From an uncultured bacterium (GTDB taxonomy: Bacteria; Zixibacteria; MSB-5A5; CAIYYT01), in assembly GCA_963726455.1 (NCBI GenBank), contig CAVSCK010000001.1:1-64000 (forward strand): DNA of 64,000 nucleotides, in the 5' to 3' direction. A model generated the notes under the pieces. That model saw nothing but the letters and a program-made list of their open reading frames with translations, had not been told where the DNA came from and made no database searches. The translations under genes and the position numbers were made by a program. Of this stretch, positions 1 to 64,000 are shown piece after piece. The first letter of the stretch is position 1; each line of letters opens with the position of its first letter.

Positions 1-475
1 GGCATGGCTGACCAGGGCGACGTGTTACTCCGGCCTCACGAACCATGTCCTGATCCTCGAGCAACCTGCCGAGAGCCGGCCGCTGGCGAAGGACACGGAA
101 GAACCCCGGCGACGCGATCGCTGCGAACCTGATAGGTGCCCGTCGAGTCATGTCCGATGAACGGCTCGCTGCGCCCGACGCCGGCGCTGTCGAGCGCGCG
201 ACTCGCTCCCGCCCAGTCGGCGACGTTCGCCGGCGACGCCCCGCAGTGGTCGCCGATGCTCGCGTTGGTCTCGCACAGCATCAGCGCGCGCGCGGAGTCG
301 GGGAACGGCAGCGGCCGCAGCACGATCCCGTTGACGACGGTGAACATCGCGGACGTGGCGCCCACCGCGAGGGCGATGGTGGCGACAACGGCAGCGGTGA
401 AGGAAGGAGTCCGGCAGCTTGAAACCCGTAGCGGACGTCCTGCGCCATTTCCTCGGCAAGTCGAGCGGTTGTCAT
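1..475 (-). pseudogene. ABC transporter permease (MacB/FtsX-like, Acidobacterial ADOP type), N-terminal part; frameshifted and running off the window
   Basis: MTTARLAEEMAQDVRYGF in one frame continues as TPSFTAAVVATIALAVGATSAMFTVVNGIVLRPLPFPD in another, which is the typical N-terminus of this family. GAGG RBS upstream. Confidence 0.75.
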
Positions 476-759
476 GTCGGGGTCCTCGCCATCTCCAGGA
501 TCTGCGTGTTCTCGAGGAGGTCGACGTCGTCGCCCCATTGACGTCCACGGGATGGGTGTGGTTGGGGGGATTGACCTCATTGATTCTCGCACACGTCCGA
601 CGGCCGGGCCGGCAAGGCTCGACATCCCAGGCTTGGACGAGGAGACCAGCTCAAACGGGCCCACGGTTCGATCTGCGCCGCCAGACGAACGTTCACCGCG
701 TCGCCACGACCGCAGCGTCAGACCTGCCGAACAAGCTGACGAGCACGTCGCGCAAGTGG

Positions 760-1897
760 TTACGCCATGTCACAGCGCTGTGGCCCTCCGGCACTTCCGC
801 GTAGTTCACGATGTGTCCGGCGTCGGCCAAGCGCCTGCCCCACGGCGCGCGCGGTCGGGAGGTTCGCGTGGTCTAGCCGGCCGGCCAGGATTGCCACGTG
901 CAGGCGAGCGTCGCGATGCCCGGCGATGGCCACGATGTCGGCACGGCTGATCTCCGGCCCGGAATCAGCAGGCCCAGCGGCCGAACGCGCCCGGGAACTT
1001 GGAGGGCGATGTCGAGAGCGTCTTTCGCTCCGTAGGAAATGGCGAGGATGGCGTGCGCGTCCCCGCTCCCGGCGACGCCGTACCGCGACCGGAGCCACGT
1101 CAGCAGCCGCCCGGCGATGAACTCTGTCATCGGAGCGCCGGAGCAGGACTCGTCCCCATGCGACTTCGGGCCGACGAATGCCGCCATGATCGGCGGGATT
1201 TCGCGACGCCCGATCAGCCAGTCGAGCACCCGCGACATCGGGCCCGAGCGCAGGTCGAGGAACACCGCCACTGGGTAGCCTGCGGCGTCCTGATGACCAA
1301 CGGGCGTATAGACCATGACCTTGCACGGACCCTCGATGGCGGCTTCGCTCACCACCCCGGCTGGGGACGAGGGAGGGTCCGAGAATTCCGGAGGCGGCAC
1401 GAGCCGGGCGTACGGGTAACCGGAATGCAGCTGCCCCCCCGACCTGCGGTCCCGCGCTCCGGCGGCTGGATGGACGGGTCGAACCGGTAGTCGGTCTGAC
1501 CGTAAGCGATTCGGTACTCGATGCGTGCGCGGGGCGCGACGTTCGCCCGGAGTGAATACCAATTGGCTACCCCCACGCGCGTCATCGTGCCGGCCGTGAA
1601 GTCGCTGCCGTCGATGTGCTCGCCCCATCCGGTCACGTCCGACACGACGCGGGGCGCCTGACCGCCGACACTCCGCGCGAGGAACGTCACGGGCGTTTCG
1701 CCGCTCGACACAGGCTCGCCCATGATTGGCGTAATCCTTCGGCCGGCCTCGACCTCCGTCATGGCCTCCTGGACGGCGCGAATTGCTCGGTCGGGATCCT
1801 GACGTCCGCGCACGACCAGCGCGCGCGCCGCCCAGACGCCGGACGCAACAACGGCGCCAATGATGAGGAGGACGACGATACGGGTCCGGCGGCGCAT
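760..1897 (-). pseudogene. Secreted Fes-like alpha/beta esterase with N-terminal Ig/CBM48-like domain; several frameshifts
   Basis: Signal/anchor MRRRTRIVVLLIIG; VVSDVTGW...ARIEYRIAY...DP; then VMVYTPVG...GYPVAVFLD...IPPIMAAFV and a nucleophile-elbow-like AISYG in the next frame. The 3' end is approximate. Confidence 0.65.
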
Positions 1898-1981
1898 GGT
1901 AACTGCTTAGACGCCGCTGACGCCCGACAGGGGCCGATGCCGAGGCGGACGCCAGGCGAGAGATGGTGCAGCCCGGAACTG

Positions 1982-2874
1982 CTACGATTTCACCGCCACC
2001 ATTCGGACCATCGGCGTCCCGGGGCCGCCCCAGTCGGCCAGGTCGGTCAGTTCCTCGTAGCGCTCCAGCCGGAACCCCTTGAACGCGTCGCGCAGTTGCC
2101 CTGGTTTCAGCGCGTGCATGGCCGGCGGCCTGGGCGCCGTCGGGTCGTCGAGGAAGTGCTCGAACACGATTCGCCCGTTCGGCTTGAGCGACGTCCGGAG
2201 CCTGTCGACGAACGCCGGGTCGTCCACCGGGGCCCATGCGAAGATGAGGACGATTAGGTCCCACTTGGCCGTGCCGAAGTCGAAGTCGGCGTAGCTGGCC
2301 TTGACGGCGTCGAGCCGGACGCCGGCCTTCGCGGCGTTGGCTCCGGCGGCCTTGAGTGCCTGGCCGGACACGTCGAAGCCGGTCACCTTCCAGCCCTGCG
2401 TCGCCAGGTAGACCGCGTTCCGTCCCTGTCCCATTCCGCCGTCGAGCGCGGTGCCCGGCGTCAGGCCCCTCGCGGCCCCCATGACGATCGCGCTCGGTGT
2501 GGATGCGAAACCGTCGGTCGGCGGATCGCCGGTGACGGCCTCGACGTGTTGAAAGTCCTTGTCGTAGAACCCCTCCACCCAGTCGGAGCGGCCGCTCATG
2601 ATCCTGCGCATCAGCACGGCGGTCTGGCGCTTGACCTCATCGGCGGGTGTCCCGGAGGCCTGCAAGGATGCGGCGTACGGTCCGATCGGGTTGCCGGGGC
2701 GGACGGCGGGGACGTCCGGCACCAGGCAAGGAACGCTTTCCACACCGCCTCGTCGTCCTGCGGCGGCTGGGCGCCCGCGCCGGCGGCGCACGCCAGCACG
2801 ACGACGGCTGCCGCCAGGACCCACAGCTTGATCCGCTTGATCTCTTGGCCCACATGCTCCTCCGCCTTGGTCAT
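1982..2874 (-). pseudogene. Class I SAM-dependent methyltransferase (TehB-like) with signal peptide; frameshift near 2700
   Basis: ALDGGMGQGRNAVYLATQGWKVTGFDVS motif. The signal peptide LWVLAAAVVVLACAAGAGA is in a different frame (ORF 2611-2874). Confidence 0.75.
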
Positions 2875-2999
2875 GGCGGCCCACTCTCGCCTCCGTCACC
2901 ACGATTGGACGCGGCCGGAGACGCATCGGCAATGGCGCGGAAGAAGGAAGAGCGGCCGCTACCACTTTGTGGGCAGTGCCCGCGTGCGGCAACCTCACG

Positions 3000-3848
3000 G
3001 TGCGCGCACTCGTGATCGGCTACTTCTTCGTGCTGGCCGTGCTCGCCGCCTTGCCGTGTGCGTGGCGCACCGGCTGCAGGCCCGCTTCCGCCAGCCGTGG
3101 CTGGCTCCGTACACGCTCTTCCTTGCCTCCTGGGGCGCCGTCGTCCTGCTCTCGGTCGTGCAGTACATGCTGGCCTGGAGGGCCGCTGTCACGGACGTTT
3201 ACCGTCACCTACGTGACACTCTGGACCGTTGCGGGCGTGACGATTCTCGGTCGGCAGCGTTCTGTTGGCGAGCAGCCGCGCGAAGCGCTCGGATCGCCGG
3301 GGCCATCGTCACGCTGCTGTTCAAGGTGGGCGTCATGTACGGCTCGATCGCCCGCGCCTTGCTGGCTATCCGGCGGATCGACGACCCGCTGGAGCGCGCG
3401 GCGGCTCCGCCGGTTCGTCCTGCTGCAGTGGGCGGCCTCCTCGCATTCGAGTTCGCGGTGCGCGACGTCACGTCGCTCGCCGGCCTGCACACGCCCGACG
3501 CGGTCATCTCGCTCGTGCCAGGTGGGCGGGACCTACCCGGCGCTCTTGGGGCTTGGGATCTTCCTGCGCCGTCGCGCGGTGGCCCGGCCGGCCGAGCCGC
3601 TTGCGGCCAACCTGAAGGCGGACCTCGTCTCCCTCGGCCTCTCGGCACGCGAGGCCGACGTCGTCGAACTCCTGCTGATCGGCCTCAGCCACAAGGAAAT
3701 CGGCGAGCGGCTGTTCATCTCCCCCGAGACGGTGAAGAAGCACACCTACAACGCCCACCGGAAACTCGGCGTGCAGAACCGGGTGCAACTGAGCTACTTC
3801 GTCCAGAACCGGGTGGCGCGAAGGGACGGGAACTCAACGCCGAAATGA
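3000..3848 (+). pseudogene. Membrane-anchored LuxR-family transcriptional regulator; internal frameshifts
   Basis: C-terminal GLSAREADVVELLLIGLSHKEIGERLFISPETVKKHTYNAHRKLGVQNR HTH. Hydrophobic segments alternate between frames. Confidence 0.75.
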
Positions 3849-3915
3849 GCGGGTGCTTGGATGCGGTAGGTGATGGGACAGGAGATCCGGCGACGTGAAA
3901 GGCGAGCGCGGGCCT

Positions 3916-4296
3916 CTACAGTCGCGTCGCCCCGTCCAGCTTGCTGAGATCCCGATCGAACGTGCCCAGCGGCAGATGTCCGGCTTTTCGCGCGAGTTCG
4001 AGGAGGAGGCAATCCGAGAATCCGAGCGCCGGCCGTCGCCGGAATGTCTCGAGGGCCGCCGCCACGGCCTCCGGCTCCTGGAGCGTGAGACTCTGATGGT
4101 TCAGGAGCATCTCAACCGCCCGAGCGACCTGAGCCGCGTCGCGGTCGTAGACGGCCGCGAGCACCCACGTGGCTTCGGCGAGGGCGAGCACCGACACCCA
4201 CGCGCCGGGTTGCACGAACGCGTCGGCGACGGCCGCCTGCTTCGGCTCGTCCCGCGTCAGCAGCCGCACGAGGACATTCGTGTCAACCGCGCGCAT
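3916..4296 (-). CDS. vapC: VapC-family PIN-domain toxin
   Basis: MRAVDTNVLVR...LAE...FSDCLL...TFDRDL PIN acidic residues; overlaps the antitoxin gene. Confidence 0.9.
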   Translation of the reverse strand: MRAVDTNVLVRLLTRDEPKQAAVADAFVQPGAWVSVLALAEATWVLAAVYDRDAAQVARAVEMLLNHQSLTLQEPEAVAAALETFRRRPALGFSDCLLLELARKAGHLPLGTFDRDLSKLDGATRL

Positions 4297-4546
4297 GGCG
4301 TGCCCGGACGTGCTTCCGGACACCTTCCTTCAGCTCGGTCATCGACCGTGGTTGCGGGTTCTCGCGCCCGAAGAGCGCCCGATGTATGTCCGCGGACGTG
4401 TACCGCCCGGACCGCCTGACCACGACGGCGTTCCCCTCTTCGTTCCATTCCAGCACGGAACCCGGCCCGACCCCGAGCCTCCGCCGCACCTCCGCCGGGA
4501 TGGACACCTGCCCTTGCGCCGTCACCCGAGATCGTGCAAGTGGCAT
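4283..4546 (-). CDS. vapB: AbrB/MazE/SpoVT-family antitoxin (VapB)
   Basis: SRVTAQGQVSIPAEVRRRLGVGPGSVLEW swapped-hairpin motif directly upstream of vapC. Confidence 0.9.
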   Translation of the reverse strand: MPLARSRVTAQGQVSIPAEVRRRLGVGPGSVLEWNEEGNAVVVRRSGRYTSADIHRALFGRENPQPRSMTELKEGVRKHVRARHARG

Positions 4547-4653
4547 GGATGCACATTACCACGGTAATGCAGTTTCTCTGCAAATCCTCCGGATGGTGTC
4601 CCCAATTGGGACGGCGGAGGAGGAAAGGAGTGTCCGCCCACCGCCCCAGTGGG

Positions 4654-4892
4654 TCATCGACTCACTCGCCGGACTTGGACACGGGCCGTACCGAGACGAG
4701 GGACGGAGAGGCCACGCGACATGCGGAGGAGTACCCATTCCTCCACAATCTCTGCCAGTTGATCGCGACAGGTCTCGAGTGTGGCGGCTGTGGCAATGAC
4801 ACCGGGAAGCCCGCCACCGTCGCGCAGTACACGTTGCCGTCCACGAGCGAGGAAGCCCTGTGCAGGGCTTCCTCGATGTAGTTGCGAATCAT
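4654..4892 (-). pseudogene. hicB: HicB-family antitoxin, frameshifted
   Basis: MIRNYIEEALHRA...YCATV joined across frames to GLPGVIATAATLETCRDQLAEIVEEWVLLRMSRGLSVP. Confidence 0.7.
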
Positions 4893-5107
4893 GGTTCGAC
4901 CGGGTCGGGCAGGTGCGTCGGAAGTGGCCAGCCTCGCGTGCGCATCGCGTCCAGGTCCCTTCGAGCGCATCCCGGATGCCGCGCCGGGCTTCTTCGGCCT
5001 GGGTATCGGCAGAGGCGTAGACGCCAGGCAGGTCCGGCACATGCGCGCTGACGGTTCCGAGGATTCTCGCGCCGAAACACGACGGCGAAGTTCTGACTCG
5101 TGCTCAT
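4889..5107 (-). pseudogene. hicB: Second HicB-family antitoxin, frameshifted
   Basis: MSTSQNFAVVF, PDLPGVYASADTQAEEARRGIRDAL and GWPLP lie in shifting frames; ATGA overlap with the downstream hicB. Confidence 0.65.
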
Positions 5108-5447
5108 GTCTCGATTTCGGAGTTTCGTGTTGGCGGGATTGAGGGTGACGATTCCCGCCTCGCACTCATTCTCGGCCTCACGTGGCGAACCTGCAACTGC
5201 TGAGCGAAGGACTGTGTGCGAAGGAGTGCTGATTGACGACGCTGGTGGTGTCCTGTGCAAACCTGGTGCCGGAACGGCTTGCAAACTCGTTGCAAGCGAC
5301 GGCCGAGTGAGCCGTTGGCCGTCCGCTTGGTCGCCGCCAGAACTTCCTGGTTCGAATGGACTTGCGGACCTCGACCAGCGTGGAACCCATCGCCGCGCCC
5401 ACCGGCCTCCGTGCTGGAAGGGTACACGGCCGGATTCCACATTGACG

Positions 5448-5460
5448 TAAGTAATTGATT
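5448..5460 (-). promoter_or_regulatory. IHF consensus site beside the IS end
   Basis: AATCAATTACTTA on the minus strand matches WATCAANNNNTTR exactly, in an AT-rich patch of otherwise GC-rich DNA. Confidence 0.45.
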
Positions 5461-5466
5461 ATTAAC

Positions 5467-5730
5467 TGTCCTTCCTGAGACAGGGGTAACACTCTATACC
5501 GGAGACATGGGTGACACTCTAGCCCTCTTCGCCAAGGAGGGGGCATGCCGTGGAAGGAGTGTCACGTCATGGACGAGCGCGTCCGCTTCATCAGCCGGTT
5601 GCTCGACGGCGAGCAGATGGCCCGGCTCTGCGCTGAGTTCGGGATCTCCCGGAAGACCGGCTACAAGATTTACCGCCTGGTACAAGGGCTGCGGGGTCGA
5701 GGGACTCACGGACCGCAGCCGCCGGCGTGA
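5467..5730 (+). mobile_element. Truncated IS481-family element: left end plus N-terminal transposase fragment (5545-5730)
   Basis: Begins TGT; subterminal repeats GAGACAGGGGTAACACTCTA (5477-5496) and GAGACATGGGTGACACTCTA (5502-5521); MPWKECHVMDERVRFISRLLDGEQMARLCAEFGISRKTGYK is a typical IS481 HTH. Confidence 0.85.
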
Positions 5731-5754
5731 CAGGCGCGACCGAGTGACGGCACC

Positions 5755-6354
5755 ATGCGGCCGACCCCGGAGACGGGGTCGGCTGTCATGTCTCAGCGCC
5801 GCTGGAGGCTTGCAAGGGCCCCTCGTCCCGGGAGTCTTGCAGATTCTTGCAAAGGAGATTCCGCCCTTGAAGTGCTGCTGCTGCGGTCTCACGGAAACGC
5901 CGCTGCTAATGCTAATGCGAGCCGAACGCCGGGAGCGAGGCTTCCGGCTGATCACGATCCGCACCCAATCATCCTGTTTGACGGTGAGTGTATCCTCTGC
6001 AATCGTACCGTCGATTTTGTTCTACGCCACGACGACCACAAGCTATTTCGCTTCGCGACGATTCAGTCTGATGTGGGAAGTTGGCTGGCCAGGCATTATG
6101 GATTGCCTTCTGCGCCGATGTCGTCAGTCTACCTGATAGATCGAGGGCAGGTGTACTCCAAATCGCAGGCAGTGATCGGGATTGCGCGCCAATTACAGGG
6201 CTTGCGACTGACTCACTTCATGCTAAAGCATGTGCCGAGGTTCCTGCGAGACTTCGCCTACGATATCATTGCGAAACATCGCTACGCCTGGTTCGGAAAA
6301 CAACCGATGTGCCGCGTACCGACCAAAGATGATGCTGAACGGTTCTTGCGGTAG
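5755..6354 (+). CDS. DCC-family (DUF393/YuxK) thiol-disulfide oxidoreductase; true start probably downstream of 5755
   Basis: IILFDGECILCN (DxxCxxC) and RDFAYDIIAKHRYAWFGK...C. Confidence 0.85.
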   Translation: MRPTPETGSAVMSQRRWRLARAPRPGSLADSCKGDSALEVLLLRSHGNAAANANASRTPGARLPADHDPHPIILFDGECILCNRTVDFVLRHDDHKLFRFATIQSDVGSWLARHYGLPSAPMSSVYLIDRGQVYSKSQAVIGIARQLQGLRLTHFMLKHVPRFLRDFAYDIIAKHRYAWFGKQPMCRVPTKDDAERFLR

Positions 6355-6417
6355 GAGTTCGAGGAATAAGGGCCAACGGAGCGAATGGCATCCGCCCGAT
6401 GGCCCTTATCTATACTG

Positions 6418-8376
6418 CTACTTGCAGCCCGGAGCGGGGGCGCCCCCAAATATGTATGCGATTAAGTACACCGCATCCGAGATGTCGACAAACCCGTCGC
6501 ACGAGCTGTCGCCCGCCAGGAACGGATTTGGTGCTGCACCACCGCCGAAGATATATTCGATCAGGTAGACCGCATCCGCGATATCAATGATCTTATCTCC
6601 ATTGGCATCGCCGGGTACATAGTCGCGTATCCCGACAATGGCGATGTCGTCGAGGTTCCAACCACCCAGTTGCAGGCCGACATCGCTCTGCAATTCAAAA
6701 CGAATCTTGGCTGTGCCGTCGCCCTCCACGTATGGCGATATATCGAAATCCTGAAAATACCAACGGGAATTGACCATGTCGTAATCAGGATCATTTTGCC
6801 AGATTGTATATCCGTTCACCAGGACACGCGCCTGGTCGTAAATGCCTTTCTCAATGGACAGCCACCGGTCGAAGCAAAGCCGCGCATGTGAAATGTTACT
6901 GCAGTTAATCACCCGTGATTCGACATAATTTCCGGCGTTGGCTGCATAGTCGCCGCCGATGTTATTGCCCATGATGTTACTGCCGGAATGAGCGGTTTTG
7001 GCGTCGGACTTGCCCACTCCCGACGGCTTTCCGAACTGCCAGTCATCAAGTGTGCCGCCATGAGTCCAGTTCGACGAACCTGATTCCAGACCGTCGACGA
7101 ACACTGTGTCGAAGTGGCCCACATAATCATGAAAGTTGCAGTCGAAAATGCCCTGCGCGCACGTAACCTGCATCGTGAAATCCATGCGCGAACCGGGAAC
7201 GACTGCGCTGTCAAGCGTGATCGAAAAATGCGGTGCCGCGCTGAACTTCACCTGATCGAAAGGAATTGAGGGGAATGTTGCCACGGAATCCGAAATCAAT
7301 ATACCCGCCGTCGGGCTGCGCAGAATCGCAGAGACGTTGTATGCCGTAGTCAGGCCGATATTCTTGACGGCTACTGACATCGTAAGATCCATTCCCGGAT
7401 CGGGCACGTTGTCGTCGCCTCCATAGGGGTTCGAGAACTGGTGAAACTCGTAATTCAGGGTCACCGGATCGGGAGGATAGATGGGCAGCACGGTGCCGCG
7501 GCCAATATCGCTGTCGCCCCACTTGATATAGAAATAACCGGCCAGATTGCCCCAGCCCTGACCCCAGCTATTCTTACAAATCCACGCTCCCTGTCCCGTC
7601 CCACAGAAATTGTCATCCCATCCGACAACGACAATAATGTGACCACCGGCCACTCCGCCCCAGGTATGCTGATAACAACCACTGGTGTAATTGAAGAAAT
7701 CATCATAGACGGTGAAACCGGTTGCCACCGGGCCGGTCATCAGCGCCTGCTTTATCGAGTTCACATCGTCTGCGACATTGACCCAGGTCTTAAGTTTGAC
7801 CGCCACCGGACATTGATCTTGTGTGCAGGGCAGATCGGCCTGCTGGTAGGGCATGCACGATTCGAGCACGGCGCCGTAACGTTGGAATAGTTCGTACACC
7901 GGTTCGATCCAACCGCCGGCGCAAGTGGAGCCGTAAACGTTGCACGACAATGGCTGCTGCTCGGCCAGGTCGTAAACAATGCCGTCATGTTTCTTGATCG
8001 CCGCCTCAAATGCGCCCGTCGCGCCGAAAGCCCAGCAACTACCGCAACCGCCCTGATTCTTGACCGGCGTGACAATACCTGAATCGCGCCAATCAAAGGC
8101 CGTCGGAAAAACCATCTTCGGATCAGCCGTCAGTTTCGGCTGCTTGGCCAGCCACTCATCATATCCCATTGGAGGAACAAAGCCCAGCCAATGCTGCCGT
8201 TCTTCGGCAGGCAGGTCGGACAAAGTTGTTCGTCCGGCAACCCAGCGATAACCCTTGGAATCGATCAGTTGCTGCATCGCCGCAATATCGGCATCAGTAG
8301 CAGGTTGATTACTTTGCGCGAAGAGACCGCTGACAAGCACGAAAGAGAAGAACAACAGCGATAGCTTTTGAATCAT
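6418..8376 (-). CDS. Secreted papain-family (C1A) cysteine peptidase with C-terminal dockerin-like domain
   Basis: FDWRD...VKNQGGCGSCWAF, GGH, WICKNSWG catalytic motifs; signal peptide MIQKLSLLFF; AGGAG RBS; duplicated GDANGD...DAVYLI repeat. Confidence 0.92.
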   Translation of the reverse strand: MIQKLSLLFFSFVLVSGLFAQSNQPATDADIAAMQQLIDSKGYRWVAGRTTLSDLPAEERQHWLGFVPPMGYDEWLAKQPKLTADPKMVFPTAFDWRDSGIVTPVKNQGGCGSCWAFGATGAFEAAIKKHDGIVYDLAEQQPLSCNVYGSTCAGGWIEPVYELFQRYGAVLESCMPYQQADLPCTQDQCPVAVKLKTWVNVADDVNSIKQALMTGPVATGFTVYDDFFNYTSGCYQHTWGGVAGGHIIVVVGWDDNFCGTGQGAWICKNSWGQGWGNLAGYFYIKWGDSDIGRGTVLPIYPPDPVTLNYEFHQFSNPYGGDDNVPDPGMDLTMSVAVKNIGLTTAYNVSAILRSPTAGILISDSVATFPSIPFDQVKFSAAPHFSITLDSAVVPGSRMDFTMQVTCAQGIFDCNFHDYVGHFDTVFVDGLESGSSNWTHGGTLDDWQFGKPSGVGKSDAKTAHSGSNIMGNNIGGDYAANAGNYVESRVINCSNISHARLCFDRWLSIEKGIYDQARVLVNGYTIWQNDPDYDMVNSRWYFQDFDISPYVEGDGTAKIRFELQSDVGLQLGGWNLDDIAIVGIRDYVPGDANGDKIIDIADAVYLIEYIFGGGAAPNPFLAGDSSCDGFVDISDAVYLIAYIFGGAPAPGCK

Positions 8377-8490
8377 GTTATGCTCCTGAAGACGTTTGTG
8401 ATAGTACCGCCTATATATAAATGTCATGGAGCTATTTGTCAAGGCTTTAACACGAAATGAGTTGCAGCAATCGCGGGGACCATATAGAAA

Positions 8491-8516
8491 CAGGGCGGCC
8501 TGATACGGCCGCCCTG
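8491..8516 (-). terminator. Intrinsic terminator after the amidohydrolase operon
   Basis: CAGGGCGGCC-tgatac-GGCCGCCCTG perfect 10-bp stem followed by TTTC on the minus strand. Confidence 0.65.
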
Positions 8517-8525
8517 CGCGGATGT

Positions 8526-9818
8526 CTAGTTGGAGGCAGTTTTCTGCCGGTACTTTTCATACAACTGCTTGCCGCGATCGTTCAGGTCGACCTTGCGGCC
8601 CTCAATGAACTCATAAACGACCTTGTTGGTCGGCGGATCAAGTATATCCCCATTCGAGACGACAATTGTCGCCTTTTTGCCGACTTCAAGTGAGCCAAGG
8701 TCTTTGTCCACTCCCAGAATCTCCGCCGTAGAGAGTGTCAGTCCTCGCAACGCCTGATCTGACGTCAGGCCGAAACCGACTGCCTGCGCCGCCTGAAACG
8801 GCAGATTGCGTGATCCTGAGTTCGAGTAGCTGCTGCTGAAACAGAATTTCACTCCGGCATCGGCAAGCAACTTGGGGACCTTGTAGCTGATGTCGTAGTC
8901 TTCATCCTCGCGAATCGGCTCCCGCTGAGTTGCGCCCAGAATCACGGGAATATTATTGGCCTTGAGCAGATCGGTAATTCTCCAGGCGTCGCGGCCGCCG
9001 GAGATGATCATCCGGAAGTCCCACTTCTTCGCGGAATCTATCGCTTGCCTGATCTGACGGGCATCGTCGGCATTGACGAAGACAGGGAGCTCTTTCGAGA
9101 ATACAGGCAGCATTGCTTCCCAACGTTCGTCATGCGCAGCCGCCGGATCGGACTTCTTTGCCAGGTAGTAGGCCTTGGCGTCGGCGAAGGTCTGATCGAG
9201 CCGCTTGAGATTCTCGTCACGCTCTTTCTTCTTCTCCTCCGGCGGGCGTTGATCCCACCAACTCCACCCCGCAGAGGCGCGCGGCCAGTTGACATGAAGC
9301 CCGACGTTGAATTTCTCGGCGGCGTCTTCTTTGTTCCAGCCGTCGAGGTTCATGAGACTGGAGCGTCCACTGATCACGCCGCCCACAGGTGCGACCAGTG
9401 CCGTCGTGATACCGTTGGACCGTACCGTGGGAATGATTTCCGAGTCGGCATTGTATGCGATATGAGATTGGACTTCCGGAGTTACACCACCGACTTCGGT
9501 GGCATCACGGGTAGCGCGGACTTCGCCGATTTCCACCAATCCGATATTCGTAGCGGCATCAATCAAACCCGGATAGATGCGTTTGCCGCTGACATCGATA
9601 ATCTCTGCATTAGCAGGCGCGGTCAGATTCTTGCCGATCTGGGAAATGCGGCCATTTTCGAACAGCAGGTCCGTAGATGTAAGAACTCCGCTCTTAATGG
9701 TGTAGAGATCGCCGCCTTTGAGCAAAATCGGATGATCCTGCTTTTTGCCCGGAACGTAATAATGCGCCAAAGCAACCGAGGTGCAGAGCACTGCCAGGAT
9801 TAGTATAAAGCGTTTCAT
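8526..9818 (-). CDS. Secreted amidohydrolase-family protein (imidazolonepropionase-like) lacking HxH
   Basis: IDVSGKRIYPGLIDAATNIG; GSLEVGKKATIVV; signal peptide; stop/start overlap with the upstream gene. Confidence 0.85.
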   Translation of the reverse strand: MKRFILILAVLCTSVALAHYYVPGKKQDHPILLKGGDLYTIKSGVLTSTDLLFENGRISQIGKNLTAPANAEIIDVSGKRIYPGLIDAATNIGLVEIGEVRATRDATEVGGVTPEVQSHIAYNADSEIIPTVRSNGITTALVAPVGGVISGRSSLMNLDGWNKEDAAEKFNVGLHVNWPRASAGWSWWDQRPPEEKKKERDENLKRLDQTFADAKAYYLAKKSDPAAAHDERWEAMLPVFSKELPVFVNADDARQIRQAIDSAKKWDFRMIISGGRDAWRITDLLKANNIPVILGATQREPIREDEDYDISYKVPKLLADAGVKFCFSSSYSNSGSRNLPFQAAQAVGFGLTSDQALRGLTLSTAEILGVDKDLGSLEVGKKATIVVSNGDILDPPTNKVVYEFIEGRKVDLNDRGKQLYEKYRQKTASN

Positions 9819-12800
9819 CAGTTGCCCCTCTCTTCCCAGGTATCGATGCCGCCTCGTGAAAGTTCACCGGGCCATTTGTGTTCCCCCTCCGTGTCTCCAC
9901 CTTTGTCGCCACCGCCTTCTTTCAGCACTTTCTGAATCAGCGCTTCTTTCTCCTGACGATTTGCCTCGCGAATCTGCCGGTCAGTCTCGCGGTCAAAGTA
10001 TTTGCAGCCGTCGATCCAGGTCTGTTCGACCATCGTGTAGGTCGACAGCGGATTGCCGTTCCAAATCACGAAATCTGCATCCTTGCCGACCTTGATGCTG
10101 CCGGTGTACTTGTCCACTCCAAGCTGCTTGGCATTGTTGATTGTCACCATATTCATGGCGACTTCCGGCTTAACACCGCCGTACAGGATCGTCTTGCCCG
10201 CTTCCTGATTGAGTCGGCGCGCCATTTCCGGATTGTCGGAGTTGATGCCGAAGGTCACGCCCTTTTCGGTCTCCAGCGCCGGATTGTAAGCGGTGCCGTC
10301 GTAGACTTCGAACTTATACGCCCACCAGTCAACAAACCCACCTCCCATCGCGCCATGTTTCGCCATTTCATTGGCGACTTTGTAACCCTCGGAGACATGC
10401 ACGAAGGTGTTGATTTTGACACCATATGATTCCACCAGTCGCATCATCATCAACATTTCGGAGGCGACGTATCCGTGGCAGTGAATCAGCACGCGTGAAT
10501 GGAGCACGTCGACCATCTCGTCGAGGCCGAGATCCTTGCGGGGTGGAATGGTTTTCTTCCTGTCCGAGGCGCTTAAAGCGTTGTACTTGTTCCATTCCTG
10601 TTCATACTCGCGGGCGGCCTGGAATTCATCTTTGACGATTGTTTCGACGCCCATTCGAGTCTGTGGGTAACGAACGGAAAACCGGTCACCGAAGTTGCTC
10701 TGCTTCACGTTTTCGCCGAGCGCAAACTTGATGAGTGGTGACGCCGGTTTGTAAAGAAGCTCATCCGGCGGTGATCCCCACTTGTGTTTGATCACTGCCG
10801 ACTGGCCGCCGATCGGATTTGCGGAACCATGCAGTATGTGCGTCATGGTCACGCCGCCGGCTGCTTCGTAATATATGCTCATGTCTTCGGGATCGATGAT
10901 ATCACCAATGCGCACTTCCGGCGTAATGGCGAAACTCCCCTCGTTGACATCCCCAGCCGCGGCGATATGAGCGTGCGCGTCTATTATTCCGGCAGTAACC
11001 TGCTTGCCTGTGCCGTCGATGATTCGAACACCGGCAGGCGCTTTAAGATTCTGGCCGACAGCAGCTATCTTGCCCTTCAATACCAGTACATCGGCGTTAT
11101 TCAGAATGCCTTCCGCCTCCGATGTCCAGACCGTCGCATTGCGAATCAGCACATCCTCGGATTTGGGCGGCTCAGGCAGGCCATAGAATTTGTTCGGGTA
11201 CGTGAGTTTGGAAATCAGCGGTTGTTCCGGTTCTTCCTTGGCCTTCGCAGAATCTGGCTTTTCCTCGAACGGAGAAGTTCGATCAGCGTTCCATTCCACT
11301 CCAGTACCATCTGCGAGAGTGCACAGTCCGGAAAGTTTCGTTCCTGACATCTTGCCCGAAAATCGCAGCACTCCTTTGAATCCAAGTGTGTCGAGCTCGC
11401 ATGAAAAGCTGAGGTTGTCTTCGTCGACAGTGAGGTCTTTCAGGTCTTTCTTTTTGTCGCCGATTTTTAGTTCGCCCTGTGGTTTGTCGATCTTGCCCTT
11501 GAGATTCATTTGCAGCTTGCTGGCCCCGATTGTGAGATCGAAGCTACCCCGCATATCTGTGCCGGCGATTTCAGCGAATTGTTTTTCCTTGCCGGCAACC
11601 CAGACCGAAAAGATCTTCGCGTCCTTGCTCAAGAGATCGCCATCGCAGACGATGAAGTTGGCCAGTTTGCCTTTATCCAAAGTGCCTGCTTTATCGGATA
11701 TCCCGCATATCTGCGCCGGTACCGTAGTCAGTGCCGCCAGGGCGGTCTCTCTACTCAGTCCGCGTTTGATCGCCAGACGAACATTACCGAGAAAATCAGA
11801 TTTGTCTTTCAATCGATAGGACGTAAATGCGAAAGTGACCTTGTTGTCGGCGAGAATCCGGGGATTAGAGGGCGCCATTTCCCACTGGCGCAGCGTCCCC
11901 AGACTGACATCCAGTTCATCGTCAGCCGTCGCAACCGAGGGCGCTTTGGGATAATTGACCGGCAGAATCACTGTTGCGCCGCTCGCAGCCACTTGTTTGA
12001 TCCATGCATATTCGCTGCCGCTGCCGACTTCTATGAAAGGTATGCCAAATTCTTTGGAGATTTTCTCGGCGCGCAACAGGGACAGTTCATCGTCGGTTTC
12101 GAAGACAGCTCTTTCTCCCTTAAGCGAAGCCAGCGCTTCGATCGCCGAGTTGAACTCCGGCATCTTCTGGCTGGCGTTTAGCTGGAATGCGGCGTGCGCC
12201 TTCTGGTACCAATCAACGTCGTACATCGTTTGACGAATCAGCGCTATGCTCCCCATCAATGAACTGGGATACTCCTGCCGGGACGACCCTTTGTCGAATG
12301 ACATGAACTGCCACGAATACGGGCGCAGCAGCAGATCGTTCGGCAGGCCGTCGCCCAATGTCGTCACAAAACCACGTCCCCGGAATATCCCGTCCAATTT
12401 GGCCGACTGGACAACCGTGATGCCCGATTTCAGGAAATCCTCGGCATCTTTGGAGTTCGGTTTGAACTCCATGACGCAGTTTCTTTCCGCGTGAATGGCG
12501 TCATTCCAGGCGTTGCCGCCGGCTCGATTGCCGAGATATTGTGTGCCTGCCGATTGTTCGGGATCGATCCAGCGGCGAGGTTCCGGCTTTTCAAGTCCAT
12601 AGTTGGTGAACGGGTCGATAAACCCGGGAAAGACTGTCTTGCCCGCAAGGTCGATCACAACGGCATCGGCCGGAATGGCCAGATTCTTTCCGACTGCTTG
12701 AATTCGACCGTCGCTGACGATCAGAGTAGCGCTGTCCAACGTCGATTGCGGAGAGACGACCACTCGAACATTTTTGAAGGCCTTAAGGTCAGGCGTGTTA

Positions 12801-12931
12801 TTTCGCAGCCCCATTGTCGGTGTTGTCTGGGCATTCGATAAAGTGCCCGTTGAGATAGTTGCCGCCACCCAAATCAGAATCAGAAAAAAACCGGCAGCAC
12901 GAAAACTGCCAGGCCGTCCCAAGCGGATCAT
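9818..12931 (-). CDS. Secreted two-domain amidohydrolase-family protein
   Basis: Two amidohydrolase repeats: PGFIDPFTN (no HxH) and AGIIDAHAH (metal-binding). AGGAG RBS before MIRLGRPGS. Confidence 0.87.
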   Translation of the reverse strand: MIRLGRPGSFRAAGFFLILIWVAATISTGTLSNAQTTPTMGLRNNTPDLKAFKNVRVVVSPQSTLDSATLIVSDGRIQAVGKNLAIPADAVVIDLAGKTVFPGFIDPFTNYGLEKPEPRRWIDPEQSAGTQYLGNRAGGNAWNDAIHAERNCVMEFKPNSKDAEDFLKSGITVVQSAKLDGIFRGRGFVTTLGDGLPNDLLLRPYSWQFMSFDKGSSRQEYPSSLMGSIALIRQTMYDVDWYQKAHAAFQLNASQKMPEFNSAIEALASLKGERAVFETDDELSLLRAEKISKEFGIPFIEVGSGSEYAWIKQVAASGATVILPVNYPKAPSVATADDELDVSLGTLRQWEMAPSNPRILADNKVTFAFTSYRLKDKSDFLGNVRLAIKRGLSRETALAALTTVPAQICGISDKAGTLDKGKLANFIVCDGDLLSKDAKIFSVWVAGKEKQFAEIAGTDMRGSFDLTIGASKLQMNLKGKIDKPQGELKIGDKKKDLKDLTVDEDNLSFSCELDTLGFKGVLRFSGKMSGTKLSGLCTLADGTGVEWNADRTSPFEEKPDSAKAKEEPEQPLISKLTYPNKFYGLPEPPKSEDVLIRNATVWTSEAEGILNNADVLVLKGKIAAVGQNLKAPAGVRIIDGTGKQVTAGIIDAHAHIAAAGDVNEGSFAITPEVRIGDIIDPEDMSIYYEAAGGVTMTHILHGSANPIGGQSAVIKHKWGSPPDELLYKPASPLIKFALGENVKQSNFGDRFSVRYPQTRMGVETIVKDEFQAAREYEQEWNKYNALSASDRKKTIPPRKDLGLDEMVDVLHSRVLIHCHGYVASEMLMMMRLVESYGVKINTFVHVSEGYKVANEMAKHGAMGGGFVDWWAYKFEVYDGTAYNPALETEKGVTFGINSDNPEMARRLNQEAGKTILYGGVKPEVAMNMVTINNAKQLGVDKYTGSIKVGKDADFVIWNGNPLSTYTMVEQTWIDGCKYFDRETDRQIREANRQEKEALIQKVLKEGGGDKGGDTEGEHKWPGELSRGGIDTWEERGN

Positions 12932-13193
12932 AGCAAAACTCCTGTCATATATGAAGCGAAAGCACTTGTCTGCCCTGTATGCATAACTAATTCGGAGACA
13001 AGCAGCAACGGGTTTTTGCGGACTGAATTGGTGCACTTATAGTCTTGAATTGGGGTGGGGGCAGGACACTGGGAACGAAAATTGTATAAGAATTGTCTGA
13101 AATTGTGCCGAACGAGAGTTACTTGATTCCCGCAATCTTGAGATAACTTTAATGTCAATGTCGATATCTTCCGGTACGTAAGATAGTAAAGCT

Positions 13194-13700
13194 ATGGCTG
13201 TTCGAGAAATCCTGTTGCTCGGCAATCCGGGCCTGTATGTTGCGTCGAAACCGGTTGCTCGTGAGGAACTTCCCCAGTTGAGGTCGGTCGTCGAGGATCT
13301 GCATGACACCTTGCTGGACTTTCGGGCCCGCTACGGCGCCGGCCGCGCGATTGCAGCTCCACAGATCGGCGTCCATAAGCGGCTCATCTACATGCTTGTC
13401 GATGAACCGGTGGTATTCGTCAATCCGGTAATCGATATCAAGAGCGCGGACACTTTCGAAGTCTGGGATGACTGCATGTCCTTCCCCGACTTGCTTGTCA
13501 AAGTCAAACGCCACCGGGGTTGTCGGGTTAGCTACCGTGACCTGGACTGGAACGAGTGCTCTCTGATCGCCGAAAATTCCCTCGCCGAACTCGTCCAGCA
13601 CGAATACGATCACCTGGACGGTATACTAGCGGTAGCGCGGGCGATCGACCGGCAATCGTTCGCCCTGAAAAGCCAGCGAGATTTCCTGGCGGGTAAGTGA
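13194..13700 (+). CDS. def: Peptide deformylase (variant motifs)
   Basis: GRAIAAPQIG, WDDCMSFP and QHEYDHLDG. Confidence 0.9.
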   Translation: MAVREILLLGNPGLYVASKPVAREELPQLRSVVEDLHDTLLDFRARYGAGRAIAAPQIGVHKRLIYMLVDEPVVFVNPVIDIKSADTFEVWDDCMSFPDLLVKVKRHRGCRVSYRDLDWNECSLIAENSLAELVQHEYDHLDGILAVARAIDRQSFALKSQRDFLAGK

Positions 13701-13884
13701 AGTCCGGGTCATGGACAAAACCAAACTCCAACGATCTTCAGCCGGTTCGATCAAGGGGCAAACTCTTGCCGGTTATCCCGCAAAAAAACCGCCAAATACG
13801 ACTCTTTATGCCAAGATATGACTTGCATTGACGCTAAAGAACAATATATTCGAAAGGGCTAGTAACCAGAAAGGACGGCTAGAA

Positions 13885-14619
13885 ATGTTACCTGACAGCC
13901 AGGACGCATACGGTCATGAAATATTTGACCATATGCAGGGGAAAACGGTCTTGGAGATTGTGGAGCGGGACGACCGCTACATTGAGATCAATACCGGTCC
14001 CAAGATTTATTTTGCTCCGTACAAGGATTGGCCTGACCATGAGAAGCAGGCGATCAAGTATGCCAAAGGAAGAGTACTTGATGTGGGATGCGGCGCCGGC
14101 CGGGTGCTCCTGCATCTGCAGGAGAAAAACCAGGAATGCACGGGTATCGATGTCTCAACGTTGGCGGTCAAAGTCTGCCGCGAACGCGGAGTTCGTGATG
14201 CGCGCGTATTGTCCGTAACGCGCATTGGGCCACAACTGGGGAAATTCGATTCCGTGGTAATGTTCGGAGCCAACTTCGGATTGTTCGGCGGCAAGAAGCG
14301 GTCGGAATGGTTGCTGGAGAAATTCCGGCGCGTCACCAACCCGGGTGCGCATCTGATTCTCACCGCAAATGACCCATACGCGACCACTGATCCGGATCAT
14401 CTGAATTATCAGAAATTCAACGCCCGCCGTAGCCGCATGGCCGGTCAGATTCGCCTGCGCATTCGTTACAAGAAGTATCAGACTCCGTGGTTTGATTACC
14501 TGATGGCGTCGCAATCTGAGATGGCGGGCATGTTCAAAGGCACTTGCTGGAAGCCGATCAAGTTCATCCCCTCGGGTGGCTCTTATTATGCCGCCGTACT
14601 CGAAAAAACAGAGGAGTAA
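13885..14619 (+). CDS. Class I SAM-dependent methyltransferase
   Basis: RVLDVGCGAGR...GIDVS; AAAGGA RBS. Confidence 0.85.
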   Translation: MLPDSQDAYGHEIFDHMQGKTVLEIVERDDRYIEINTGPKIYFAPYKDWPDHEKQAIKYAKGRVLDVGCGAGRVLLHLQEKNQECTGIDVSTLAVKVCRERGVRDARVLSVTRIGPQLGKFDSVVMFGANFGLFGGKKRSEWLLEKFRRVTNPGAHLILTANDPYATTDPDHLNYQKFNARRSRMAGQIRLRIRYKKYQTPWFDYLMASQSEMAGMFKGTCWKPIKFIPSGGSYYAAVLEKTEE

Positions 14620-14670
14620 TCGAAGGGCGTTGACGATACCGAGTTAACGATTAGTGCCCCGAAACATTTC

Positions 14671-14709
14671 GCCCCACTGCTCTTATGAGCGGTGGGGCAT
14701 TTCTTTTTT
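14671..14709 (+). terminator. Intrinsic terminator between convergent genes
   Basis: GCCCCACTGCTC-ttat-GAGCGGTGGGGC followed by ATTTCTTTTTT. Confidence 0.75.
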
Positions 14710-14771
14710 GTGGGATGGCGGCTCAGTCCGCATCGATGCTGCCGGAACTCAGTTCGTACTCTTGACTGAGC

Positions 14772-17010
14772 TCAGCAACTGGCGCAAGGCGAAGGCCCGC
14801 CTCCAAAGATATAGTTGATCAAATAGACTGCATCGGAAATGTCGATGGAACTGCTACAATCGGCATCGCCGGCCAGCAGCGGATTTGGCGCCGCCCCGCC
14901 AGCGAATATGTACTGGATCAGATATACCACATCGGAAACATCGACACTATTCGAACGGTCTGCGTCGCCACACACATACGAAGGAATGTTCGGGTTTACC
15001 GTGAGAGCGAAATCCTGCGGCACCGAATCCTGTGGTGAGTTGGAATCAGTGAGCATGATTGTGAAATAGAATGTCGCAGCATACGTGGGCGTGCCCGAGA
15101 GTACACCGACGGTATCGCCCTCGAAAGTTAAACCGTACGGCAAATCGCCGCCCCATAAAGTCCAGTAATAGGGGGCTTTGCCGCCCACGGCTTGCAAGCG
15201 CTGATAATATGGCTCATTGATCTTTGGACTTGGCAGTTGAGGCGTCGTAAAGTGCATCGAGAACGGCACCGTCGAGACGGATCTCAGAATCCATTTCTGT
15301 TGGTCGAAGATTACGCTGGTGACGGAGTCTGCAAAGTGCAAAGAGTAGAATTGTCCCCGGCCTTCATTCCAGATCACCGTATCGATCGTTCCACCGGTCG
15401 TGACGAAACGATGTTTGATTGGCATCTTGAAATACGTGTGGCTCGTTTGTAGCTGGTCTATATAGTAGTTCAGGTTGTAGCCGCCGGCGACCGTATCGCG
15501 ATCGCACTGGTACGAAATCTGGTAATTCGGGCTACCGTCGCCGTAGATCCACTGATGAATAAACCAGTTCATGTCGGTGCCGACACTGGTGCTGAGGACG
15601 TCAGCAAAATCCTCGGTAGTCGCTGAGCCATAACGGAACGGCGAAAACGCCCAGTCCTTCATCGCCCGGAAGAAGGCAGAATCCCCGACCACTCCACGCA
15701 ACATGTGCATGACCCAGGCGCCCTTGTTGTAGGTCAGATTGCCGTCGAAGATCACCTGAGTTGCCGGATCCTCAACATAAATCGTTCCCTCACCGAGATA
15801 TTCCTGCGTGGCGAGATTGGCGAAATATGCCGACTGCCCGTAGACCGCCTCGTAATAGATTGATTCGGTGTAAGTCCCCATGCCTTCATTCAACCAGATA
15901 TGGTTGTAGGTCTTGCAAGTGATCATGTCGCCCCACCACTGGTGGGCGTTTTCATGAATCAGCAGATAGGTCGGATCATAGTACGAAAACGACTCGTGCA
16001 TGGAGCAGGTCTGGTGCTCCATCGTTCCCCAGCTTCCGGTGTTGGCATTGCCTAGTTTTTCGTTAACGAATGGGTATATGCCAAACGCGTTGCTGTAAAT
16101 ATTCAGGACCGGTATCGTCAGGGCGTCGAAGACGTTCTTTGAAGCATAATCGTTGGGCAGAGGTGTAGCTGTACACCGGCATTGTGTGCCCGTCATAAGT
16201 CCAGGTCGTTGTGGTGACGTCAAAATCGGCGCAAGTCAGCGCTATCAGATACGTTGTGATCGGATACATGTGCTTGTAGTGAATGAGCTTCCGCCCGCCG
16301 CCGATGTCGGTATTGCTCACAATTACGCCGTTGGATGCTACGTCATAGTTGGACGGGTACTCGATGTACATGTCCAGCGAATCTGCCTTGTCTTCCGGTG
16401 TGTCCTTGCACGGCCACCAGTTGCGCGCATAGAATGGTTCGCAGGAAGTGAAACATATCCAGTAGCCGTTCTTGTAGTCAAACCCCATTCCGCCGTCGGT
16501 ATATCCCCAGCCATAATATGGGTAGCCATGGTAGAACACCTTCATGGCAAACTCCGTGCCGTTGGAATAAGAAGAGGGAAGGGTTATTGCCACAATGCCG
16601 GCAACATGGCTGAAGGTCAGCTTCTGGCTGCCCACCTTTACGGAGTCAACATTCAATTGATCGTGCAAGTTCAGATCGACTGAATTCAGGCCGTTTATCA
16701 GCGATTTCAGGCGATAATCTACATAGCCGCTGATGGAACTGCCTGAAAAGTTCAGACTGACGTGCAATCCGTAGTAGCGAACATCATAGTTCGCTTGATT
16801 GGCGTTGACATAGAGCTTTTCGTTGAGTAGAGCTGCTTTGATCGAGCGCTCCCTGCGGTCGGATTCGAGATGGTAGAACTGCAGGCGCTCCTGCTTGACC
16901 GAGTCGATTTGTGCCTGCGTCAAGTTACGTATATCGCGGTTACGGTATTGCGCATTCACGCTGCCCGCGAGCAACAGCAGCGCCAGCGCAAAAAAGACAA
17001 CTCTTTTCAT
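14772..17010 (-). CDS. Secreted M1-family zinc aminopeptidase with Ig-like and dockerin-like C-terminal domains; single frameshift near 16161 (probably a sequencing error)
   Basis: ARNWWPCKDTPEDKA, GTMEH, HENAH...WLNEG, YNKGAWVMHMLR. The frames join at VYSYT/LPNDYAS. Confidence 0.85.
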
Positions 17011-17135
17011 AAGGCCCTCCGGAAGACTAACTGGAATATACACAGAATAGACGGATTTCCTAGCGGAATGTTCGGTCATATGCCGCTAGGAAAAGAGGGC
17101 CTCAGCGATAGACATTCCTCTGTTCTACAGTGCGA

Positions 17136-19640
17136 TCACCACACGCAGTGCGGCGCCGGTCCGCCGGAAAAAATGTAGTCGATCAGAAACACGGCATCAG
17201 AGATATCTGCGTACCCGTCACCGTTGGCATCTCCGCGACCGTATTCCACTCCGCAAGACGTTCCCGGCGCAGCTCCGCCGGCATAGATGTACTGAATTAA
17301 GAACACTGCGTCGCTTTGATCTACGAAGTCATCAGAGTTGGCATCGCCACAGTGAATGCAAGGACAGTCCGCCCAGGACGCGACAATATTTTCGTCAACC
17401 TCTTTGTGAAACTGAGCGGACGTTTGTCCATGGTTATCAATCGCGGACACGTAGATGACTCTCGTCCCATATCGCGACACGTTATCATTAAGCATGAAGT
17501 ACGTCGGATTGACAGAGGGATCCGAAAAGGTGCCGAGATCAGACGGAGTACACGTCCAAGCGTACCCTGCAATCGACTTTCCCGGATCATTCGCTATGGC
17601 CATCAGCGGTCTTGAGACATAAGGTATGAGACAACTGTCACCATCTGGAAAGACTATGGCCGTAACTATCGGAGCGTAGTTGACTATCCCCCGGTCGACC
17701 GTAACCCAGTTCTTTGAGACATAGGTGTTCGAAGTGCCGTAAATCGAAGTTGCGGTGATGCGCACCTCATATGTCCCACTCGGAGCCGATGGAGTCGGGT
17801 TCCACTGACAATTCTTGAGTCCGGGGGGCTGGTTGAGATTCGTCTGAATGCCGTAGCGGGTCGAATTACAGAAATATTCAATTGTCAAGTCGGCATAGTC
17901 GGTCGTGAAATACTGAGCCCAAAGGAAATCGGGCGAACCGGTGTTAAGTCTCGGCACATACCCGGCGCCGCTCGACAGAATATCGACACCGCTTACCAGC
18001 CGCCGCACTCCGGTTGTGCCGCCCCATTTCTCAGTTAGAATCGCTTCTGCGAATGCTGGAAGCGGAGTGGGATACACTCCCTCACCAGCGTACTGGTAGG
18101 CCTGGCTGAACGATATACTATATGGGTAAAGATATTCACCGTCGCCATCCCCTTCGCCGCCGTGAATGGCCAACAATCGGAGTTGCGGGTCGAACTTGTA
18201 CATCTTCCCCTTTTCGGTATCGACGACCCATACCTGACCCTTGTTGTCAACGGCCACATCCGTCGCGGTTGCAATCGGGTCCGGGAAATTGAAAGCCGTT
18301 GAAACCGTTGGCGAAACAGACATGGGATTTGAGATCTGGAGTATACGGCTGCCGGCCCTGTCGATCAGATATGCCATTAAGATGTTCTTTGCGCTGCTGA
18401 GCGGATTCCTCGCAAAACTGACGGCGACTGGTTGGTTTATGACATACATACTGCCGGCCAATCCATTCAAGGTAGTGAAGCGACGGAACGGCTGGCATGA
18501 GGTTGGATCGCAGAAAGTGGCGATACTGTTGCTTCCATTCTCCGCTACGATCAGATGCCCGTCCATGGTTACGTCGAGATCAATCGGGTCATTGAGTGTT
18601 TGGTTGACAATCCACTCCAAGGCGACATGACCGTTGTAACTATCTTCCAATCCAATGACTTTGATGCGATTATTTCCCCGATCACACACGTACAGATAGC
18701 CCCAGGAACGGAACTCCAGTCCTCCCGGCATGGCAAAATCGTCAATATTGTTGCCGCTCCCTTGTCTGCCTTTGGCTGTGATATAGTCGGCTATCTGGTC
18801 GGCGACCACGAATCGTTGCCAACAGTGATCGCTGACAGCGGCTACAGACACCGTGCGATCTATCAATGGATCGCCTTGATACCAGAAGGAAGACGTGTTG
18901 CCGGCGCAGCTAAACACCCGCCCACCGAGCATCGATTCGGCTACCGGTTTGGTAAATCGCCTGATCCCGCTGCCCTGGTCGAACCATCGCTCGATAAGGA
19001 GATTGACGGCCGTATGCTGCACCCAGTCCGAATACTCGTCGTAGCCGGGTATTGTTTTCGAATCGATTGACGCACGTCGTCTCTGCAACTCGCCTTTCAT
19101 GTCACTCAGGTAGTCGCGCACTATTTGGATTGCCGGCCCAAGATCAGAAAGGCACCAGCGGTTTTCAATCTTGGCAAATTGGAGCGAATAGTGAGACCTG
19201 TCCCTTCCCGGCTGAACAATGCTGGACCACTCTGCAACAAGGTTTGCGGTGGCCAGATTCCCGCTGACAATAACGGTGTCAACAGCCACGTTCAGCCAAT
19301 CGAGGGCTCCGCTGACCCATCCCGGATGTTCGGTCTGAACCGAGGGATAATAGGATTGCGCAACTGCAAACAACGAGTCAAGACTAGTCTGGTAATTGGC
19401 CGGAATCTTGTAGTCTGACGCACCATCCTTGTCCGTGCTTGCCAGCATTTCCGCTATCGAAGGAGAGCTGAATTGCTGGAAACCCTGCAACAAGAGCGCC
19501 ACCCCTTGAATCACATTCGATTCGTCAGAAACGTGACGAGACCTGCTACCGCCGAGGCGATCAATTTGGTCATAAGTGACTGCGCCAAATAACGGTTGCG
19601 CACAGGATAATACCAGCAGACTAATTGTCTTTCGCCACAT
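17136..19640 (-). CDS. Secreted NHL/beta-propeller protein with Ig/PKD-like and dockerin-like domains
   Basis: LYVCDRGNNRIKV, LNDPIDLDV, ATDVAVDNKGQVWVVD and GEGDGDGEYLYP NHL-type repeats; CGDANSD...GDANGDG dockerin. Confidence 0.75.
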   Translation of the reverse strand: MWRKTISLLVLSCAQPLFGAVTYDQIDRLGGSRSRHVSDESNVIQGVALLLQGFQQFSSPSIAEMLASTDKDGASDYKIPANYQTSLDSLFAVAQSYYPSVQTEHPGWVSGALDWLNVAVDTVIVSGNLATANLVAEWSSIVQPGRDRSHYSLQFAKIENRWCLSDLGPAIQIVRDYLSDMKGELQRRRASIDSKTIPGYDEYSDWVQHTAVNLLIERWFDQGSGIRRFTKPVAESMLGGRVFSCAGNTSSFWYQGDPLIDRTVSVAAVSDHCWQRFVVADQIADYITAKGRQGSGNNIDDFAMPGGLEFRSWGYLYVCDRGNNRIKVIGLEDSYNGHVALEWIVNQTLNDPIDLDVTMDGHLIVAENGSNSIATFCDPTSCQPFRRFTTLNGLAGSMYVINQPVAVSFARNPLSSAKNILMAYLIDRAGSRILQISNPMSVSPTVSTAFNFPDPIATATDVAVDNKGQVWVVDTEKGKMYKFDPQLRLLAIHGGEGDGDGEYLYPYSISFSQAYQYAGEGVYPTPLPAFAEAILTEKWGGTTGVRRLVSGVDILSSGAGYVPRLNTGSPDFLWAQYFTTDYADLTIEYFCNSTRYGIQTNLNQPPGLKNCQWNPTPSAPSGTYEVRITATSIYGTSNTYVSKNWVTVDRGIVNYAPIVTAIVFPDGDSCLIPYVSRPLMAIANDPGKSIAGYAWTCTPSDLGTFSDPSVNPTYFMLNDNVSRYGTRVIYVSAIDNHGQTSAQFHKEVDENIVASWADCPCIHCGDANSDDFVDQSDAVFLIQYIYAGGAAPGTSCGVEYGRGDANGDGYADISDAVFLIDYIFSGGPAPHCVW

Positions 19641-20553
19641 CTTTCATCACCTCCTCGTATAGATTCATCTTGTGATTTACCCGCAGCAGTCCCTTAAGAA
19701 GATATGGAAAATACTTGTCGTGAAAGAGTGCGCGGTATTCCAGCATGGTAGTTTTGAACTCGTTTTCTCCCGCCGCCCGCAATAATACCGACAGCGCACA
19801 CAATCCCGCCTTTCCTTCGGCACAGCGGTCTAGCACCAATCGAGCGTCGCTGACTCTCCTGGCAACAACCTTTTCTTCGTCCATATCCGACAGCAAGAGA
19901 ATACTGCCAAATCTCGAGCAGAAGGACGTGTTGAAACGATCGACATAAGCCCGCCGGAAAACGTCAATAGCGGTTTCATTGGAATTCGGCGGAGGAGGTG
20001 TACTCCAGGCCAATGAAAGGCCCCGGAGAACCGATTCCTCTTGGGCATTTAGCGGAACTACGCGAAAATTGATCGGGGCGACGGGATAGTCACGGAAATA
20101 GATTGCCTCCATTACATACTGGCCAACTGCAATATGCAATGGATATGGCGATTCTGGATCAGGCTCGCTATAGCCGTCCGTGGGTGTGATCAAGAACATA
20201 ACGGTATCTCCCGGAGCCAACCGCACAGAGTCCTCCCGGCTGGATTCGGCCGGACCCATATACCGCCGCGGATCGCCACCCTCTCTTCGGAAATCCATGC
20301 GGAGTGCATCGCCGCGACTGCGTCCGTCCGCGTAAGGGACTACAGCTTCGACAACATCAGTATTCACAACAAAAAGGTAGACGGAAATCTGCTCACAAAA
20401 CCTAAATTCAGAGCGCGGGGTCTCCATCCACACTTTCAGTCTTGGGGCGGACGGAGCAGGCAGCGACAAAAACGTCGTGATGATCGTCGTCGCCGACAAG
20501 ATCCACTTTAGTCCATAAGTCACTTTGAAGCTCAACATCTCATTTCTCCTCAC
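19621..20553 (-). CDS. Hypothetical exported protein
   Basis: 310-aa ORF with hydrophobic N-terminus, overlapping both neighbours. Confidence 0.65.
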   Translation of the reverse strand: MRRNEMLSFKVTYGLKWILSATTIITTFLSLPAPSAPRLKVWMETPRSEFRFCEQISVYLFVVNTDVVEAVVPYADGRSRGDALRMDFRREGGDPRRYMGPAESSREDSVRLAPGDTVMFLITPTDGYSEPDPESPYPLHIAVGQYVMEAIYFRDYPVAPINFRVVPLNAQEESVLRGLSLAWSTPPPPNSNETAIDVFRRAYVDRFNTSFCSRFGSILLLSDMDEEKVVARRVSDARLVLDRCAEGKAGLCALSVLLRAAGENEFKTTMLEYRALFHDKYFPYLLKGLLRVNHKMNLYEEVMKDVAKDN

Positions 20554-21694
20554 CGAAAGAAGTTAAGCCCCCGCGGGACAGTATTTTGGGAACATTGCCC
20601 TGAAATAGAAAATCCAGATCGTTCAAGCGATTCTTGCAGGAGTCGCATAAGAAATAAGAGTTGTCGAAATCCTTGACGACCTGCCCGCATCCCCAGTTAG
20701 GTGAACCGTTCGGACTCCCTACGACAAACATGTCTGTCATCATGCACACTCTGGCAACAGTGTTTGCAACATGCGCGGTATTGTCGTCGCAGTAGTCCGT
20801 CAAGTAGAGAAGATGCGCAAGTTCATGAGCGGCTGTTTCCTGCTTGAGATCAGCCCGAAAGTCATAGGCGCACTGCTGGTCAATATTACCCGCTGCGACG
20901 AACGCCACTTTGCTTTCAACTTGAGATCTGCCCAGTGCTTCGCTATCCCGTTCTCCGGTCTGCAGTTTCGTGAAATAGTCGATAGAAAAAAGAACGTATG
21001 CAGACTTTGGCCGTAGTGTGTCGGGATCCCAGTAACCGGAGTGTTTTTTCCGATACGTCACCAGTGCGTCCGGATCATCGGTAACGCTTGCCAAATCAAG
21101 CGGGGACTTGGATCCGGTTCTATGAGTAAACACCACCTTCGATCCCGTCAGAGGCTTTGCCATTGTCTGGAAATCGTCGTCGGAATATACGTTCAAGATG
21201 TCCAGTCCAGATTGATAGTCATATTCGACGTCCACATCGAAGAAGTAATAGGATTGTCCAACGTACAATGTGAATCTTTGCACTTCCTGAGCCGCCACTA
21301 CCAAGTAAAGACTGTCGGTTCTGGCTCTCAGACCTAATGTCAATAAATAGCGCCCTTCTGGAGGATTATGGAAGTCGAACCCAAAGGTGGTGGTCTGAGT
21401 TGATCCCAATATGTGATCTTCCTGGTCAAGACTATCCCAGCCTGCTGTGCCGTCAGTGTAATTCAAAGTGGCCCAACAATTAAAGGTCTCCCCATAACCT
21501 AATGTTACGGGAGCTGTCACCTCGATCCAGCCACTAGCCGACTGCCAGTACTTCTTAGGCCACTGGATTTCGCCAAAGCGTTCTTGGTACCCGTTCGTCG
21601 GCTGCGAGTTGTTGCCCCCACTACTACAACCGCCGACCAGCATCGCAATCGCTCCGGCAAGAAAACAGACAATGACAATCGGAGGCTGTTTCAT
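20540..21694 (-). CDS. Lipoprotein with HExxH zinc-metallopeptidase-like motif
   Basis: Lipobox LVGG-C; TAAHELAHLL followed by a Cys-rich segment and CMM; AAAGGAG RBS. Confidence 0.7.
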   Translation of the reverse strand: MKQPPIVIVCFLAGAIAMLVGGCSSGGNNSQPTNGYQERFGEIQWPKKYWQSASGWIEVTAPVTLGYGETFNCWATLNYTDGTAGWDSLDQEDHILGSTQTTTFGFDFHNPPEGRYLLTLGLRARTDSLYLVVAAQEVQRFTLYVGQSYYFFDVDVEYDYQSGLDILNVYSDDDFQTMAKPLTGSKVVFTHRTGSKSPLDLASVTDDPDALVTYRKKHSGYWDPDTLRPKSAYVLFSIDYFTKLQTGERDSEALGRSQVESKVAFVAAGNIDQQCAYDFRADLKQETAAHELAHLLYLTDYCDDNTAHVANTVARVCMMTDMFVVGSPNGSPNWGCGQVVKDFDNSYFLCDSCKNRLNDLDFLFQGNVPKILSRGGLTSFGEEK

Positions 21695-21913
21695 GCACCG
21701 CTCCTTTCTACTATACAGGCGAACCTGCACTCGTATTCCCATTCCCTAGCCCCCTAACCACACCCGCTCACGGCATGGCAGTTATTCCTTTTGCTCCGAC
21801 TTCGACGTTTGATCTACTAACAATATAACGCTCACCCCCCCCCAAAGCGTCAAGAGCTATTTTCTACTTTTTTTGCGATAATCTGGTTGCGACTGTGAAG
21901 TGCCGACAAAGTA

Positions 21914-21940
21914 AACGGGGCGTGGTTAACGCGCCCCGTT
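21914..21940 (-). terminator. Terminator after glnA
   Basis: AACGGGGCG...CGCCCCGTT stem followed by a T-rich tail on the minus strand. Confidence 0.65.
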
Positions 21941-21964
21941 GTATAGGTCTGGAAAGTGACGGAA

Positions 21965-23299
21965 CTACAATATTGAATAGTAGTTGTCTATCTCGAACCG
22001 CGAAACATGCAGCCGGTAGCGGTCCCACTCGGTCAGCTTGTTGGCAATCAAGGCGTTGAAAATGTGTTCGCCCAGCGTCTCCTTCATCAAGTCCGATTTC
22101 TCGAACATTCTGATCGCGTTTTCCAACGAGTCGGGCAAGGAATCGATTTTGCGGCGCTTCCGTTCGGCATTGTTCATCTCGAAAATGTTGTCTTCGACCG
22201 GCGGCACCAGCGGGTACTTGTTCTGGACACCTTCAAGACCGGCGGCAAGCATCACAGCGAACGCCAAATACGGATTGCAGGCCGGATCAGGTGACCGCAA
22301 CTCGATGCGCGTAGACTTCTCCTTCCCGGGCCGGTACATCGGAATCCGAATCAGTGACGAGCGGTTGCGCTGACCCCAGGAGATATAGCAGGGCGCCTCA
22401 TATCCGGGCACCAGGCGTTTGTAGGAATTGACCCATTGATTGGTAACCAACGTCAGCTCTTTGACGTGTTTCATCAAGCCCGCGATGTATGACTTGCCGA
22501 GGTCGGAGAGATTGTACTGATCCTCTTTCAGGAAGAACGCATTCGATTCGCCCTTGAACAGCGATTGATGGCAGTGCATTCCGGAGCCGTTCTCGCTGAA
22601 CAGCGGTTTCGGCATGAAGGTCGCGTAAATGCCGTTCTCCATCGCGACTTCCTTGACGATCAAGCGGTACAACATCGCGAAGTCAGCCATTTTGAGCGCC
22701 TTCTGGTACTTCAGGTCGATCTCGTGCTGGGACGGCGCGACCTCGTGATGCGAGCACTCTACCGGGATACCGATGGACTCCAGTGCCACTACCGTTTTCT
22801 TGCGCACGCGGGTACCGAGATCGATTGTACCGTAGTCGAAGTAACCGTTCCGATCGATAATCTCCGGCGTGCCGGGCTGGCCATTCTGGCGGAAATAGAA
22901 GTATTCCAACTCCGGTCCCACGTAGAACGTGTAGCCCAGGTCGGCAGCTTTCTTCAGTACTTTTTTGAGTACATAGCGGGGATCACCTTCGTAGGGCTCG
23001 CCGTGCGGCGTTTCAATATCGCAGATCATCACGGCCACGCGCTCGCCGGCAATATCCCAGGGGAAGATGCGGAAGGTGTTCAAATCAGGGCGCGCGTTGA
23101 GATCGGATTCTTCGATGCGGACAAAACCCTCGATCGACGATCCATCAAAACCCTGCCCGTGAATCAGCACTTCGTCAAATTCCTGGCGGGTTATCGACAT
23201 CCCCTTCAGTTGACCCAGGACGTCACTGAAATAGAGCCGGATATATTTGACATTCTCTCGATCGATCATCTCCCGAACTTGTTCGGCAGTGTAAGTCAT
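21965..23299 (-). CDS. glnA: Glutamine synthetase type I (GSI-alpha-like)
   Basis: FDGSSIEGF, HHEVAPSQHEI, ATFMPKP...NGSGMHCH, NSYKRLVPGYEAP, RIELRSPDP. Confidence 0.97.
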   Translation of the reverse strand: MTYTAEQVREMIDRENVKYIRLYFSDVLGQLKGMSITRQEFDEVLIHGQGFDGSSIEGFVRIEESDLNARPDLNTFRIFPWDIAGERVAVMICDIETPHGEPYEGDPRYVLKKVLKKAADLGYTFYVGPELEYFYFRQNGQPGTPEIIDRNGYFDYGTIDLGTRVRKKTVVALESIGIPVECSHHEVAPSQHEIDLKYQKALKMADFAMLYRLIVKEVAMENGIYATFMPKPLFSENGSGMHCHQSLFKGESNAFFLKEDQYNLSDLGKSYIAGLMKHVKELTLVTNQWVNSYKRLVPGYEAPCYISWGQRNRSSLIRIPMYRPGKEKSTRIELRSPDPACNPYLAFAVMLAAGLEGVQNKYPLVPPVEDNIFEMNNAERKRRKIDSLPDSLENAIRMFEKSDLMKETLGEHIFNALIANKLTEWDRYRLHVSRFEIDNYYSIL

Positions 23300-23444
23300 T
23301 TGTTTTCTCCTCCTGACCTGGTCTTCGCCACGCTAACTTGCTCTATTCGCATCAGACATCACCAATTTTAATCGATAAAAACCTGTTACGCACCAGATTT
23401 CATTCGCCGTTGGCAAAAACCGGTAATTGGCCGGAAATAAACAA

Positions 23445-23467
23445 AGGGGCGCAGCCCTGGCGCCCCT
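23445..23467 (-). terminator. Terminator after the TonB-dependent receptor gene
   Basis: AGGGGCGC...GCGCCCCT stem followed by TTGTTTATTT on the minus strand. Confidence 0.6.
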
Positions 23468-23515
23468 CGGAGGTAAGCCGCTGAACGTCCATGTGGAACG
23501 TCCACAACAGCAGGT

Positions 23516-26500
23516 TCAGAATTCCATGCTCAATCCCACGCGAATATTTCGCCCCGGACCCAGATTCAGTGGATTGCGAGCCAAATCAGTGCCGGCAAAA
23601 ACGTAATTAGCTCCGGCAACATTGGTGTTGGTGTTGTAGCGGCCGGTAGTGCCAAATATCTGCTGAACGTTCTTTGAATTCATGAGGTTGTTTATCCACA
23701 GATCGACCGAATATCTCATGCTCATGAATTTCAGAGTCTTGTAGAATCGCAGATCGACAGTCGAAGTGGCCGGATATCGCATCGAGTTGGTTTGGGGAGT
23801 CTCGCCGGTCACCAGCCGCAGCCCCGGAAAATCTTTGTCAGGAGTAAATGGCGAGCCGGAATTAAATTGCCACAACACGTTAAGACCCCAGTCGTCGGGC
23901 AAAGTCTGGCCGAACAGCTTCGGATGGATTGCCTCTGGAACCGCCAGATCGAGATTCACTGTCAATTGGTGGCGGACGTCCCAATCCAACGGCGTTTCAT
24001 GAATCGGAATCGCGCGCGAATAGAAATCATCCAGGTAATTGGAATTCTCGCTGGAGCTCTTGCCATAAGCGAAGGCATAACCGTAACTGGCATACCCGGA
24101 CACAAAGTTGCCATACTTCTTGTCCAGCCGGAGTTCGATGCCGCGGGCGCGGGCATAATCCGAGTTCTGGTAAACATTAAGTGCGCTGGGTCCTGATCCC
24201 TCCCGAATCGAGTTCACGATTCCGTAGATATCCTTGTAGTACCCCGAGGCATCCAGAACGTAGTCATTGTTCAGCTTGTAGGTCACGCCAAAGGCATACT
24301 GAATGGTCTTCTCGAAATCCAGATTCTCATTTCCAATAATGCCAAACGCACTCGATGACTGGGTCGCCCGACGATACATGAGATTCATTTCGGGAAGTTG
24401 GCTGTAATGCCCATAATTGAAATAGACTTTGGCTACCGTCGAAATCGGATAGCTGAAGCCGAGACGCGGGCTGAAACGGTTTTGTGATCCGGCAATCGAC
24501 TTGGCCGACGACTGATTCTGGGAGATTTGTTTCTTGACGTCCGCGGACTGGATGAAGAAATCATACCGCAATCCGATGCTGGCGATCATCGTGCCCACTT
24601 CCATTTTGTCCTGCACGAACGCTGCACCCGATACCGGCCTGCGCGTATAGAAATCACGGAAAATTCCCCGATCAGGCCAGGGACCGCCGTCCGGAGTGCC
24701 GTCGTAGGGATAATTCGGGTAACGCAAATCCGCCATGCGCAGCTTATGGAAATCCATCAGCAGTCCCGACCTTACGTCGTGCTGGTCGGAAGATTCCTCC
24801 CCGAACATGCGGTTGATTTTGAAATCGAGAGTAGTTCTGTCGGCGGAACGATCCTGATAGTACGCCCATTGCTGATGTCCGCGATCGTAAAAACCATCGC
24901 GCGCGTCCCATTTGCCGTTTCCGTTGACGTCGACAAATGGTTCGCCGATGTCGTAGCTTCCATTTGCCGGATCGTACAGCCCGTTGCCGTTGAGATCCTT
25001 GAACGGCATGCCGGGCGACCAGGGATCGAACGAGCTGTCGTATTTGGAATTATGATTCAGATCCATGTTGGTTGCCGGATTCGGCGAGCAGATAAATACA
25101 TCAATGCCCTGATCGAACACGCCGTTAAGGTTGACGTCGACAAATGGCTCGCCCAGATTGACGTCGCCGTCGCGGTAGGGTTCCGGCTGGTCGATATTCA
25201 TCACCGGTCCGCGCTCCGGATCGTAGCGTCCATTTCCGTTGGTATCGCGCAGAAGATAATCACCCTCATCCCAGTGTCCGTCCCCGTCACGATCGACAAA
25301 CGGTTCGGACTCGTAGAAATCAACCAGTCCGTTGTCGTTCCAATCGGTCAGGATGGTGTCGACCAATGCTGAGGAATTGCCCTGTCGGTGATAGCGTGAA
25401 TCGACCCCGCGCCATTCCGGGTCATTGGTCGGTGGTCGCAACACCGGCGCGCCGGGCTGCTGCACGTAACTGTCACCGAACGAATAGTACGGCCGTCCTC
25501 CATAGGTCAACGTATCGCCGTTGACGTTGACAAACGGTTCGGCGGTATCGTACTGTCCGTTTCCGTTGCGGTCATAATATGTTTCGTAATCTTCCACCGG
25601 GAGAAACTGTCCCGGGTCGAGACCCTCGCCGGGATGTGCCGGATCACCCGGCATTTCCAGATAGTCCCTGCTGAAATGCGACAGAATAATCTCATAGTAA
25701 GTCTTGGTACTGAGCTGATGTGTCAGGCGAAACGAATAGACGGTGGCTTGCTGTCGAATCACCGGCGCCGTTGCCGGAGTGTACCGATAGTCCCATTGAA
25801 ATTGCGTGAAGTTGTCCCAGGAGCCGCGATAGTTCAAGCCAAGCTTGATGCTTTTCCCGGCATACCAATTAAGTTTCAGGCCTGCTTCGTAGGAATTCTT
25901 CATGCGGTCAGTGAGATTGAACAATCCAAGAACGGAACGCTCTTTGAAACCGCGATTTGTGGCACGGTTGAAATACTGCTTGTAGTTGGCATAGCCATCC
26001 GATTTGTCTGCGGCTCCCGAAAGACTGTAGCTCAGCCCCCGCAGCCAGGTTTTTCCCAGCGCCGGTAACAGTCGCGAGGTCAACAACGGAACCGGACCGG
26101 AAAGGTTGAATTCCAATCGATCGAGATTGAACGAATTCTTGTTCAGGATGCCGGTGCCGAAATCGTCCGTGTAGTAACCGACGCGCCCCGAGGTCGAATC
26201 TGATGGTGGTTTGGTCGTGATCTCTACAAAGCCTGAGATGGCGCCTCCCTGTTCTGCGGGCGCGCCACCTTTGGTGATTTGCATTTCCAGAATATCACGC
26301 GCGGAAATGTTCATCGATAGGCCGTTGGAACCTCTGCCGGCGAAGGGATCGTTTACCGCAATCTGGTCTACGACCATGCCCACTTCATTGGTGCGGCCGC
26401 CCCACAAATGAAGCCCGTCGCCACGGGTGACGGCTCCTGTGGTTGTTGCGACAGCACTCGCCGCGTCGTTGATCGGCAGGCGCGCGATCCCGCTGCCGTC

Positions 26501-26914
26501 GAGTACTTGCCGGTTTGCCACGTTTTCCAGATCCACCGGGTTTCGGTATTCGGTCACAATCGTTGGCGCGAATATCAAAATTGAGTCCTCCAACTCGAAA
26601 TTTTGTGTCGACGTGTAGCCGCCCTTGATTTCGACCTTCTTGGCGATCACCGGATATTTGCCGATCATCCTTGCCGTTACGTTGTAGAGGCCCGGATTGA
26701 GATTCATCAGCAGGTAATCGCCGTCGCCATCGGCGACCGCACCAATGCTGGTGCCTTCAATCTGCACGTTTACGCCGGGCAGCGATTCTTTGGTATGCTT
26801 GTAGGTGACCTTCCCCTTAAGTTTGCCCGTTGTCGCCGCAATAGCATCAGGTGCACCGGCCAAGAACAGAATTGCGGCTATCATGCCGCACAGAAATACG
26901 TTAGCGATTCGCAT
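23516..26914 (-). CDS. TonB-dependent receptor with carboxypeptidase-regulatory-like N-domain and inserted Ca-binding repeats
   Basis: TTGKLKGKV...LPGVNVQIEGT; plug (GGRTNEV, ITKGG...ISGFVEITTK); barrel motifs FSPRLGFSYPI; C-terminal Phe. Confidence 0.88.
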   Translation of the reverse strand: MRIANVFLCGMIAAILFLAGAPDAIAATTGKLKGKVTYKHTKESLPGVNVQIEGTSIGAVADGDGDYLLMNLNPGLYNVTARMIGKYPVIAKKVEIKGGYTSTQNFELEDSILIFAPTIVTEYRNPVDLENVANRQVLDGSGIARLPINDAASAVATTTGAVTRGDGLHLWGGRTNEVGMVVDQIAVNDPFAGRGSNGLSMNISARDILEMQITKGGAPAEQGGAISGFVEITTKPPSDSTSGRVGYYTDDFGTGILNKNSFNLDRLEFNLSGPVPLLTSRLLPALGKTWLRGLSYSLSGAADKSDGYANYKQYFNRATNRGFKERSVLGLFNLTDRMKNSYEAGLKLNWYAGKSIKLGLNYRGSWDNFTQFQWDYRYTPATAPVIRQQATVYSFRLTHQLSTKTYYEIILSHFSRDYLEMPGDPAHPGEGLDPGQFLPVEDYETYYDRNGNGQYDTAEPFVNVNGDTLTYGGRPYYSFGDSYVQQPGAPVLRPPTNDPEWRGVDSRYHRQGNSSALVDTILTDWNDNGLVDFYESEPFVDRDGDGHWDEGDYLLRDTNGNGRYDPERGPVMNIDQPEPYRDGDVNLGEPFVDVNLNGVFDQGIDVFICSPNPATNMDLNHNSKYDSSFDPWSPGMPFKDLNGNGLYDPANGSYDIGEPFVDVNGNGKWDARDGFYDRGHQQWAYYQDRSADRTTLDFKINRMFGEESSDQHDVRSGLLMDFHKLRMADLRYPNYPYDGTPDGGPWPDRGIFRDFYTRRPVSGAAFVQDKMEVGTMIASIGLRYDFFIQSADVKKQISQNQSSAKSIAGSQNRFSPRLGFSYPISTVAKVYFNYGHYSQLPEMNLMYRRATQSSSAFGIIGNENLDFEKTIQYAFGVTYKLNNDYVLDASGYYKDIYGIVNSIREGSGPSALNVYQNSDYARARGIELRLDKKYGNFVSGYASYGYAFAYGKSSSENSNYLDDFYSRAIPIHETPLDWDVRHQLTVNLDLAVPEAIHPKLFGQTLPDDWGLNVLWQFNSGSPFTPDKDFPGLRLVTGETPQTNSMRYPATSTVDLRFYKTLKFMSMRYSVDLWINNLMNSKNVQQIFGTTGRYNTNTNVAGANYVFAGTDLARNPLNLGPGRNIRVGLSMEF

Positions 26915-27203
26915 GGAATATCCTCCCTTCCATCCGACAAGATGGATCACCGGCTCGGGCGCACCGTACCCAGAGGCGTGCCCGAAGCCGCCTGGTTCTC
27001 ACCATGTTAAAGGATCGCAGTTGTCTAATATGAATACAGGGAAGTCGGCCGAATATTCCCAAAGCGTTAAGAAATGTCGAAGAAAAGCATTGTAAATTCT
27101 TGAATCCAGGTTTATATTAGAGCGAATCGAATTAGAATGTTTAGCAATTGCCGTCCAGGTTGCGGAACCTGTCACGGTAGAGCCGTTAAGCGGAGGTAGA
27201 AAT

Positions 27204-27761
27204 ATGAAAGCAAGACATACTTGCTGGATTGCGTTTGCCGCGGCCATGATTTCCGCGTCGTGCGCGCTGGGGCAGGGCAACCCACCTCAAATCACCAACT
27301 GCCCGACGATAATTCAGATGGCGTCACTCTGTCATTCCTATCAGTACGCTTTCACTTATACAGACCCGGATGTGCCGGATCAAATCCGCTGGAGTGTGCA
27401 GCAGACTGCTGGGCCACAGTCAACGGGTGTGTACGGAATCGATTCTCTCATGGGTCAGTTCGTTTACGAAGCCACTGAACAAGACGAATTCAATACATAT
27501 ACATTCTCTGTAATCGCCCGAGATGTCGAGGGCTACGCAGATACCTGCAGGTTTCACATAAGCCATTTTGGATGGGTGCCTAAGGACGCAAACTGCGACG
27601 ACCTCGTTGATATATCCGATGCGGTATTTCTTATAGAATACATCTTCGGCGGCGGCCCCGCGCCCAGATTTCTGCAAGCGGCAGACGCAAATCATGATGG
27701 GACCATCGACATATCCGATGTTGTGGCATTGATTGCCTACATTTTCGGAGGTGGAAAGTAA
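27204..27761 (+). CDS. Small secreted Ig/cadherin-like plus dockerin-like protein
   Basis: Signal peptide; NPPQIT...YTDPD; DANCDDLVDISDAVFLIEYIFGGG and DANHDGTIDISDVVALIAYIFGGG. Confidence 0.8.
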   Translation: MKARHTCWIAFAAAMISASCALGQGNPPQITNCPTIIQMASLCHSYQYAFTYTDPDVPDQIRWSVQQTAGPQSTGVYGIDSLMGQFVYEATEQDEFNTYTFSVIARDVEGYADTCRFHISHFGWVPKDANCDDLVDISDAVFLIEYIFGGGPAPRFLQAADANHDGTIDISDVVALIAYIFGGGK

Positions 27762-27798
27762 GCACTATTGAGACGAGATGCCCGGAGAAAGCGAAAAT

Positions 27799-30700
27799 CT
27801 ACGCTCTATTAGTCCGTGCCTCGCGCTTGATCTGCCACAATCTCCAGTAAGTGTAGATCACTGGGATAATCTCCAGCGTCAGGAAAGTTGAACTGATTAG
27901 TCCGCCCACCATTGGCGCCGCAATTCGCTTCATCACATCCGCACCGGTGCCGGTTGCCCAAAGCAGTGGCACCAGTCCGATCATCGCTGTGCCGACCGTC
28001 ATCAATTTCGGCCGCACGCGCATGACCGTGCCTTCCATGTGCGCCCAGATGATGTCATTCAAGTCGCGAATCATACCCGCCTTCTTGCGGCGCTCATAGG
28101 CATGGTCCAGATACAGTACCATCACGATACCCGTCTGTGTCGCCAGGCCAACCAGTGCAATAATTCCTACCAGCGTTGCGGTGGAGTAATTGTAACCAAG
28201 GAAATACATCAACCAGATCGAGCCAACCAGGGCGAACGGCACTGACGCGAGCACAATCATCGTCTCGGTGAAATTACGGAAGTTGAGATACAGCAGGATG
28301 ATTACCAGGATGAACGTGATCGGCACGACCACCCGCATCCGCGCCGCCATCGCTTCGAGCAGTTCATATTGGCCGGTCCACTTGAGATAATATCCCGCCG
28401 GCAGCTTTACTTCCTTGGCAGTCACCTGCTTGGCTTCGTTGACATAACCGCCGATATCGCGCTTATTCTGATCGATGTCGACATACACGTAACCTACCAG
28501 CATCCCGTTTTCGTCGCGGATCATCGGCGGTCCGCCGGTCACCTTGATCTCGGCAATTTGCCCGAGCGGAATTGTGGGTCTGCCTTCCGGGAACAGTGTG
28601 GGCTGACCTTGTCCGGCTGATGGCAGAGACGTCCCGGCTGCGCCGCCGGTCGACATTCCGCCAGCACCGCCCAGCTTGGATGGGTTGCTTGAGCCGCCCG
28701 ATGTTCCTCCCATATTGTCCATCTGCGCATACAGCCGCATATCATTCAAGACTTGATAATCCAGGTCAGAGTTTGTGCCTGCGAGCGGAGCCGATTCGAG
28801 ATACAACATCGAATTACTCATTCCCGTCATCCCACTCCGCGACGGAGTTGCCGACGAAGCTGGCAATGGCACTTCAATCTGCCGCAGCCGTTCGAGATCG
28901 TCACGCGTCTGGCGCGGGTATCGTACATTGACCGTAAACCGATTCCGGCCCTCAATTGTCGTCTCGATCGGCATGCCACCGATTGCGGTTTCAATGACGT
29001 CCTGTACATCACGCATGGTCAACCCATATCTGGCGATGGCTTCACGGTCGGGGATGATGTCAACGAAGAATCCGCCGGTGTTGCGGTCGGAAAAAACACT
29101 TCGCGTCCCCGGTATTTTGGACAGCGACTGTTCCAGTTCCTGGCCGACTCGCTCGATTTCCATCAGATCGTTGCCGAAGACTTTCACACCGATGGGTGTG
29201 CGAATACCCGTCGACAGCATATCGATGCGCGTCTTGATCGGCATGGTCCACGCGTTTGTCCAGCCCGGCATTTGCATGGCTTTGTCGAATTCGTCGAGCA
29301 ACTCCTGCCAGGTGATCGTGCGCTGTTCCGGCCAGATTGGGCGAAGAACTGACTTGAGAAATTCCGGCGCCCAATTCGAGTACCAGCGTTTCTCCGGCAC
29401 CTTGCGCCATTCTTCCTTTGGCTTCAATTGCACGACGGTTTCCAGCATCGACAATGGCGCCGGATCGGTGGCGGTTTCAGCGCGGCCGGCTTTGCCATAG
29501 ACAGTCACGACTTCCGGGAATGAGCGGATCACCCGATCCTGAAACTGCATGTATTCCTTGGCGGCTTCAACCGAGATGTTGGGGAATGTCGTCGGCATGT
29601 ACAAGACGTCGCCCTCGTTGAGCGGCGGCATAAACTCCGAACCGATTTTGGGAATCATCGGCAGCGTGGCTATGATTGCAGCGATCCCGATGGCGACAGT
29701 CGTCTTCGGATTGCGCAGAGCTACATAAACGAACGGCTTATAAACTGCAATCAACAGTCGCGACACCGGATGCTTGGTCTCCGAATGGACTTTACCACGC
29801 AGGAAGAGCGTCATCAACACCGGCGCCAAGGTTACGGCCATGATCGCTGCAAAAAACATTGCGAACGTTTTGGTGTAGGCCAGTGGCGAAAACAATTTTC
29901 CCGCCTGTCCGGTCAGCGCAAAGATCGGCAGGAACCCGACCGTGATAATCAACTGCGCGAAAAATATGGACGGCCCGACCTCTTTGGCGGCGGCAATTAT
30001 GACCTCTTTACGATTTACTCCCGGCGGGGCTTTCTCCAATCGTTTGTGCGCGTTTTCGACCATTACGATACTGGCGTCAACCATCGCGCCGACGGCAATC
30101 GCGATGCCACCCAAACTCATGATGTTGGAATTGATACCCAGGAGATGCATGGGAATAAATGCCAGCGCCACCGCGACGGGCAAAATTATTATCGGCACCA
30201 GTGAACTCCCGAAATGAAGCAGGAAGATGATGATCACCAGCGCGACCACGACGCCTTCTTCGATGAGACTGTGCTTTAACGTATGAATGGAACGATCGAT
30301 CAAATTCGCGCGATCATAGACCGGCACTAGCTTGACGCCGGCGGGAAACGACGGCTTGACGTCTTCGATCTTCTGTTTCACCCTCTGAATCACATCCAGA
30401 GCGTTTTCGCCAAAACGCATGATGACTATACCGCCGACGGCCTCGCCGATACCGTCGAATTCACCGACGCCGCGGCGAATCTCCGGACCGAAAGAAATTT
30501 TGGCGACATTCTCCAATAGGATCGGTGTGCCGGTCGGCGTAGCGCCGAGGCCGATTTTGCGCAGCGCATCGAGGTTCTGAATATATCCTTGCCCGCGAAC
30601 ATAGTACTCGCGGCCGGTCATTTCAATTACGCGACCGCCGACGTCATTATTGCTGGCGCGGATCGCGCGCGTGACATCGGTGACTGCAAGCCCGTAAGCC

Positions 30701-31290
30701 CGCAACTTGATCGGGTCAACTTCGACTTGATATTGTTTCTGATAGCCGCCGATCGAGGCGACTTCTGCCACGCCCGGGACTGACGACAGCGCGTAGCGCA
30801 GATTGAAATCCTGAAATGTCCTTATGTCGGACAGATCATGCTGCCCCGTTGAGTCGACCAGCGCGTACTGAAAGACCCATCCAACCGAGGTGGCGTCCGG
30901 ACCGATCGTCGGTGTTACTCCCGAAGGCAACTTGCCCTCGAACTGTTTCATGTATTCCAACACGCGGCTGCGCGCCCAGTAGATATCTGTGCCCTCATCG
31001 AAAATCACATAAACGAATGACATGCCGAACATCGAATAGCCGCGCACGGCGCTGACATGCGGCGCTGCGAGCAGTGATGTGACAATCGGATAAGTTATCT
31101 GATCCTCAACCAGATCGGGGCTGCGTCCCATCCATTCGGTGAAGAGAATCACCTGCGTGTCGGACATATCGGGAATGGCATCGAGAGGAATTCTCTTGAT
31201 CGAGTAGATGGCCCCGATGACCGCGAAAGTTACGGCGATAAGAACGATTGCCTTGTTACGGGCGCAATAATCGATGATGGCTTTAATCAC
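27799..31290 (-). CDS. cusA: CusA/CzcA-family heavy-metal RND efflux permease
   Basis: LDAIPDMSDTQVI, GPDATSVGWVFQY, AMVDASIVMVEN, GSEFMPPLNEG, RVRPKLMT. Confidence 0.93.
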   Translation of the reverse strand: MIKAIIDYCARNKAIVLIAVTFAVIGAIYSIKRIPLDAIPDMSDTQVILFTEWMGRSPDLVEDQITYPIVTSLLAAPHVSAVRGYSMFGMSFVYVIFDEGTDIYWARSRVLEYMKQFEGKLPSGVTPTIGPDATSVGWVFQYALVDSTGQHDLSDIRTFQDFNLRYALSSVPGVAEVASIGGYQKQYQVEVDPIKLRAYGLAVTDVTRAIRASNNDVGGRVIEMTGREYYVRGQGYIQNLDALRKIGLGATPTGTPILLENVAKISFGPEIRRGVGEFDGIGEAVGGIVIMRFGENALDVIQRVKQKIEDVKPSFPAGVKLVPVYDRANLIDRSIHTLKHSLIEEGVVVALVIIIFLLHFGSSLVPIIILPVAVALAFIPMHLLGINSNIMSLGGIAIAVGAMVDASIVMVENAHKRLEKAPPGVNRKEVIIAAAKEVGPSIFFAQLIITVGFLPIFALTGQAGKLFSPLAYTKTFAMFFAAIMAVTLAPVLMTLFLRGKVHSETKHPVSRLLIAVYKPFVYVALRNPKTTVAIGIAAIIATLPMIPKIGSEFMPPLNEGDVLYMPTTFPNISVEAAKEYMQFQDRVIRSFPEVVTVYGKAGRAETATDPAPLSMLETVVQLKPKEEWRKVPEKRWYSNWAPEFLKSVLRPIWPEQRTITWQELLDEFDKAMQMPGWTNAWTMPIKTRIDMLSTGIRTPIGVKVFGNDLMEIERVGQELEQSLSKIPGTRSVFSDRNTGGFFVDIIPDREAIARYGLTMRDVQDVIETAIGGMPIETTIEGRNRFTVNVRYPRQTRDDLERLRQIEVPLPASSATPSRSGMTGMSNSMLYLESAPLAGTNSDLDYQVLNDMRLYAQMDNMGGTSGGSSNPSKLGGAGGMSTGGAAGTSLPSAGQGQPTLFPEGRPTIPLGQIAEIKVTGGPPMIRDENGMLVGYVYVDIDQNKRDIGGYVNEAKQVTAKEVKLPAGYYLKWTGQYELLEAMAARMRVVVPITFILVIILLYLNFRNFTETMIVLASVPFALVGSIWLMYFLGYNYSTATLVGIIALVGLATQTGIVMVLYLDHAYERRKKAGMIRDLNDIIWAHMEGTVMRVRPKLMTVGTAMIGLVPLLWATGTGADVMKRIAAPMVGGLISSTFLTLEIIPVIYTYWRLWQIKREARTNRA

Positions 31291-31314
31291 TTGAGATTCC
31301 AGCTCCCTTTGTGT

Positions 31315-33073
31315 TTACTTTCCCTGCCCCGACGGTTGATCATTCGACATACCGGGCATGTCTGCCATTCCCCCCATTCCGGAGACGGCTGCTTTCAATC
31401 GGCTTTCTGAGTCGATCAGAAAGTTCGCGCTGGTTACGACTTCATCACCTGCCGTCACACCCGAAAGCACTTCCGCCCAATCTCCGGCTGTCTGCCCGAG
31501 TTGCAGTAAGCGTGGCTCAAAACGTTTTCCGTCGTGCACCACGAAGGCATACTTGGTGACGCCGCCATCCATCACTGCCGACATGGGGATGGCGAGAACC
31601 GGTGCGCTTGATTCGTCCAACTGAACATCAGCAAACATCCCGGGACGTAACTGCATTGATGAATTGGCAAATTCGAGCCGCACCTTCATTGCTCTCGATT
31701 TTTCGCCCACTGCCGGATAGACAAATGCGACCTTGCCTGAAAGGGTTTGTCCCGGCGATGACGTCACCGTCATCTCGGCGGTTTGGCCGACCTTGACACG
31801 GTCGATATCCTGCTCGTAAACATCAGCCAACACCCAAACATCACTGAGATCAGCGATCGTGAAAAGATTTTGGTCGGCGCCGATGTATTGACCTGGTAAT
31901 ACAGTTTTTTCGAGAACATATCCCGACGCCGGACTTCGAAGTGTCAGGTCGCTTCCCACAGAATCAGAGCTTTCGATGTTGGCGATATCCTGTTGGCTCA
32001 GCCCGAGCAAGTGCAGCTTTTGACGCGCCGCTTGAAGCATCTGTTGTCTCATGTAATGTAAGCTCACTGTCGGCGATTGTCTTCTGCGTGGCCTTGCGCG
32101 CCACCATCAAGTCTTGTTGTGCCTGCGCCAACTCAGGACTATAGAGCGACAGCAACGGCTGTCCCGCTTTGACATATTGCCCGGTTTGATCGACGAACAG
32201 GTCTCTCACCCAGCCGCTGGCGCGAATATGAACATTTGCAGTATGTGTTTCATCGGCCGTCACATAACCCGCAAGCCGCAGTTTGTTCGCGATGATTCGT
32301 TGTTCGACTTCTCCGATGCGAATGTTGATTAGCTGCTGGCGCTCCGGCTCGATGGTCACGGTGACGAGTCCCGGAACGGTTCCAGTCGTTGTTGAATCGT
32401 GAGTCGCTTGAGTTTCCGGCATAGACATCCCCGACATGTCTATTGCCTGACCGGAACTCGACACCGGTTCTGACACTAGTAACAACGTCATCCCGCAGAT
32501 TGGACATGCACCCGGCTTTTCGGCCACAACCTGCGGGTCCATAGGGCACGAGTATTGTCCCGCCTTGGCTCCCGAGGTTGCCCCGTCTCCCGCGTTCGTC
32601 TCCGGTTTCGAAACCAACTCCAGGTTCATACCACACTTAGGGCACTTCGACGGTTCATCCGAAACCACTTCCGGATCCATTGGGCACGTGTACTGTCCCG
32701 GTTTGGCCTTGACCGTGGTGTCACTGCGCGCTCCCTGGCCCGCCATCGTCTTGGTCGAATCCGTCACAGTCGCGCTCTTGCCATTGTCGTTGATCGGTAC
32801 CAGCGTCATGCCGCAGATCGGACACTCGCCCGGCTGATTGCTCACGTACGTCGGGTGCATCGGGCAGTGGTACATAACAGCGCTGGCCTGAGTCGACGAC
32901 CAGGGCGTGGCGCCGAAATAGCTCAGCACCATGAAGAGAGCAAATATCGAAATCGCTCCCAGTATGATCCAGCGCACAATTGCCATCGTGTGAACGTATG
33001 GCGGGGGCGCCTCTACTCCTTCCGGCAGCGGCTCGTGCTCGTAGGGATTGTATTCCTCGTGTGGTTCTGACAT
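31315..33073 (-). CDS. cusB: CusB-like RND periplasmic adaptor with three heavy-metal-binding domains; frameshift near 32055
   Basis: YHCPMHP/YTCPMDP/YSCPMDP each followed by CPx[12 protein letters not shown]...[24 protein letters not shown]. Confidence 0.85.
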
Positions 33074-33077
33074 TTAT

Positions 33078-34392
33078 CTATCCTTGGTTTGATTGTTGCT
33101 TCCGCTCTGTAAGTCCGGAAAGTTGCGCCGGATCAGTCGTGTAACGTTCCACTTCTGCGATTGTCTTGGCGAGATCGGCATCAAGCTGATTTGCCGTCAG
33201 GCGATCGCGAAACATTGTAATCGCATAACTAAGTACCGTCGACAACGTCGCGCGATTGTTGATGTAGCCGGAGAATGCATTGCGATACGCTTCCTCGTCG
33301 GCGGGAATAATCCGCTCGCGATACAGGCCGGCGTTCTCCCGCAGATGAAGCGCGTCAAGATAACAGCATCTTAAGTCTGGTCGTAACATCGCGAGCCAAC
33401 TGCGCCGCCTCTGCATCGGTGCTTTGCTTCATCAGATCCATCGACTTACCCATCGCGCGCTGCTTGCGGCCGGAGAAAATCGGTAGCGACAAAGTTGCCT
33501 GGAAACCGACCATGTTGTCGCGCTGTTCCATCTCGGTGCTAAAGCGAAAATTATAGTTCGCAGACAGACCAAGCATCGGCCACTCCATCCGGCGCTCCGC
33601 TTCCGCAGAGAAGCCGTAGCTTTTCGCCTGTTCCGAGAGTTTCTGCAAGGGCGGATAATGCTCTCGCGCTGCGGCAATCCACGGATCAGCATTGGCAGGA
33701 AGCTGGATTGAATCGGGCGTCGCCGGTGCATACATCGGACTCTCGGTCGCCAGCCCCCGCAAGGTATTCAGATTATACTGGGCGCTTTCGACCTGATGTG
33801 ACGATGGCGTAAGTTGTGTTTGCAGCCGCCACAAATCGGCCTGAGCCGCGTAGACATCTTCCGGATTTGACTGGGAGGTTGCCACTCGCGACTTCACCGA
33901 CGCCACCACATCCTGCGATACCTCGATTTGCTTCATCAACAAATCGACGCTGCGCAGACTGTAATACAGATCGAAATATGCCAGCTTCGCCGCGGTGGCG
34001 AGTTCCAATTCAGAGTCATAACGATCCTGTGTAGCCGCTCGCGCATCAGCCAGCGCCGACTTCTTTTCGAGTCCCTTCTGGCCCGCGTAGGGGATATTCT
34101 GGCTCAATCCCACCATTCTCATGGTCATCGGGTCCATCTTGAAATCAAATGAGGTCGGCAGATTCACAACTCCGAGCATCAGCATCGGATCATCCCAGGC
34201 GCCGGCAGACCTGGCCTTGGATTTGGCGGCATCTTCCATATAGCGCATGGCAGCCAACCGATCATTATGCTGAATGACCTCGGAAATAACCTGTTTCAGA
34301 CTCAGACTATCAGCTGTAGATTGTGGCCGTACAGTGACCGGACTCGAGAGACTGAGGATTAGTACCATAAACACAGTAACCTTCCAATTCAT
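33078..34392 (-). CDS. TolC-family outer-membrane efflux protein; 1-nt insertion near 33362
   Basis: AGAWDDPML...SQNIPYAGQK; LSLPIF. Removing one T (ctg tta tct to ctg tat ctt) restores RLKMLYLDA. Confidence 0.82.
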
Positions 34393-34691
34393 CTCTCCTC
34401 CTTACTGCAATCCGTATGCCGGACTGGTACAATCCGAGAATCTGCGATCTGACAACGGTTTACACAGGGAAAACATCGGTGCTGAACATTCTACGTCCAC
34501 AATATTGGCGAAATCTAGAGAATATTATTCAACAAGACAATCGGGAATTGGACATGTGAGCCTGCTCGGGTGGGTGGGCCTTTTCATTCTCAACGACTTA
34601 GCGAATGTTGCCTCGATGGGCACATAGATTGAACCGTACGAGGGTTAATGGTGTTATATCAGAAGGCAGAAGAAACAGAAAGGATTTAGAA

Positions 34692-35162
34692 ATGTTCAGA
34701 ACGGCAATCTACTTCACCGCATTGTTATCGATTCTAGCTTTCGGCTCGCTGCTCGCAGCCGACAGCACCAAAGTTGTGCCGGCTCCGTCGAAACCCAAAG
34801 AACTTCACGCGCAGGAGCTTTGCCCGGTCATGGGAAGCAAGATCGACAAGAAGATGTTCCTCGATATGCAGGGTCAGCGAGTGTACTTCTGCTGTGCCGG
34901 TTGCTCGGATAAATTCAAGGCAGACCCGGACAAATATTTCAAGCAGGCCGCTGCCGATGGCGTCGTGTTCGAAAACGTTCAGAAGATCTGTCCGGTCTCA
35001 GGCGAGAAGATTGACAAGAAGGTGTACTCCGACTGGCAGGGACGCCGAGTGTATTTTTGCTGCAAGAAGTGCCGCTCGCTGTTCCCGAGTTCACCAGACA
35101 AATACATTAAACAACTCGACATGCCGCCCGACAGCGTCAAGTGGGATAAGAGTATGATGTAG
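34692..35162 (+). CDS. Exported tandem YHS-domain protein (metal-binding)
   Basis: CPVMG...YFCCAGC and CPVSG...YFCCKKC; divergent from the efflux operon. Confidence 0.85.
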   Translation: MFRTAIYFTALLSILAFGSLLAADSTKVVPAPSKPKELHAQELCPVMGSKIDKKMFLDMQGQRVYFCCAGCSDKFKADPDKYFKQAAADGVVFENVQKICPVSGEKIDKKVYSDWQGRRVYFCCKKCRSLFPSSPDKYIKQLDMPPDSVKWDKSMM

Positions 35163-35205
35163 TGCGCGCCCCTCACGTGATGCGCACCAAGTTCAAAGTT
35201 ACCTG

Positions 35206-35250
35206 ACGGCCGGCAGTCATTCGATCGCCGGCCGTTATCTTCTATTTTAT
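35206..35250 (+). terminator. Terminator after the YHS gene
   Basis: ACGGCCGGC...GCCGGCCGT stem with a T-rich tail. Confidence 0.55.
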
Positions 35251-35340
35251 TCTAGACGTGGCAAGACCTTGTTCCGAGTTTTTTGATCTCGAATTCCACC
35301 TTCTCCGCTATTGTGACTCGCCGAAAGCTTCCGAAAGTAG

Positions 35341-35370
35341 TTGACAATCAACGACGCATTTTGCTATAAT
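35341..35370 (+). promoter_or_regulatory. Consensus sigma70 promoter for the rSAM-precursor unit
   Basis: TTGACA-N18-TATAAT with extended -10 TG. Confidence 0.8.
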
Positions 35371-35467
35371 GGGTCAGCGCCGGGACTCAATGGCAAAAAG
35401 TAGCTAGCAATTCATTCAGTGAGACACGCCCTCTTGTCTCATAGTGCCCTTTCTACCAGGGAGCATA

Positions 35468-36805
35468 GTGAAACCGTCACGCTACAACATCTTCGTAGAT
35501 ACGAACGACGGCAAGAAACTGGCATTCAACAGCGCCAGTGCCGCCTTGGCCGAGATCGAATCCGACAAGTTCCCCACGATTCAAAAGCTGCTCGACAATT
35601 CAGATTCCGCCGCCACGGCCGAGGAAAAGCAATATCTGGCGGCTCTCGGTCATGGCAAATATCTTATCGAAGACGACATCGACGAAATCACGCTGTTGAA
35701 AGTACGCAATAGCAAGAATCGCTTCTCCGGCAAAATCATCATGCTCACGATTGCACCGACGCTGGCGTGCAATCTTCGTTGCGACTACTGCTTTGTAAAT
35801 CAACAGGCCGTGCGCATGACACCGGAAACTGAGCAGGCGCTTTTGCGCTTCAAGGAAAACGAATTACAGCGTGCCGAAGGTCTCTCCATTACCTGGTTTG
35901 GCGGCGAGCCGACTTTGTGTCCTGACACGATCGAACGGCTGCAGGAAGGGTATCGGGAACTTTGTTCTCGTTACCAAGTCGAACTCTATCCCAGCGGTAT
36001 CGTGACCAATGGTTACTTGCTTGATGCCGCCATGTCATCCCGGCTTTCGCGTGCGGGAATCGCCAGCGCCCAAACAACGCTGGACGGCCCGGAGCGGATT
36101 CACGACAGCCGCCGTCGCCTGCAAAGCGGCAAGGGCACCTTCCAGAGGATCGTCGACAACATCGAGCAGTCGTACAATACGCTCAAGATATCGGTGCGCG
36201 TGAATGTCGATCGCGACAACATCAATTCCGCTCTCGAGTTGATGGAGTACTTGGATGACCGGAAACTCCTGCGGAAGGTCGGCATCCATTTCGCGCAGGT
36301 GCTGCCCTCTAAAGGCGCGTGTGCCGACATGCGCGACAACTGTTACTCCGAGCAGGAATATGCTCGGGAACAACTGCGCTTGTACCGGATGCTGATCGAT
36401 CACGGCTACAATCATATCAGTTACCCCAATCCTGCCGGTGGCGGTCTCTGTGCCGCTTGTTCCGACAATGCCTGGGTGGTCTCGCCGACCGGCGAACTGT
36501 TCAAGTGCTGGGAAGAAATCTCGGCCAACAGTAGTGACTCAGTCGGCTCGATCTTCGACCTGAAGACGGAATCGCACAAAACGTCCAAACTCAACAAATA
36601 TTTGGCCTGGAATCCCTTCGAAAAGTCAGATTGCGTTTCCTGCAATATTCTGCCGCTCTGTATGGGCGGCTGTCCGCAGCAAGCGCTGGAAATCAATTCG
36701 GAAAAGGCGGGAGCCTGCTGCTCCTGGAAGTATAACCTCGCGGAGATGCTTACGCTCCGCTATCTGTGTGACCAACAACAGAATCAGAAGGAGGTGAGAC
36801 AATGA
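35468..36805 (+). CDS. Radical SAM/SPASM peptide maturase with putative N-terminal RRE
   Basis: CNLRCDYC, WFGGEP, TTLDG; SPASM C...GELFKCWE...CVSCNILPLCMGGC...CC. About 85 aa precede the rSAM domain (MKPSRYNIFV, GTG start, AGGGAG RBS). Confidence 0.9.
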   Translation: MKPSRYNIFVDTNDGKKLAFNSASAALAEIESDKFPTIQKLLDNSDSAATAEEKQYLAALGHGKYLIEDDIDEITLLKVRNSKNRFSGKIIMLTIAPTLACNLRCDYCFVNQQAVRMTPETEQALLRFKENELQRAEGLSITWFGGEPTLCPDTIERLQEGYRELCSRYQVELYPSGIVTNGYLLDAAMSSRLSRAGIASAQTTLDGPERIHDSRRRLQSGKGTFQRIVDNIEQSYNTLKISVRVNVDRDNINSALELMEYLDDRKLLRKVGIHFAQVLPSKGACADMRDNCYSEQEYAREQLRLYRMLIDHGYNHISYPNPAGGGLCAACSDNAWVVSPTGELFKCWEEISANSSDSVGSIFDLKTESHKTSKLNKYLAWNPFEKSDCVSCNILPLCMGGCPQQALEINSEKAGACCSWKYNLAEMLTLRYLCDQQQNQKEVRQ

Positions 36806-36903
36806 GATTCATCGAACAGCCAATGCCGGATGTTATCAACAAGTGCCCCATTTATCAATGGTGGTGTCCATTCGGATATTATCCGATCAGCCCGCGCGAC
36901 TAG
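36802..36903 (+). CDS. RiPP precursor peptide 1: MRFIEQPMPDVINKCPIYQWWCPFGYYPISPRD (33 aa)
   Basis: AGGAGGTGA RBS; ATGA overlap with the rSAM stop; homologous to two downstream peptides. Confidence 0.88.
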   Translation: MRFIEQPMPDVINKCPIYQWWCPFGYYPISPRD

Positions 36904-36930
36904 TTAGCTCGCGGCGCTACTAAATCAAGT

Positions 36931-36978
36931 GAAGGAGTGCAGGGAAGTTCTCGACCGAGACGCACTCCTTCTTTTTTT
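36931..36978 (+). terminator. Conserved post-precursor hairpin/terminator, copy 1
   Basis: GAAGGAGTGC...GCACTCCTTC followed by a T-run. Confidence 0.75.
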
Positions 36979-37044
36979 GAGTCGACATGAAAGCCGTCAA
37001 GCGCAATACCTGAATTCTCCGGATTGTCTTATATTGTTGAACGT

Positions 37045-38058
37045 ATGAACCCGACACGAATTGAAAAGCCCGAAATGGTCGCGTGGGAAATCACCCGCCG
37101 CTGCAATCTGACTTGTCCGCATTGTTACACGGCCGCCAGCGGCAAGGATTTTCCCGAATTATCGACGCAGGAATGTCGCGCAATCATCGACGATCTCATC
37201 GCGCTCGGCACAGTCACTATCGGCTGGACCGGCGGCGAACCGCTGTTGCGTGATGATCTCGAGGAATTGATGATCTACGCCCGCGACAAAGGCGGCATTA
37301 AGTCGGGTGTTACCACCAACGGAGTCCTGTTGGATGAAAAACGCGCCCACTGTCTCAAGCAGGCGGGCGTGGATTCACTGCAAATCAGTCTCGACGGTTC
37401 CACTGCTGAAAGAAATCACCGCATTCGTCGCGCCACCGCCGAGGAATTCGAGAAAACTCTGGCCGCCATCCACATTTGTGCGCCACTCGGTTTTCGCCTT
37501 TGTATCGCCACAGTGTTGGGAAAAGAGAATCTTGATGACGCTTGGGAGATGCTCAAGCTTGCGCATCGCGAGGGTGTCAAGTATTTCCGTTTTTGCGGCT
37601 TTGTGCCGGTTGGTCGTGGCAAGCACAATAGTTCGTTGGAACGTCTGCTGTTCGACTCCGACCTTTTGGAAATCCGGAAATTCGTTGATGAGGCCGCGGC
37701 TCTCGATCATCCCAAAGTTGCGTTCGATCCCGCCTTCGGCCCATTGGCGCCTCGCTATGACTTCCATGTCTGCAATGCCGGCGTTCACACTTTCTATCTG
37801 AATTGCCTCGGTGACGTCTATCCCTGCACTTCGCTCCTGAACAAGCGCTTCATCGTGGGAAACATCAAGGAACGTCCACTGGCCGACATCTGGAACGATC
37901 CAAAGATGACGGAAATCGCTCAATTTCTGCGCGATCAAATACGTGGCGAATGCAGCAGTTGTCGCCATTTCCACAGTTGCCGGGGAGCTTGCCGTGGCAT
38001 CACCTATGCTCACACCGGCGACCTTTTCGCTTCGTTTCCCATGTGCCTCAAGTGGTGA
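37045..38058 (+). CDS. Second radical SAM/SPASM protein (NirJ/PqqE-like, no N-terminal RRE)
   Basis: WEITRRCNLTCPHCY, TGGEPLLR, QISLDG; CNAG...GDVYPC...CSSCRHFHSCRGACR...C. Confidence 0.9.
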   Translation: MNPTRIEKPEMVAWEITRRCNLTCPHCYTAASGKDFPELSTQECRAIIDDLIALGTVTIGWTGGEPLLRDDLEELMIYARDKGGIKSGVTTNGVLLDEKRAHCLKQAGVDSLQISLDGSTAERNHRIRRATAEEFEKTLAAIHICAPLGFRLCIATVLGKENLDDAWEMLKLAHREGVKYFRFCGFVPVGRGKHNSSLERLLFDSDLLEIRKFVDEAAALDHPKVAFDPAFGPLAPRYDFHVCNAGVHTFYLNCLGDVYPCTSLLNKRFIVGNIKERPLADIWNDPKMTEIAQFLRDQIRGECSSCRHFHSCRGACRGITYAHTGDLFASFPMCLKW

Positions 38059-38128
38059 TCACTGCCTCTTTGACCCGGTCTTCAGGCGAGACGGAAGCCA
38101 AGTTTCAAGCGGTCGAACCTCTTTCAAA

Positions 38129-38157
38129 TTGACTTCGCTTAATGAGATCTGTATTAT
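38129..38157 (+). promoter_or_regulatory. sigma70 promoter for precursor 2
   Basis: TTGACT-N17-TATTAT. Confidence 0.65.
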
Positions 38158-38299
38158 ATCTGAGTTAACATAGACAAATAGTCGCAGTTGGAGTCATCGT
38201 TTGCCGATGCCTCCCGCACCTAATTGCAGCCATAAAACAGGAGCGCACGACGTTCCGATTCTAATGGATCTCAGGCAAACGGAAAGGAGGTGAGAAAGA

Positions 38300-38401
38300 A
38301 TGAAGTTCATCGAACAGCCAATGCCGGAAGTCATAAACAGTTGCAACATGTTTAAACCCTTTTGCCCGATACGGTATTACCCGATCAGTCCCCTGGTCTG
38401 A
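38300..38401 (+). CDS. RiPP precursor peptide 2: MKFIEQPMPEVINSCNMFKPFCPIRYYPISPLV (33 aa)
   Basis: AAAGGAGGTGA RBS; leader and YYPISP tail shared with precursor 1. Confidence 0.88.
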   Translation: MKFIEQPMPEVINSCNMFKPFCPIRYYPISPLV

Positions 38402-38427
38402 TTGGCCCGTGGTGTCTCGAATGTAGT

Positions 38428-38469
38428 GAAGGAGTGCACGGAAGCTCTCGAATAAGACGGCACTCCTTC
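38428..38469 (+). repeat. Conserved post-precursor hairpin, copy 2 (no U-tract)
   Basis: GAAGGAGTGC...GCACTCCTTC stem identical to copy 1, with a similar interior. Confidence 0.75.
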
Positions 38470-38487
38470 TCGTAAGCGAAACACGGC

Positions 38488-38516
38488 TTGACTTAGACGC
38501 ATTCGTTGACTATTAT
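38488..38516 (+). promoter_or_regulatory. sigma70 promoter for precursor 3
   Basis: TTGACT-N17-TATTAT, the same hexamers as the precursor 2 promoter. Confidence 0.65.
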
Positions 38517-38605
38517 TCAAACATCGAACTAGAAGACATCGCGTTCCAGAGCACATGATGCTCTCATTTTCTGGGCCTGTCAAATGAGTGAAAGGAGGTG
38601 AGATC

Positions 38606-38701
38606 GTGAGATTTATCGAACAGCCGATTCCGGAAATCCTGAAGCCGCCGTCATGCATTCGCTATTGCAAGTTATTCTTCCCGATCCTTCCGCCGTGGTA
38701 G
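38606..38701 (+). CDS. RiPP precursor peptide 3: MRFIEQPIPEILKPPSCIRYCKLFFPILPPW (31 aa, GTG start)
   Basis: AAAGGAGGTGA RBS; FIEQP leader; FFPILP tail; tandem TAG TAG stops. Confidence 0.83.
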   Translation: MRFIEQPIPEILKPPSCIRYCKLFFPILPPW

Positions 38702-38729
38702 TAGCCGATGCCGAAGCAGAATTGAAATC

Positions 38730-38775
38730 CAAGGTGTGCCTCAGTCGCTTGAAGGCGCGGGGCACTCCTTGTTTT
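38730..38775 (+). terminator. Conserved post-precursor hairpin/terminator, copy 3
   Basis: CAAGGTGTGCC...GGCACTCCTTG followed by TTTT. Confidence 0.65.
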
Positions 38776-38812
38776 GTCAGTAGAATGAATTTGCCTTCGT
38801 ACTTGGTTGGTC

Positions 38813-39139
38813 TTAGTACCCGCAAACCAATCGCCACTCGATCGTATCCCCTGCAGATGGCATGAACTGATCGCAGGCTTCCTGCGCGGGCTTGCGGTTA
38901 ACGAAATATAGCCAGAAAGCCGTTCGCGTCTGCGCAACACTGTCGATTGACTTTACGAACACTCCGGCAGCCGTAGAATCCACTTCTACCGGCCAATGCT
39001 CGCGAGTCTGCGTCAGAACCGATGTTCCGGCCTTGGCAACGAATCCCTGCGCTCTGAGAATCTGTGGCTCGTGGCTGCATGAAATGATCAGCAATGCCGC
39101 CGCAGCTAGCAGCAGAACTGTCCTGGCGAAGTTCGACAT
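38813..39139 (-). CDS. DUF4430-like (transcobalamin C-terminal-like) lipoprotein
   Basis: Lipobox IIS-C; FVKSID...FWLYFVN...GDTIEWR. Confidence 0.7.
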   Translation of the reverse strand: MSNFARTVLLLAAAALLIISCSHEPQILRAQGFVAKAGTSVLTQTREHWPVEVDSTAAGVFVKSIDSVAQTRTAFWLYFVNRKPAQEACDQFMPSAGDTIEWRLVCGY

Positions 39140-39248
39140 GCGTCGATTCTACGTGCACATCCTCTCTGGCGCAACGCGTTTTTGAAGTACCGGCCACTTA
39201 AAGCTTGACCATCCGGCTTCGGCGGGTTAAGTTGCACCCCTGAGCATT

Positions 39249-40367
39249 ATGGCAAATAACGAGTTACTAAGAATCGACGGGAGTTTCGGGGAAGGCGGCG
39301 GCCAGATCCTCAGGACGTCCTTATCATTATCAACCTTGCTCGGTCGTCCTGTCGAAGTCGTCAATATTCGCAAGAACCGCAAGTTTCCGGGACTGATGCC
39401 GCAGCACTTGACGGCGGTCAAGGCCTGTCAGACGATTTGCGAGGCCAAAGTCACCGGCGCCGAGATCAATTCCGAACGACTCGAATTTACGCCGGGAAAG
39501 ATTCGTTACGGCAATTACACGTGGGATGTAGCCGAAAGCAAGAAGTCTGCCGGCGCAGCAACCTTGGTGCTGCAAACGGTTCTGCTGCCTTTATTGTTCG
39601 CCCGCAATGAATCTAATCTGACTATCAAGGGCGGTACTCACGTTCCCTGGTCGCCACCGGCTACGTATCTCAAACAGGTATTCCTGCCGGTGCTCGGCTT
39701 GATGGGTTGCCAGACTTTCCTGAAGATCAATCGTTGGGGTTGGTATCCTGAAGGCGGCGGTGATATTTCGTGCCGTATTCGTCCGATTGACAAACTGCAG
39801 CCGCGCCAGTTTGCCGAGCGTGGTAACTTGCTCAAGCTATACGGTCTCTCCGCAGTCTCGAATGTTGGCAACAACGTCGGCGACCGGCAGATGCGGGCGG
39901 CGCAAAAGCTGCTCAAGGCGGCAAATCTGGATGCGGAAATCCGCGTCAAGGAAGTTCCGGCTTCCGGCAAAGGGTCGCTGCTGTTTCTTACGGCGGAGTT
40001 CGAAAACGGCCGCGCCGGATTCACGACACTGGGCGAGAAAGGCCTCCCTGCGGAGAAAGTCTCCGAGGCGACTGTAAACGAGTTGAAAAACTTCCTCGGC
40101 AAATCGGTCTGCCTCGATCACTATCTCGCCGATCAATTGATCCCATACGTGGCGCTTTGCCAAACCCGCATCGAAATGAACGTCTCCAAAATCACAAATC
40201 ATCTGCTCACCAATCTTTGGGTGGTGAAACGATTCCTGCCGATTCAGTACGATCTCAAAGGACCGCTCGGATATCCCGGAACTTTGATTATCGAACCGGC
40301 TCCACCACCGCCGCCACCACCACCTCCTCCGACTGAAACGCCTGCTGAGACTCCGGCGAGCAATTGA
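39249..40367 (+). CDS. rtcA: RNA 3'-terminal phosphate cyclase
   Basis: [52 protein letters not shown]. Confidence 0.95.
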
Positions 40368-40434
40368 TATATCGTCTATCTGCAAATTTGGTTGTCGACA
40401 TAACGACTTCTCAGCATCAAATAGGGAGGACGCT

Positions 40435-40851
40435 ATGAAAAGTTTCCGCAAAGAACTTTTGTTCGAAACGCCAACGCGCCGCCAGCTCGTGAACATCACT
40501 CCCAAGGTCGAGGCATGTTTACGCGAAAGCGGCATCAGCGAAGGCCTGCTCCTTTGCAACGCCATGCACATCACCGCCAGCGTCTTCATCAATGATGACG
40601 AGTCCGGCCTGCACCAGGATTTCGAGGCCTGGCTGGAAAGACTGGCGCCTGAAAAACCGCATTCCCAGTATCGCCACAACGGCTTCGAAGACAACGCCGA
40701 CGCGCATCTCAAGCGTACGATCATGGGACGGGAAGTCGTAGTTGCCGTCACCGATGGCAAGCTGGATTTCGGTCCCTGGGAGCAGATTTTCTACGGCGAA
40801 TTCGACGGCAAACGCCGTAAGCGAGTGTTGGTCAAGATTATCGGCGAATGA
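40435..40851 (+). CDS. yjbQ: YjbQ/UPF0047 family protein
   Basis: [32 protein letters not shown]. Confidence 0.93.
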
Positions 40852-41024
40852 TACTCTTATGCGTGCCTCAGGCATGGGTATCGCATTCGCTTCTCGCCAC
40901 TCCAAATGTGATTGTTCCCCATTAATCCGCGCCGTAATTGTACTTGACGCTCATCTCCAAGTGAGACATTGCGTATATGAAATACAGTGTTCGATTCTAA
41001 CGTTCAAGTATGGAGGTCACTCTT

Positions 41025-41384
41025 ATGCCGAATCCTGTAGTACACTTTGAAGTCGCCGGCACAGACGGCAAGAGATCGCAGGACTTTTACGGAAAACTGT
41101 TCGACTGGAAAGTCCAAGTCGATCCCAAAATGGACTATGGCATGCTCAGCCAGCAGGAAGGTCAGGGCATTGGCGGCGGGATTTATCAGACCATGGAAGG
41201 TATGCGCCCGCACGTTACATTCTATGTCATGGTGGACGACCTGCAGAAATATCTCGACCGCGCCGCGAAACTGGGCGGCAAAGTGCTCATGCCGCCGAAA
41301 GAAATCTCGCCCGAAATCGGCTGGATGGCGATGTTCGCCGATCCCGACGGCAACCCGATCGGGCTGTTCAAGAACGTCATGTAA
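41025..41384 (+). CDS. VOC/glyoxalase-family protein
   Basis: VVHFEV...FYGKLFDW...GWMAMFADPDGNPIGL; GGAGG RBS. Confidence 0.9.
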   Translation: MPNPVVHFEVAGTDGKRSQDFYGKLFDWKVQVDPKMDYGMLSQQEGQGIGGGIYQTMEGMRPHVTFYVMVDDLQKYLDRAAKLGGKVLMPPKEISPEIGWMAMFADPDGNPIGLFKNVM

Positions 41385-41776
41385 TCCCCTTTGCATGACA
41401 TGGCACGATGCCGAATGCAGCAGCGCCGTCAGGATTCCCATCTTGACGGCGCCTTACTTTGTATGGTTCTTCTCAGAGGCGGGTTGATCGCTTACGTGCC
41501 ATCAGCTCTTCGCGAGCACGCCATGACAGAAGGAAGAGCGTGTGGCAGATAAGCGCGATCGTACACCGCGAAAAGCCGGGGAAGTTTTCCCTTCAATTCC
41601 GTCATCGCTTTGCCTATATTCCTGCCTTCGCGGCAACAGCTTCCCGGCTCATGCCGTAAAGACTATTGATGAGGCAGATACCCTCCGACGGGAATTTGGA
41701 GCGGAAATCAGGGCGACTTGTATACAGTTTGATTGGTTGCCCGTGAACTTTCTTCTGGGAACGGAGATTCAAGAAA

Positions 41777-42349
41777 ATGGCACAAGAAGAGATCAAGACT
41801 GCCGTTTGCAGTTATGTCCTGATCAAGATCGGGGATCGCGATAAATTAGTCCCAGCCGTGGAAAAACTCTATCTCAACGATCACGTCCTGTTTTGCGACG
41901 CCGTCGACGGCGATTATGACCTGGCGCTGGTCGCGCAGGGCGACTCCGACAAAGAACTTGAAAGCTATATCGCCGGCGAGATCAAGACCATTAACGGCGT
42001 GCAGAATGTCGAAGTCCTGCGTCTGGAGACTCCTCCCGCGACCATTATCGAAAGCGCCTCTGAGGCCTCCGGCGAAGATCATGTCCCGGAACGATATGAC
42101 GGCAGCAAGGCACAGAGCTACCTCTTCATGGAAACCGATCAAAATCAACTACTGGATATTCAAAGCAGACTGCGAGAATTGCAGTCCGTCGTGGCCTGCG
42201 ATATTGCTCACGGCAAGTACCCCCTCGTCGTGCTGCTGAAAGCTGCCGGTTTTGACCAAATTCGCAAGATTATTGCGGAGAAAATCCGCGTCCTGCCTGG
42301 AGTCCTGCGAGTCAAGCAGAGCCATATTATCAAATTATTTGAAATGTGA
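41777..42349 (+). CDS. Tandem Lrp/AsnC ligand-binding (RAM) domain protein without HTH
   Basis: Two repeats: SYVLIK...VDGDYDLAL...IKTINGV and SYLFME...AHGKYPLVV...IRVLPGV. Confidence 0.78.
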   Translation: MAQEEIKTAVCSYVLIKIGDRDKLVPAVEKLYLNDHVLFCDAVDGDYDLALVAQGDSDKELESYIAGEIKTINGVQNVEVLRLETPPATIIESASEASGEDHVPERYDGSKAQSYLFMETDQNQLLDIQSRLRELQSVVACDIAHGKYPLVVLLKAAGFDQIRKIIAEKIRVLPGVLRVKQSHIIKLFEM

Positions 42350-42429
42350 GAGACCATTCCTTATATTAGAGACCGTTTAGGTCGTGAATATGAGGAAGAG
42401 GCCTGAAAGAACATACATTGCTCACCAGC

Positions 42430-42458
42430 TTGATATTCATTTCACAAGATGCTATTAT
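42430..42458 (+). promoter_or_regulatory. sigma70 promoter overlapped by a Rex-like box
   Basis: TTGATA-N17-TATTAT with extended TG; TTGATATTCATTTCACAA (42430-42447) resembles Rex TTGTGAAnnnnTTCACAA. Confidence 0.5.
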
Positions 42459-42540
42459 GCCCCCTCGCGGCGGTCTGCGTAACTGGTCTCGCCGAGTAGG
42501 TTTCTGATGCGACTATTTGTTAAACTTCGAGGTAGACTTT

Positions 42541-43014
42541 ATGGATGCGACCACACAAGAGTTTAAACCCTTTAATTTGGACCTCTGGAAGTACGATGGT
42601 CATGCCGGCGCGCTGATACCGTTACTCCAATCCGCGCAGGACACCTACGGCTACGTCTCGGAGCGCGCGATTGATTATATCAGCCAGGTCACCGGAATTC
42701 CGTCCGCCGAAATCTACGGCGTCGTGACTTTCTACGCGCAGTTCCGCACCAAGCCGCTCGGCGAAAAGATCATCAAAGTCTGTAACGGCACGGCCTGCCA
42801 CGTCAACGGCGTCAAGGAAATTGCGGATACTCTCAAAGACGAACTGAACATAGACTACGAAGAAACCACCGACGACGGCAAGTTCAGTATGGTCTCGGTC
42901 GCCTGCCTCGGCTGCTGTTCTCTCGCACCCGTCATGATGGTCAACAACGAAACTTTTGGCCGCCTCACTCCTCAGAAAACGCGCAAAGTCCTGCGGGATC
43001 TGCGGCGCAAGTAA
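42541..43014 (+). CDS. NuoE/HydC-like 2Fe-2S subunit
   Basis: VVTFYAQF, VCNGTACHVNG, VACLGCCSLAP. Confidence 0.93.
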   Translation: MDATTQEFKPFNLDLWKYDGHAGALIPLLQSAQDTYGYVSERAIDYISQVTGIPSAEIYGVVTFYAQFRTKPLGEKIIKVCNGTACHVNGVKEIADTLKDELNIDYEETTDDGKFSMVSVACLGCCSLAPVMMVNNETFGRLTPQKTRKVLRDLRRK

Positions 43015-43038
43015 CCACGACAAAACGAAAGACAGAGT

Positions 43039-44793
43039 ATGAAAACGGTAATGGTTGGTCTGGCTACCTGCGGAATCTCGGCAGGAGGCGAAAAAGTATA
43101 TAAAGCATTTCAGGACGAACTCCAGAATACGGACTTCGTTCTTAAGGAAACCGGTTGCATCGGAATGTGCTACCGCGAGGTTCTGGTCAATGTCTCCAAC
43201 GGCAACGGAACCGGCTACCTCTATGGCGAAGTGACTCCCGACCGCGTCAAGCGCATCGTCAGCGAACATGTCGTCGGCGACAAACCCATCGAAGAATGGC
43301 TTGTTTCGGGCGATCATCGTGACGAGGGATTCTTCGACAAGCAAAAACGAATCGTACTGCGCAACTGCGGCATAATCGATCCCGGCTCCATCGAAGAGTA
43401 CATCGCGGCCGGCGGATACAAAGCATTGGAGAAAGCTCTCAAGACGATGACGCCGGAGCAAATCATCGACGACGTCACCAAATCAGGACTGCGCGGTCGT
43501 GGCGGCGCCGGATTCCCCACCGGTAGAAAATGGTCATTGACTCGTGCCGCCAAGGGCGACAAGAAATACCTCATCTGCAATGCCGATGAGGGCGACCCGG
43601 GAGCATTTATGGATCGCTCAGTTCTCGAGGGCGACCCGCATGCGGTACTCGAAGGCATGATCATCGCCGCTTATGCTTGTGGCGCTGACGAGGCCTACAT
43701 ATACTGTCGCGCCGAATACCCGAAGGCGATCGCGCGCTTGCGGCAGGCCATCCTGCAATCGCGCAAGGCCGGATTCCTCGGGGAGAAGATTCTCGGCTCC
43801 AATTTCAAATTCGAAATCAAAATCAAGGAAGGCGCCGGCGCTTTTGTCTGTGGCGAAGAAACCGCGCTGATGGCTTCGATTGAGGGCCATCGCGGCATGC
43901 CGCGCATCCGCCCTCCGTTTCCGGCACAAAGCGGGTTGTGGGGCAAACCGACCAACATCAATAACGTCGAAACCTACGCCAATATTCCCTGGATCATCCT
44001 CAACGGTGGCGCGGCGTTTGCCGCTTTCGGCACCGATGATTCCAAGGGCACAAAAGTCTTCGCAATGGCCGGCAAGGTCAAACGCACCGGCCTTGTCGAA
44101 GTGCCGATGGGTTTGACGATCAACGAAATCATTTACGAAATCTGCGGCGGCATCAGGGACGATAAGAAATTCAAAGGCGTCCAGATGGGTGGCCCGTCGG
44201 GTGGCTGCATACCGGCATCTCTCGGCGACACCAAAATCGATTACCAGCAGATCAACAAGACCGGCGCGATTATGGGCTCCGGCGGTATGGTCGTCATGGA
44301 CGAGACGACCTGCATGGTGGACGTCGCCAAATTCTTCCTGTCATTCACCCAGGTCGAGTCCTGTGGCAAATGCACTTTCTGCCGCATCGGAACGAAACGG
44401 ATGCTGGAGATTCTCGAAAAGATCACTGCCGGCGAGGGCAAGGAAGAAGATATCGACACGCTGGCGAGACTGGGCGAGCAAATCAAAATCGCCACGCTCT
44501 GCGGACTCGGACAGTCGGCGCCCAATCCGGTACTCTCCACGATTCGCTATTTCCGCAACGAGTACGAGGCGCACATCCGCAACAAGAAATGTCCGGCCCA
44601 CGTCTGTGCACCACTGCTGACATATATCATCGATCCCGAAAAATGCAACGGCTGTATGTTGTGTGTCCGCGCTTGCGATTCGAATGCGATCACCGGCGAA
44701 AAGAAAAAGCCGCACGTCATCAACCAGGACCTCTGCATCAAATGCGGCAAGTGCTACACGGTCTGCAACCAGGGCGCGATCATAAAGGATTAA
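43039..44793 (+). CDS. NuoF/HydB-like FMN/NAD-binding subunit with N-terminal thioredoxin-like 2Fe-2S and C-terminal 2x[4Fe-4S]
   Basis: SGLRGRGGAGFPTG, NADEGDPGAFMDR, FVCGEETAL, ESCGKCTFCR; C-terminal CNGCMLCVRAC and CIKCGKCYTVC. Confidence 0.95.
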   Translation: MKTVMVGLATCGISAGGEKVYKAFQDELQNTDFVLKETGCIGMCYREVLVNVSNGNGTGYLYGEVTPDRVKRIVSEHVVGDKPIEEWLVSGDHRDEGFFDKQKRIVLRNCGIIDPGSIEEYIAAGGYKALEKALKTMTPEQIIDDVTKSGLRGRGGAGFPTGRKWSLTRAAKGDKKYLICNADEGDPGAFMDRSVLEGDPHAVLEGMIIAAYACGADEAYIYCRAEYPKAIARLRQAILQSRKAGFLGEKILGSNFKFEIKIKEGAGAFVCGEETALMASIEGHRGMPRIRPPFPAQSGLWGKPTNINNVETYANIPWIILNGGAAFAAFGTDDSKGTKVFAMAGKVKRTGLVEVPMGLTINEIIYEICGGIRDDKKFKGVQMGGPSGGCIPASLGDTKIDYQQINKTGAIMGSGGMVVMDETTCMVDVAKFFLSFTQVESCGKCTFCRIGTKRMLEILEKITAGEGKEEDIDTLARLGEQIKIATLCGLGQSAPNPVLSTIRYFRNEYEAHIRNKKCPAHVCAPLLTYIIDPEKCNGCMLCVRACDSNAITGEKKKPHVINQDLCIKCGKCYTVCNQGAIIKD

Positions 44794-44801
44794 GGTGAGC
44801 A

Positions 44802-47800
44802 ATGATTAACATAGCAATAAACGGACAGAAGATCACCGCCGATCCGAACCTGACAATCCTCGAGATCGTGCGTCAGAACAATATTGACAAGATTCCGACG
44901 TTGTGCCACGACCCCAAACTGCCGCCGTTCGGATCATGCTTCCTTTGCGTCGTCGAGATTGAGGGCTTCCCGCGCCTGCTGCCCGCCTGCTCCACCAAAC
45001 CGATGGAGGGCTGGGCCATTCAAACGCGTTCACCCAAGGTTGTCGATGCGCGCAAGACCTGCCTCGAATTACTGGTATCGAATCACTACGCCGACTGTTT
45101 TGGCGCCTGCCGCCTGAACTGTCCCGCTGATGTTGATATTCAGGGTTACCTGTCATTGACTCATCTCGGCAAGTACCATGAAGCCATCCGCCTGATCAAA
45201 GAGAAGAATCCCTTCCCATCAGTCTGCGGCCGCGTCTGCACCCGCAAGTGCGAACTGGCTTGCCGCCGCAAGATGGTTGATGATGCCGTCGGCATCGACT
45301 ACGTCAAACGTTTCACGGCCGACAAAGACATGGAATCCGGTGACATGTGGCGTCCCGAGGTCAAACCACGTAACGGCAAGAAAGTCGCCGTCATCGGAGG
45401 CGGCCCGGCAGGATTGACTTGCGCCTACTATCTCGTGCTCGAAGGTTTCGAACCGACCGTATACGAAGCGTTGCCCGAAATGGGCGGCATGTTGCGCTAT
45501 GGAATTCCCGAATATCGTCTGCCGAAAAAGGTGCTCGATAAAGAAATCAAATGGATTACCGACCTCGGCGTTGAAGTTCATACAAATACGGCGCTCGGAC
45601 CAAACTTCTCGATCGACGAGTTGATGGGCAAGGGCTTCAAGGCCGTGTTCGTCGGACTTGGCGCGCAGCTTGCCAAGAGCATGGGCGTAGTCAACGAGCA
45701 CGTCAAGCGCGTCCTTGGTGGCGTTGACTTCCTGCGTGATGTCGGCCTCAGCCGGCCACCCAAAGTCTATGGCCGCGTCGTCGTGGTTGGTGGCGGCAAT
45801 ACCGCCATTGATGCTGCTCGCACGAGTCTGCGTCTGGGCGCCAAGGAAGTCATCATTCTCTATCGCCGCACCCGTCAGGAAATGCCTGCCAACGATGTCG
45901 AGATCGTGGCTGCCGAGGAAGAGGGCATTAATATTCACTATCTCGCCGCGCCGGTACGGGTCAACTCCGACAACGGCGAACTTCACTCTCTCGAATGTAT
46001 CGAGATGGAGTTGGGCGAACCGGATGCTTCCGGTCGTCGTCGCCCTGTGACCAAGAAGGGCTCGGAATTCACGCTTGCTTGTGACTGGGTAATTTCGGCA
46101 ATCGGACAGGATGCCGATCTCAGCGGCATCAAGGCGCAGGATGGCAGTGATTCCGAAATCGAAATCAGCAAGTGGAATACCATCATGGCGCAGGAAGGTA
46201 CGTTCAACACGAATCGTCCCGGCGTCTTCGCGGGCGGTGACGTGGTAACCGGACCTGCTGACGCCATCGACGCCATCGCGGCCGGGCGACTGGCTGCTTT
46301 CGCAATTATGCAATACATCGAAACGGGACATTTCCAAAGATTGCGTCCCGTATTCGCCAGTTTGCGCGACAACCTGAAGAAAGTCACTCCGGACGATCTG
46401 ACATTTATCGATAAAACCACCCGCAACATCGTGCATGAACTGCCGGTTGCCGAGCGCATACGTACATTCCAGGAAGTTGAATTACCTTACACTCAGGAGC
46501 AGGTGCTTCTGGAGACTTGCCGCTGCGTTGAATGCGGTTGCGCCGTGTCTCTTAGTTGCGAATTGCAGGATTACTGCAGCGAATACGGCGCCGACCAAAA
46601 GCGGTTCGCCGGCGAGTTCAAACGTTACCCTGTCGACACATCACATCCGTTCATCACTCTCGAACCGAACAAATGCATCCTTTGCGGCCGTTGCGTTCGC
46701 ACCTGCGCCGACATTCTCGATGTCTCGGCACTCGGATTCGTCTATCGCGGATTCAAAACTATCGTCAAACCGGCGATGGAAAAACATCTGCAGGAAACCA
46801 ACTGCGTTTCCTGCGGCAACTGCGTCGATGTCTGCCCGACCGGCGCGATCGTCAACAAGATGCCCTGGGGACGGTCCGGCCCGTGGAAGATGGAGCAGGT
46901 CAAAAACGTCTGCAATTTCTGTTCGGTCGGCTGCAACGTCGAAATCAACGCTCTCTCTCCCGACTTGTTCTATGTCACCGGCGCGTTCGCAGGTGAACCG
47001 AACTTCGGCGAGCTTTGCGTCAAAGGGCGTTATGGTTACCAGCAGCTTATCAATTCGTCGCGTCTCATGAAACCATTGGTGCGCAAAAATGGTTCGCTGG
47101 AACCGGCGACCTGGGACGATGCCTGGCGCAAAATCTCCGAGGGTCTGGCAACGATGCGATCCTCGTATCCGAGCGGTTCGGTGATGGTTTCAGCTTCTCC
47201 CAAACTGACTGACGAAGAGCTTTATCTCGCCGGCAAGATGGCGCGCGCAGCTCTCAAAACTGCCGCAATCGGCAGCTTCCACAACGAAGCTAGTGGCGCT
47301 GACTTGCATGCCTTGGATGATATTCTCGGTTCGACCTCGTCAACTTGCGGTGTCAAAGAACTCGAGGGTGCTGACGTGGTGTTGGTCGTCAACTGCGATC
47401 CGACAACCGAGAATCCGGTTTTCGGCTGGCGTCTAAAGCGGCTGCTAAAGGCCGGCAAGAAGGCAGTAGTAATTAGCTCTTCCGAAAACGGCCTCACGCC
47501 TCACGCATCGCTCTGGCTCGATGCGCGCCGTGGCTCGTCATCCACTTTGCTTAAGGGCATTACGGCCGAGATTCTGCGCAATCGTAAAGAGGATGCCAAC
47601 TATATCGCAGCTCGCACGATCAACTTCGATCGCTTCAAGCGCGCTCTGGCACAGACGAGTGTTGACGAAGTCTCCGCGATCACCGGCGTTCAATCCGATA
47701 AGATTGCGAGCGCGGTCGACCTGCTTACCTCCGACAGCCGGAAAGTTGTAGCGATCTACAACCTCGCCAGTCGTATCGACCGCAGTCCCAGCGATCTGAA

Positions 47801-48566
47801 AGCGCTGGCATCACTCATGATGGTTACCGGCAAAATCGGCACCGCCGGAAACGGTTTGATTCTGCTGACCGATCAAAGCAACAGCCGCGGCATGGAACTG
47901 GCCGGATTCGACCAGCAGCTACTACCGGGAGGCACGACCATTGATCCGGAAACCGTCGGCAAGTTGTCGAGCATCTGGAACGACAGTCTCGATTGTATCA
48001 AACAGGGCGACAGTGTCCCGGCCATGCAGAAGCTGCGGGACGGCCAAATCAAGGGCGCACTCATATTCGGTGAGAACCCGGCCATTGATCCCGCCTGGAG
48101 GAAGAAGATCGAGCAACTTGAATTCCTGGTCGTCGCCGATATGTATCTGACTGAGACGGGTGAGATGGCTGACGTTGTGCTTCCGCTCAACAGCTATGTC
48201 GAAGACGAGGGCACCATGACTAACTGGGAAGGCCGACGTCAGTCGCTGCAACCGCTTGGTGTTCCGCAAACCGGCATGACTAATCTGCAATTGATCACGC
48301 GAATCTATAACCTCGCCGGCGGCAACGGCCTGCGCGACGAAGCGCTTTTCGAACAGATCACTCGTGAGATGGAGTTGTTCATTCCCTCACGCGACTGTGA
48401 GCCGGACAATCTGGGACGATTCATCAGTCGTTTCCCGACCGGTGACGGCAAGGCCCACTTCGAGGTCTACAACACCGGTGTTGCCGTAACTGATGCGCGT
48501 TTTCCGGCCATGCTTGTGCTCGATGAACGCACCAATTCCCGCTTGTCACAATTGTTTGGACAATAA
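44802..48566 (+). CDS. Fused NuoG-like Fe-S / GltD(NfnB)-like FAD-NADPH / degenerate molybdopterin-oxidoreductase subunit
   Basis: IPTLCH...SCFLCVV; GRVCTRKCE, VIGGGPAG, VVGGGNTAIDAAR, YRRTR; KCILCGRCVR, CVSCGNCVDVCPTGA, CNFCSVGC...LCVKGRYG. Confidence 0.9.
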   Translation: MINIAINGQKITADPNLTILEIVRQNNIDKIPTLCHDPKLPPFGSCFLCVVEIEGFPRLLPACSTKPMEGWAIQTRSPKVVDARKTCLELLVSNHYADCFGACRLNCPADVDIQGYLSLTHLGKYHEAIRLIKEKNPFPSVCGRVCTRKCELACRRKMVDDAVGIDYVKRFTADKDMESGDMWRPEVKPRNGKKVAVIGGGPAGLTCAYYLVLEGFEPTVYEALPEMGGMLRYGIPEYRLPKKVLDKEIKWITDLGVEVHTNTALGPNFSIDELMGKGFKAVFVGLGAQLAKSMGVVNEHVKRVLGGVDFLRDVGLSRPPKVYGRVVVVGGGNTAIDAARTSLRLGAKEVIILYRRTRQEMPANDVEIVAAEEEGINIHYLAAPVRVNSDNGELHSLECIEMELGEPDASGRRRPVTKKGSEFTLACDWVISAIGQDADLSGIKAQDGSDSEIEISKWNTIMAQEGTFNTNRPGVFAGGDVVTGPADAIDAIAAGRLAAFAIMQYIETGHFQRLRPVFASLRDNLKKVTPDDLTFIDKTTRNIVHELPVAERIRTFQEVELPYTQEQVLLETCRCVECGCAVSLSCELQDYCSEYGADQKRFAGEFKRYPVDTSHPFITLEPNKCILCGRCVRTCADILDVSALGFVYRGFKTIVKPAMEKHLQETNCVSCGNCVDVCPTGAIVNKMPWGRSGPWKMEQVKNVCNFCSVGCNVEINALSPDLFYVTGAFAGEPNFGELCVKGRYGYQQLINSSRLMKPLVRKNGSLEPATWDDAWRKISEGLATMRSSYPSGSVMVSASPKLTDEELYLAGKMARAALKTAAIGSFHNEASGADLHALDDILGSTSSTCGVKELEGADVVLVVNCDPTTENPVFGWRLKRLLKAGKKAVVISSSENGLTPHASLWLDARRGSSSTLLKGITAEILRNRKEDANYIAARTINFDRFKRALAQTSVDEVSAITGVQSDKIASAVDLLTSDSRKVVAIYNLASRIDRSPSDLKALASLMMVTGKIGTAGNGLILLTDQSNSRGMELAGFDQQLLPGGTTIDPETVGKLSSIWNDSLDCIKQGDSVPAMQKLRDGQIKGALIFGENPAIDPAWRKKIEQLEFLVVADMYLTETGEMADVVLPLNSYVEDEGTMTNWEGRRQSLQPLGVPQTGMTNLQLITRIYNLAGGNGLRDEALFEQITREMELFIPSRDCEPDNLGRFISRFPTGDGKAHFEVYNTGVAVTDARFPAMLVLDERTNSRLSQLFGQ

Positions 48567-48589
48567 GACGTTGTGACAGCCAAATTCTC

Positions 48590-48622
48590 AGGGCGCTTCG
48601 ACAGAAGCGCCCTTTTCTGTTT
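48590..48622 (+). terminator. Terminator of the oxidoreductase operon
   Basis: AGGGCGCTTC-gaca-GAAGCGCCCT followed by TTTCTGTTT. Confidence 0.8.
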
Positions 48623-48774
48623 TGCCCGACTTTGATTTGCCTCGTTCCGATTCGCGACTCGCGTCCACCTGTTAATTCGCTGCCTTGATTAGTTTCCCGT
48701 AATCCGCTATACTCTCTGCTTCGAAATCAATTTGGTTTCGTGCGCGAATTGACGCAGGACAAAGGAGAATAATC

Positions 48775-50607
48775 ATGAATACATCCGACGCTTCGACGAC
48801 GCTTACCAAAACCGCGCCCCGCTGGGATCTCGAGTCGATCTTCCCCGGTGGCAGCGGTTCTGCTGAATACAAAACCTTCCGTGAGAAAATTCACGCCGAT
48901 CTCGACAAGGCAAAGAAGGCATTCGCCAAATTGCCGGCAAGACTGACGCCCGCCGCCCACTCACAATGGACCAAATTTATTCTCGAATTCCAGCGCCTCG
49001 GTGAACATCTCAGCCAGGCACGCTCTTTTGTCTATTGCTGCATCTCTGAGAAGGTCGCCGATGATCTTGGCCATACGATCTTCGGTGAAGTTGACGCGAT
49101 GGCTGCGGACTGGCTCACATTGCGCACCGGCCTGGAAGCCCTCTTTGCCAAACAAACCGACAAGTCATGGGACAAGTTCATGACCGACCCGAAGCTTGCG
49201 CCGATTGCCTTCCCGCTTAGCGAGATGCGTACTCTGGCCAAGGAAAAGATGGCCCCCGAACTCGAAGCATTGGTCTCGGAACTCTCCGTAAATGGCTACC
49301 ACGCCTGGGCGCGACTGTACGACAAAATCTCGGGCGAAATCACTGTCGATTTCGAAGAAGACGGCAAAATCGTAAAGCTATCTGTCGGTCAACTGCAGAA
49401 CAAATTCAACAGTCCCAATCGCGAAACTCGCAAGCGCGCCTTCGCCAAGTTTGAAGAGGCCTGGCGCAACCGGTCATCGTTGGCTGCATCAGCATTGAAT
49501 TTTCAGGGTGGCTTTCGCTTGTCCGTCTACAAAAACCGTGGCTGGAAATCGCCGCTCCACGAACCGTTGCGGATGAACCGTCTTCAGGAGAAAACACTCA
49601 ACGCCATGTGGAAGGCGGTTGCGTCCTCACTGCCGGCAATGAAGAAATATATCGACGCCAAGAAGAAACTGCTCGGCATCGACAAGTTCTGCTGGTTCGA
49701 CCAGGTTGCGCCGGTCGGCAACTTCGACAAAGAGTTCGGCTTCGCGGAATCCGGCGACTTCATCACCAAACATCTGGGATCATTCTCCCCCGAGATGGCT
49801 GACCTGGCTCGATTGGCCTTGAGCAATCGCTGGGTCGAGGCCGAAGATCGTCCCGGAAAGGCCGACGGCGGCTACTGCACCGGCATAAATCTGATCAAAC
49901 AGAGTCGCATCTTCATGACTTACGCCAACGACTTCGGCAGCATGTCGGTTCTGGCTCATGAACTCGGCCACGCATATCACCAGTGGGTGCTGAAAGACGC
50001 GCCGTACCTTGCGACTGACTATCCGATGGGGCTGGCGGAAACAGCGTCGATCTTCAACGAACTGCGCGTAACCGATGCCGCCCTTCAGGAAGTCACCAAT
50101 CCCCAACAGAAACTGATGCTGCTCGATCAGATTTTGCAGCAACCCTTTATTCTGTTTTGCAACATCTACGCCCGCTTCCTGTTCGACAAATCGTTCTACG
50201 CGGAACGCGCAAAGGGAGCCATTAGCAAAGTTCGTCTTGATGAGATGATGATCGCCGCGCAGCGCGAGGCCTTTGCCGGAATACTTGATCCAAACGAAGG
50301 GTATCATCCTCTTTTCTGGGCCTCAAAGTTGCACTTCTTCTATACCGAGGCGCCCTTCTACAATTTCCCATACACTTTTGGTTACCTCTTTGCCGGCGGC
50401 GTGTACGAACGCGCAGTGCAAGAGGGACAGGCGTTTGCGCCGAAATATCGGGCACTGCTACAAGACACCGGCAGCATGACCACGGAAGAAGTTGCGAAGA
50501 AACATCTGAAAGTCAATTTGACCAAAGATGAATTCTGGACCACAGCTGTCAGCCGCTCGATGAGGTACGTCAACGAGTTCTGCAAGCTGGTGGATGACAA
50601 CATGTAA
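48775..50607 (+). CDS. pepF: Oligoendopeptidase F (M3B)
   Basis: RWDLESIF, GKADGGYC, LAHELGHAYH, LAETASIFNE, FYNFPYTFG. Confidence 0.92.
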   Translation: MNTSDASTTLTKTAPRWDLESIFPGGSGSAEYKTFREKIHADLDKAKKAFAKLPARLTPAAHSQWTKFILEFQRLGEHLSQARSFVYCCISEKVADDLGHTIFGEVDAMAADWLTLRTGLEALFAKQTDKSWDKFMTDPKLAPIAFPLSEMRTLAKEKMAPELEALVSELSVNGYHAWARLYDKISGEITVDFEEDGKIVKLSVGQLQNKFNSPNRETRKRAFAKFEEAWRNRSSLAASALNFQGGFRLSVYKNRGWKSPLHEPLRMNRLQEKTLNAMWKAVASSLPAMKKYIDAKKKLLGIDKFCWFDQVAPVGNFDKEFGFAESGDFITKHLGSFSPEMADLARLALSNRWVEAEDRPGKADGGYCTGINLIKQSRIFMTYANDFGSMSVLAHELGHAYHQWVLKDAPYLATDYPMGLAETASIFNELRVTDAALQEVTNPQQKLMLLDQILQQPFILFCNIYARFLFDKSFYAERAKGAISKVRLDEMMIAAQREAFAGILDPNEGYHPLFWASKLHFFYTEAPFYNFPYTFGYLFAGGVYERAVQEGQAFAPKYRALLQDTGSMTTEEVAKKHLKVNLTKDEFWTTAVSRSMRYVNEFCKLVDDNM

Positions 50608-50834
50608 GTGCGAATCGAATTGCACTTCAATCAGCTCTGCCCCGACGTTACGTCTTGCGGGAGGCCGAGCCCGTTCCACAACCCAAATCCATCTGCGGCG
50701 TCAGAAATCCCCACCTGACGCCTCTTCAATTCCGTCCTAACCTACCCCAACTTTTTTCTTGACGCCTCGTATCGGAAAATGTAACGTTAAGCAAATCCGA
50801 AGGACGCATTGCGTCAGTGGAAAGGAGAGTTTGT

Positions 50835-50873
50835 ATGTTGGATATTGTGACGATCAGGAGGATTGACGAATAG
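50835..50873 (+). other. Candidate 12-aa leader peptide MLDIVTIRRIDE
   Basis: AAAGGAGA RBS, tandem TAG TAA stops, upstream of a terminator in the 5' leader of the rsgA operon. Confidence 0.45.
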
Positions 50874-50915
50874 TAACCCGTGCGTTTGCGCACTTTCACA
50901 AAGAACTCTCATTTC

Positions 50916-50945
50916 CGCAGACACCTGGGTGTCTGCGTTTTTTTT
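50916..50945 (+). terminator. Leader (attenuator-type) terminator immediately before the rsgA operon
   Basis: CGCAGACAC-ctgg-GTGTCTGCG followed by T8. Confidence 0.8.
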
Positions 50946-50958
50946 GGAGACTTCAGTC

Positions 50959-51168
50959 ATGGCAGATGAACTGAGCAATAGAAGAATCAAAGGTATCAAG
51001 AAGATGCTTAGCTATGATCGCCTTAAGGCCAAAGCGATCAAGAAGAAGAAACAGATAGAGAAAGCCAATCAGCAGAAGGTTGATCGACATAGATCGAAAC
51101 AGCAGGAAATCGACGAGTTGTTGACTGATGCTATCGACAGCGAGGAAGACTCCGGAGGTGACGCATGA
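50959..51168 (+). CDS. Small Lys-rich/acidic-tailed hypothetical protein (69 aa) coupled to rsgA
   Basis: GGAGA RBS; MADELSNRRIKGIKK...DSEEDSGGDA; ATGA overlap with rsgA. Confidence 0.65.
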   Translation: MADELSNRRIKGIKKMLSYDRLKAKAIKKKKQIEKANQQKVDRHRSKQQEIDELLTDAIDSEEDSGGDA

Positions 51169-52058
51169 CCGGCAGGGTCATTCGCTCCAGGGGAAAATTC
51201 TTCACGGTTCTTGCCGAAGGTCTGGAATACCAGTGTGAAGTGTTCGGCAAAGCCAAACGCGACAAAGGACAATCACCGGTCGCGGTTGGCGATATCGTTG
51301 ACTTCGTGCCTTCCGTTGATGGTCCGGGTGGAATCGAAAAGGTCCACCCACGCCTCACCAAATTCTCACGCGTCAGAGTCGGTGAGGAGCTGAAGGGTAC
51401 CGAGCAGGTAATTGTCGCCAACGTCGATCAGATGGTGATTGTCGCGAGTGTTCGAGAACCGGAACTCAAACTACGACTTGTCGATCGCTTCATCGTGGCC
51501 GCCTTTAAAGGCGGCCTCAAACCGGTCGTCGTAATTAACAAGATTGATCTGCAACATCGCCACGATCTGGCTCGTATCAAAACCATTTACGAATCAGTGG
51601 AGGTTCCCATCGTGCAGGCATCATGTGTAAGTGGAGTAGGCATCGATGAACTGCGCAAGCAACTGTGCGACCACGAATCGATTTTTGTCGGACATTCCGG
51701 AACCGGTAAGTCATCACTGCTCAACAGTCTTCAACCGGGATTGGCAATAAGAACGGCGGAAGTCTCGGAGACTACTACCAAAGGTACGCATACCACAACC
51801 AATGTTGAGTTATATGCTCTTGATTCCGGCGGTTACGTAGTCGATAGTCCGGGTTTGAAGGTGTTGGGAATCTGGGATTTGGATCGCGATGAACTGCAGA
51901 TTTATTTTCCCGAATTCGAGGCGTATTTGGGGCACTGCAAATTCAGTCGCTGTTCTCATCTCCACGAACCGGAATGCGCTGTAAAACAGGCGGTTAGCGA
52001 AGGTCGAATTTTTCCTGAGCGTTACGAAAGTTACGAACGGCTCTATCACAGTTTGTAA
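51165..52058 (+). CDS. rsgA: Ribosome small subunit-dependent GTPase A
   Basis: AVGDIV, NKID, GHSGTGKSSL, GTHTTT, DSPG, CKFSRCSHLHEPECAV. Confidence 0.96.
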   Translation: MTGRVIRSRGKFFTVLAEGLEYQCEVFGKAKRDKGQSPVAVGDIVDFVPSVDGPGGIEKVHPRLTKFSRVRVGEELKGTEQVIVANVDQMVIVASVREPELKLRLVDRFIVAAFKGGLKPVVVINKIDLQHRHDLARIKTIYESVEVPIVQASCVSGVGIDELRKQLCDHESIFVGHSGTGKSSLLNSLQPGLAIRTAEVSETTTKGTHTTTNVELYALDSGGYVVDSPGLKVLGIWDLDRDELQIYFPEFEAYLGHCKFSRCSHLHEPECAVKQAVSEGRIFPERYESYERLYHSL

Positions 52059-52577
52059 TCGGGAAAAAATCGTCGGCTTTAATCGCATAAGATTAAAGTA
52101 GATATAACCTTTTCAATCTTTTCTAAAGTTTTTGTTGATTTGATTTGGCGGCGGCTCCACCCTATACGCGGCGCTCTAAGTGCCATGCTTTTGGATAATT
52201 GCGGAGGAATGTGACACATCCTGCTTTGTTACGGCGTCTATTGCGCGACGATAAGCATACGTCTGCGCCTTCCACATTTAATAGTGTACCGACGTTCTGC
52301 GGCTCAATCTCGGCGGACGACAAGTTCGCCGGGCCATTCGTAACTTTCGGCGGTGCAAAGTGCAACGGCCTCTCAGGGTGGGATATACGTGACGGGTGGG
52401 AATCCCGGCGTCGAGATATTGAAACCCGTTGTAAAATTTTGAAACAAGTTGCCGATAAAAATCACTACGTACCCGACCGTTCCCAAAGCGGAATGTCAGA
52501 CGAATTAATGTCTAAGAATTTCGAGCATCGGACGCATGTGAGAATTGGGTTAAGTGAAAGTGAAGCAAAGTTTTTTC

Positions 52578-52606
52578 TTGACAGAAAAAAACTATGCTCG
52601 TACCAT
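52578..52606 (+). promoter_or_regulatory. Candidate sigma70 promoter about 500 nt upstream of the giant gene
   Basis: TTGACA-N17-TACCAT within an AT-rich intergenic region. Confidence 0.45.
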
Positions 52607-53121
52607 GACCACAAATTTTTGGGCGATTTTTCGGCACGTGCAAAATTTCACTTGCACGGTTTAGGAAAAGTCGTTAATTGCTGCTCTCATTTTTGGGGAG
52701 GGGTAGGCGCGTCTGCGGCGGGATGCGAAAGCACTCGGTTTAGAAAGGCAGAAATAGGCAAACTAGCTAACGCTCGTTATAGCATTCGATATAAGAGGAG
52801 CTTCAGGGAAGATCAGCCGCGCGGCGCATGCCGTGTTTCTGGCAACAGGGAAGAAAGTGAACTGATTATGAATACGGGAATGTGGATCAGAGGCGGAAAG
52901 GGGGAGGCGAGTATTGTTTAATCAGCTAATGACTCGTTTTACATTGGTGAGAAAAGAGGATTAGAGCAACTTAAACTCATTAAACTAAAGGAGTATTCAT
53001 GGAAGATCTTGTCCTTTTCGGGAGAGATTGGAAAGGAGGGTATTGAAGGTAATGCATTTCAATGCCAACATGGAAACGAAGACGAAAAATGGATAAACAA
53101 CGAGTAACAAAGGATTGTCGA

Positions 53122-56100
53122 ATGAAGTATGTTCGAAATCTGGCATTACTGGCAGTTGTGATGTTGTTGACTTGGTCGGTCGGAGGAGGTACCGCCTTCG
53201 GGCAGGCCTATACCGTTCTTACGACCCCGCACGACACGGTAGCGAACAACGCAACCAACATCCAGCTGCTTCAGGTGGAGCTGACGGGGTTTGATACCGA
53301 TACTCTCACTTCGGTAAAGCTGAGAAGCTACATCGAAAAAGAGTACGCTATCAGCAGTATCAAGCTGTTCAAGAACGCAGCTGCAACCCCCTTCAAGACT
53401 TACACCATTTCCGGCCGGTTTGATGCCAATTATGAGGCCACTCTGGCTGGTTTTAATGTGCCGTTCGATGCCAACGACACGCTTACAGTCAAGGTTGACG
53501 CCTGGACGGATTCAGTTGATACGGATACCTCGTATCACATGACCGGTCTGGAAGTCGTCATTCCGCCCAAGGGCTTGGTTTTCAAGCACGACGGCGTCAA
53601 TGACACCCTGTTTAATGGAACTGGAAATGATTGGATTGCCAACCCGGCAATCAATTCTTCGGACGGTCTCTGGAATACGGCGCCGCCCGATTACATCGTA
53701 CTTTTCGATCTTTATGCCCCGATTTACGATGTTGCAGTGACGATTCTGGATACCACTACGGTGCCCAATGACTGCACAAACATCGTCAACATCGGTGACT
53801 CGCTCTTCATTCTTGTTAGTAACGTCAATGAAGAAGTCTCCGGCAATTCCGTTAAGGTGGATCTGTCAGCTTTCGGCGGTGATGCCGCCCATGAGCTGAA
53901 CTACCACGCCAATGGCGCCGGTTTCGCCGATGATACCTGGACTGACACGGTTCGGGTAGGCTCTGGCTCTCTGGATGTAATTCCAGGGTACGTCATCTAT
54001 TTCACGGCTACCGACAACGCCGGAAATACTGGCACGGAATCCTATCAGTTTGTTGAACCAATCGACGACATCGCTCCCGTGTTCGATTCGTTGAAGTTCT
54101 TCATTTCGCAGAACAACATGGGTTCCGATACCTCGGCGGCTTTGGGCGATCGGCTTACGGTCATCGCCTATATGACGTCCAATGGTTACTTCGAAAACAC
54201 CAGAGTGGTTGCGGTTGACAGATGGAACAACTTCCGCAGCGATACCACGACCTGGGAGATGGAAGACATCACGAACGGCAACAATATCTGGCGTGTCGAC
54301 ATTTGGTTGACTACCCCGTTGCCGATCGACTTACCCGTAGGCGATACCATTCTCAAACACATCTACTTGACCGCTTTCGACGACGCCTGCAATTCGACTA
54401 CGGATTCGACTAACTTGGATAACGCCATCGACCTTGATCCGCCGGTGTTCTCCAACGCCCTTTATCACACGATTGATAATGCCGATTCGAGCTCTTGCAC
54501 GAATCTTGGCGACTCGGTCAGAGTTAGTGCCGATCTTACTGGCAGCCCCGATGTTGCCTCTGTTTGGGGTGACTTCCTGCACGCCGGTATCGGCGGCACG
54601 GCTACCGAGGCCTTTGTAAACAAGGCTGGTGATTGGGAGAACAGATGGAAGATCGGCAGCTTGACCGATCCCGCTCTCGATCCCGAATCACAGTACGCGC
54701 GCGATATGAACAGTCTGCCGGTTAACACCGACTACACTGTTTGGATCTACGCGGAGGACGATGCCGGTAACCTCGACTCAATGCAGACCACCGCTTTGAC
54801 CGCTGTCCTTGGTGGTTCGACTCTGCTTGACACTCGCAGGCCGACCGCTATCGATCCCGATTCTGTGGTTATTAAGCAACTCGCCGGCGGTAAGCTGCAA
54901 CTGTTGTGGCCTGCCAGCTATCCTTCGCAAGCCGGTGACGCCCAGTTCTTCTACGTTTATGTAGATTCCACTGGTGCGGGCTTCAATTACGACAACATTT
55001 TTGGTACTACGTTCAACTTGGCCTATGACAATGCGGTCGGCCCCGATACCAACGCCTGGAAATCTGAAGTCCTGACGAATGGTAAGACTTACCGCTTTGT
55101 GATTCGCACCAAGGACGATTGTGGTAACCCCGAATTCAATACCAACATGTTCTCAGCAGAGGCCGACGCTGCGGCGCCGATCGCTTGCGTGGTATTCCCG
55201 TCAGTAGCGGATACCGGCAAGTATTACGGCCCGGGCAAGCCGCTCAATATCACGGCTACGACCACTGCGCACGATCTCGCCACCGCCTGGGTGACTTACC
55301 GTCGTCACGATGTTCCGAGCGGATCGTGGGGTCCCTGGGTTGATGGCCGCACGATTGGCACCATCGGCTTGATGACCATCGAAGGTCAGACCCTGTTCGA
55401 AGGTATTGTCCTCGGAGACGCTCCGTCAACTAAGGGCTACTATCAGCTTTACATCCTGACTACCGATTCAGCCGGCAACGTTCTGCCGCTTGATACGGCT
55501 CAGGCATATTGTTCCGCGTTCACCTTCTTCTGGAACCCGGATCAGCTGGTAGCCGACATTTACACGATCAACGGTTCCGCATCACCGCAGAATCCTGGAT
55601 GCGGCTTCACCGTATGGCGTGATTCCGTGAACACGGCCGTTGTTACGGTCATGGATCCGTTGACTACTCCGGTCTACACGATCGATGCCTGGGTAATGTT
55701 CATGTACCCGGATGTTCCTGAAAATCAGGATTCGGTTCGCATCGATTTCAAGGATTTCCAGACCGTACCGTACTCCTTCGGATTCAGCGTTACTGATTGG
55801 CCGAAATCCAACGATGGCATTCCGACCAAACTGTACGTCAGAATCACGAATTCGCAGAACGGCGCCTCCGGACTTGACTCCGTCACGCTTTGCGTGCCTG
55901 ATGTCAAAGCCCCGGACATTACCATGACCTATCCGGCTGCGTACTCACGCGTGCCGATCGCCAAGTCTTCGATGAATATGGTTCCTGTGAGAGCCAAGAT
56001 TCTCGGGACTTCTTACGACCCGGATTCCCCGGTGCGTATGGAATTCTTCTACCAGCTCGACGGAACGTCGGAATGGGTAAAGATCGGCGAGACCGGAACT

Positions 56101-59100
56101 CCGCTGGCGTCTAAGGGTATCGGTGGCAAGACTGCCCTGATCAGCCCGTCGTTCCCGGAATTCCAGGTAATGTGGGATAACTCAGCGTTGTCCGAGGGAT
56201 TCGTCTGGTTGAAGGCCATTGTTCATGACAATGTCGACAACACGCAGGAATCTCCTGCTATCAAGGTTTACCTTGACAAGACGGTTCCGCTTATGACGCT
56301 GTCGATTCCGGATGCTTTGATGCTCAACGGCAAGTTGACCGTCATGGATCCAGGTTTCGACCACTTCATCAATCTGAATGCCGAAATCACGAATAACACC
56401 ATCGACATCGCGAAGGTCGAGTTCTTCATTTCCTATCGCGATTCGGTTGATCTCGTGAAGTTCTACCACAAGATTGGTGACGGCTACGCAGCTCTCAACA
56501 ACTCCATTTGGAGATATGAATGGTTCATATCCGAATGGACCCATACTTGGGATGGCGAAGAGTGGGAGGACAATGGCTGGATGAAGTGCGGCTTCGATTA
56601 CAAGTTGCGCATCAAAGTCACCGATATCGCCGGCAACGTCTATGACGATACCGACGGTGACGGCCAATTCGACGATTACACATTCTGGGCTAATCCGTTT
56701 GCGGCCCCGATTTCCTTGATTACACCCGCCGACGCTTCCAAGCTCATCTTTAGGCTTGATTGCGGCGCGCCTCAGGTCGCCATCTACGAGGCAACTGCCG
56801 GAGATCGTACCTATCAGACTCCGTCAACTCTCCTCGGTGGACCTGGGATCATCTATATGAAGAAGGGTGAATCTGTTGGTGTCCAGTCGGTCATTCTTGA
56901 TTCGCTCGCCGACTTGACCGGCATCGAACAGGTTGAGTACTTCTTCGACAGTCCAGTTCAGGACGATTGGGTTTCCGTGGGCGTGGCCACTGCGTCACCG
57001 TACCACGTTAGCTTCGATCCGTTCGCTCTCGGGCTGATCACCAAGGATGACGTATTCCACAATGAATTCCATGGTGGAATCAGAGCCATTCTGACCGACA
57101 GTCTGCACCAGACCACGCAGGATCAGATCGAATTGATCGTTCTTGATACCTTCCCGGGCGACGCTGCCTGGAGAACTCCGACGCAACCTTATGTTTGGGG
57201 TTCTGTTGATATGAGCATCTGGGCGCTGCAAGGCGACGATGCTTATCGTCAAGTCGTCTACAAGTACAAGACGGCTGGCGGCGCGTGGACCGATATCACG
57301 ACTGTCCGACGCATTGACGATGCCGACATCTACTTCACAGGTGTGTGGGCTACGCTCAATACCGTACCTGATGGCGCTTACATCCTCGGTTTCGAGACCA
57401 CGGATCAGAACCTGAACGTGAAGTCTGCCGATGAAAATCCGCAGATCAATGTAAACGTTCAGAATGCCATGCCGACCATCACTATCTCTTCGCCGACAAA
57501 TGGTTCGTTCATCTGCGGTGGTGAGATCTTCGTTGCTGAAGTGGGTAACGGCCCAGTTGGTTACGTCGACTTCCAGTGGAAGACGACCACCAGCACTTCT
57601 TGGGAGAATTTCTCCGGCCCGGGCGACAACTTCGCTCCGTGGCAGAAGATCTTCGAGACGCCTGAGGAGTTTGTCGACGGCTTCTACAACTTCCGTGCGG
57701 TCGTAGTTAACCAGGCCGGACGCGAAGGCTTCAGCCCGATGATCACGCTGTTCTTCGACGGTACCAATCCGTTGGCCCGAATCCTTTCGATTCAGGCGCC
57801 GGATACTTCCGACGTAGAATACAACAATGACTACTCCGTATCGATCGACAGAACCGCCGGTGTCGTGACCGTTTCCACGATCGCGATTGACTCATTGTCG
57901 TCGGCTGGTTCGCAGGCGATCTACAACTCCGGTGTGGCTTCAGTTGGTCTCTACCTGACCACTGGTAGTGGTCCCAGCAGTGACGAATTGATCGCCTCAG
58001 GCACTCCGGATGCCAGCGGCCACTTCACGTTCTCTTGGGATGTCAGTGGCTTGGCTCCGGGCACTTACGTGCTCCTCTTCAAGGCCTACGACAACGTTGG
58101 TTGTAATGTCGGTACCGACTCGGTAGTCGTGTACATCTTCATGCCGACCAGCCCGTACGCCTTGGTGGCCGGTTTCTGGAACGGCAAGATCGTTGGCGTA
58201 ACCTATTCCGACGAACCCGTGCAGTTCCAGTACAAGACCACTGGCGACTGGATTCCGATCGGTATCGGCCATGAAGAAACCAGTGAATCGTTCTTCTATT
58301 ATGACAACAGATGGCAGAGTTACGCTGTTTACGCTGCTGATTGGTTGCCCGCTGACGGTAGCTACCAGTTGCGGATGCTCAACTCCATGGGCGAAGATTT
58401 CGCTCCGGTGTTGAGTGCCACGATCTCCGGCGGCGTGATGACTGCCACTTCGAACCCGGCTTCCGGATGGGGCCCGGGTACCATCGAGAAGAATGCTGAG
58501 CAGGGTTGCAACCTTGAGGGCGTAGCTCGCTTCACCTCATCGTTCGGCTTCCCGTTCGGCGTGAATATTTCGATGGATCAGGACGATCAGGACTTTGTTT
58601 ATCAACTGGTCGACTTCAAGAACTATCCGCAGCAAGGTACCTCTCAACTCTATGCCGGTCCGTTCGAGTTCTTCGAAATGGAAGACGGCGGTCCAGCTTG
58701 GGGCGAGGTATTCTTCTGTGATTATAACAATGGAGTTGGCTACTCCTCAAGTCAGAGTCTCGCCACGTGGTGGGTCACCAACGACCTCGGCACCGGCGGT
58801 ACGATTAAGCTTTCGCCCAACGGCGTCGACACTATCTGGGTCAGCATTCCGCAGGAATTCGAGCCCAGTTCTTCCGGCTTCGGCGATGCTCTCGTGATTT
58901 GGGAGTCGAGCAAACCGGATCCTTGCGTTTGGCAGGATTACATTCTGACGCCTGTCTCCAACCGCAATGGTCAGGCCAACTACATCGGTCTGCCGGGCCT
59001 TAATTGTGAAGGCCTGTGCACCTCCGGTTCCGATGAACGCTATGCCAAGGTTAAGATGACCTACGATGAGGGCTGCAATCTTCCTGAAGAATCATTGTTG

Positions 59101-60756
59101 GTCGCTTGGTGGGATGGCGATGGTCACTGGGTGTATTCTGAAGACGTGTTCTTCCCGTCGACCGTAGCCGGCTTCAACACTGCGGAGCACACAGTGGAAT
59201 TCGCCACTACGTGCCTGCACGGAACCTACGCGCTGGTCAAGCGCACTCTGTATAACGGACAGGAAATTGTCACCCGCAAGGATATGATTCCGAGCTGTGG
59301 CAACTATACCAGCCCGTTCCCGTCATTCCATTACCAGTTCTCAGAGCCATTCCCGAATTCAATTGAATGGTCAACTCTGCAGGTCCTGGTGGACGGCGTT
59401 CCCGTCTATCTCGGCCCTGATGCGGACTGGGTAGCTTCACCGGGAGTCAAGGGCGTCTCGACGCCGAAGACCCTTGATGAGGCGGACTTCTGGGAAGTCA
59501 ATATTGATGAAGTTTCCGGCGTCGTAATGGTTGAGTACATCGAGCCGGGTAGCCCCGATGGCAACTCGGAAGTTACCGATCCGTCCGAGACCAATTCGCC
59601 GCTTGCTTGTGGCGAACACACGCTGTTCATCAAGGCCACGAACATCCAGTTGAAGCCTCAGTTCCTTGAGGATCACTTCGTGGTTGATTGCCAGAAGCCG
59701 GTCGTAACCTTCCCGAACTCTTACATTGGGAAGGATCCGACGATCCACTTTACGATTAACGATGACGCATCCGGCGTAAAATGGGATTCCGTTTTCGTCG
59801 ATGTGTTCTTTGTCTCTACGGACGATAGCGCCAGTGCCTACTACGGCTATCCGCGGGAGAGAGTCACCTTTATCCAGACCTTCTTCCCGGGTCAAATCGA
59901 GAACTATCTGTCCGGCAATTCCGTGTCGATTCCGACCAGCTACGATCTGTCGAACAAGCGCGCGATGTTAGTTGTCGTGTACAACGGCCACCGTCGCGTC
60001 TACTTGGACGGTGATCAAAACTGGGGTATCGATCCGGGTGCTTACGATCAATTCCAGGAGTACTACCTCGCAGATGGTGGCGCTCCGGATTGTGTCGGCA
60101 ACAATGCGACGCCTCATGTCCAGTGGTTTACTGTTGACTCACGGGCGCCGATTATCACACGGAATTCGACGACAGCGACCTGCCCGATGGTGTTCACTAT
60201 CGGGGATGACGGCGCCGGTGTTACCGCTGCCGACATCACGATCCTTGAAGACGGTATCGCGTTGGGCGAAGGTGCTGAACAGAGTTCGGCTTCTGCGGTC
60301 AACAGTGGTGGTAAGTGGTACTTCGCGCCTTCTGGTGGCGGCGGACTGCTTTACTACTGCCCGACTGCGGGTGTCAAGGCTGAGATCGTGATTACCGACG
60401 AAGTTGGTAACGTGGTCTCGTTGCTGGTCTTCCCAGAGTCACCGCTTGCTGAAGGCGATGTCGTGGCGATGGCCGGTCCGAATCCGTTTGACCCTGCTCA
60501 GGATGCTTTCAACCTGAAGATTAGCTTGCATTCGTCGGCTAATGTGACGGTGAAGATCTATGACATGGGTGGCGATCTGATTACGACGCTGAGAAGCGGC
60601 GCAGCCATGAACGCCGGTGATAACCTTGTTGCCTGGAATGGAACCGCCGATGGTGGCCGGATGGTCGCAAGGGGCGCCTATCTCGCTCACATCGTCGCCG
60701 AAAATTCCGGTGGCAGTGCTCAGACTGTGGTCAAAATCGCAGTGGTTGAGAAGTAA
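53122..60756 (+). CDS. Giant (2,544 aa) secreted multi-Ig-like protein with C-terminal FlgD/T9SS-type sorting domain
   Basis: Signal peptide MKYVRNLALL...AFG; recurring D.AGN and D..AP Ig-type motifs; C-terminus GPNPFDP...VTVKIYDMGGDLITTL...WNGTADGGRMVARGAY. Confidence 0.85.
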   Translation: MKYVRNLALLAVVMLLTWSVGGGTAFGQAYTVLTTPHDTVANNATNIQLLQVELTGFDTDTLTSVKLRSYIEKEYAISSIKLFKNAAATPFKTYTISGRFDANYEATLAGFNVPFDANDTLTVKVDAWTDSVDTDTSYHMTGLEVVIPPKGLVFKHDGVNDTLFNGTGNDWIANPAINSSDGLWNTAPPDYIVLFDLYAPIYDVAVTILDTTTVPNDCTNIVNIGDSLFILVSNVNEEVSGNSVKVDLSAFGGDAAHELNYHANGAGFADDTWTDTVRVGSGSLDVIPGYVIYFTATDNAGNTGTESYQFVEPIDDIAPVFDSLKFFISQNNMGSDTSAALGDRLTVIAYMTSNGYFENTRVVAVDRWNNFRSDTTTWEMEDITNGNNIWRVDIWLTTPLPIDLPVGDTILKHIYLTAFDDACNSTTDSTNLDNAIDLDPPVFSNALYHTIDNADSSSCTNLGDSVRVSADLTGSPDVASVWGDFLHAGIGGTATEAFVNKAGDWENRWKIGSLTDPALDPESQYARDMNSLPVNTDYTVWIYAEDDAGNLDSMQTTALTAVLGGSTLLDTRRPTAIDPDSVVIKQLAGGKLQLLWPASYPSQAGDAQFFYVYVDSTGAGFNYDNIFGTTFNLAYDNAVGPDTNAWKSEVLTNGKTYRFVIRTKDDCGNPEFNTNMFSAEADAAAPIACVVFPSVADTGKYYGPGKPLNITATTTAHDLATAWVTYRRHDVPSGSWGPWVDGRTIGTIGLMTIEGQTLFEGIVLGDAPSTKGYYQLYILTTDSAGNVLPLDTAQAYCSAFTFFWNPDQLVADIYTINGSASPQNPGCGFTVWRDSVNTAVVTVMDPLTTPVYTIDAWVMFMYPDVPENQDSVRIDFKDFQTVPYSFGFSVTDWPKSNDGIPTKLYVRITNSQNGASGLDSVTLCVPDVKAPDITMTYPAAYSRVPIAKSSMNMVPVRAKILGTSYDPDSPVRMEFFYQLDGTSEWVKIGETGTPLASKGIGGKTALISPSFPEFQVMWDNSALSEGFVWLKAIVHDNVDNTQESPAIKVYLDKTVPLMTLSIPDALMLNGKLTVMDPGFDHFINLNAEITNNTIDIAKVEFFISYRDSVDLVKFYHKIGDGYAALNNSIWRYEWFISEWTHTWDGEEWEDNGWMKCGFDYKLRIKVTDIAGNVYDDTDGDGQFDDYTFWANPFAAPISLITPADASKLIFRLDCGAPQVAIYEATAGDRTYQTPSTLLGGPGIIYMKKGESVGVQSVILDSLADLTGIEQVEYFFDSPVQDDWVSVGVATASPYHVSFDPFALGLITKDDVFHNEFHGGIRAILTDSLHQTTQDQIELIVLDTFPGDAAWRTPTQPYVWGSVDMSIWALQGDDAYRQVVYKYKTAGGAWTDITTVRRIDDADIYFTGVWATLNTVPDGAYILGFETTDQNLNVKSADENPQINVNVQNAMPTITISSPTNGSFICGGEIFVAEVGNGPVGYVDFQWKTTTSTSWENFSGPGDNFAPWQKIFETPEEFVDGFYNFRAVVVNQAGREGFSPMITLFFDGTNPLARILSIQAPDTSDVEYNNDYSVSIDRTAGVVTVSTIAIDSLSSAGSQAIYNSGVASVGLYLTTGSGPSSDELIASGTPDASGHFTFSWDVSGLAPGTYVLLFKAYDNVGCNVGTDSVVVYIFMPTSPYALVAGFWNGKIVGVTYSDEPVQFQYKTTGDWIPIGIGHEETSESFFYYDNRWQSYAVYAADWLPADGSYQLRMLNSMGEDFAPVLSATISGGVMTATSNPASGWGPGTIEKNAEQGCNLEGVARFTSSFGFPFGVNISMDQDDQDFVYQLVDFKNYPQQGTSQLYAGPFEFFEMEDGGPAWGEVFFCDYNNGVGYSSSQSLATWWVTNDLGTGGTIKLSPNGVDTIWVSIPQEFEPSSSGFGDALVIWESSKPDPCVWQDYILTPVSNRNGQANYIGLPGLNCEGLCTSGSDERYAKVKMTYDEGCNLPEESLLVAWWDGDGHWVYSEDVFFPSTVAGFNTAEHTVEFATTCLHGTYALVKRTLYNGQEIVTRKDMIPSCGNYTSPFPSFHYQFSEPFPNSIEWSTLQVLVDGVPVYLGPDADWVASPGVKGVSTPKTLDEADFWEVNIDEVSGVVMVEYIEPGSPDGNSEVTDPSETNSPLACGEHTLFIKATNIQLKPQFLEDHFVVDCQKPVVTFPNSYIGKDPTIHFTINDDASGVKWDSVFVDVFFVSTDDSASAYYGYPRERVTFIQTFFPGQIENYLSGNSVSIPTSYDLSNKRAMLVVVYNGHRRVYLDGDQNWGIDPGAYDQFQEYYLADGGAPDCVGNNATPHVQWFTVDSRAPIITRNSTTATCPMVFTIGDDGAGVTAADITILEDGIALGEGAEQSSASAVNSGGKWYFAPSGGGGLLYYCPTAGVKAEIVITDEVGNVVSLLVFPESPLAEGDVVAMAGPNPFDPAQDAFNLKISLHSSANVTVKIYDMGGDLITTLRSGAAMNAGDNLVAWNGTADGGRMVARGAYLAHIVAENSGGSAQTVVKIAVVEK

Positions 60757-60768
60757 GTAAGGAAGACA

Positions 60769-60802
60769 AGGATGAGTCTCCCCGAAACGGGAGACTCATC
60801 CT
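60769..60802 (+). other. Perfect 14-bp intergenic hairpin without U-tract
   Basis: AGGATGAGTCTCCC-cgaaac-GGGAGACTCATCCT. Confidence 0.75.
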
Positions 60803-60847
60803 GTGAATTTGAAATGAACTCTTATGTATAGGAGGGGAGATTTCGAG

Positions 60848-61750
60848 ATGAGAAATCACCTGATGAAGTTGGTAATCTTCGCCGGATTACTTTCGACTCT
60901 CCTGATCGGTTGGAGCGGTCTGGCCCTTGCCGAAGACAACCACGGCTTTACGACGTTCCGTTCGGGCGTCGGCGCGCGTGCTTTGGCCATGGGCGGTGCC
61001 TATACCGCAGTTGCCGACAACGCAGATGCAGGGTATTGGAACCCCGCAGGACTGACAGGGATCGAAAGGTTCAATCTTACCAGCATGATTTCCGCTAATA
61101 TGTCCTATGATCGAAAGTATAATTACCTCGCTCTGGGATATAATTTCGGAAGAGCCGGCTGGGGAGGATTTTCCTGGGTGAACGGCGGCATGAAGGATCT
61201 CGCAAAGACGGACGGCGGCTTTAATGGCAGCGGCACGTTCAATGCGGATGAACATGGATTCCTGTTTAGCTATGCTAACAAGATGAACAGACTCAATGTG
61301 GGTATGACCTTTAAGGTCGCCTACTCGAAAATCGACAGTTACTCCAAGACCGGTGTTGGCTTTGATGCCGGTATCAAGTATCTGTTGAGCGACAATGTTC
61401 ATCTCGGTATTACCGCGAGAGACCTTGGCACGAAGATCGGCCGTGATCACATCCCGGCCAACTTCCACCTGGGTATCGCTGCTTTTGCGTTTGAAGGTTT
61501 TACCTTCGCGGCTGATGTCGAAAAGATTCAGTACCGTGACAACGTGAAGGCGCATCTCGGCGCCGAGTACGATTATGAATTTGCTCAGAATTACTTCGGC
61601 GCGGTCCGCGCCGGTGTCAATGACGGCAAGTTCTCGGTCGGTGCCGGCCTCACCGTGATGGGCAAGTATGCCATCGATTATGCATACGTCACCGAGCAGG
61701 AAACTTTCCTGGGCGAGAATCATCGCGTCTCCTTGACGCTGAGCTTCTAA
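60848..61750 (+). CDS. PorV/PorQ-family outer-membrane beta-barrel
   Basis: GVGARALAMGGAYTAVADNADAGYWNPAGL; IDYAYV...HRVSLTLSF. Confidence 0.87.
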   Translation: MRNHLMKLVIFAGLLSTLLIGWSGLALAEDNHGFTTFRSGVGARALAMGGAYTAVADNADAGYWNPAGLTGIERFNLTSMISANMSYDRKYNYLALGYNFGRAGWGGFSWVNGGMKDLAKTDGGFNGSGTFNADEHGFLFSYANKMNRLNVGMTFKVAYSKIDSYSKTGVGFDAGIKYLLSDNVHLGITARDLGTKIGRDHIPANFHLGIAAFAFEGFTFAADVEKIQYRDNVKAHLGAEYDYEFAQNYFGAVRAGVNDGKFSVGAGLTVMGKYAIDYAYVTEQETFLGENHRVSLTLSF

Positions 61751-61771
61751 GCTAATTCGCTTCGAAGATAG

Positions 61772-61805
61772 ACGCCCCGTTCTTTCACGAACGGGGCGTT
61801 TTTTT
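61772..61805 (+). terminator. Terminator after the PorV-like gene
   Basis: ACGCCCCGTTC...GAACGGGGCGT followed by a T-run. Confidence 0.85.
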
Positions 61806-61919
61806 ATCGGCAGTAATCCAAGCCAATTTCTCGCGTAAGTAATGTGCTGGGAGTTTCCCCTTGATTTAATGCCCGGATTAGCTAAGATTAGGCCGTACAC
61901 TCCAGGAAGGTGGTCAAAA

Positions 61920-64000
61920 GTGAAAGACTATAACGAAATCGTCGAGTGCGATATTCCCGATGAATTGCCACTGCTGCCGTTGACCTCTACGGCTGTCTTC
62001 CCGCATGCGGTGGTGTCCCTGCAAGTGCGTTTGGCCAAGTCTCTCAAACTACTGGAGGAAAAGGGCGGCGAGAATCAGATCATCGCCACTTTCATCACGC
62101 GCAAGGGTATCACGGTTGTCAATTCCATCGAGGACATCCACAAGATCGGCGTCGCCGTGCGCGTCATTTCCAAAGTCAAAATTCCCAACAACACCGTTCA
62201 GCTAGTCCTGCAAGGCATCAGGAGAATCCAGGTCGAACGACTGCTAGCGATGGAGCCATATATCATGGCACACTGCGAATGCCTTCCTGAAACAGGGACC
62301 GTGGCCGACAAAGCCCTTGCCGACAAACTCGAAAAAGCGCTCACGCTGTTCGAGCAGGTAGCTCAACTTGACAATCGTTACCCGGCGGAGATGGTACAAG
62401 TGATGAAAGTCAACGCCGAAGACTATGACCGCTTTGCCGACCTACTGGCCAGCTATCTCAACTTCGGCCTCGGCGAAAAGCAGTACCTGGTGGCTGCCAC
62501 CGACCTCGCCGACCGCTACGACCGCCTTATCAAGCTAATGACCGCCGAAATCCAGAAACTGCATGTCTCTGCCGAGGTGGAAAAACAGGTACGGATCGAC
62601 GTCGACAAGAGCCAGCGCCAGTTCTATCTCAGGCAGCAAATGGATGCCATCAAGAAGGCGCTGGGCGAGGAGGAGGGCACCGGCGCGGAACTGGCCGAGG
62701 TGCGCGAGAAGATCAAACAGGCCGAGCTGCCGGCGCCGGCACAGATTGCCGTAGATCGAGAGTTGGAACGGCTACAAAATATGTCTTCTATGTCCGCCGA
62801 ATATAATGTGGTGCGAACCTACCTTGACTGGATCATTGACCTGCCCTGGAGCCGATCTTCGTCCGACAATCTTGACATAAAGGCGGCCCGTGAAATTCTT
62901 GAGGCCGACCATTATGGATTGGAGAAGGTGAAGGAGAGAATTCTGGAGTTCTTGGCCACCCGACACCGTAAGGAGAATCCTCACGGTCCGATACTCTGTT
63001 TCTCCGGCCCTCCCGGGGTTGGCAAAACCTCACTTGGGAGGTCTATAGCTCGCGCTTTGGCCAGGAAGTTCGTCCGCATTTCGGTAGGTGGGATGCGCGA
63101 TGAAGCCGAAATCCGTGGCCACAGAAGGACTTACGTCGGAGCCATGCCCGGCAAGATCGTCCAGGAGATTCGCAATTGCGGGTTCAATAACCCGCTCTTT
63201 ATGATTGATGAGATCGACAAGATGGGGTCCGATTTCCGTGGCGATCCGTCCTCGGCGATGCTGGAAGTGCTCGATCCGGAGCAGAACTTCTCATTCCACG
63301 ACCTCTATCTCGATCTGCCGTTTGACCTGAGCAAGGTCTTCTTTATTGCTACAGCCAACATGGTTGACATGATCCCGCCGCCGCTGCGCGACCGAATGGA
63401 GGTCATTGAGATATCGGGCTACACGCTCATGGAGAAGGTCAAGATCGCACAGAAGTACCTGATCCAGAGACAGATTGAGGCCACCGGACTGAAAGCCGAG
63501 GAAATCACATTTACCGAGGGAGCGCTCTCGAAGATCATCTCCGGCTATACCTATGAGGCCGGAGTTCGGAATCTGGAAAGAAACATCAGCTCCATCTGCC
63601 GAAAGGTAATGGTGCGGATTCTTGACAGCAAAACCACGTCGGCCAAGATCACCGAGAACGAAGTCGAACAGCTTCTGGGGCCGCCGCAGGTCATTCCTGA
63701 GGTCGCTAATCGCTCTCCAGAAGTCGGTATTGTCACCGGCTTGGCATGGACTCCGGCCGGAGGCGATCTCCTGTTTATCGAGACCACTAAGATGAAGGGT
63801 AGCGGCAAAGTCATGGTCACCGGTCAACTGGGCTCGGTGATGGAAGAGTCGGTGGAAGCGGCCTATTCGTACGTTCGCTCGAGGGCCGACCAGTTGGGAA
63901 TTGATCCTGAAGTATTCGAGCAAGTTGATGTTCACATTCACTTCCCGGAGGGGGCGACTCCAAAAGACGGGCCGTCGGCAGGAGTTGCAGTGACCGTGGC
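61920..64000 (+). CDS. lon: Lon (La) ATP-dependent protease, truncated by the window end; absent from the ORF track
   Basis: GTG start MKDYNEIVECDIPDELPLLPL; Walker A GPPGVGKTS; HRRTYVGAMPG; in-frame HFPEGATPKDGPSAG at the window end. Confidence 0.95.
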   Translation, partial: MKDYNEIVECDIPDELPLLPLTSTAVFPHAVVSLQVRLAKSLKLLEEKGGENQIIATFITRKGITVVNSIEDIHKIGVAVRVISKVKIPNNTVQLVLQGIRRIQVERLLAMEPYIMAHCECLPETGTVADKALADKLEKALTLFEQVAQLDNRYPAEMVQVMKVNAEDYDRFADLLASYLNFGLGEKQYLVAATDLADRYDRLIKLMTAEIQKLHVSAEVEKQVRIDVDKSQRQFYLRQQMDAIKKALGEEEGTGAELAEVREKIKQAELPAPAQIAVDRELERLQNMSSMSAEYNVVRTYLDWIIDLPWSRSSSDNLDIKAAREILEADHYGLEKVKERILEFLATRHRKENPHGPILCFSGPPGVGKTSLGRSIARALARKFVRISVGGMRDEAEIRGHRRTYVGAMPGKIVQEIRNCGFNNPLFMIDEIDKMGSDFRGDPSSAMLEVLDPEQNFSFHDLYLDLPFDLSKVFFIATANMVDMIPPPLRDRMEVIEISGYTLMEKVKIAQKYLIQRQIEATGLKAEEITFTEGALSKIISGYTYEAGVRNLERNISSICRKVMVRILDSKTTSAKITENEVEQLLGPPQVIPEVANRSPEVGIVTGLAWTPAGGDLLFIETTKMKGSGKVMVTGQLGSVMEESVEAAYSYVRSRADQLGIDPEVFEQVDVHIHFPEGATPKDGPSAGVAVTV

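Follow-up and report, generated by a model that had tools for sequence, protein, structure and literature searches.

What do three very short open reading frames do beside two radical SAM/SPASM genes, and is the system they would form a new one? Positions 35,341 to 38,775 of the window, the 64,000-nucleotide stretch that we analysed from a member of the uncultured phylum Zixibacteria, raise this question; every feature discussed here lies on its forward strand. The first gene, rSAM1 (35468..36805), encodes a 445-aa radical SAM/SPASM peptide maturase, as judged by family-model and fold matches. The second, rSAM2 (37024..38058), encodes a radical SAM/SPASM protein whose length is 344 aa if translation begins at TTG 37024 and 337 aa if it begins at ATG 37045. 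Adjoining them are three paralogous ORFs of 31-33 aa: precursor peptide 1 (36802..36903; 33 aa, ATG), whose start at 36802 overlaps the rSAM1 stop, ending at 36805, as ATGA; precursor peptide 2 (38300..38401; 33 aa, ATG); and precursor peptide 3 (38606..38701; 31 aa, GTG start read as M). A re-reading of the sequence bears out what the first-pass annotation had described, namely these three coordinates and translations, a AGGAGGTGA ribosome-binding site 5' of each ORF, the ATGA coupling of ORF 1 to rSAM1 and the position of rSAM2 between ORFs 1 and 2. It had also called the ORFs unannotated, which needs correcting in one respect: the exact ORF 2 sequence is already a called, unnamed protein in public collections.

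We conclude that the small ORFs very probably encode RiPP precursors acted on by the neighbouring enzymes. The region as a whole, with a probability of roughly 80%, is a compact, self-contained RiPP-type module consisting of an RRE-bearing rSAM1, an RRE-less rSAM2 and three diverged, very short precursors.

The three ORFs stand out beyond chance because genome-wide searches single out this cluster. When all six frames of the 3.64-Mb genome were scanned for F[ILV]E[QE]P, 12 matches came up, of which only the three precursors open a short ORF. Across 118,915 short frames of the same genome, the second of our two peptide HMMs matched nothing outside the cluster, ORFs 1 and 2 being its sole hits at E<0.01. 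No Pfam or NCBIfam model matched any tested peptide, and the peptide motifs were not found in the literature searched. Precursors of this kind are 28-33 aa long, and the related peptides elsewhere share a general form, M[KR][FL]I-x-x-P followed by a short variable stretch, a Cys and aromatic-x-I-[LI]-[PC], with a core consensus, PCPCYK-LFLILPP, that is strongly conserved across genera. Among the window precursors, the core of the third (CIRYCKLFFPILPPW) is nearest to this consensus. FIEQP itself reads as a local variant, the family signature being M[KR][FL]I together with the C-terminal aromatic-x-I-[LI]-[PC].

Codon changes point to selection on the translated product. In pairwise comparisons among nine distinct sister-genus ORFs, synonymous and nonsynonymous differences number 69 and 20 in codons 1-7, 60 and 67 in codons 8-13, and 150 and 31 in codons 14-30. 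Such a profile indicates purifying selection acting on the peptide ORF, and its division into leader, linker and core is what a translated peptide under selection shows.

The two enzymes and the peptides also travel together. We kept 80 loci from other genomes for comparison, mostly Zixibacteria MAGs. An rSAM2 orthologue (48-60% identity) directly follows the rSAM1 orthologue (42-54%) in 39 of them and is next to rSAM1 in none of the remaining 41, two of which end inside rSAM1. Related peptides are present at 36/39 paired loci (27 by HMM and nine by inspection); none was found at L027, L043 or L053, the first two of which lie on truncated contigs. An HMM built solely from the window and sister-genus peptides matches at 27/39 paired loci versus 0/41 others at E<0.05, with nine of the 27 coming from the same genomes as training loci. 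The second peptide HMM matches at 35/39 versus 1/41, a count that is circular for loci used in model building. Homologous rSAM enzymes thus co-occur with homologous peptides in other genomes, an outcome in favour of the precursor reading first proposed for the three peptides. At all 10 complete loci of the sister genus, an ORF of 29-30 aa is preceded by a Shine-Dalgarno sequence, overlaps the rSAM1 stop by 4 nt and is followed by an rSAM2 homologue; an 11th is cut by the contig end after MKFIETPST. Synteny of rSAM1, rSAM2 and peptide is strict, and the ORF is conserved and under selection. Across loci, precursors occur downstream or upstream of rSAM1 in one to three copies, yet remain of the same sequence type. 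In a tree built from 71 rSAM1 homologues, the window enzyme and all 31 paired rows make up a single group (SH-aLRT 95) that contains none of the other rows. Distribution of the module is patchy: an rSAM1 orthologue at 41% identity or more occurs in 36/201 sampled genomes of the phylum, and this query found none in three other genomes of the window's own genus.

Beyond these genes, little is shared. Of 40 loci, most have no ORF clusters in common except those of the two rSAMs and their antisense shadows. The cluster ranking next is found in eight loci, and conserved neighbours for proteolysis, export or immunity are absent. This absence is unusual for a secreted RiPP.

Could the product instead be a conserved intracellular factor derived from the peptide, such as a redox cofactor or metal ligand, with the precursor consumed or trimmed by housekeeping peptidases as in the PqqA/PqqE and MftA/MftC systems? 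The cross-genus conservation of the core (the 150:31 ratio above) and the lack of conserved export, protease and immunity genes would suit this idea, which we nonetheless consider unlikely. rSAM2 matches PF04055 (108.9 bits) and the SPASM model PF13186 (49.7 bits), has its CX3CX2C within RRCNLTCPHC and carries no N-terminal RRE. Although it falls within the MftC/PqqE/AhbD neighbourhood, it scores below the cut-offs of MftC (168.5 bits, cut-off 265) and PqqE (127.1 bits, cut-off 381). The best NCBIfam match is AhbD (184.1 bits, cut-off 500), StsB reaches 152.6 bits against a cut-off of 625 over profile positions 96-406 only, and the best PDB sequence matches are SkfB (6efn) and PqqE (6c8v). The precursors resemble PqqA and MftA in length but lack the motifs that define them, a C-terminal Val-Tyr in MftA and Glu-x3-Tyr in PqqA. 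Nor is there a conserved MftB/D/E/F-like or PqqB/C/D-like neighbour. YHS, HMBD and OEP metal-efflux genes do adjoin the module in the window, but this context is not kept at other loci. Finally, the patchy distribution better fits an accessory trait, and three diverged precursors in one window are typical of natural-product diversification.

If the module makes a RiPP, its closest catalogued relative is the Clo7bot system of Clostridium and Paraclostridium. rSAM1 consists of an N-terminal RRE-like domain (about residues 1-100), a radical SAM domain and a SPASM domain; it scores 54 bits against PF04055 and 49.5 bits against the SPASM model TIGR04085 (cut-off 27). Its CX3CX2C cysteines are C109, C113 and C116 when numbered from the upstream in-frame GTG at 35444. 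The start is most likely GTG 35468, as first given, because in relatives a stop codon closely precedes MKPSRYN and the length of the public protein is 445 aa. The best NCBIfam match is the Clo7bot maturase TIGR04334, which aligns over the full length (E 5e-102) at 341.7 bits against a cut-off of 600. TIGR04463 (308.5 bits, cut-off 525) is also among the best matches; the PapB family NF047865 scores 123.7 bits (cut-off 340) and the SCIFF maturase model 77.4 bits (cut-off 425). Apart from the general domain models, neither rSAM1 nor rSAM2 reaches any curated family cut-off.

This kinship bears directly on the earlier proposal that the FIEQP leader lies outside every known class, which does not hold: the leader is of the same type as the MKFIKKP leader of the Clo7bot Cys-rich peptides (TIGR04333). 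Clostridial peptides begin MKFIKKP or MRFIKNP, and residues 1-9 of the two peptide families align in a profile-profile comparison (E 3.4e-4, probability 37.7%). In both systems the precursors are very short, carry an M[KR][FY]I-x-x-P leader, have their first Cys at about residue 15-16 and occur as tandem paralogous copies. It is nevertheless very improbable that the locus is a plain member of the catalogued family (TIGR04333/TIGR04334) and nothing new. For all the likeness in leaders, tandem precursors and full-length enzyme alignment, rSAM1 stays below the TIGR04334 cut-off, and TIGR04333 matches 0/13 peptides here even at E<=10, whereas it matches 7/7 clostridial peptides at 31.5-60.4 bits (cut-off 31). 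The cores differ as well, with two Cys and a Pro/aromatic tail (aromatic-x-I-[LI]-[PC]) here versus a poly-Cys ladder of at least four Cys with C-x2-3-C spacing in Clo7bot. The second rSAM is obligatory in the Zixibacteria module, whereas the 41 unpaired loci, clostridial Clo7bot included, have no adjoining rSAM2 orthologue. Precursors here often lie 3' of the enzyme with an ATGA overlap, in contrast to the upstream arrays of Clostridia, and the clostridial enzymes lie across a starred branch of the rSAM1 tree, in a different clade from the window group. Of the claim to a new RiPP family, then, what stands is a distinct core, an additional enzyme and scores below the family cut-offs; the leader and the nearest maturase are of Clo7bot type. 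The system is an uncharacterised variant of rSAM/SPASM RiPP systems, not a new category. Clo7bot, TIGR04333 and TIGR04334 went unmentioned in the literature searched, within which the chemistry of Clo7bot appears unpublished.

Modelling of rSAM1 with peptide 1 suggests how the RiPP module might work. As modelled by AF2 (pLDDT 85.5), rSAM1 has a beta/alpha domain at its N terminus, and over the full length its fold comes closest to the RRE-bearing maturases TigE (8vpo), CteB (5why/5wgg) and SuiB (5v1q); CteB is also the best PDB sequence match (4.3e-12). The complex scores 0.84 (runs 0.86, 0.84 and 0.83) against 0.02 for the best of three controls; the mark for this score is reached by 58/80 solved complexes and 2/110 mismatched pairs, a calibration that applies only roughly here because the complex was modelled from our own alignments. 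At least 44% of contacts recur between runs, and the partner pLDDT is at least 45 but below 50 in one run, so that the partner fold is uncertain. One caveat is that the predictor may have learned known structures of maturases with bound peptides, CteB among them, and that this may account for part of the score. In the model the leader lies on the N-terminal RRE strand of rSAM1, with peptide residues 1-8 contacting rSAM1 residues 26-38, 63-72 and 439-443, and peptide residues 12-22 and 24 contacting 88-102, 146-150, 182, 327-343, 355-356 and 410. Residues 1-7/8 (M-R/K-F-I-E-Q-P) would thereby add a beta-strand to the RRE, and docking would thread the core, from about residues 12-24 onward, into the SAM/auxiliary-cluster cavity.

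The enzymes miss curated cut-offs and the peptides match no model, so chemistry cannot be transferred by equivalence; we infer it, together with the succession of steps and what becomes of the leader. Because rSAM1 belongs to a clade of Cys-peptide maturases (Clo7bot, TIGR04463, CefB and PapB types), it would abstract a hydrogen and join a Cys of the core to carbon in a different residue, most likely giving a thioether of ranthionine or sactionine type. Ranthipeptide maturases (the PapB family NF047865; CteB, 5wgg/5why) have the same RRE, radical SAM and SPASM arrangement, and that class likewise pairs a short Cys-containing core with a leader strand on the RRE, as modelled for rSAM1. The Cys-x3-Asp/Glu repeats of PapA are absent from the precursors, however, and the thioether here is putative. 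Judging from synteny, rSAM2 could modify the same peptide a second time, adding either another thioether through the second Cys or a C-C or C-O link at aromatic-x-I-[LI]-[PC]. Sequence alone cannot decide between thioether and cyclophane links.

Since rSAM2 has no leader-binding domain of its own, it may act in complex with rSAM1. Joint action of two rSAM enzymes on a single precursor has a precedent in thuricin CD, whose TrnC and TrnD form a complex (PMC12093266). There, as here, genes for two radical SAM enzymes accompany at least two short precursors, but our module has one enzyme without an RRE, much shorter precursors and no encoded transporter or protease. The models closest to rSAM2, the MftC/StsB/AhbD/NirJ SPASM group, align at E 1e-44 to 5e-54. 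StsB from this neighbourhood is a demonstrated sactisynthase (PMC10288494). rSAM2 lacks the N-terminal RRE present in StsB, and mycofactocin or haem gene context is absent around it.

A sister module, also unnamed in NCBIfam, occurs in Zixibacteria and Acidobacteriota and on contig C4 of the same genome. It too combines short precursors, M[IE]YLIDP...C..KC...C-IKP[LM]YGVP, with a Clo7bot-like rSAM (33-37% identical to rSAM1) and an RRE-less SPASM rSAM. Its leader, M-x-Y-L-I-D-P, is of the same kind, but its core motif differs, and its second rSAM shares only about 29% identity with rSAM2, with nif11-class-3 and GDL-motif maturases as closest models. The twin-rSAM module of the window makes a good starting point for genome mining.

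A last alternative, in which the rSAMs use another substrate and the small ORFs either arose by chance or encode regulatory upstream or leader peptides or small membrane proteins, is hardly credible: a hairpin does follow each ORF and the hydrophobic tail (LFLILPP) could itself be membrane-active, but the amino-acid sequence is kept through synonymous change, the Shine-Dalgarno and ATGA overlap persist in the sister genus, the peptides accompany the enzyme pair and are absent from unpaired loci, their variable position and copy number with a constant sequence type argue against a position-dependent regulatory element, and the complex model passes with clean controls. The hairpin after precursor 1 (36931..36978; G+C-rich, GAAGGAGUGC...GCACUCCUUC, then a U-run) is a possible partial terminator before rSAM2, folding no better than shuffles (z = -0.01). 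Its homologue 3' of precursor 2 (38428..38473), without a clear U-run, also folds no better (z = -0.67). The one 3' of precursor 3 (38730..38775), ending GCACUCCUUGUUUUGU, has z = -2.19, with 7/200 shuffles folding equally well, and likely marks the end of the module. Promoter-like sites, defined by match to consensus only, number seven in the region versus 2.6 +/- 1.8 in shuffles. They include TTGACA-18-TATAAT upstream of rSAM1 (35341..35370; 12/12 consensus match, TG before the -10) and TTGACT-17-TATTAT (10/12) upstream of both precursor 2 (38129..38157) and precursor 3 (38488..38516). The ribosome-binding site and first 9-10 codons of the ORFs make up a family of 43-nt direct repeats, the later copies being 77-86% identical to the first.

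Three small paralogous ORFs lie beside two radical SAM/SPASM genes, rSAM1 and rSAM2, on the forward strand of the window. ORF 1 (36802-36903), ORF 2 (38300-38401) and ORF 3 (38606-38701, with a GTG start) lie exactly where the first-pass annotation had located them, and each is preceded by AGGAGGTGA, as it had reported. It had also proposed that the first precursor is translationally coupled to a radical SAM gene, and the start of ORF 1 does overlap the rSAM1 stop by four bases (ATGA). Ribosome-binding site and first codons together make up a 43-nt repeat family whose members are 77-86% identical to the first copy, and a related G+C-rich hairpin follows every ORF (3/3), the third being the only one that folds clearly better than shuffled sequence. 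A sigma-70-like site that matches the consensus perfectly (TTGACA-18-TATAAT, forward strand) is found at 35341-35370, and two 10-of-12 promoter-like sites are placed 5' of ORF 2 and of ORF 3. Across the whole genome (3.64 Mb in five contigs), the FIEQP-type motif opens a short frame in these three ORFs and nowhere else. Each of the three peptides has two Cys, and their C-termini read PRD, PLV and PPW. A protein atlas search with peptide 1 gave no usable match.

The larger of the two enzymes, rSAM1 (445 aa, forward strand), runs from its most likely start, the GTG at 35468, to 36805 and is placed in the general class by PF04055 and the SPASM model TIGR04085 (49.5 bits, cut-off 27). In NCBIfam, it is matched best by peptide maturases of RiPPs that contain Cys, none at the curated cut-off (in brackets): the Clo7bot maturase TIGR04334 at 341.7 bits (600), TIGR04463 at 308.5 (525), CefB at 229.7 (600), FlmE/OhkG at 180 (500), the geopeptide maturase at 155.5 (400), PapB NF047865 at 123.7 (340) and SCIFF TIGR03974 at 77.4 (425). 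For FlmE/OhkG, the accessible portion of a paper on the FlmR/OhkR arginases deals with other precursors, with a DD(I/V)LF motif, and does not include the radical SAM chemistry (PMC12703449). Across 17 rSAM1 homologues, the CX3CX2C motif (C109/C113/C116, counted from the GTG at 35444) and nine more Cys are invariant (C293, C300, C336, C355, C397, C400, C406, C410 and C425).

A Pfam search of rSAM1 returned no RRE match. The AlphaFold2 model (pLDDT 85.5) has a beta/alpha N-terminal domain ahead of the barrel, and over the full length its fold is closest to the RiPP maturases TigE (8vpo), CteB (5why/5wgg) and SuiB (5v1q), all of which bear an RRE; by sequence, too, CteB is the best match in the PDB. 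On this model, rSAM1 combines a predicted RRE domain with an adjacent short precursor. The complex of rSAM1 with peptide 1 scored 0.84 (0.86, 0.84 and 0.83 in three runs) and the best of three controls 0.02, with the caveat that the score may be partly memory because solved maturase-peptide complexes exist. Of 80 solved complexes, 58 reach the mark for this score, as do 2 of 110 mismatched pairs, and in our runs contact agreement was at least 44% and partner pLDDT at least 45. Peptide residues 1-8 are modeled on rSAM1 residues 26-38 (strand 34-38), 63-72 and 439-443, and residues 12-22 and 24 at rSAM1 residues 88-102, 146-150, 182, 327-343, 355-356 and 410. The model supports RRE-type leader recognition by rSAM1, without proving it.

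The second enzyme, rSAM2 (37024 or 37045 to 38058, forward strand), is shorter, and its general class is given by PF04055 and the SPASM model PF13186 (49.7 bits). Its cluster motif begins about 26 residues in, and it therefore has no RRE. The solved structures nearest to it are SkfB and PqqE, with SkfB the best PDB match (4.7e-16).

Whether the peptides and the enzymes belong together is addressed by their distribution. Almost all named rSAM1 homologues are called 'SPASM domain-containing protein' and come from Candidatus Zixiibacteriota MAGs, the best being 71% identical. Among 41 related genomes searched, 10 from the sister genus have rSAM1 orthologues at 43-46% identity, with one further partial match. 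In three further genomes from the genus of the window (84, 96 and 100% complete), rSAM1 matches reach 33% at most. When 201 genomes were sampled evenly across the phylum, 41 had a match at E<=1e-90, of which 36 are at 41% identity or above (36/201, roughly one sixth by our own count). The module is therefore widespread but patchy.

All 10 complete loci of the sister genus share one arrangement: rSAM1, then an ORF of 29-30 aa that has a Shine-Dalgarno site and a 4-nt overlap with the rSAM1 stop, then an rSAM2 homologue; the eleventh locus meets a contig edge just past MKFIETPST. The consensus of these peptides is MKFIE[TS]PSTAI-KPCPCYK-LFLILPPLQD. Pairwise codon differences among the nine distinct ORFs (synonymous/nonsynonymous) are 69/20 in codons 1-7, 60/67 in codons 8-13 and 150/31 in codons 14-30, which shows that the leader head and the core are constrained and that the linker is free.

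A wider scan of species-representative genomes left 80 loci (numbered with L). In 39 of them (L013-L048, L053, L060 and L061), an rSAM2 orthologue (48-60% identity) directly follows rSAM1 (42-54%), and we call these paired. The other 41 have no such orthologue, two of them ending inside rSAM1. Co-occurrence of homologous radical SAM enzymes with the peptides had been set beforehand as a test of the family, and it held: an HMM built from the window and sister-genus peptides only was matched at E<0.05 in 27 of the 39 paired loci, nine of these being the training genomes again, versus none of the 41 unpaired loci. Inspection added related peptides in nine more paired loci, often 5' of rSAM1, with as many as three copies. 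A peptide thus adjoins the enzymes in 36 of 39 paired loci, and the peptides form a conserved family, the large size of which had been missed at first pass. In L027, L043 and L053, inspection showed no peptide; the first two are truncated contigs.

Aligning 39 distinct peptides gives M[KR][FLI][IV], about nine variable residues, a Cys near position 15 and then aromatic-x-I-[LI]-[PC]. A second HMM found 35 of 39 paired loci versus 1 of 41 others; it is circular for the training loci, and the controls are the informative part. On the whole genome of the window, it recovered ORFs 1 and 2 only. The first profile matched 12 of 1.84 billion representative proteins at E<=1e-3; 11 of these are peptides of this kind with 28-33 aa, two more of FIEQP type among them, named only 'hypothetical protein'. 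The sole long match, a repetitive public protein of 216 aa (P0126) in which a WSPMTAISSFCNIYHVLCRLLRRT-like unit occurs four times, looks unrelated and was probably matched by chance to 'AI..C.IY'.

Several loci depart from the common layout. In one subgroup of the family (L028, L030, L034, L038, L039 and L040), the precursors lie 5' of rSAM1, in three tandem copies in L038, and M[KR]L[IV]xLPG is their leader. A doubled [HY]YIIC ... GP-x-YIIC motif is present in most of the cores, and the rSAM1s of the subgroup form one subclade (SH-aLRT 99). Two tandem rSAM1 paralogues, 42-48% identical to that of the window, precede a single rSAM2 in some genomes (L021, L026; G101:C109 and G104:C55). Selenocysteine or other recoding was considered over in-frame stops and rejected for the four rows examined, in which the stops fall at gene ends where the alignment overran the start or stop.

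Clustering of ORFs of at least 80 aa from 40 loci found only the two radical SAM genes and their antisense shadows in common, the next cluster being present in 8 loci, and no conserved protease, exporter or immunity gene near the module. In the window, genes with a metal-efflux character lie upstream: a membrane-fusion protein with three HMBD repeats and HlyD_D23 (31964-33073, reverse strand), an OEP outer-membrane factor (33355-34392, reverse strand) and a protein of secreted appearance that has two YHS domains (34605-35162, forward strand). They were rejected as part of the module because the link is not conserved in other loci. A 108-aa DUF4430 protein whose N-terminus (..LLIISCSH..) resembles that of a lipoprotein is encoded convergently toward the module end (38813-39139, reverse strand). 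Beyond it is an RNA 3'-terminal phosphate cyclase (RTC, RTC_insert; 39249-40367, forward strand) with an unusual C-terminal tail of about 12 consecutive prolines and then 11 residues. A compositional signal of horizontal transfer was also considered, and G+C is unremarkable (0.50-0.56 across 30-44 kb, genome 0.54).

The closest known relatives of this system are the clostridial Clo7bot peptides and their maturase. The same scan returned clostridial loci with arrays of TIGR04333 'Clo7bot family Cys-rich peptides', which begin MKFIKKP, MRFIKNP or MKYIIK and have their first Cys at about residue 16. The Clo7bot leader, M[KR][FY]I-x-x-P at the N-terminus, is also found in the present peptides, and hhalign of the two peptide families aligned residues 1-9 (E 3.4e-4, probability 37.7%). 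The 'FIEQP leader', which at first pass had been assigned to no recognized class, is therefore one variant within a leader type that had been catalogued before: the RiPP interpretation was right in kind, but the novelty of the leader was overstated. The peptides themselves are different. Clo7bot peptides have at least four Cys in a C-x2-3-C ladder (C16, C19 and C23 invariant, C27 nearly so), whereas two Cys, together with a Pro/aromatic tail, are found in the present core. TIGR04333 was matched by all seven clostridial peptides tested as a positive control (31.5-60.4 bits, cut-off 31) and by none of 13 peptides of the present family, even at E<=10. A tree of 71 rSAM1 homologues unites the window with all 31 paired rows in a single group (SH-aLRT 95), separate from the clostridial clade. 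The tree leaves out L020, L022, L024 and L048, which have a stop inside the extracted match, and rows with a best-match query range of 380 residues or less (including L042, L053, L060, L061, L062 and L076). We place the present family outside Clo7bot because its peptides do not match TIGR04333, its core is different, its enzyme is below the cut-off and its tree group is separate. The literature searched has no mention of Clo7bot, TIGR04333, TIGR04334 or the peptide motifs and no paper joining Zixibacteria, radical SAM and RiPPs; among the matches listed for Zixibacteria with sactipeptide or ranthipeptide terms, no paper names Zixibacteria. The 14,695 RRE-associated radical SAM enzymes and 3,421 predicted sactipeptides and ranthipeptides of PMC10288494 may nonetheless include the present enzymes or peptides in groups without a name.

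Other known classes were compared as well. For the triceptide/cyclophane maturases (XyeB, GrrM/OscB, FxsB, YhhB and AmcB), which join aromatic-x-x motifs through C-C bonds, the enzyme part of the comparison fails (GrrM/OscB 55.8 bits, cut-off 310; YhhB 62.5, 445; AmcB 59, 425); aromatic residues are present in the peptide core, and a C-C link there retains some probability. As to ranthipeptides, in which a thioether links the Cys sulfur to a non-alpha carbon, rSAM1 is outside the PapB and SCIFF equivalogs. For sactipeptides, whose thioether goes to an alpha-carbon, again judged on the enzyme part, rSAM2 is outside the known sactisynthase equivalog, with 152.6 bits against StsB (cut-off 625) over profile positions 96-406 only; its neighborhood (MftC/StsB/SkfB/PqqE) does include a proven sactisynthase, according to the accessible portion of PMC10288494. 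A mycofactocin system is disfavored by the rSAM2 score against MftC (TIGR03962; 168.5 bits, cut-off 265), by the peptide C-termini and by the neighbors, among which mftB/D/E/F are not conserved. MftA precursors end in Val-Tyr. Lastly, a role of rSAM2 in haem or d1 biosynthesis is disfavored by its scores against AhbD (TIGR04545; 184.1 bits, cut-off 500) and NirJ (TIGR04051; 170.7, 515) and by a gene context that is always rSAM1 plus peptide. A pseudo-SAM/SPASM family is also among its matches, below cut-off.

Taken together, the small ORFs are real and selected, the three-part synteny is strict and both SPASM radical SAM enzymes are intact. That this is a RiPP-type module with these peptides as substrates is probable (roughly 0.8). 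Among the well-known radical SAM/SPASM RiPP systems, it is a new and uncharacterized variant, not a category of its own. In the mechanism that we propose, the leader would dock on the modeled RRE of rSAM1, which would make a Cys-based cross-link. A thioether is the most likely product of rSAM1 because of its clade, and we give it about even odds of being the first link. rSAM2 would then add a second modification to the same peptide. Without an RRE of its own, it may act in complex with rSAM1, by analogy with TrnC/TrnD, two radical SAM enzymes working in complex according to the accessible part of PMC12093266. A bolder and rather unlikely extension is that an undescribed cross-link type forms at the conserved Cys ... 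aromatic-x-Ile-[Leu/Ile]-[Pro/Cys] (for example, a bond from the invariant Ile to a Cys or an aromatic side chain, or a modified Pro-Pro tail), made by RRE-bearing and RRE-less SPASM enzymes as an obligate pair acting in complex, and that the product is not an antibiotic but serves Zixibacteria across the phylum as a physiological factor (redox, metal or membrane-active). If true, this would account both for the strong conservation of the core and for the absence of export, protease and immunity genes.

To our knowledge, Zixibacteria are known from metagenomes only and have no characterized natural products, and the module is a good genome-mining target from this uncultured phylum, being unusually compact. 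At about 3.4 kb in the window, and less than 3 kb for the minimal unit in relatives (two enzymes and one 30-aa peptide), it is small enough for direct heterologous testing. Natural variants that keep one motif, namely the PCPCYK-LFLILPP type, the longer FIEQP cores of the window and the doubled YIIC type, provide a structure-activity series. The link to Clo7bot ties the unstudied clostridial peptides to a much wider superfamily defined by a seven-residue leader and offers a concrete case in which to ask how an RRE-less SPASM enzyme gets recruited to a peptide.

Further modules occur elsewhere. A widespread, unnamed sister module has peptides of the form M[IE]YLIDP ... IKP[LM]YGVP and its own radical SAM pair. 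Its peptides (MIYLIDP/MEYLIDP ... C..KC...C-IKP[LM]YGVP) lie in one to three copies 5' of that pair in 10 of 11 loci examined (L093-L100, L059 and L066), across Zixibacteria and a Terriglobales MAG; L059 and L066 have an additional third radical SAM gene, which is twitch-domain-like. NCBIfam holds no model naming these peptides or enzymes. The sister module is also present in the genome of the window, on contig C4 (about 936000-941500, minus strand), in the same layout: two small ORFs (MIYLIDPQ start, 2-3 Cys, YP motif), a Clo7bot-like radical SAM gene and a second SPASM radical SAM gene. The Clo7bot-like enzyme is 33% identical to rSAM1 and is split into two pieces in overlapping frames that meet at about 938379, so it is frameshifted, either as a pseudogene or through an assembly error. 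On contig C3 (about 649125-650740), a hydrophobic, Cys-rich ORF of 37 aa (MNLMLRPQSLEVCELV...) comes after a third Clo7bot-like radical SAM gene (463 aa) and may be another precursor type.
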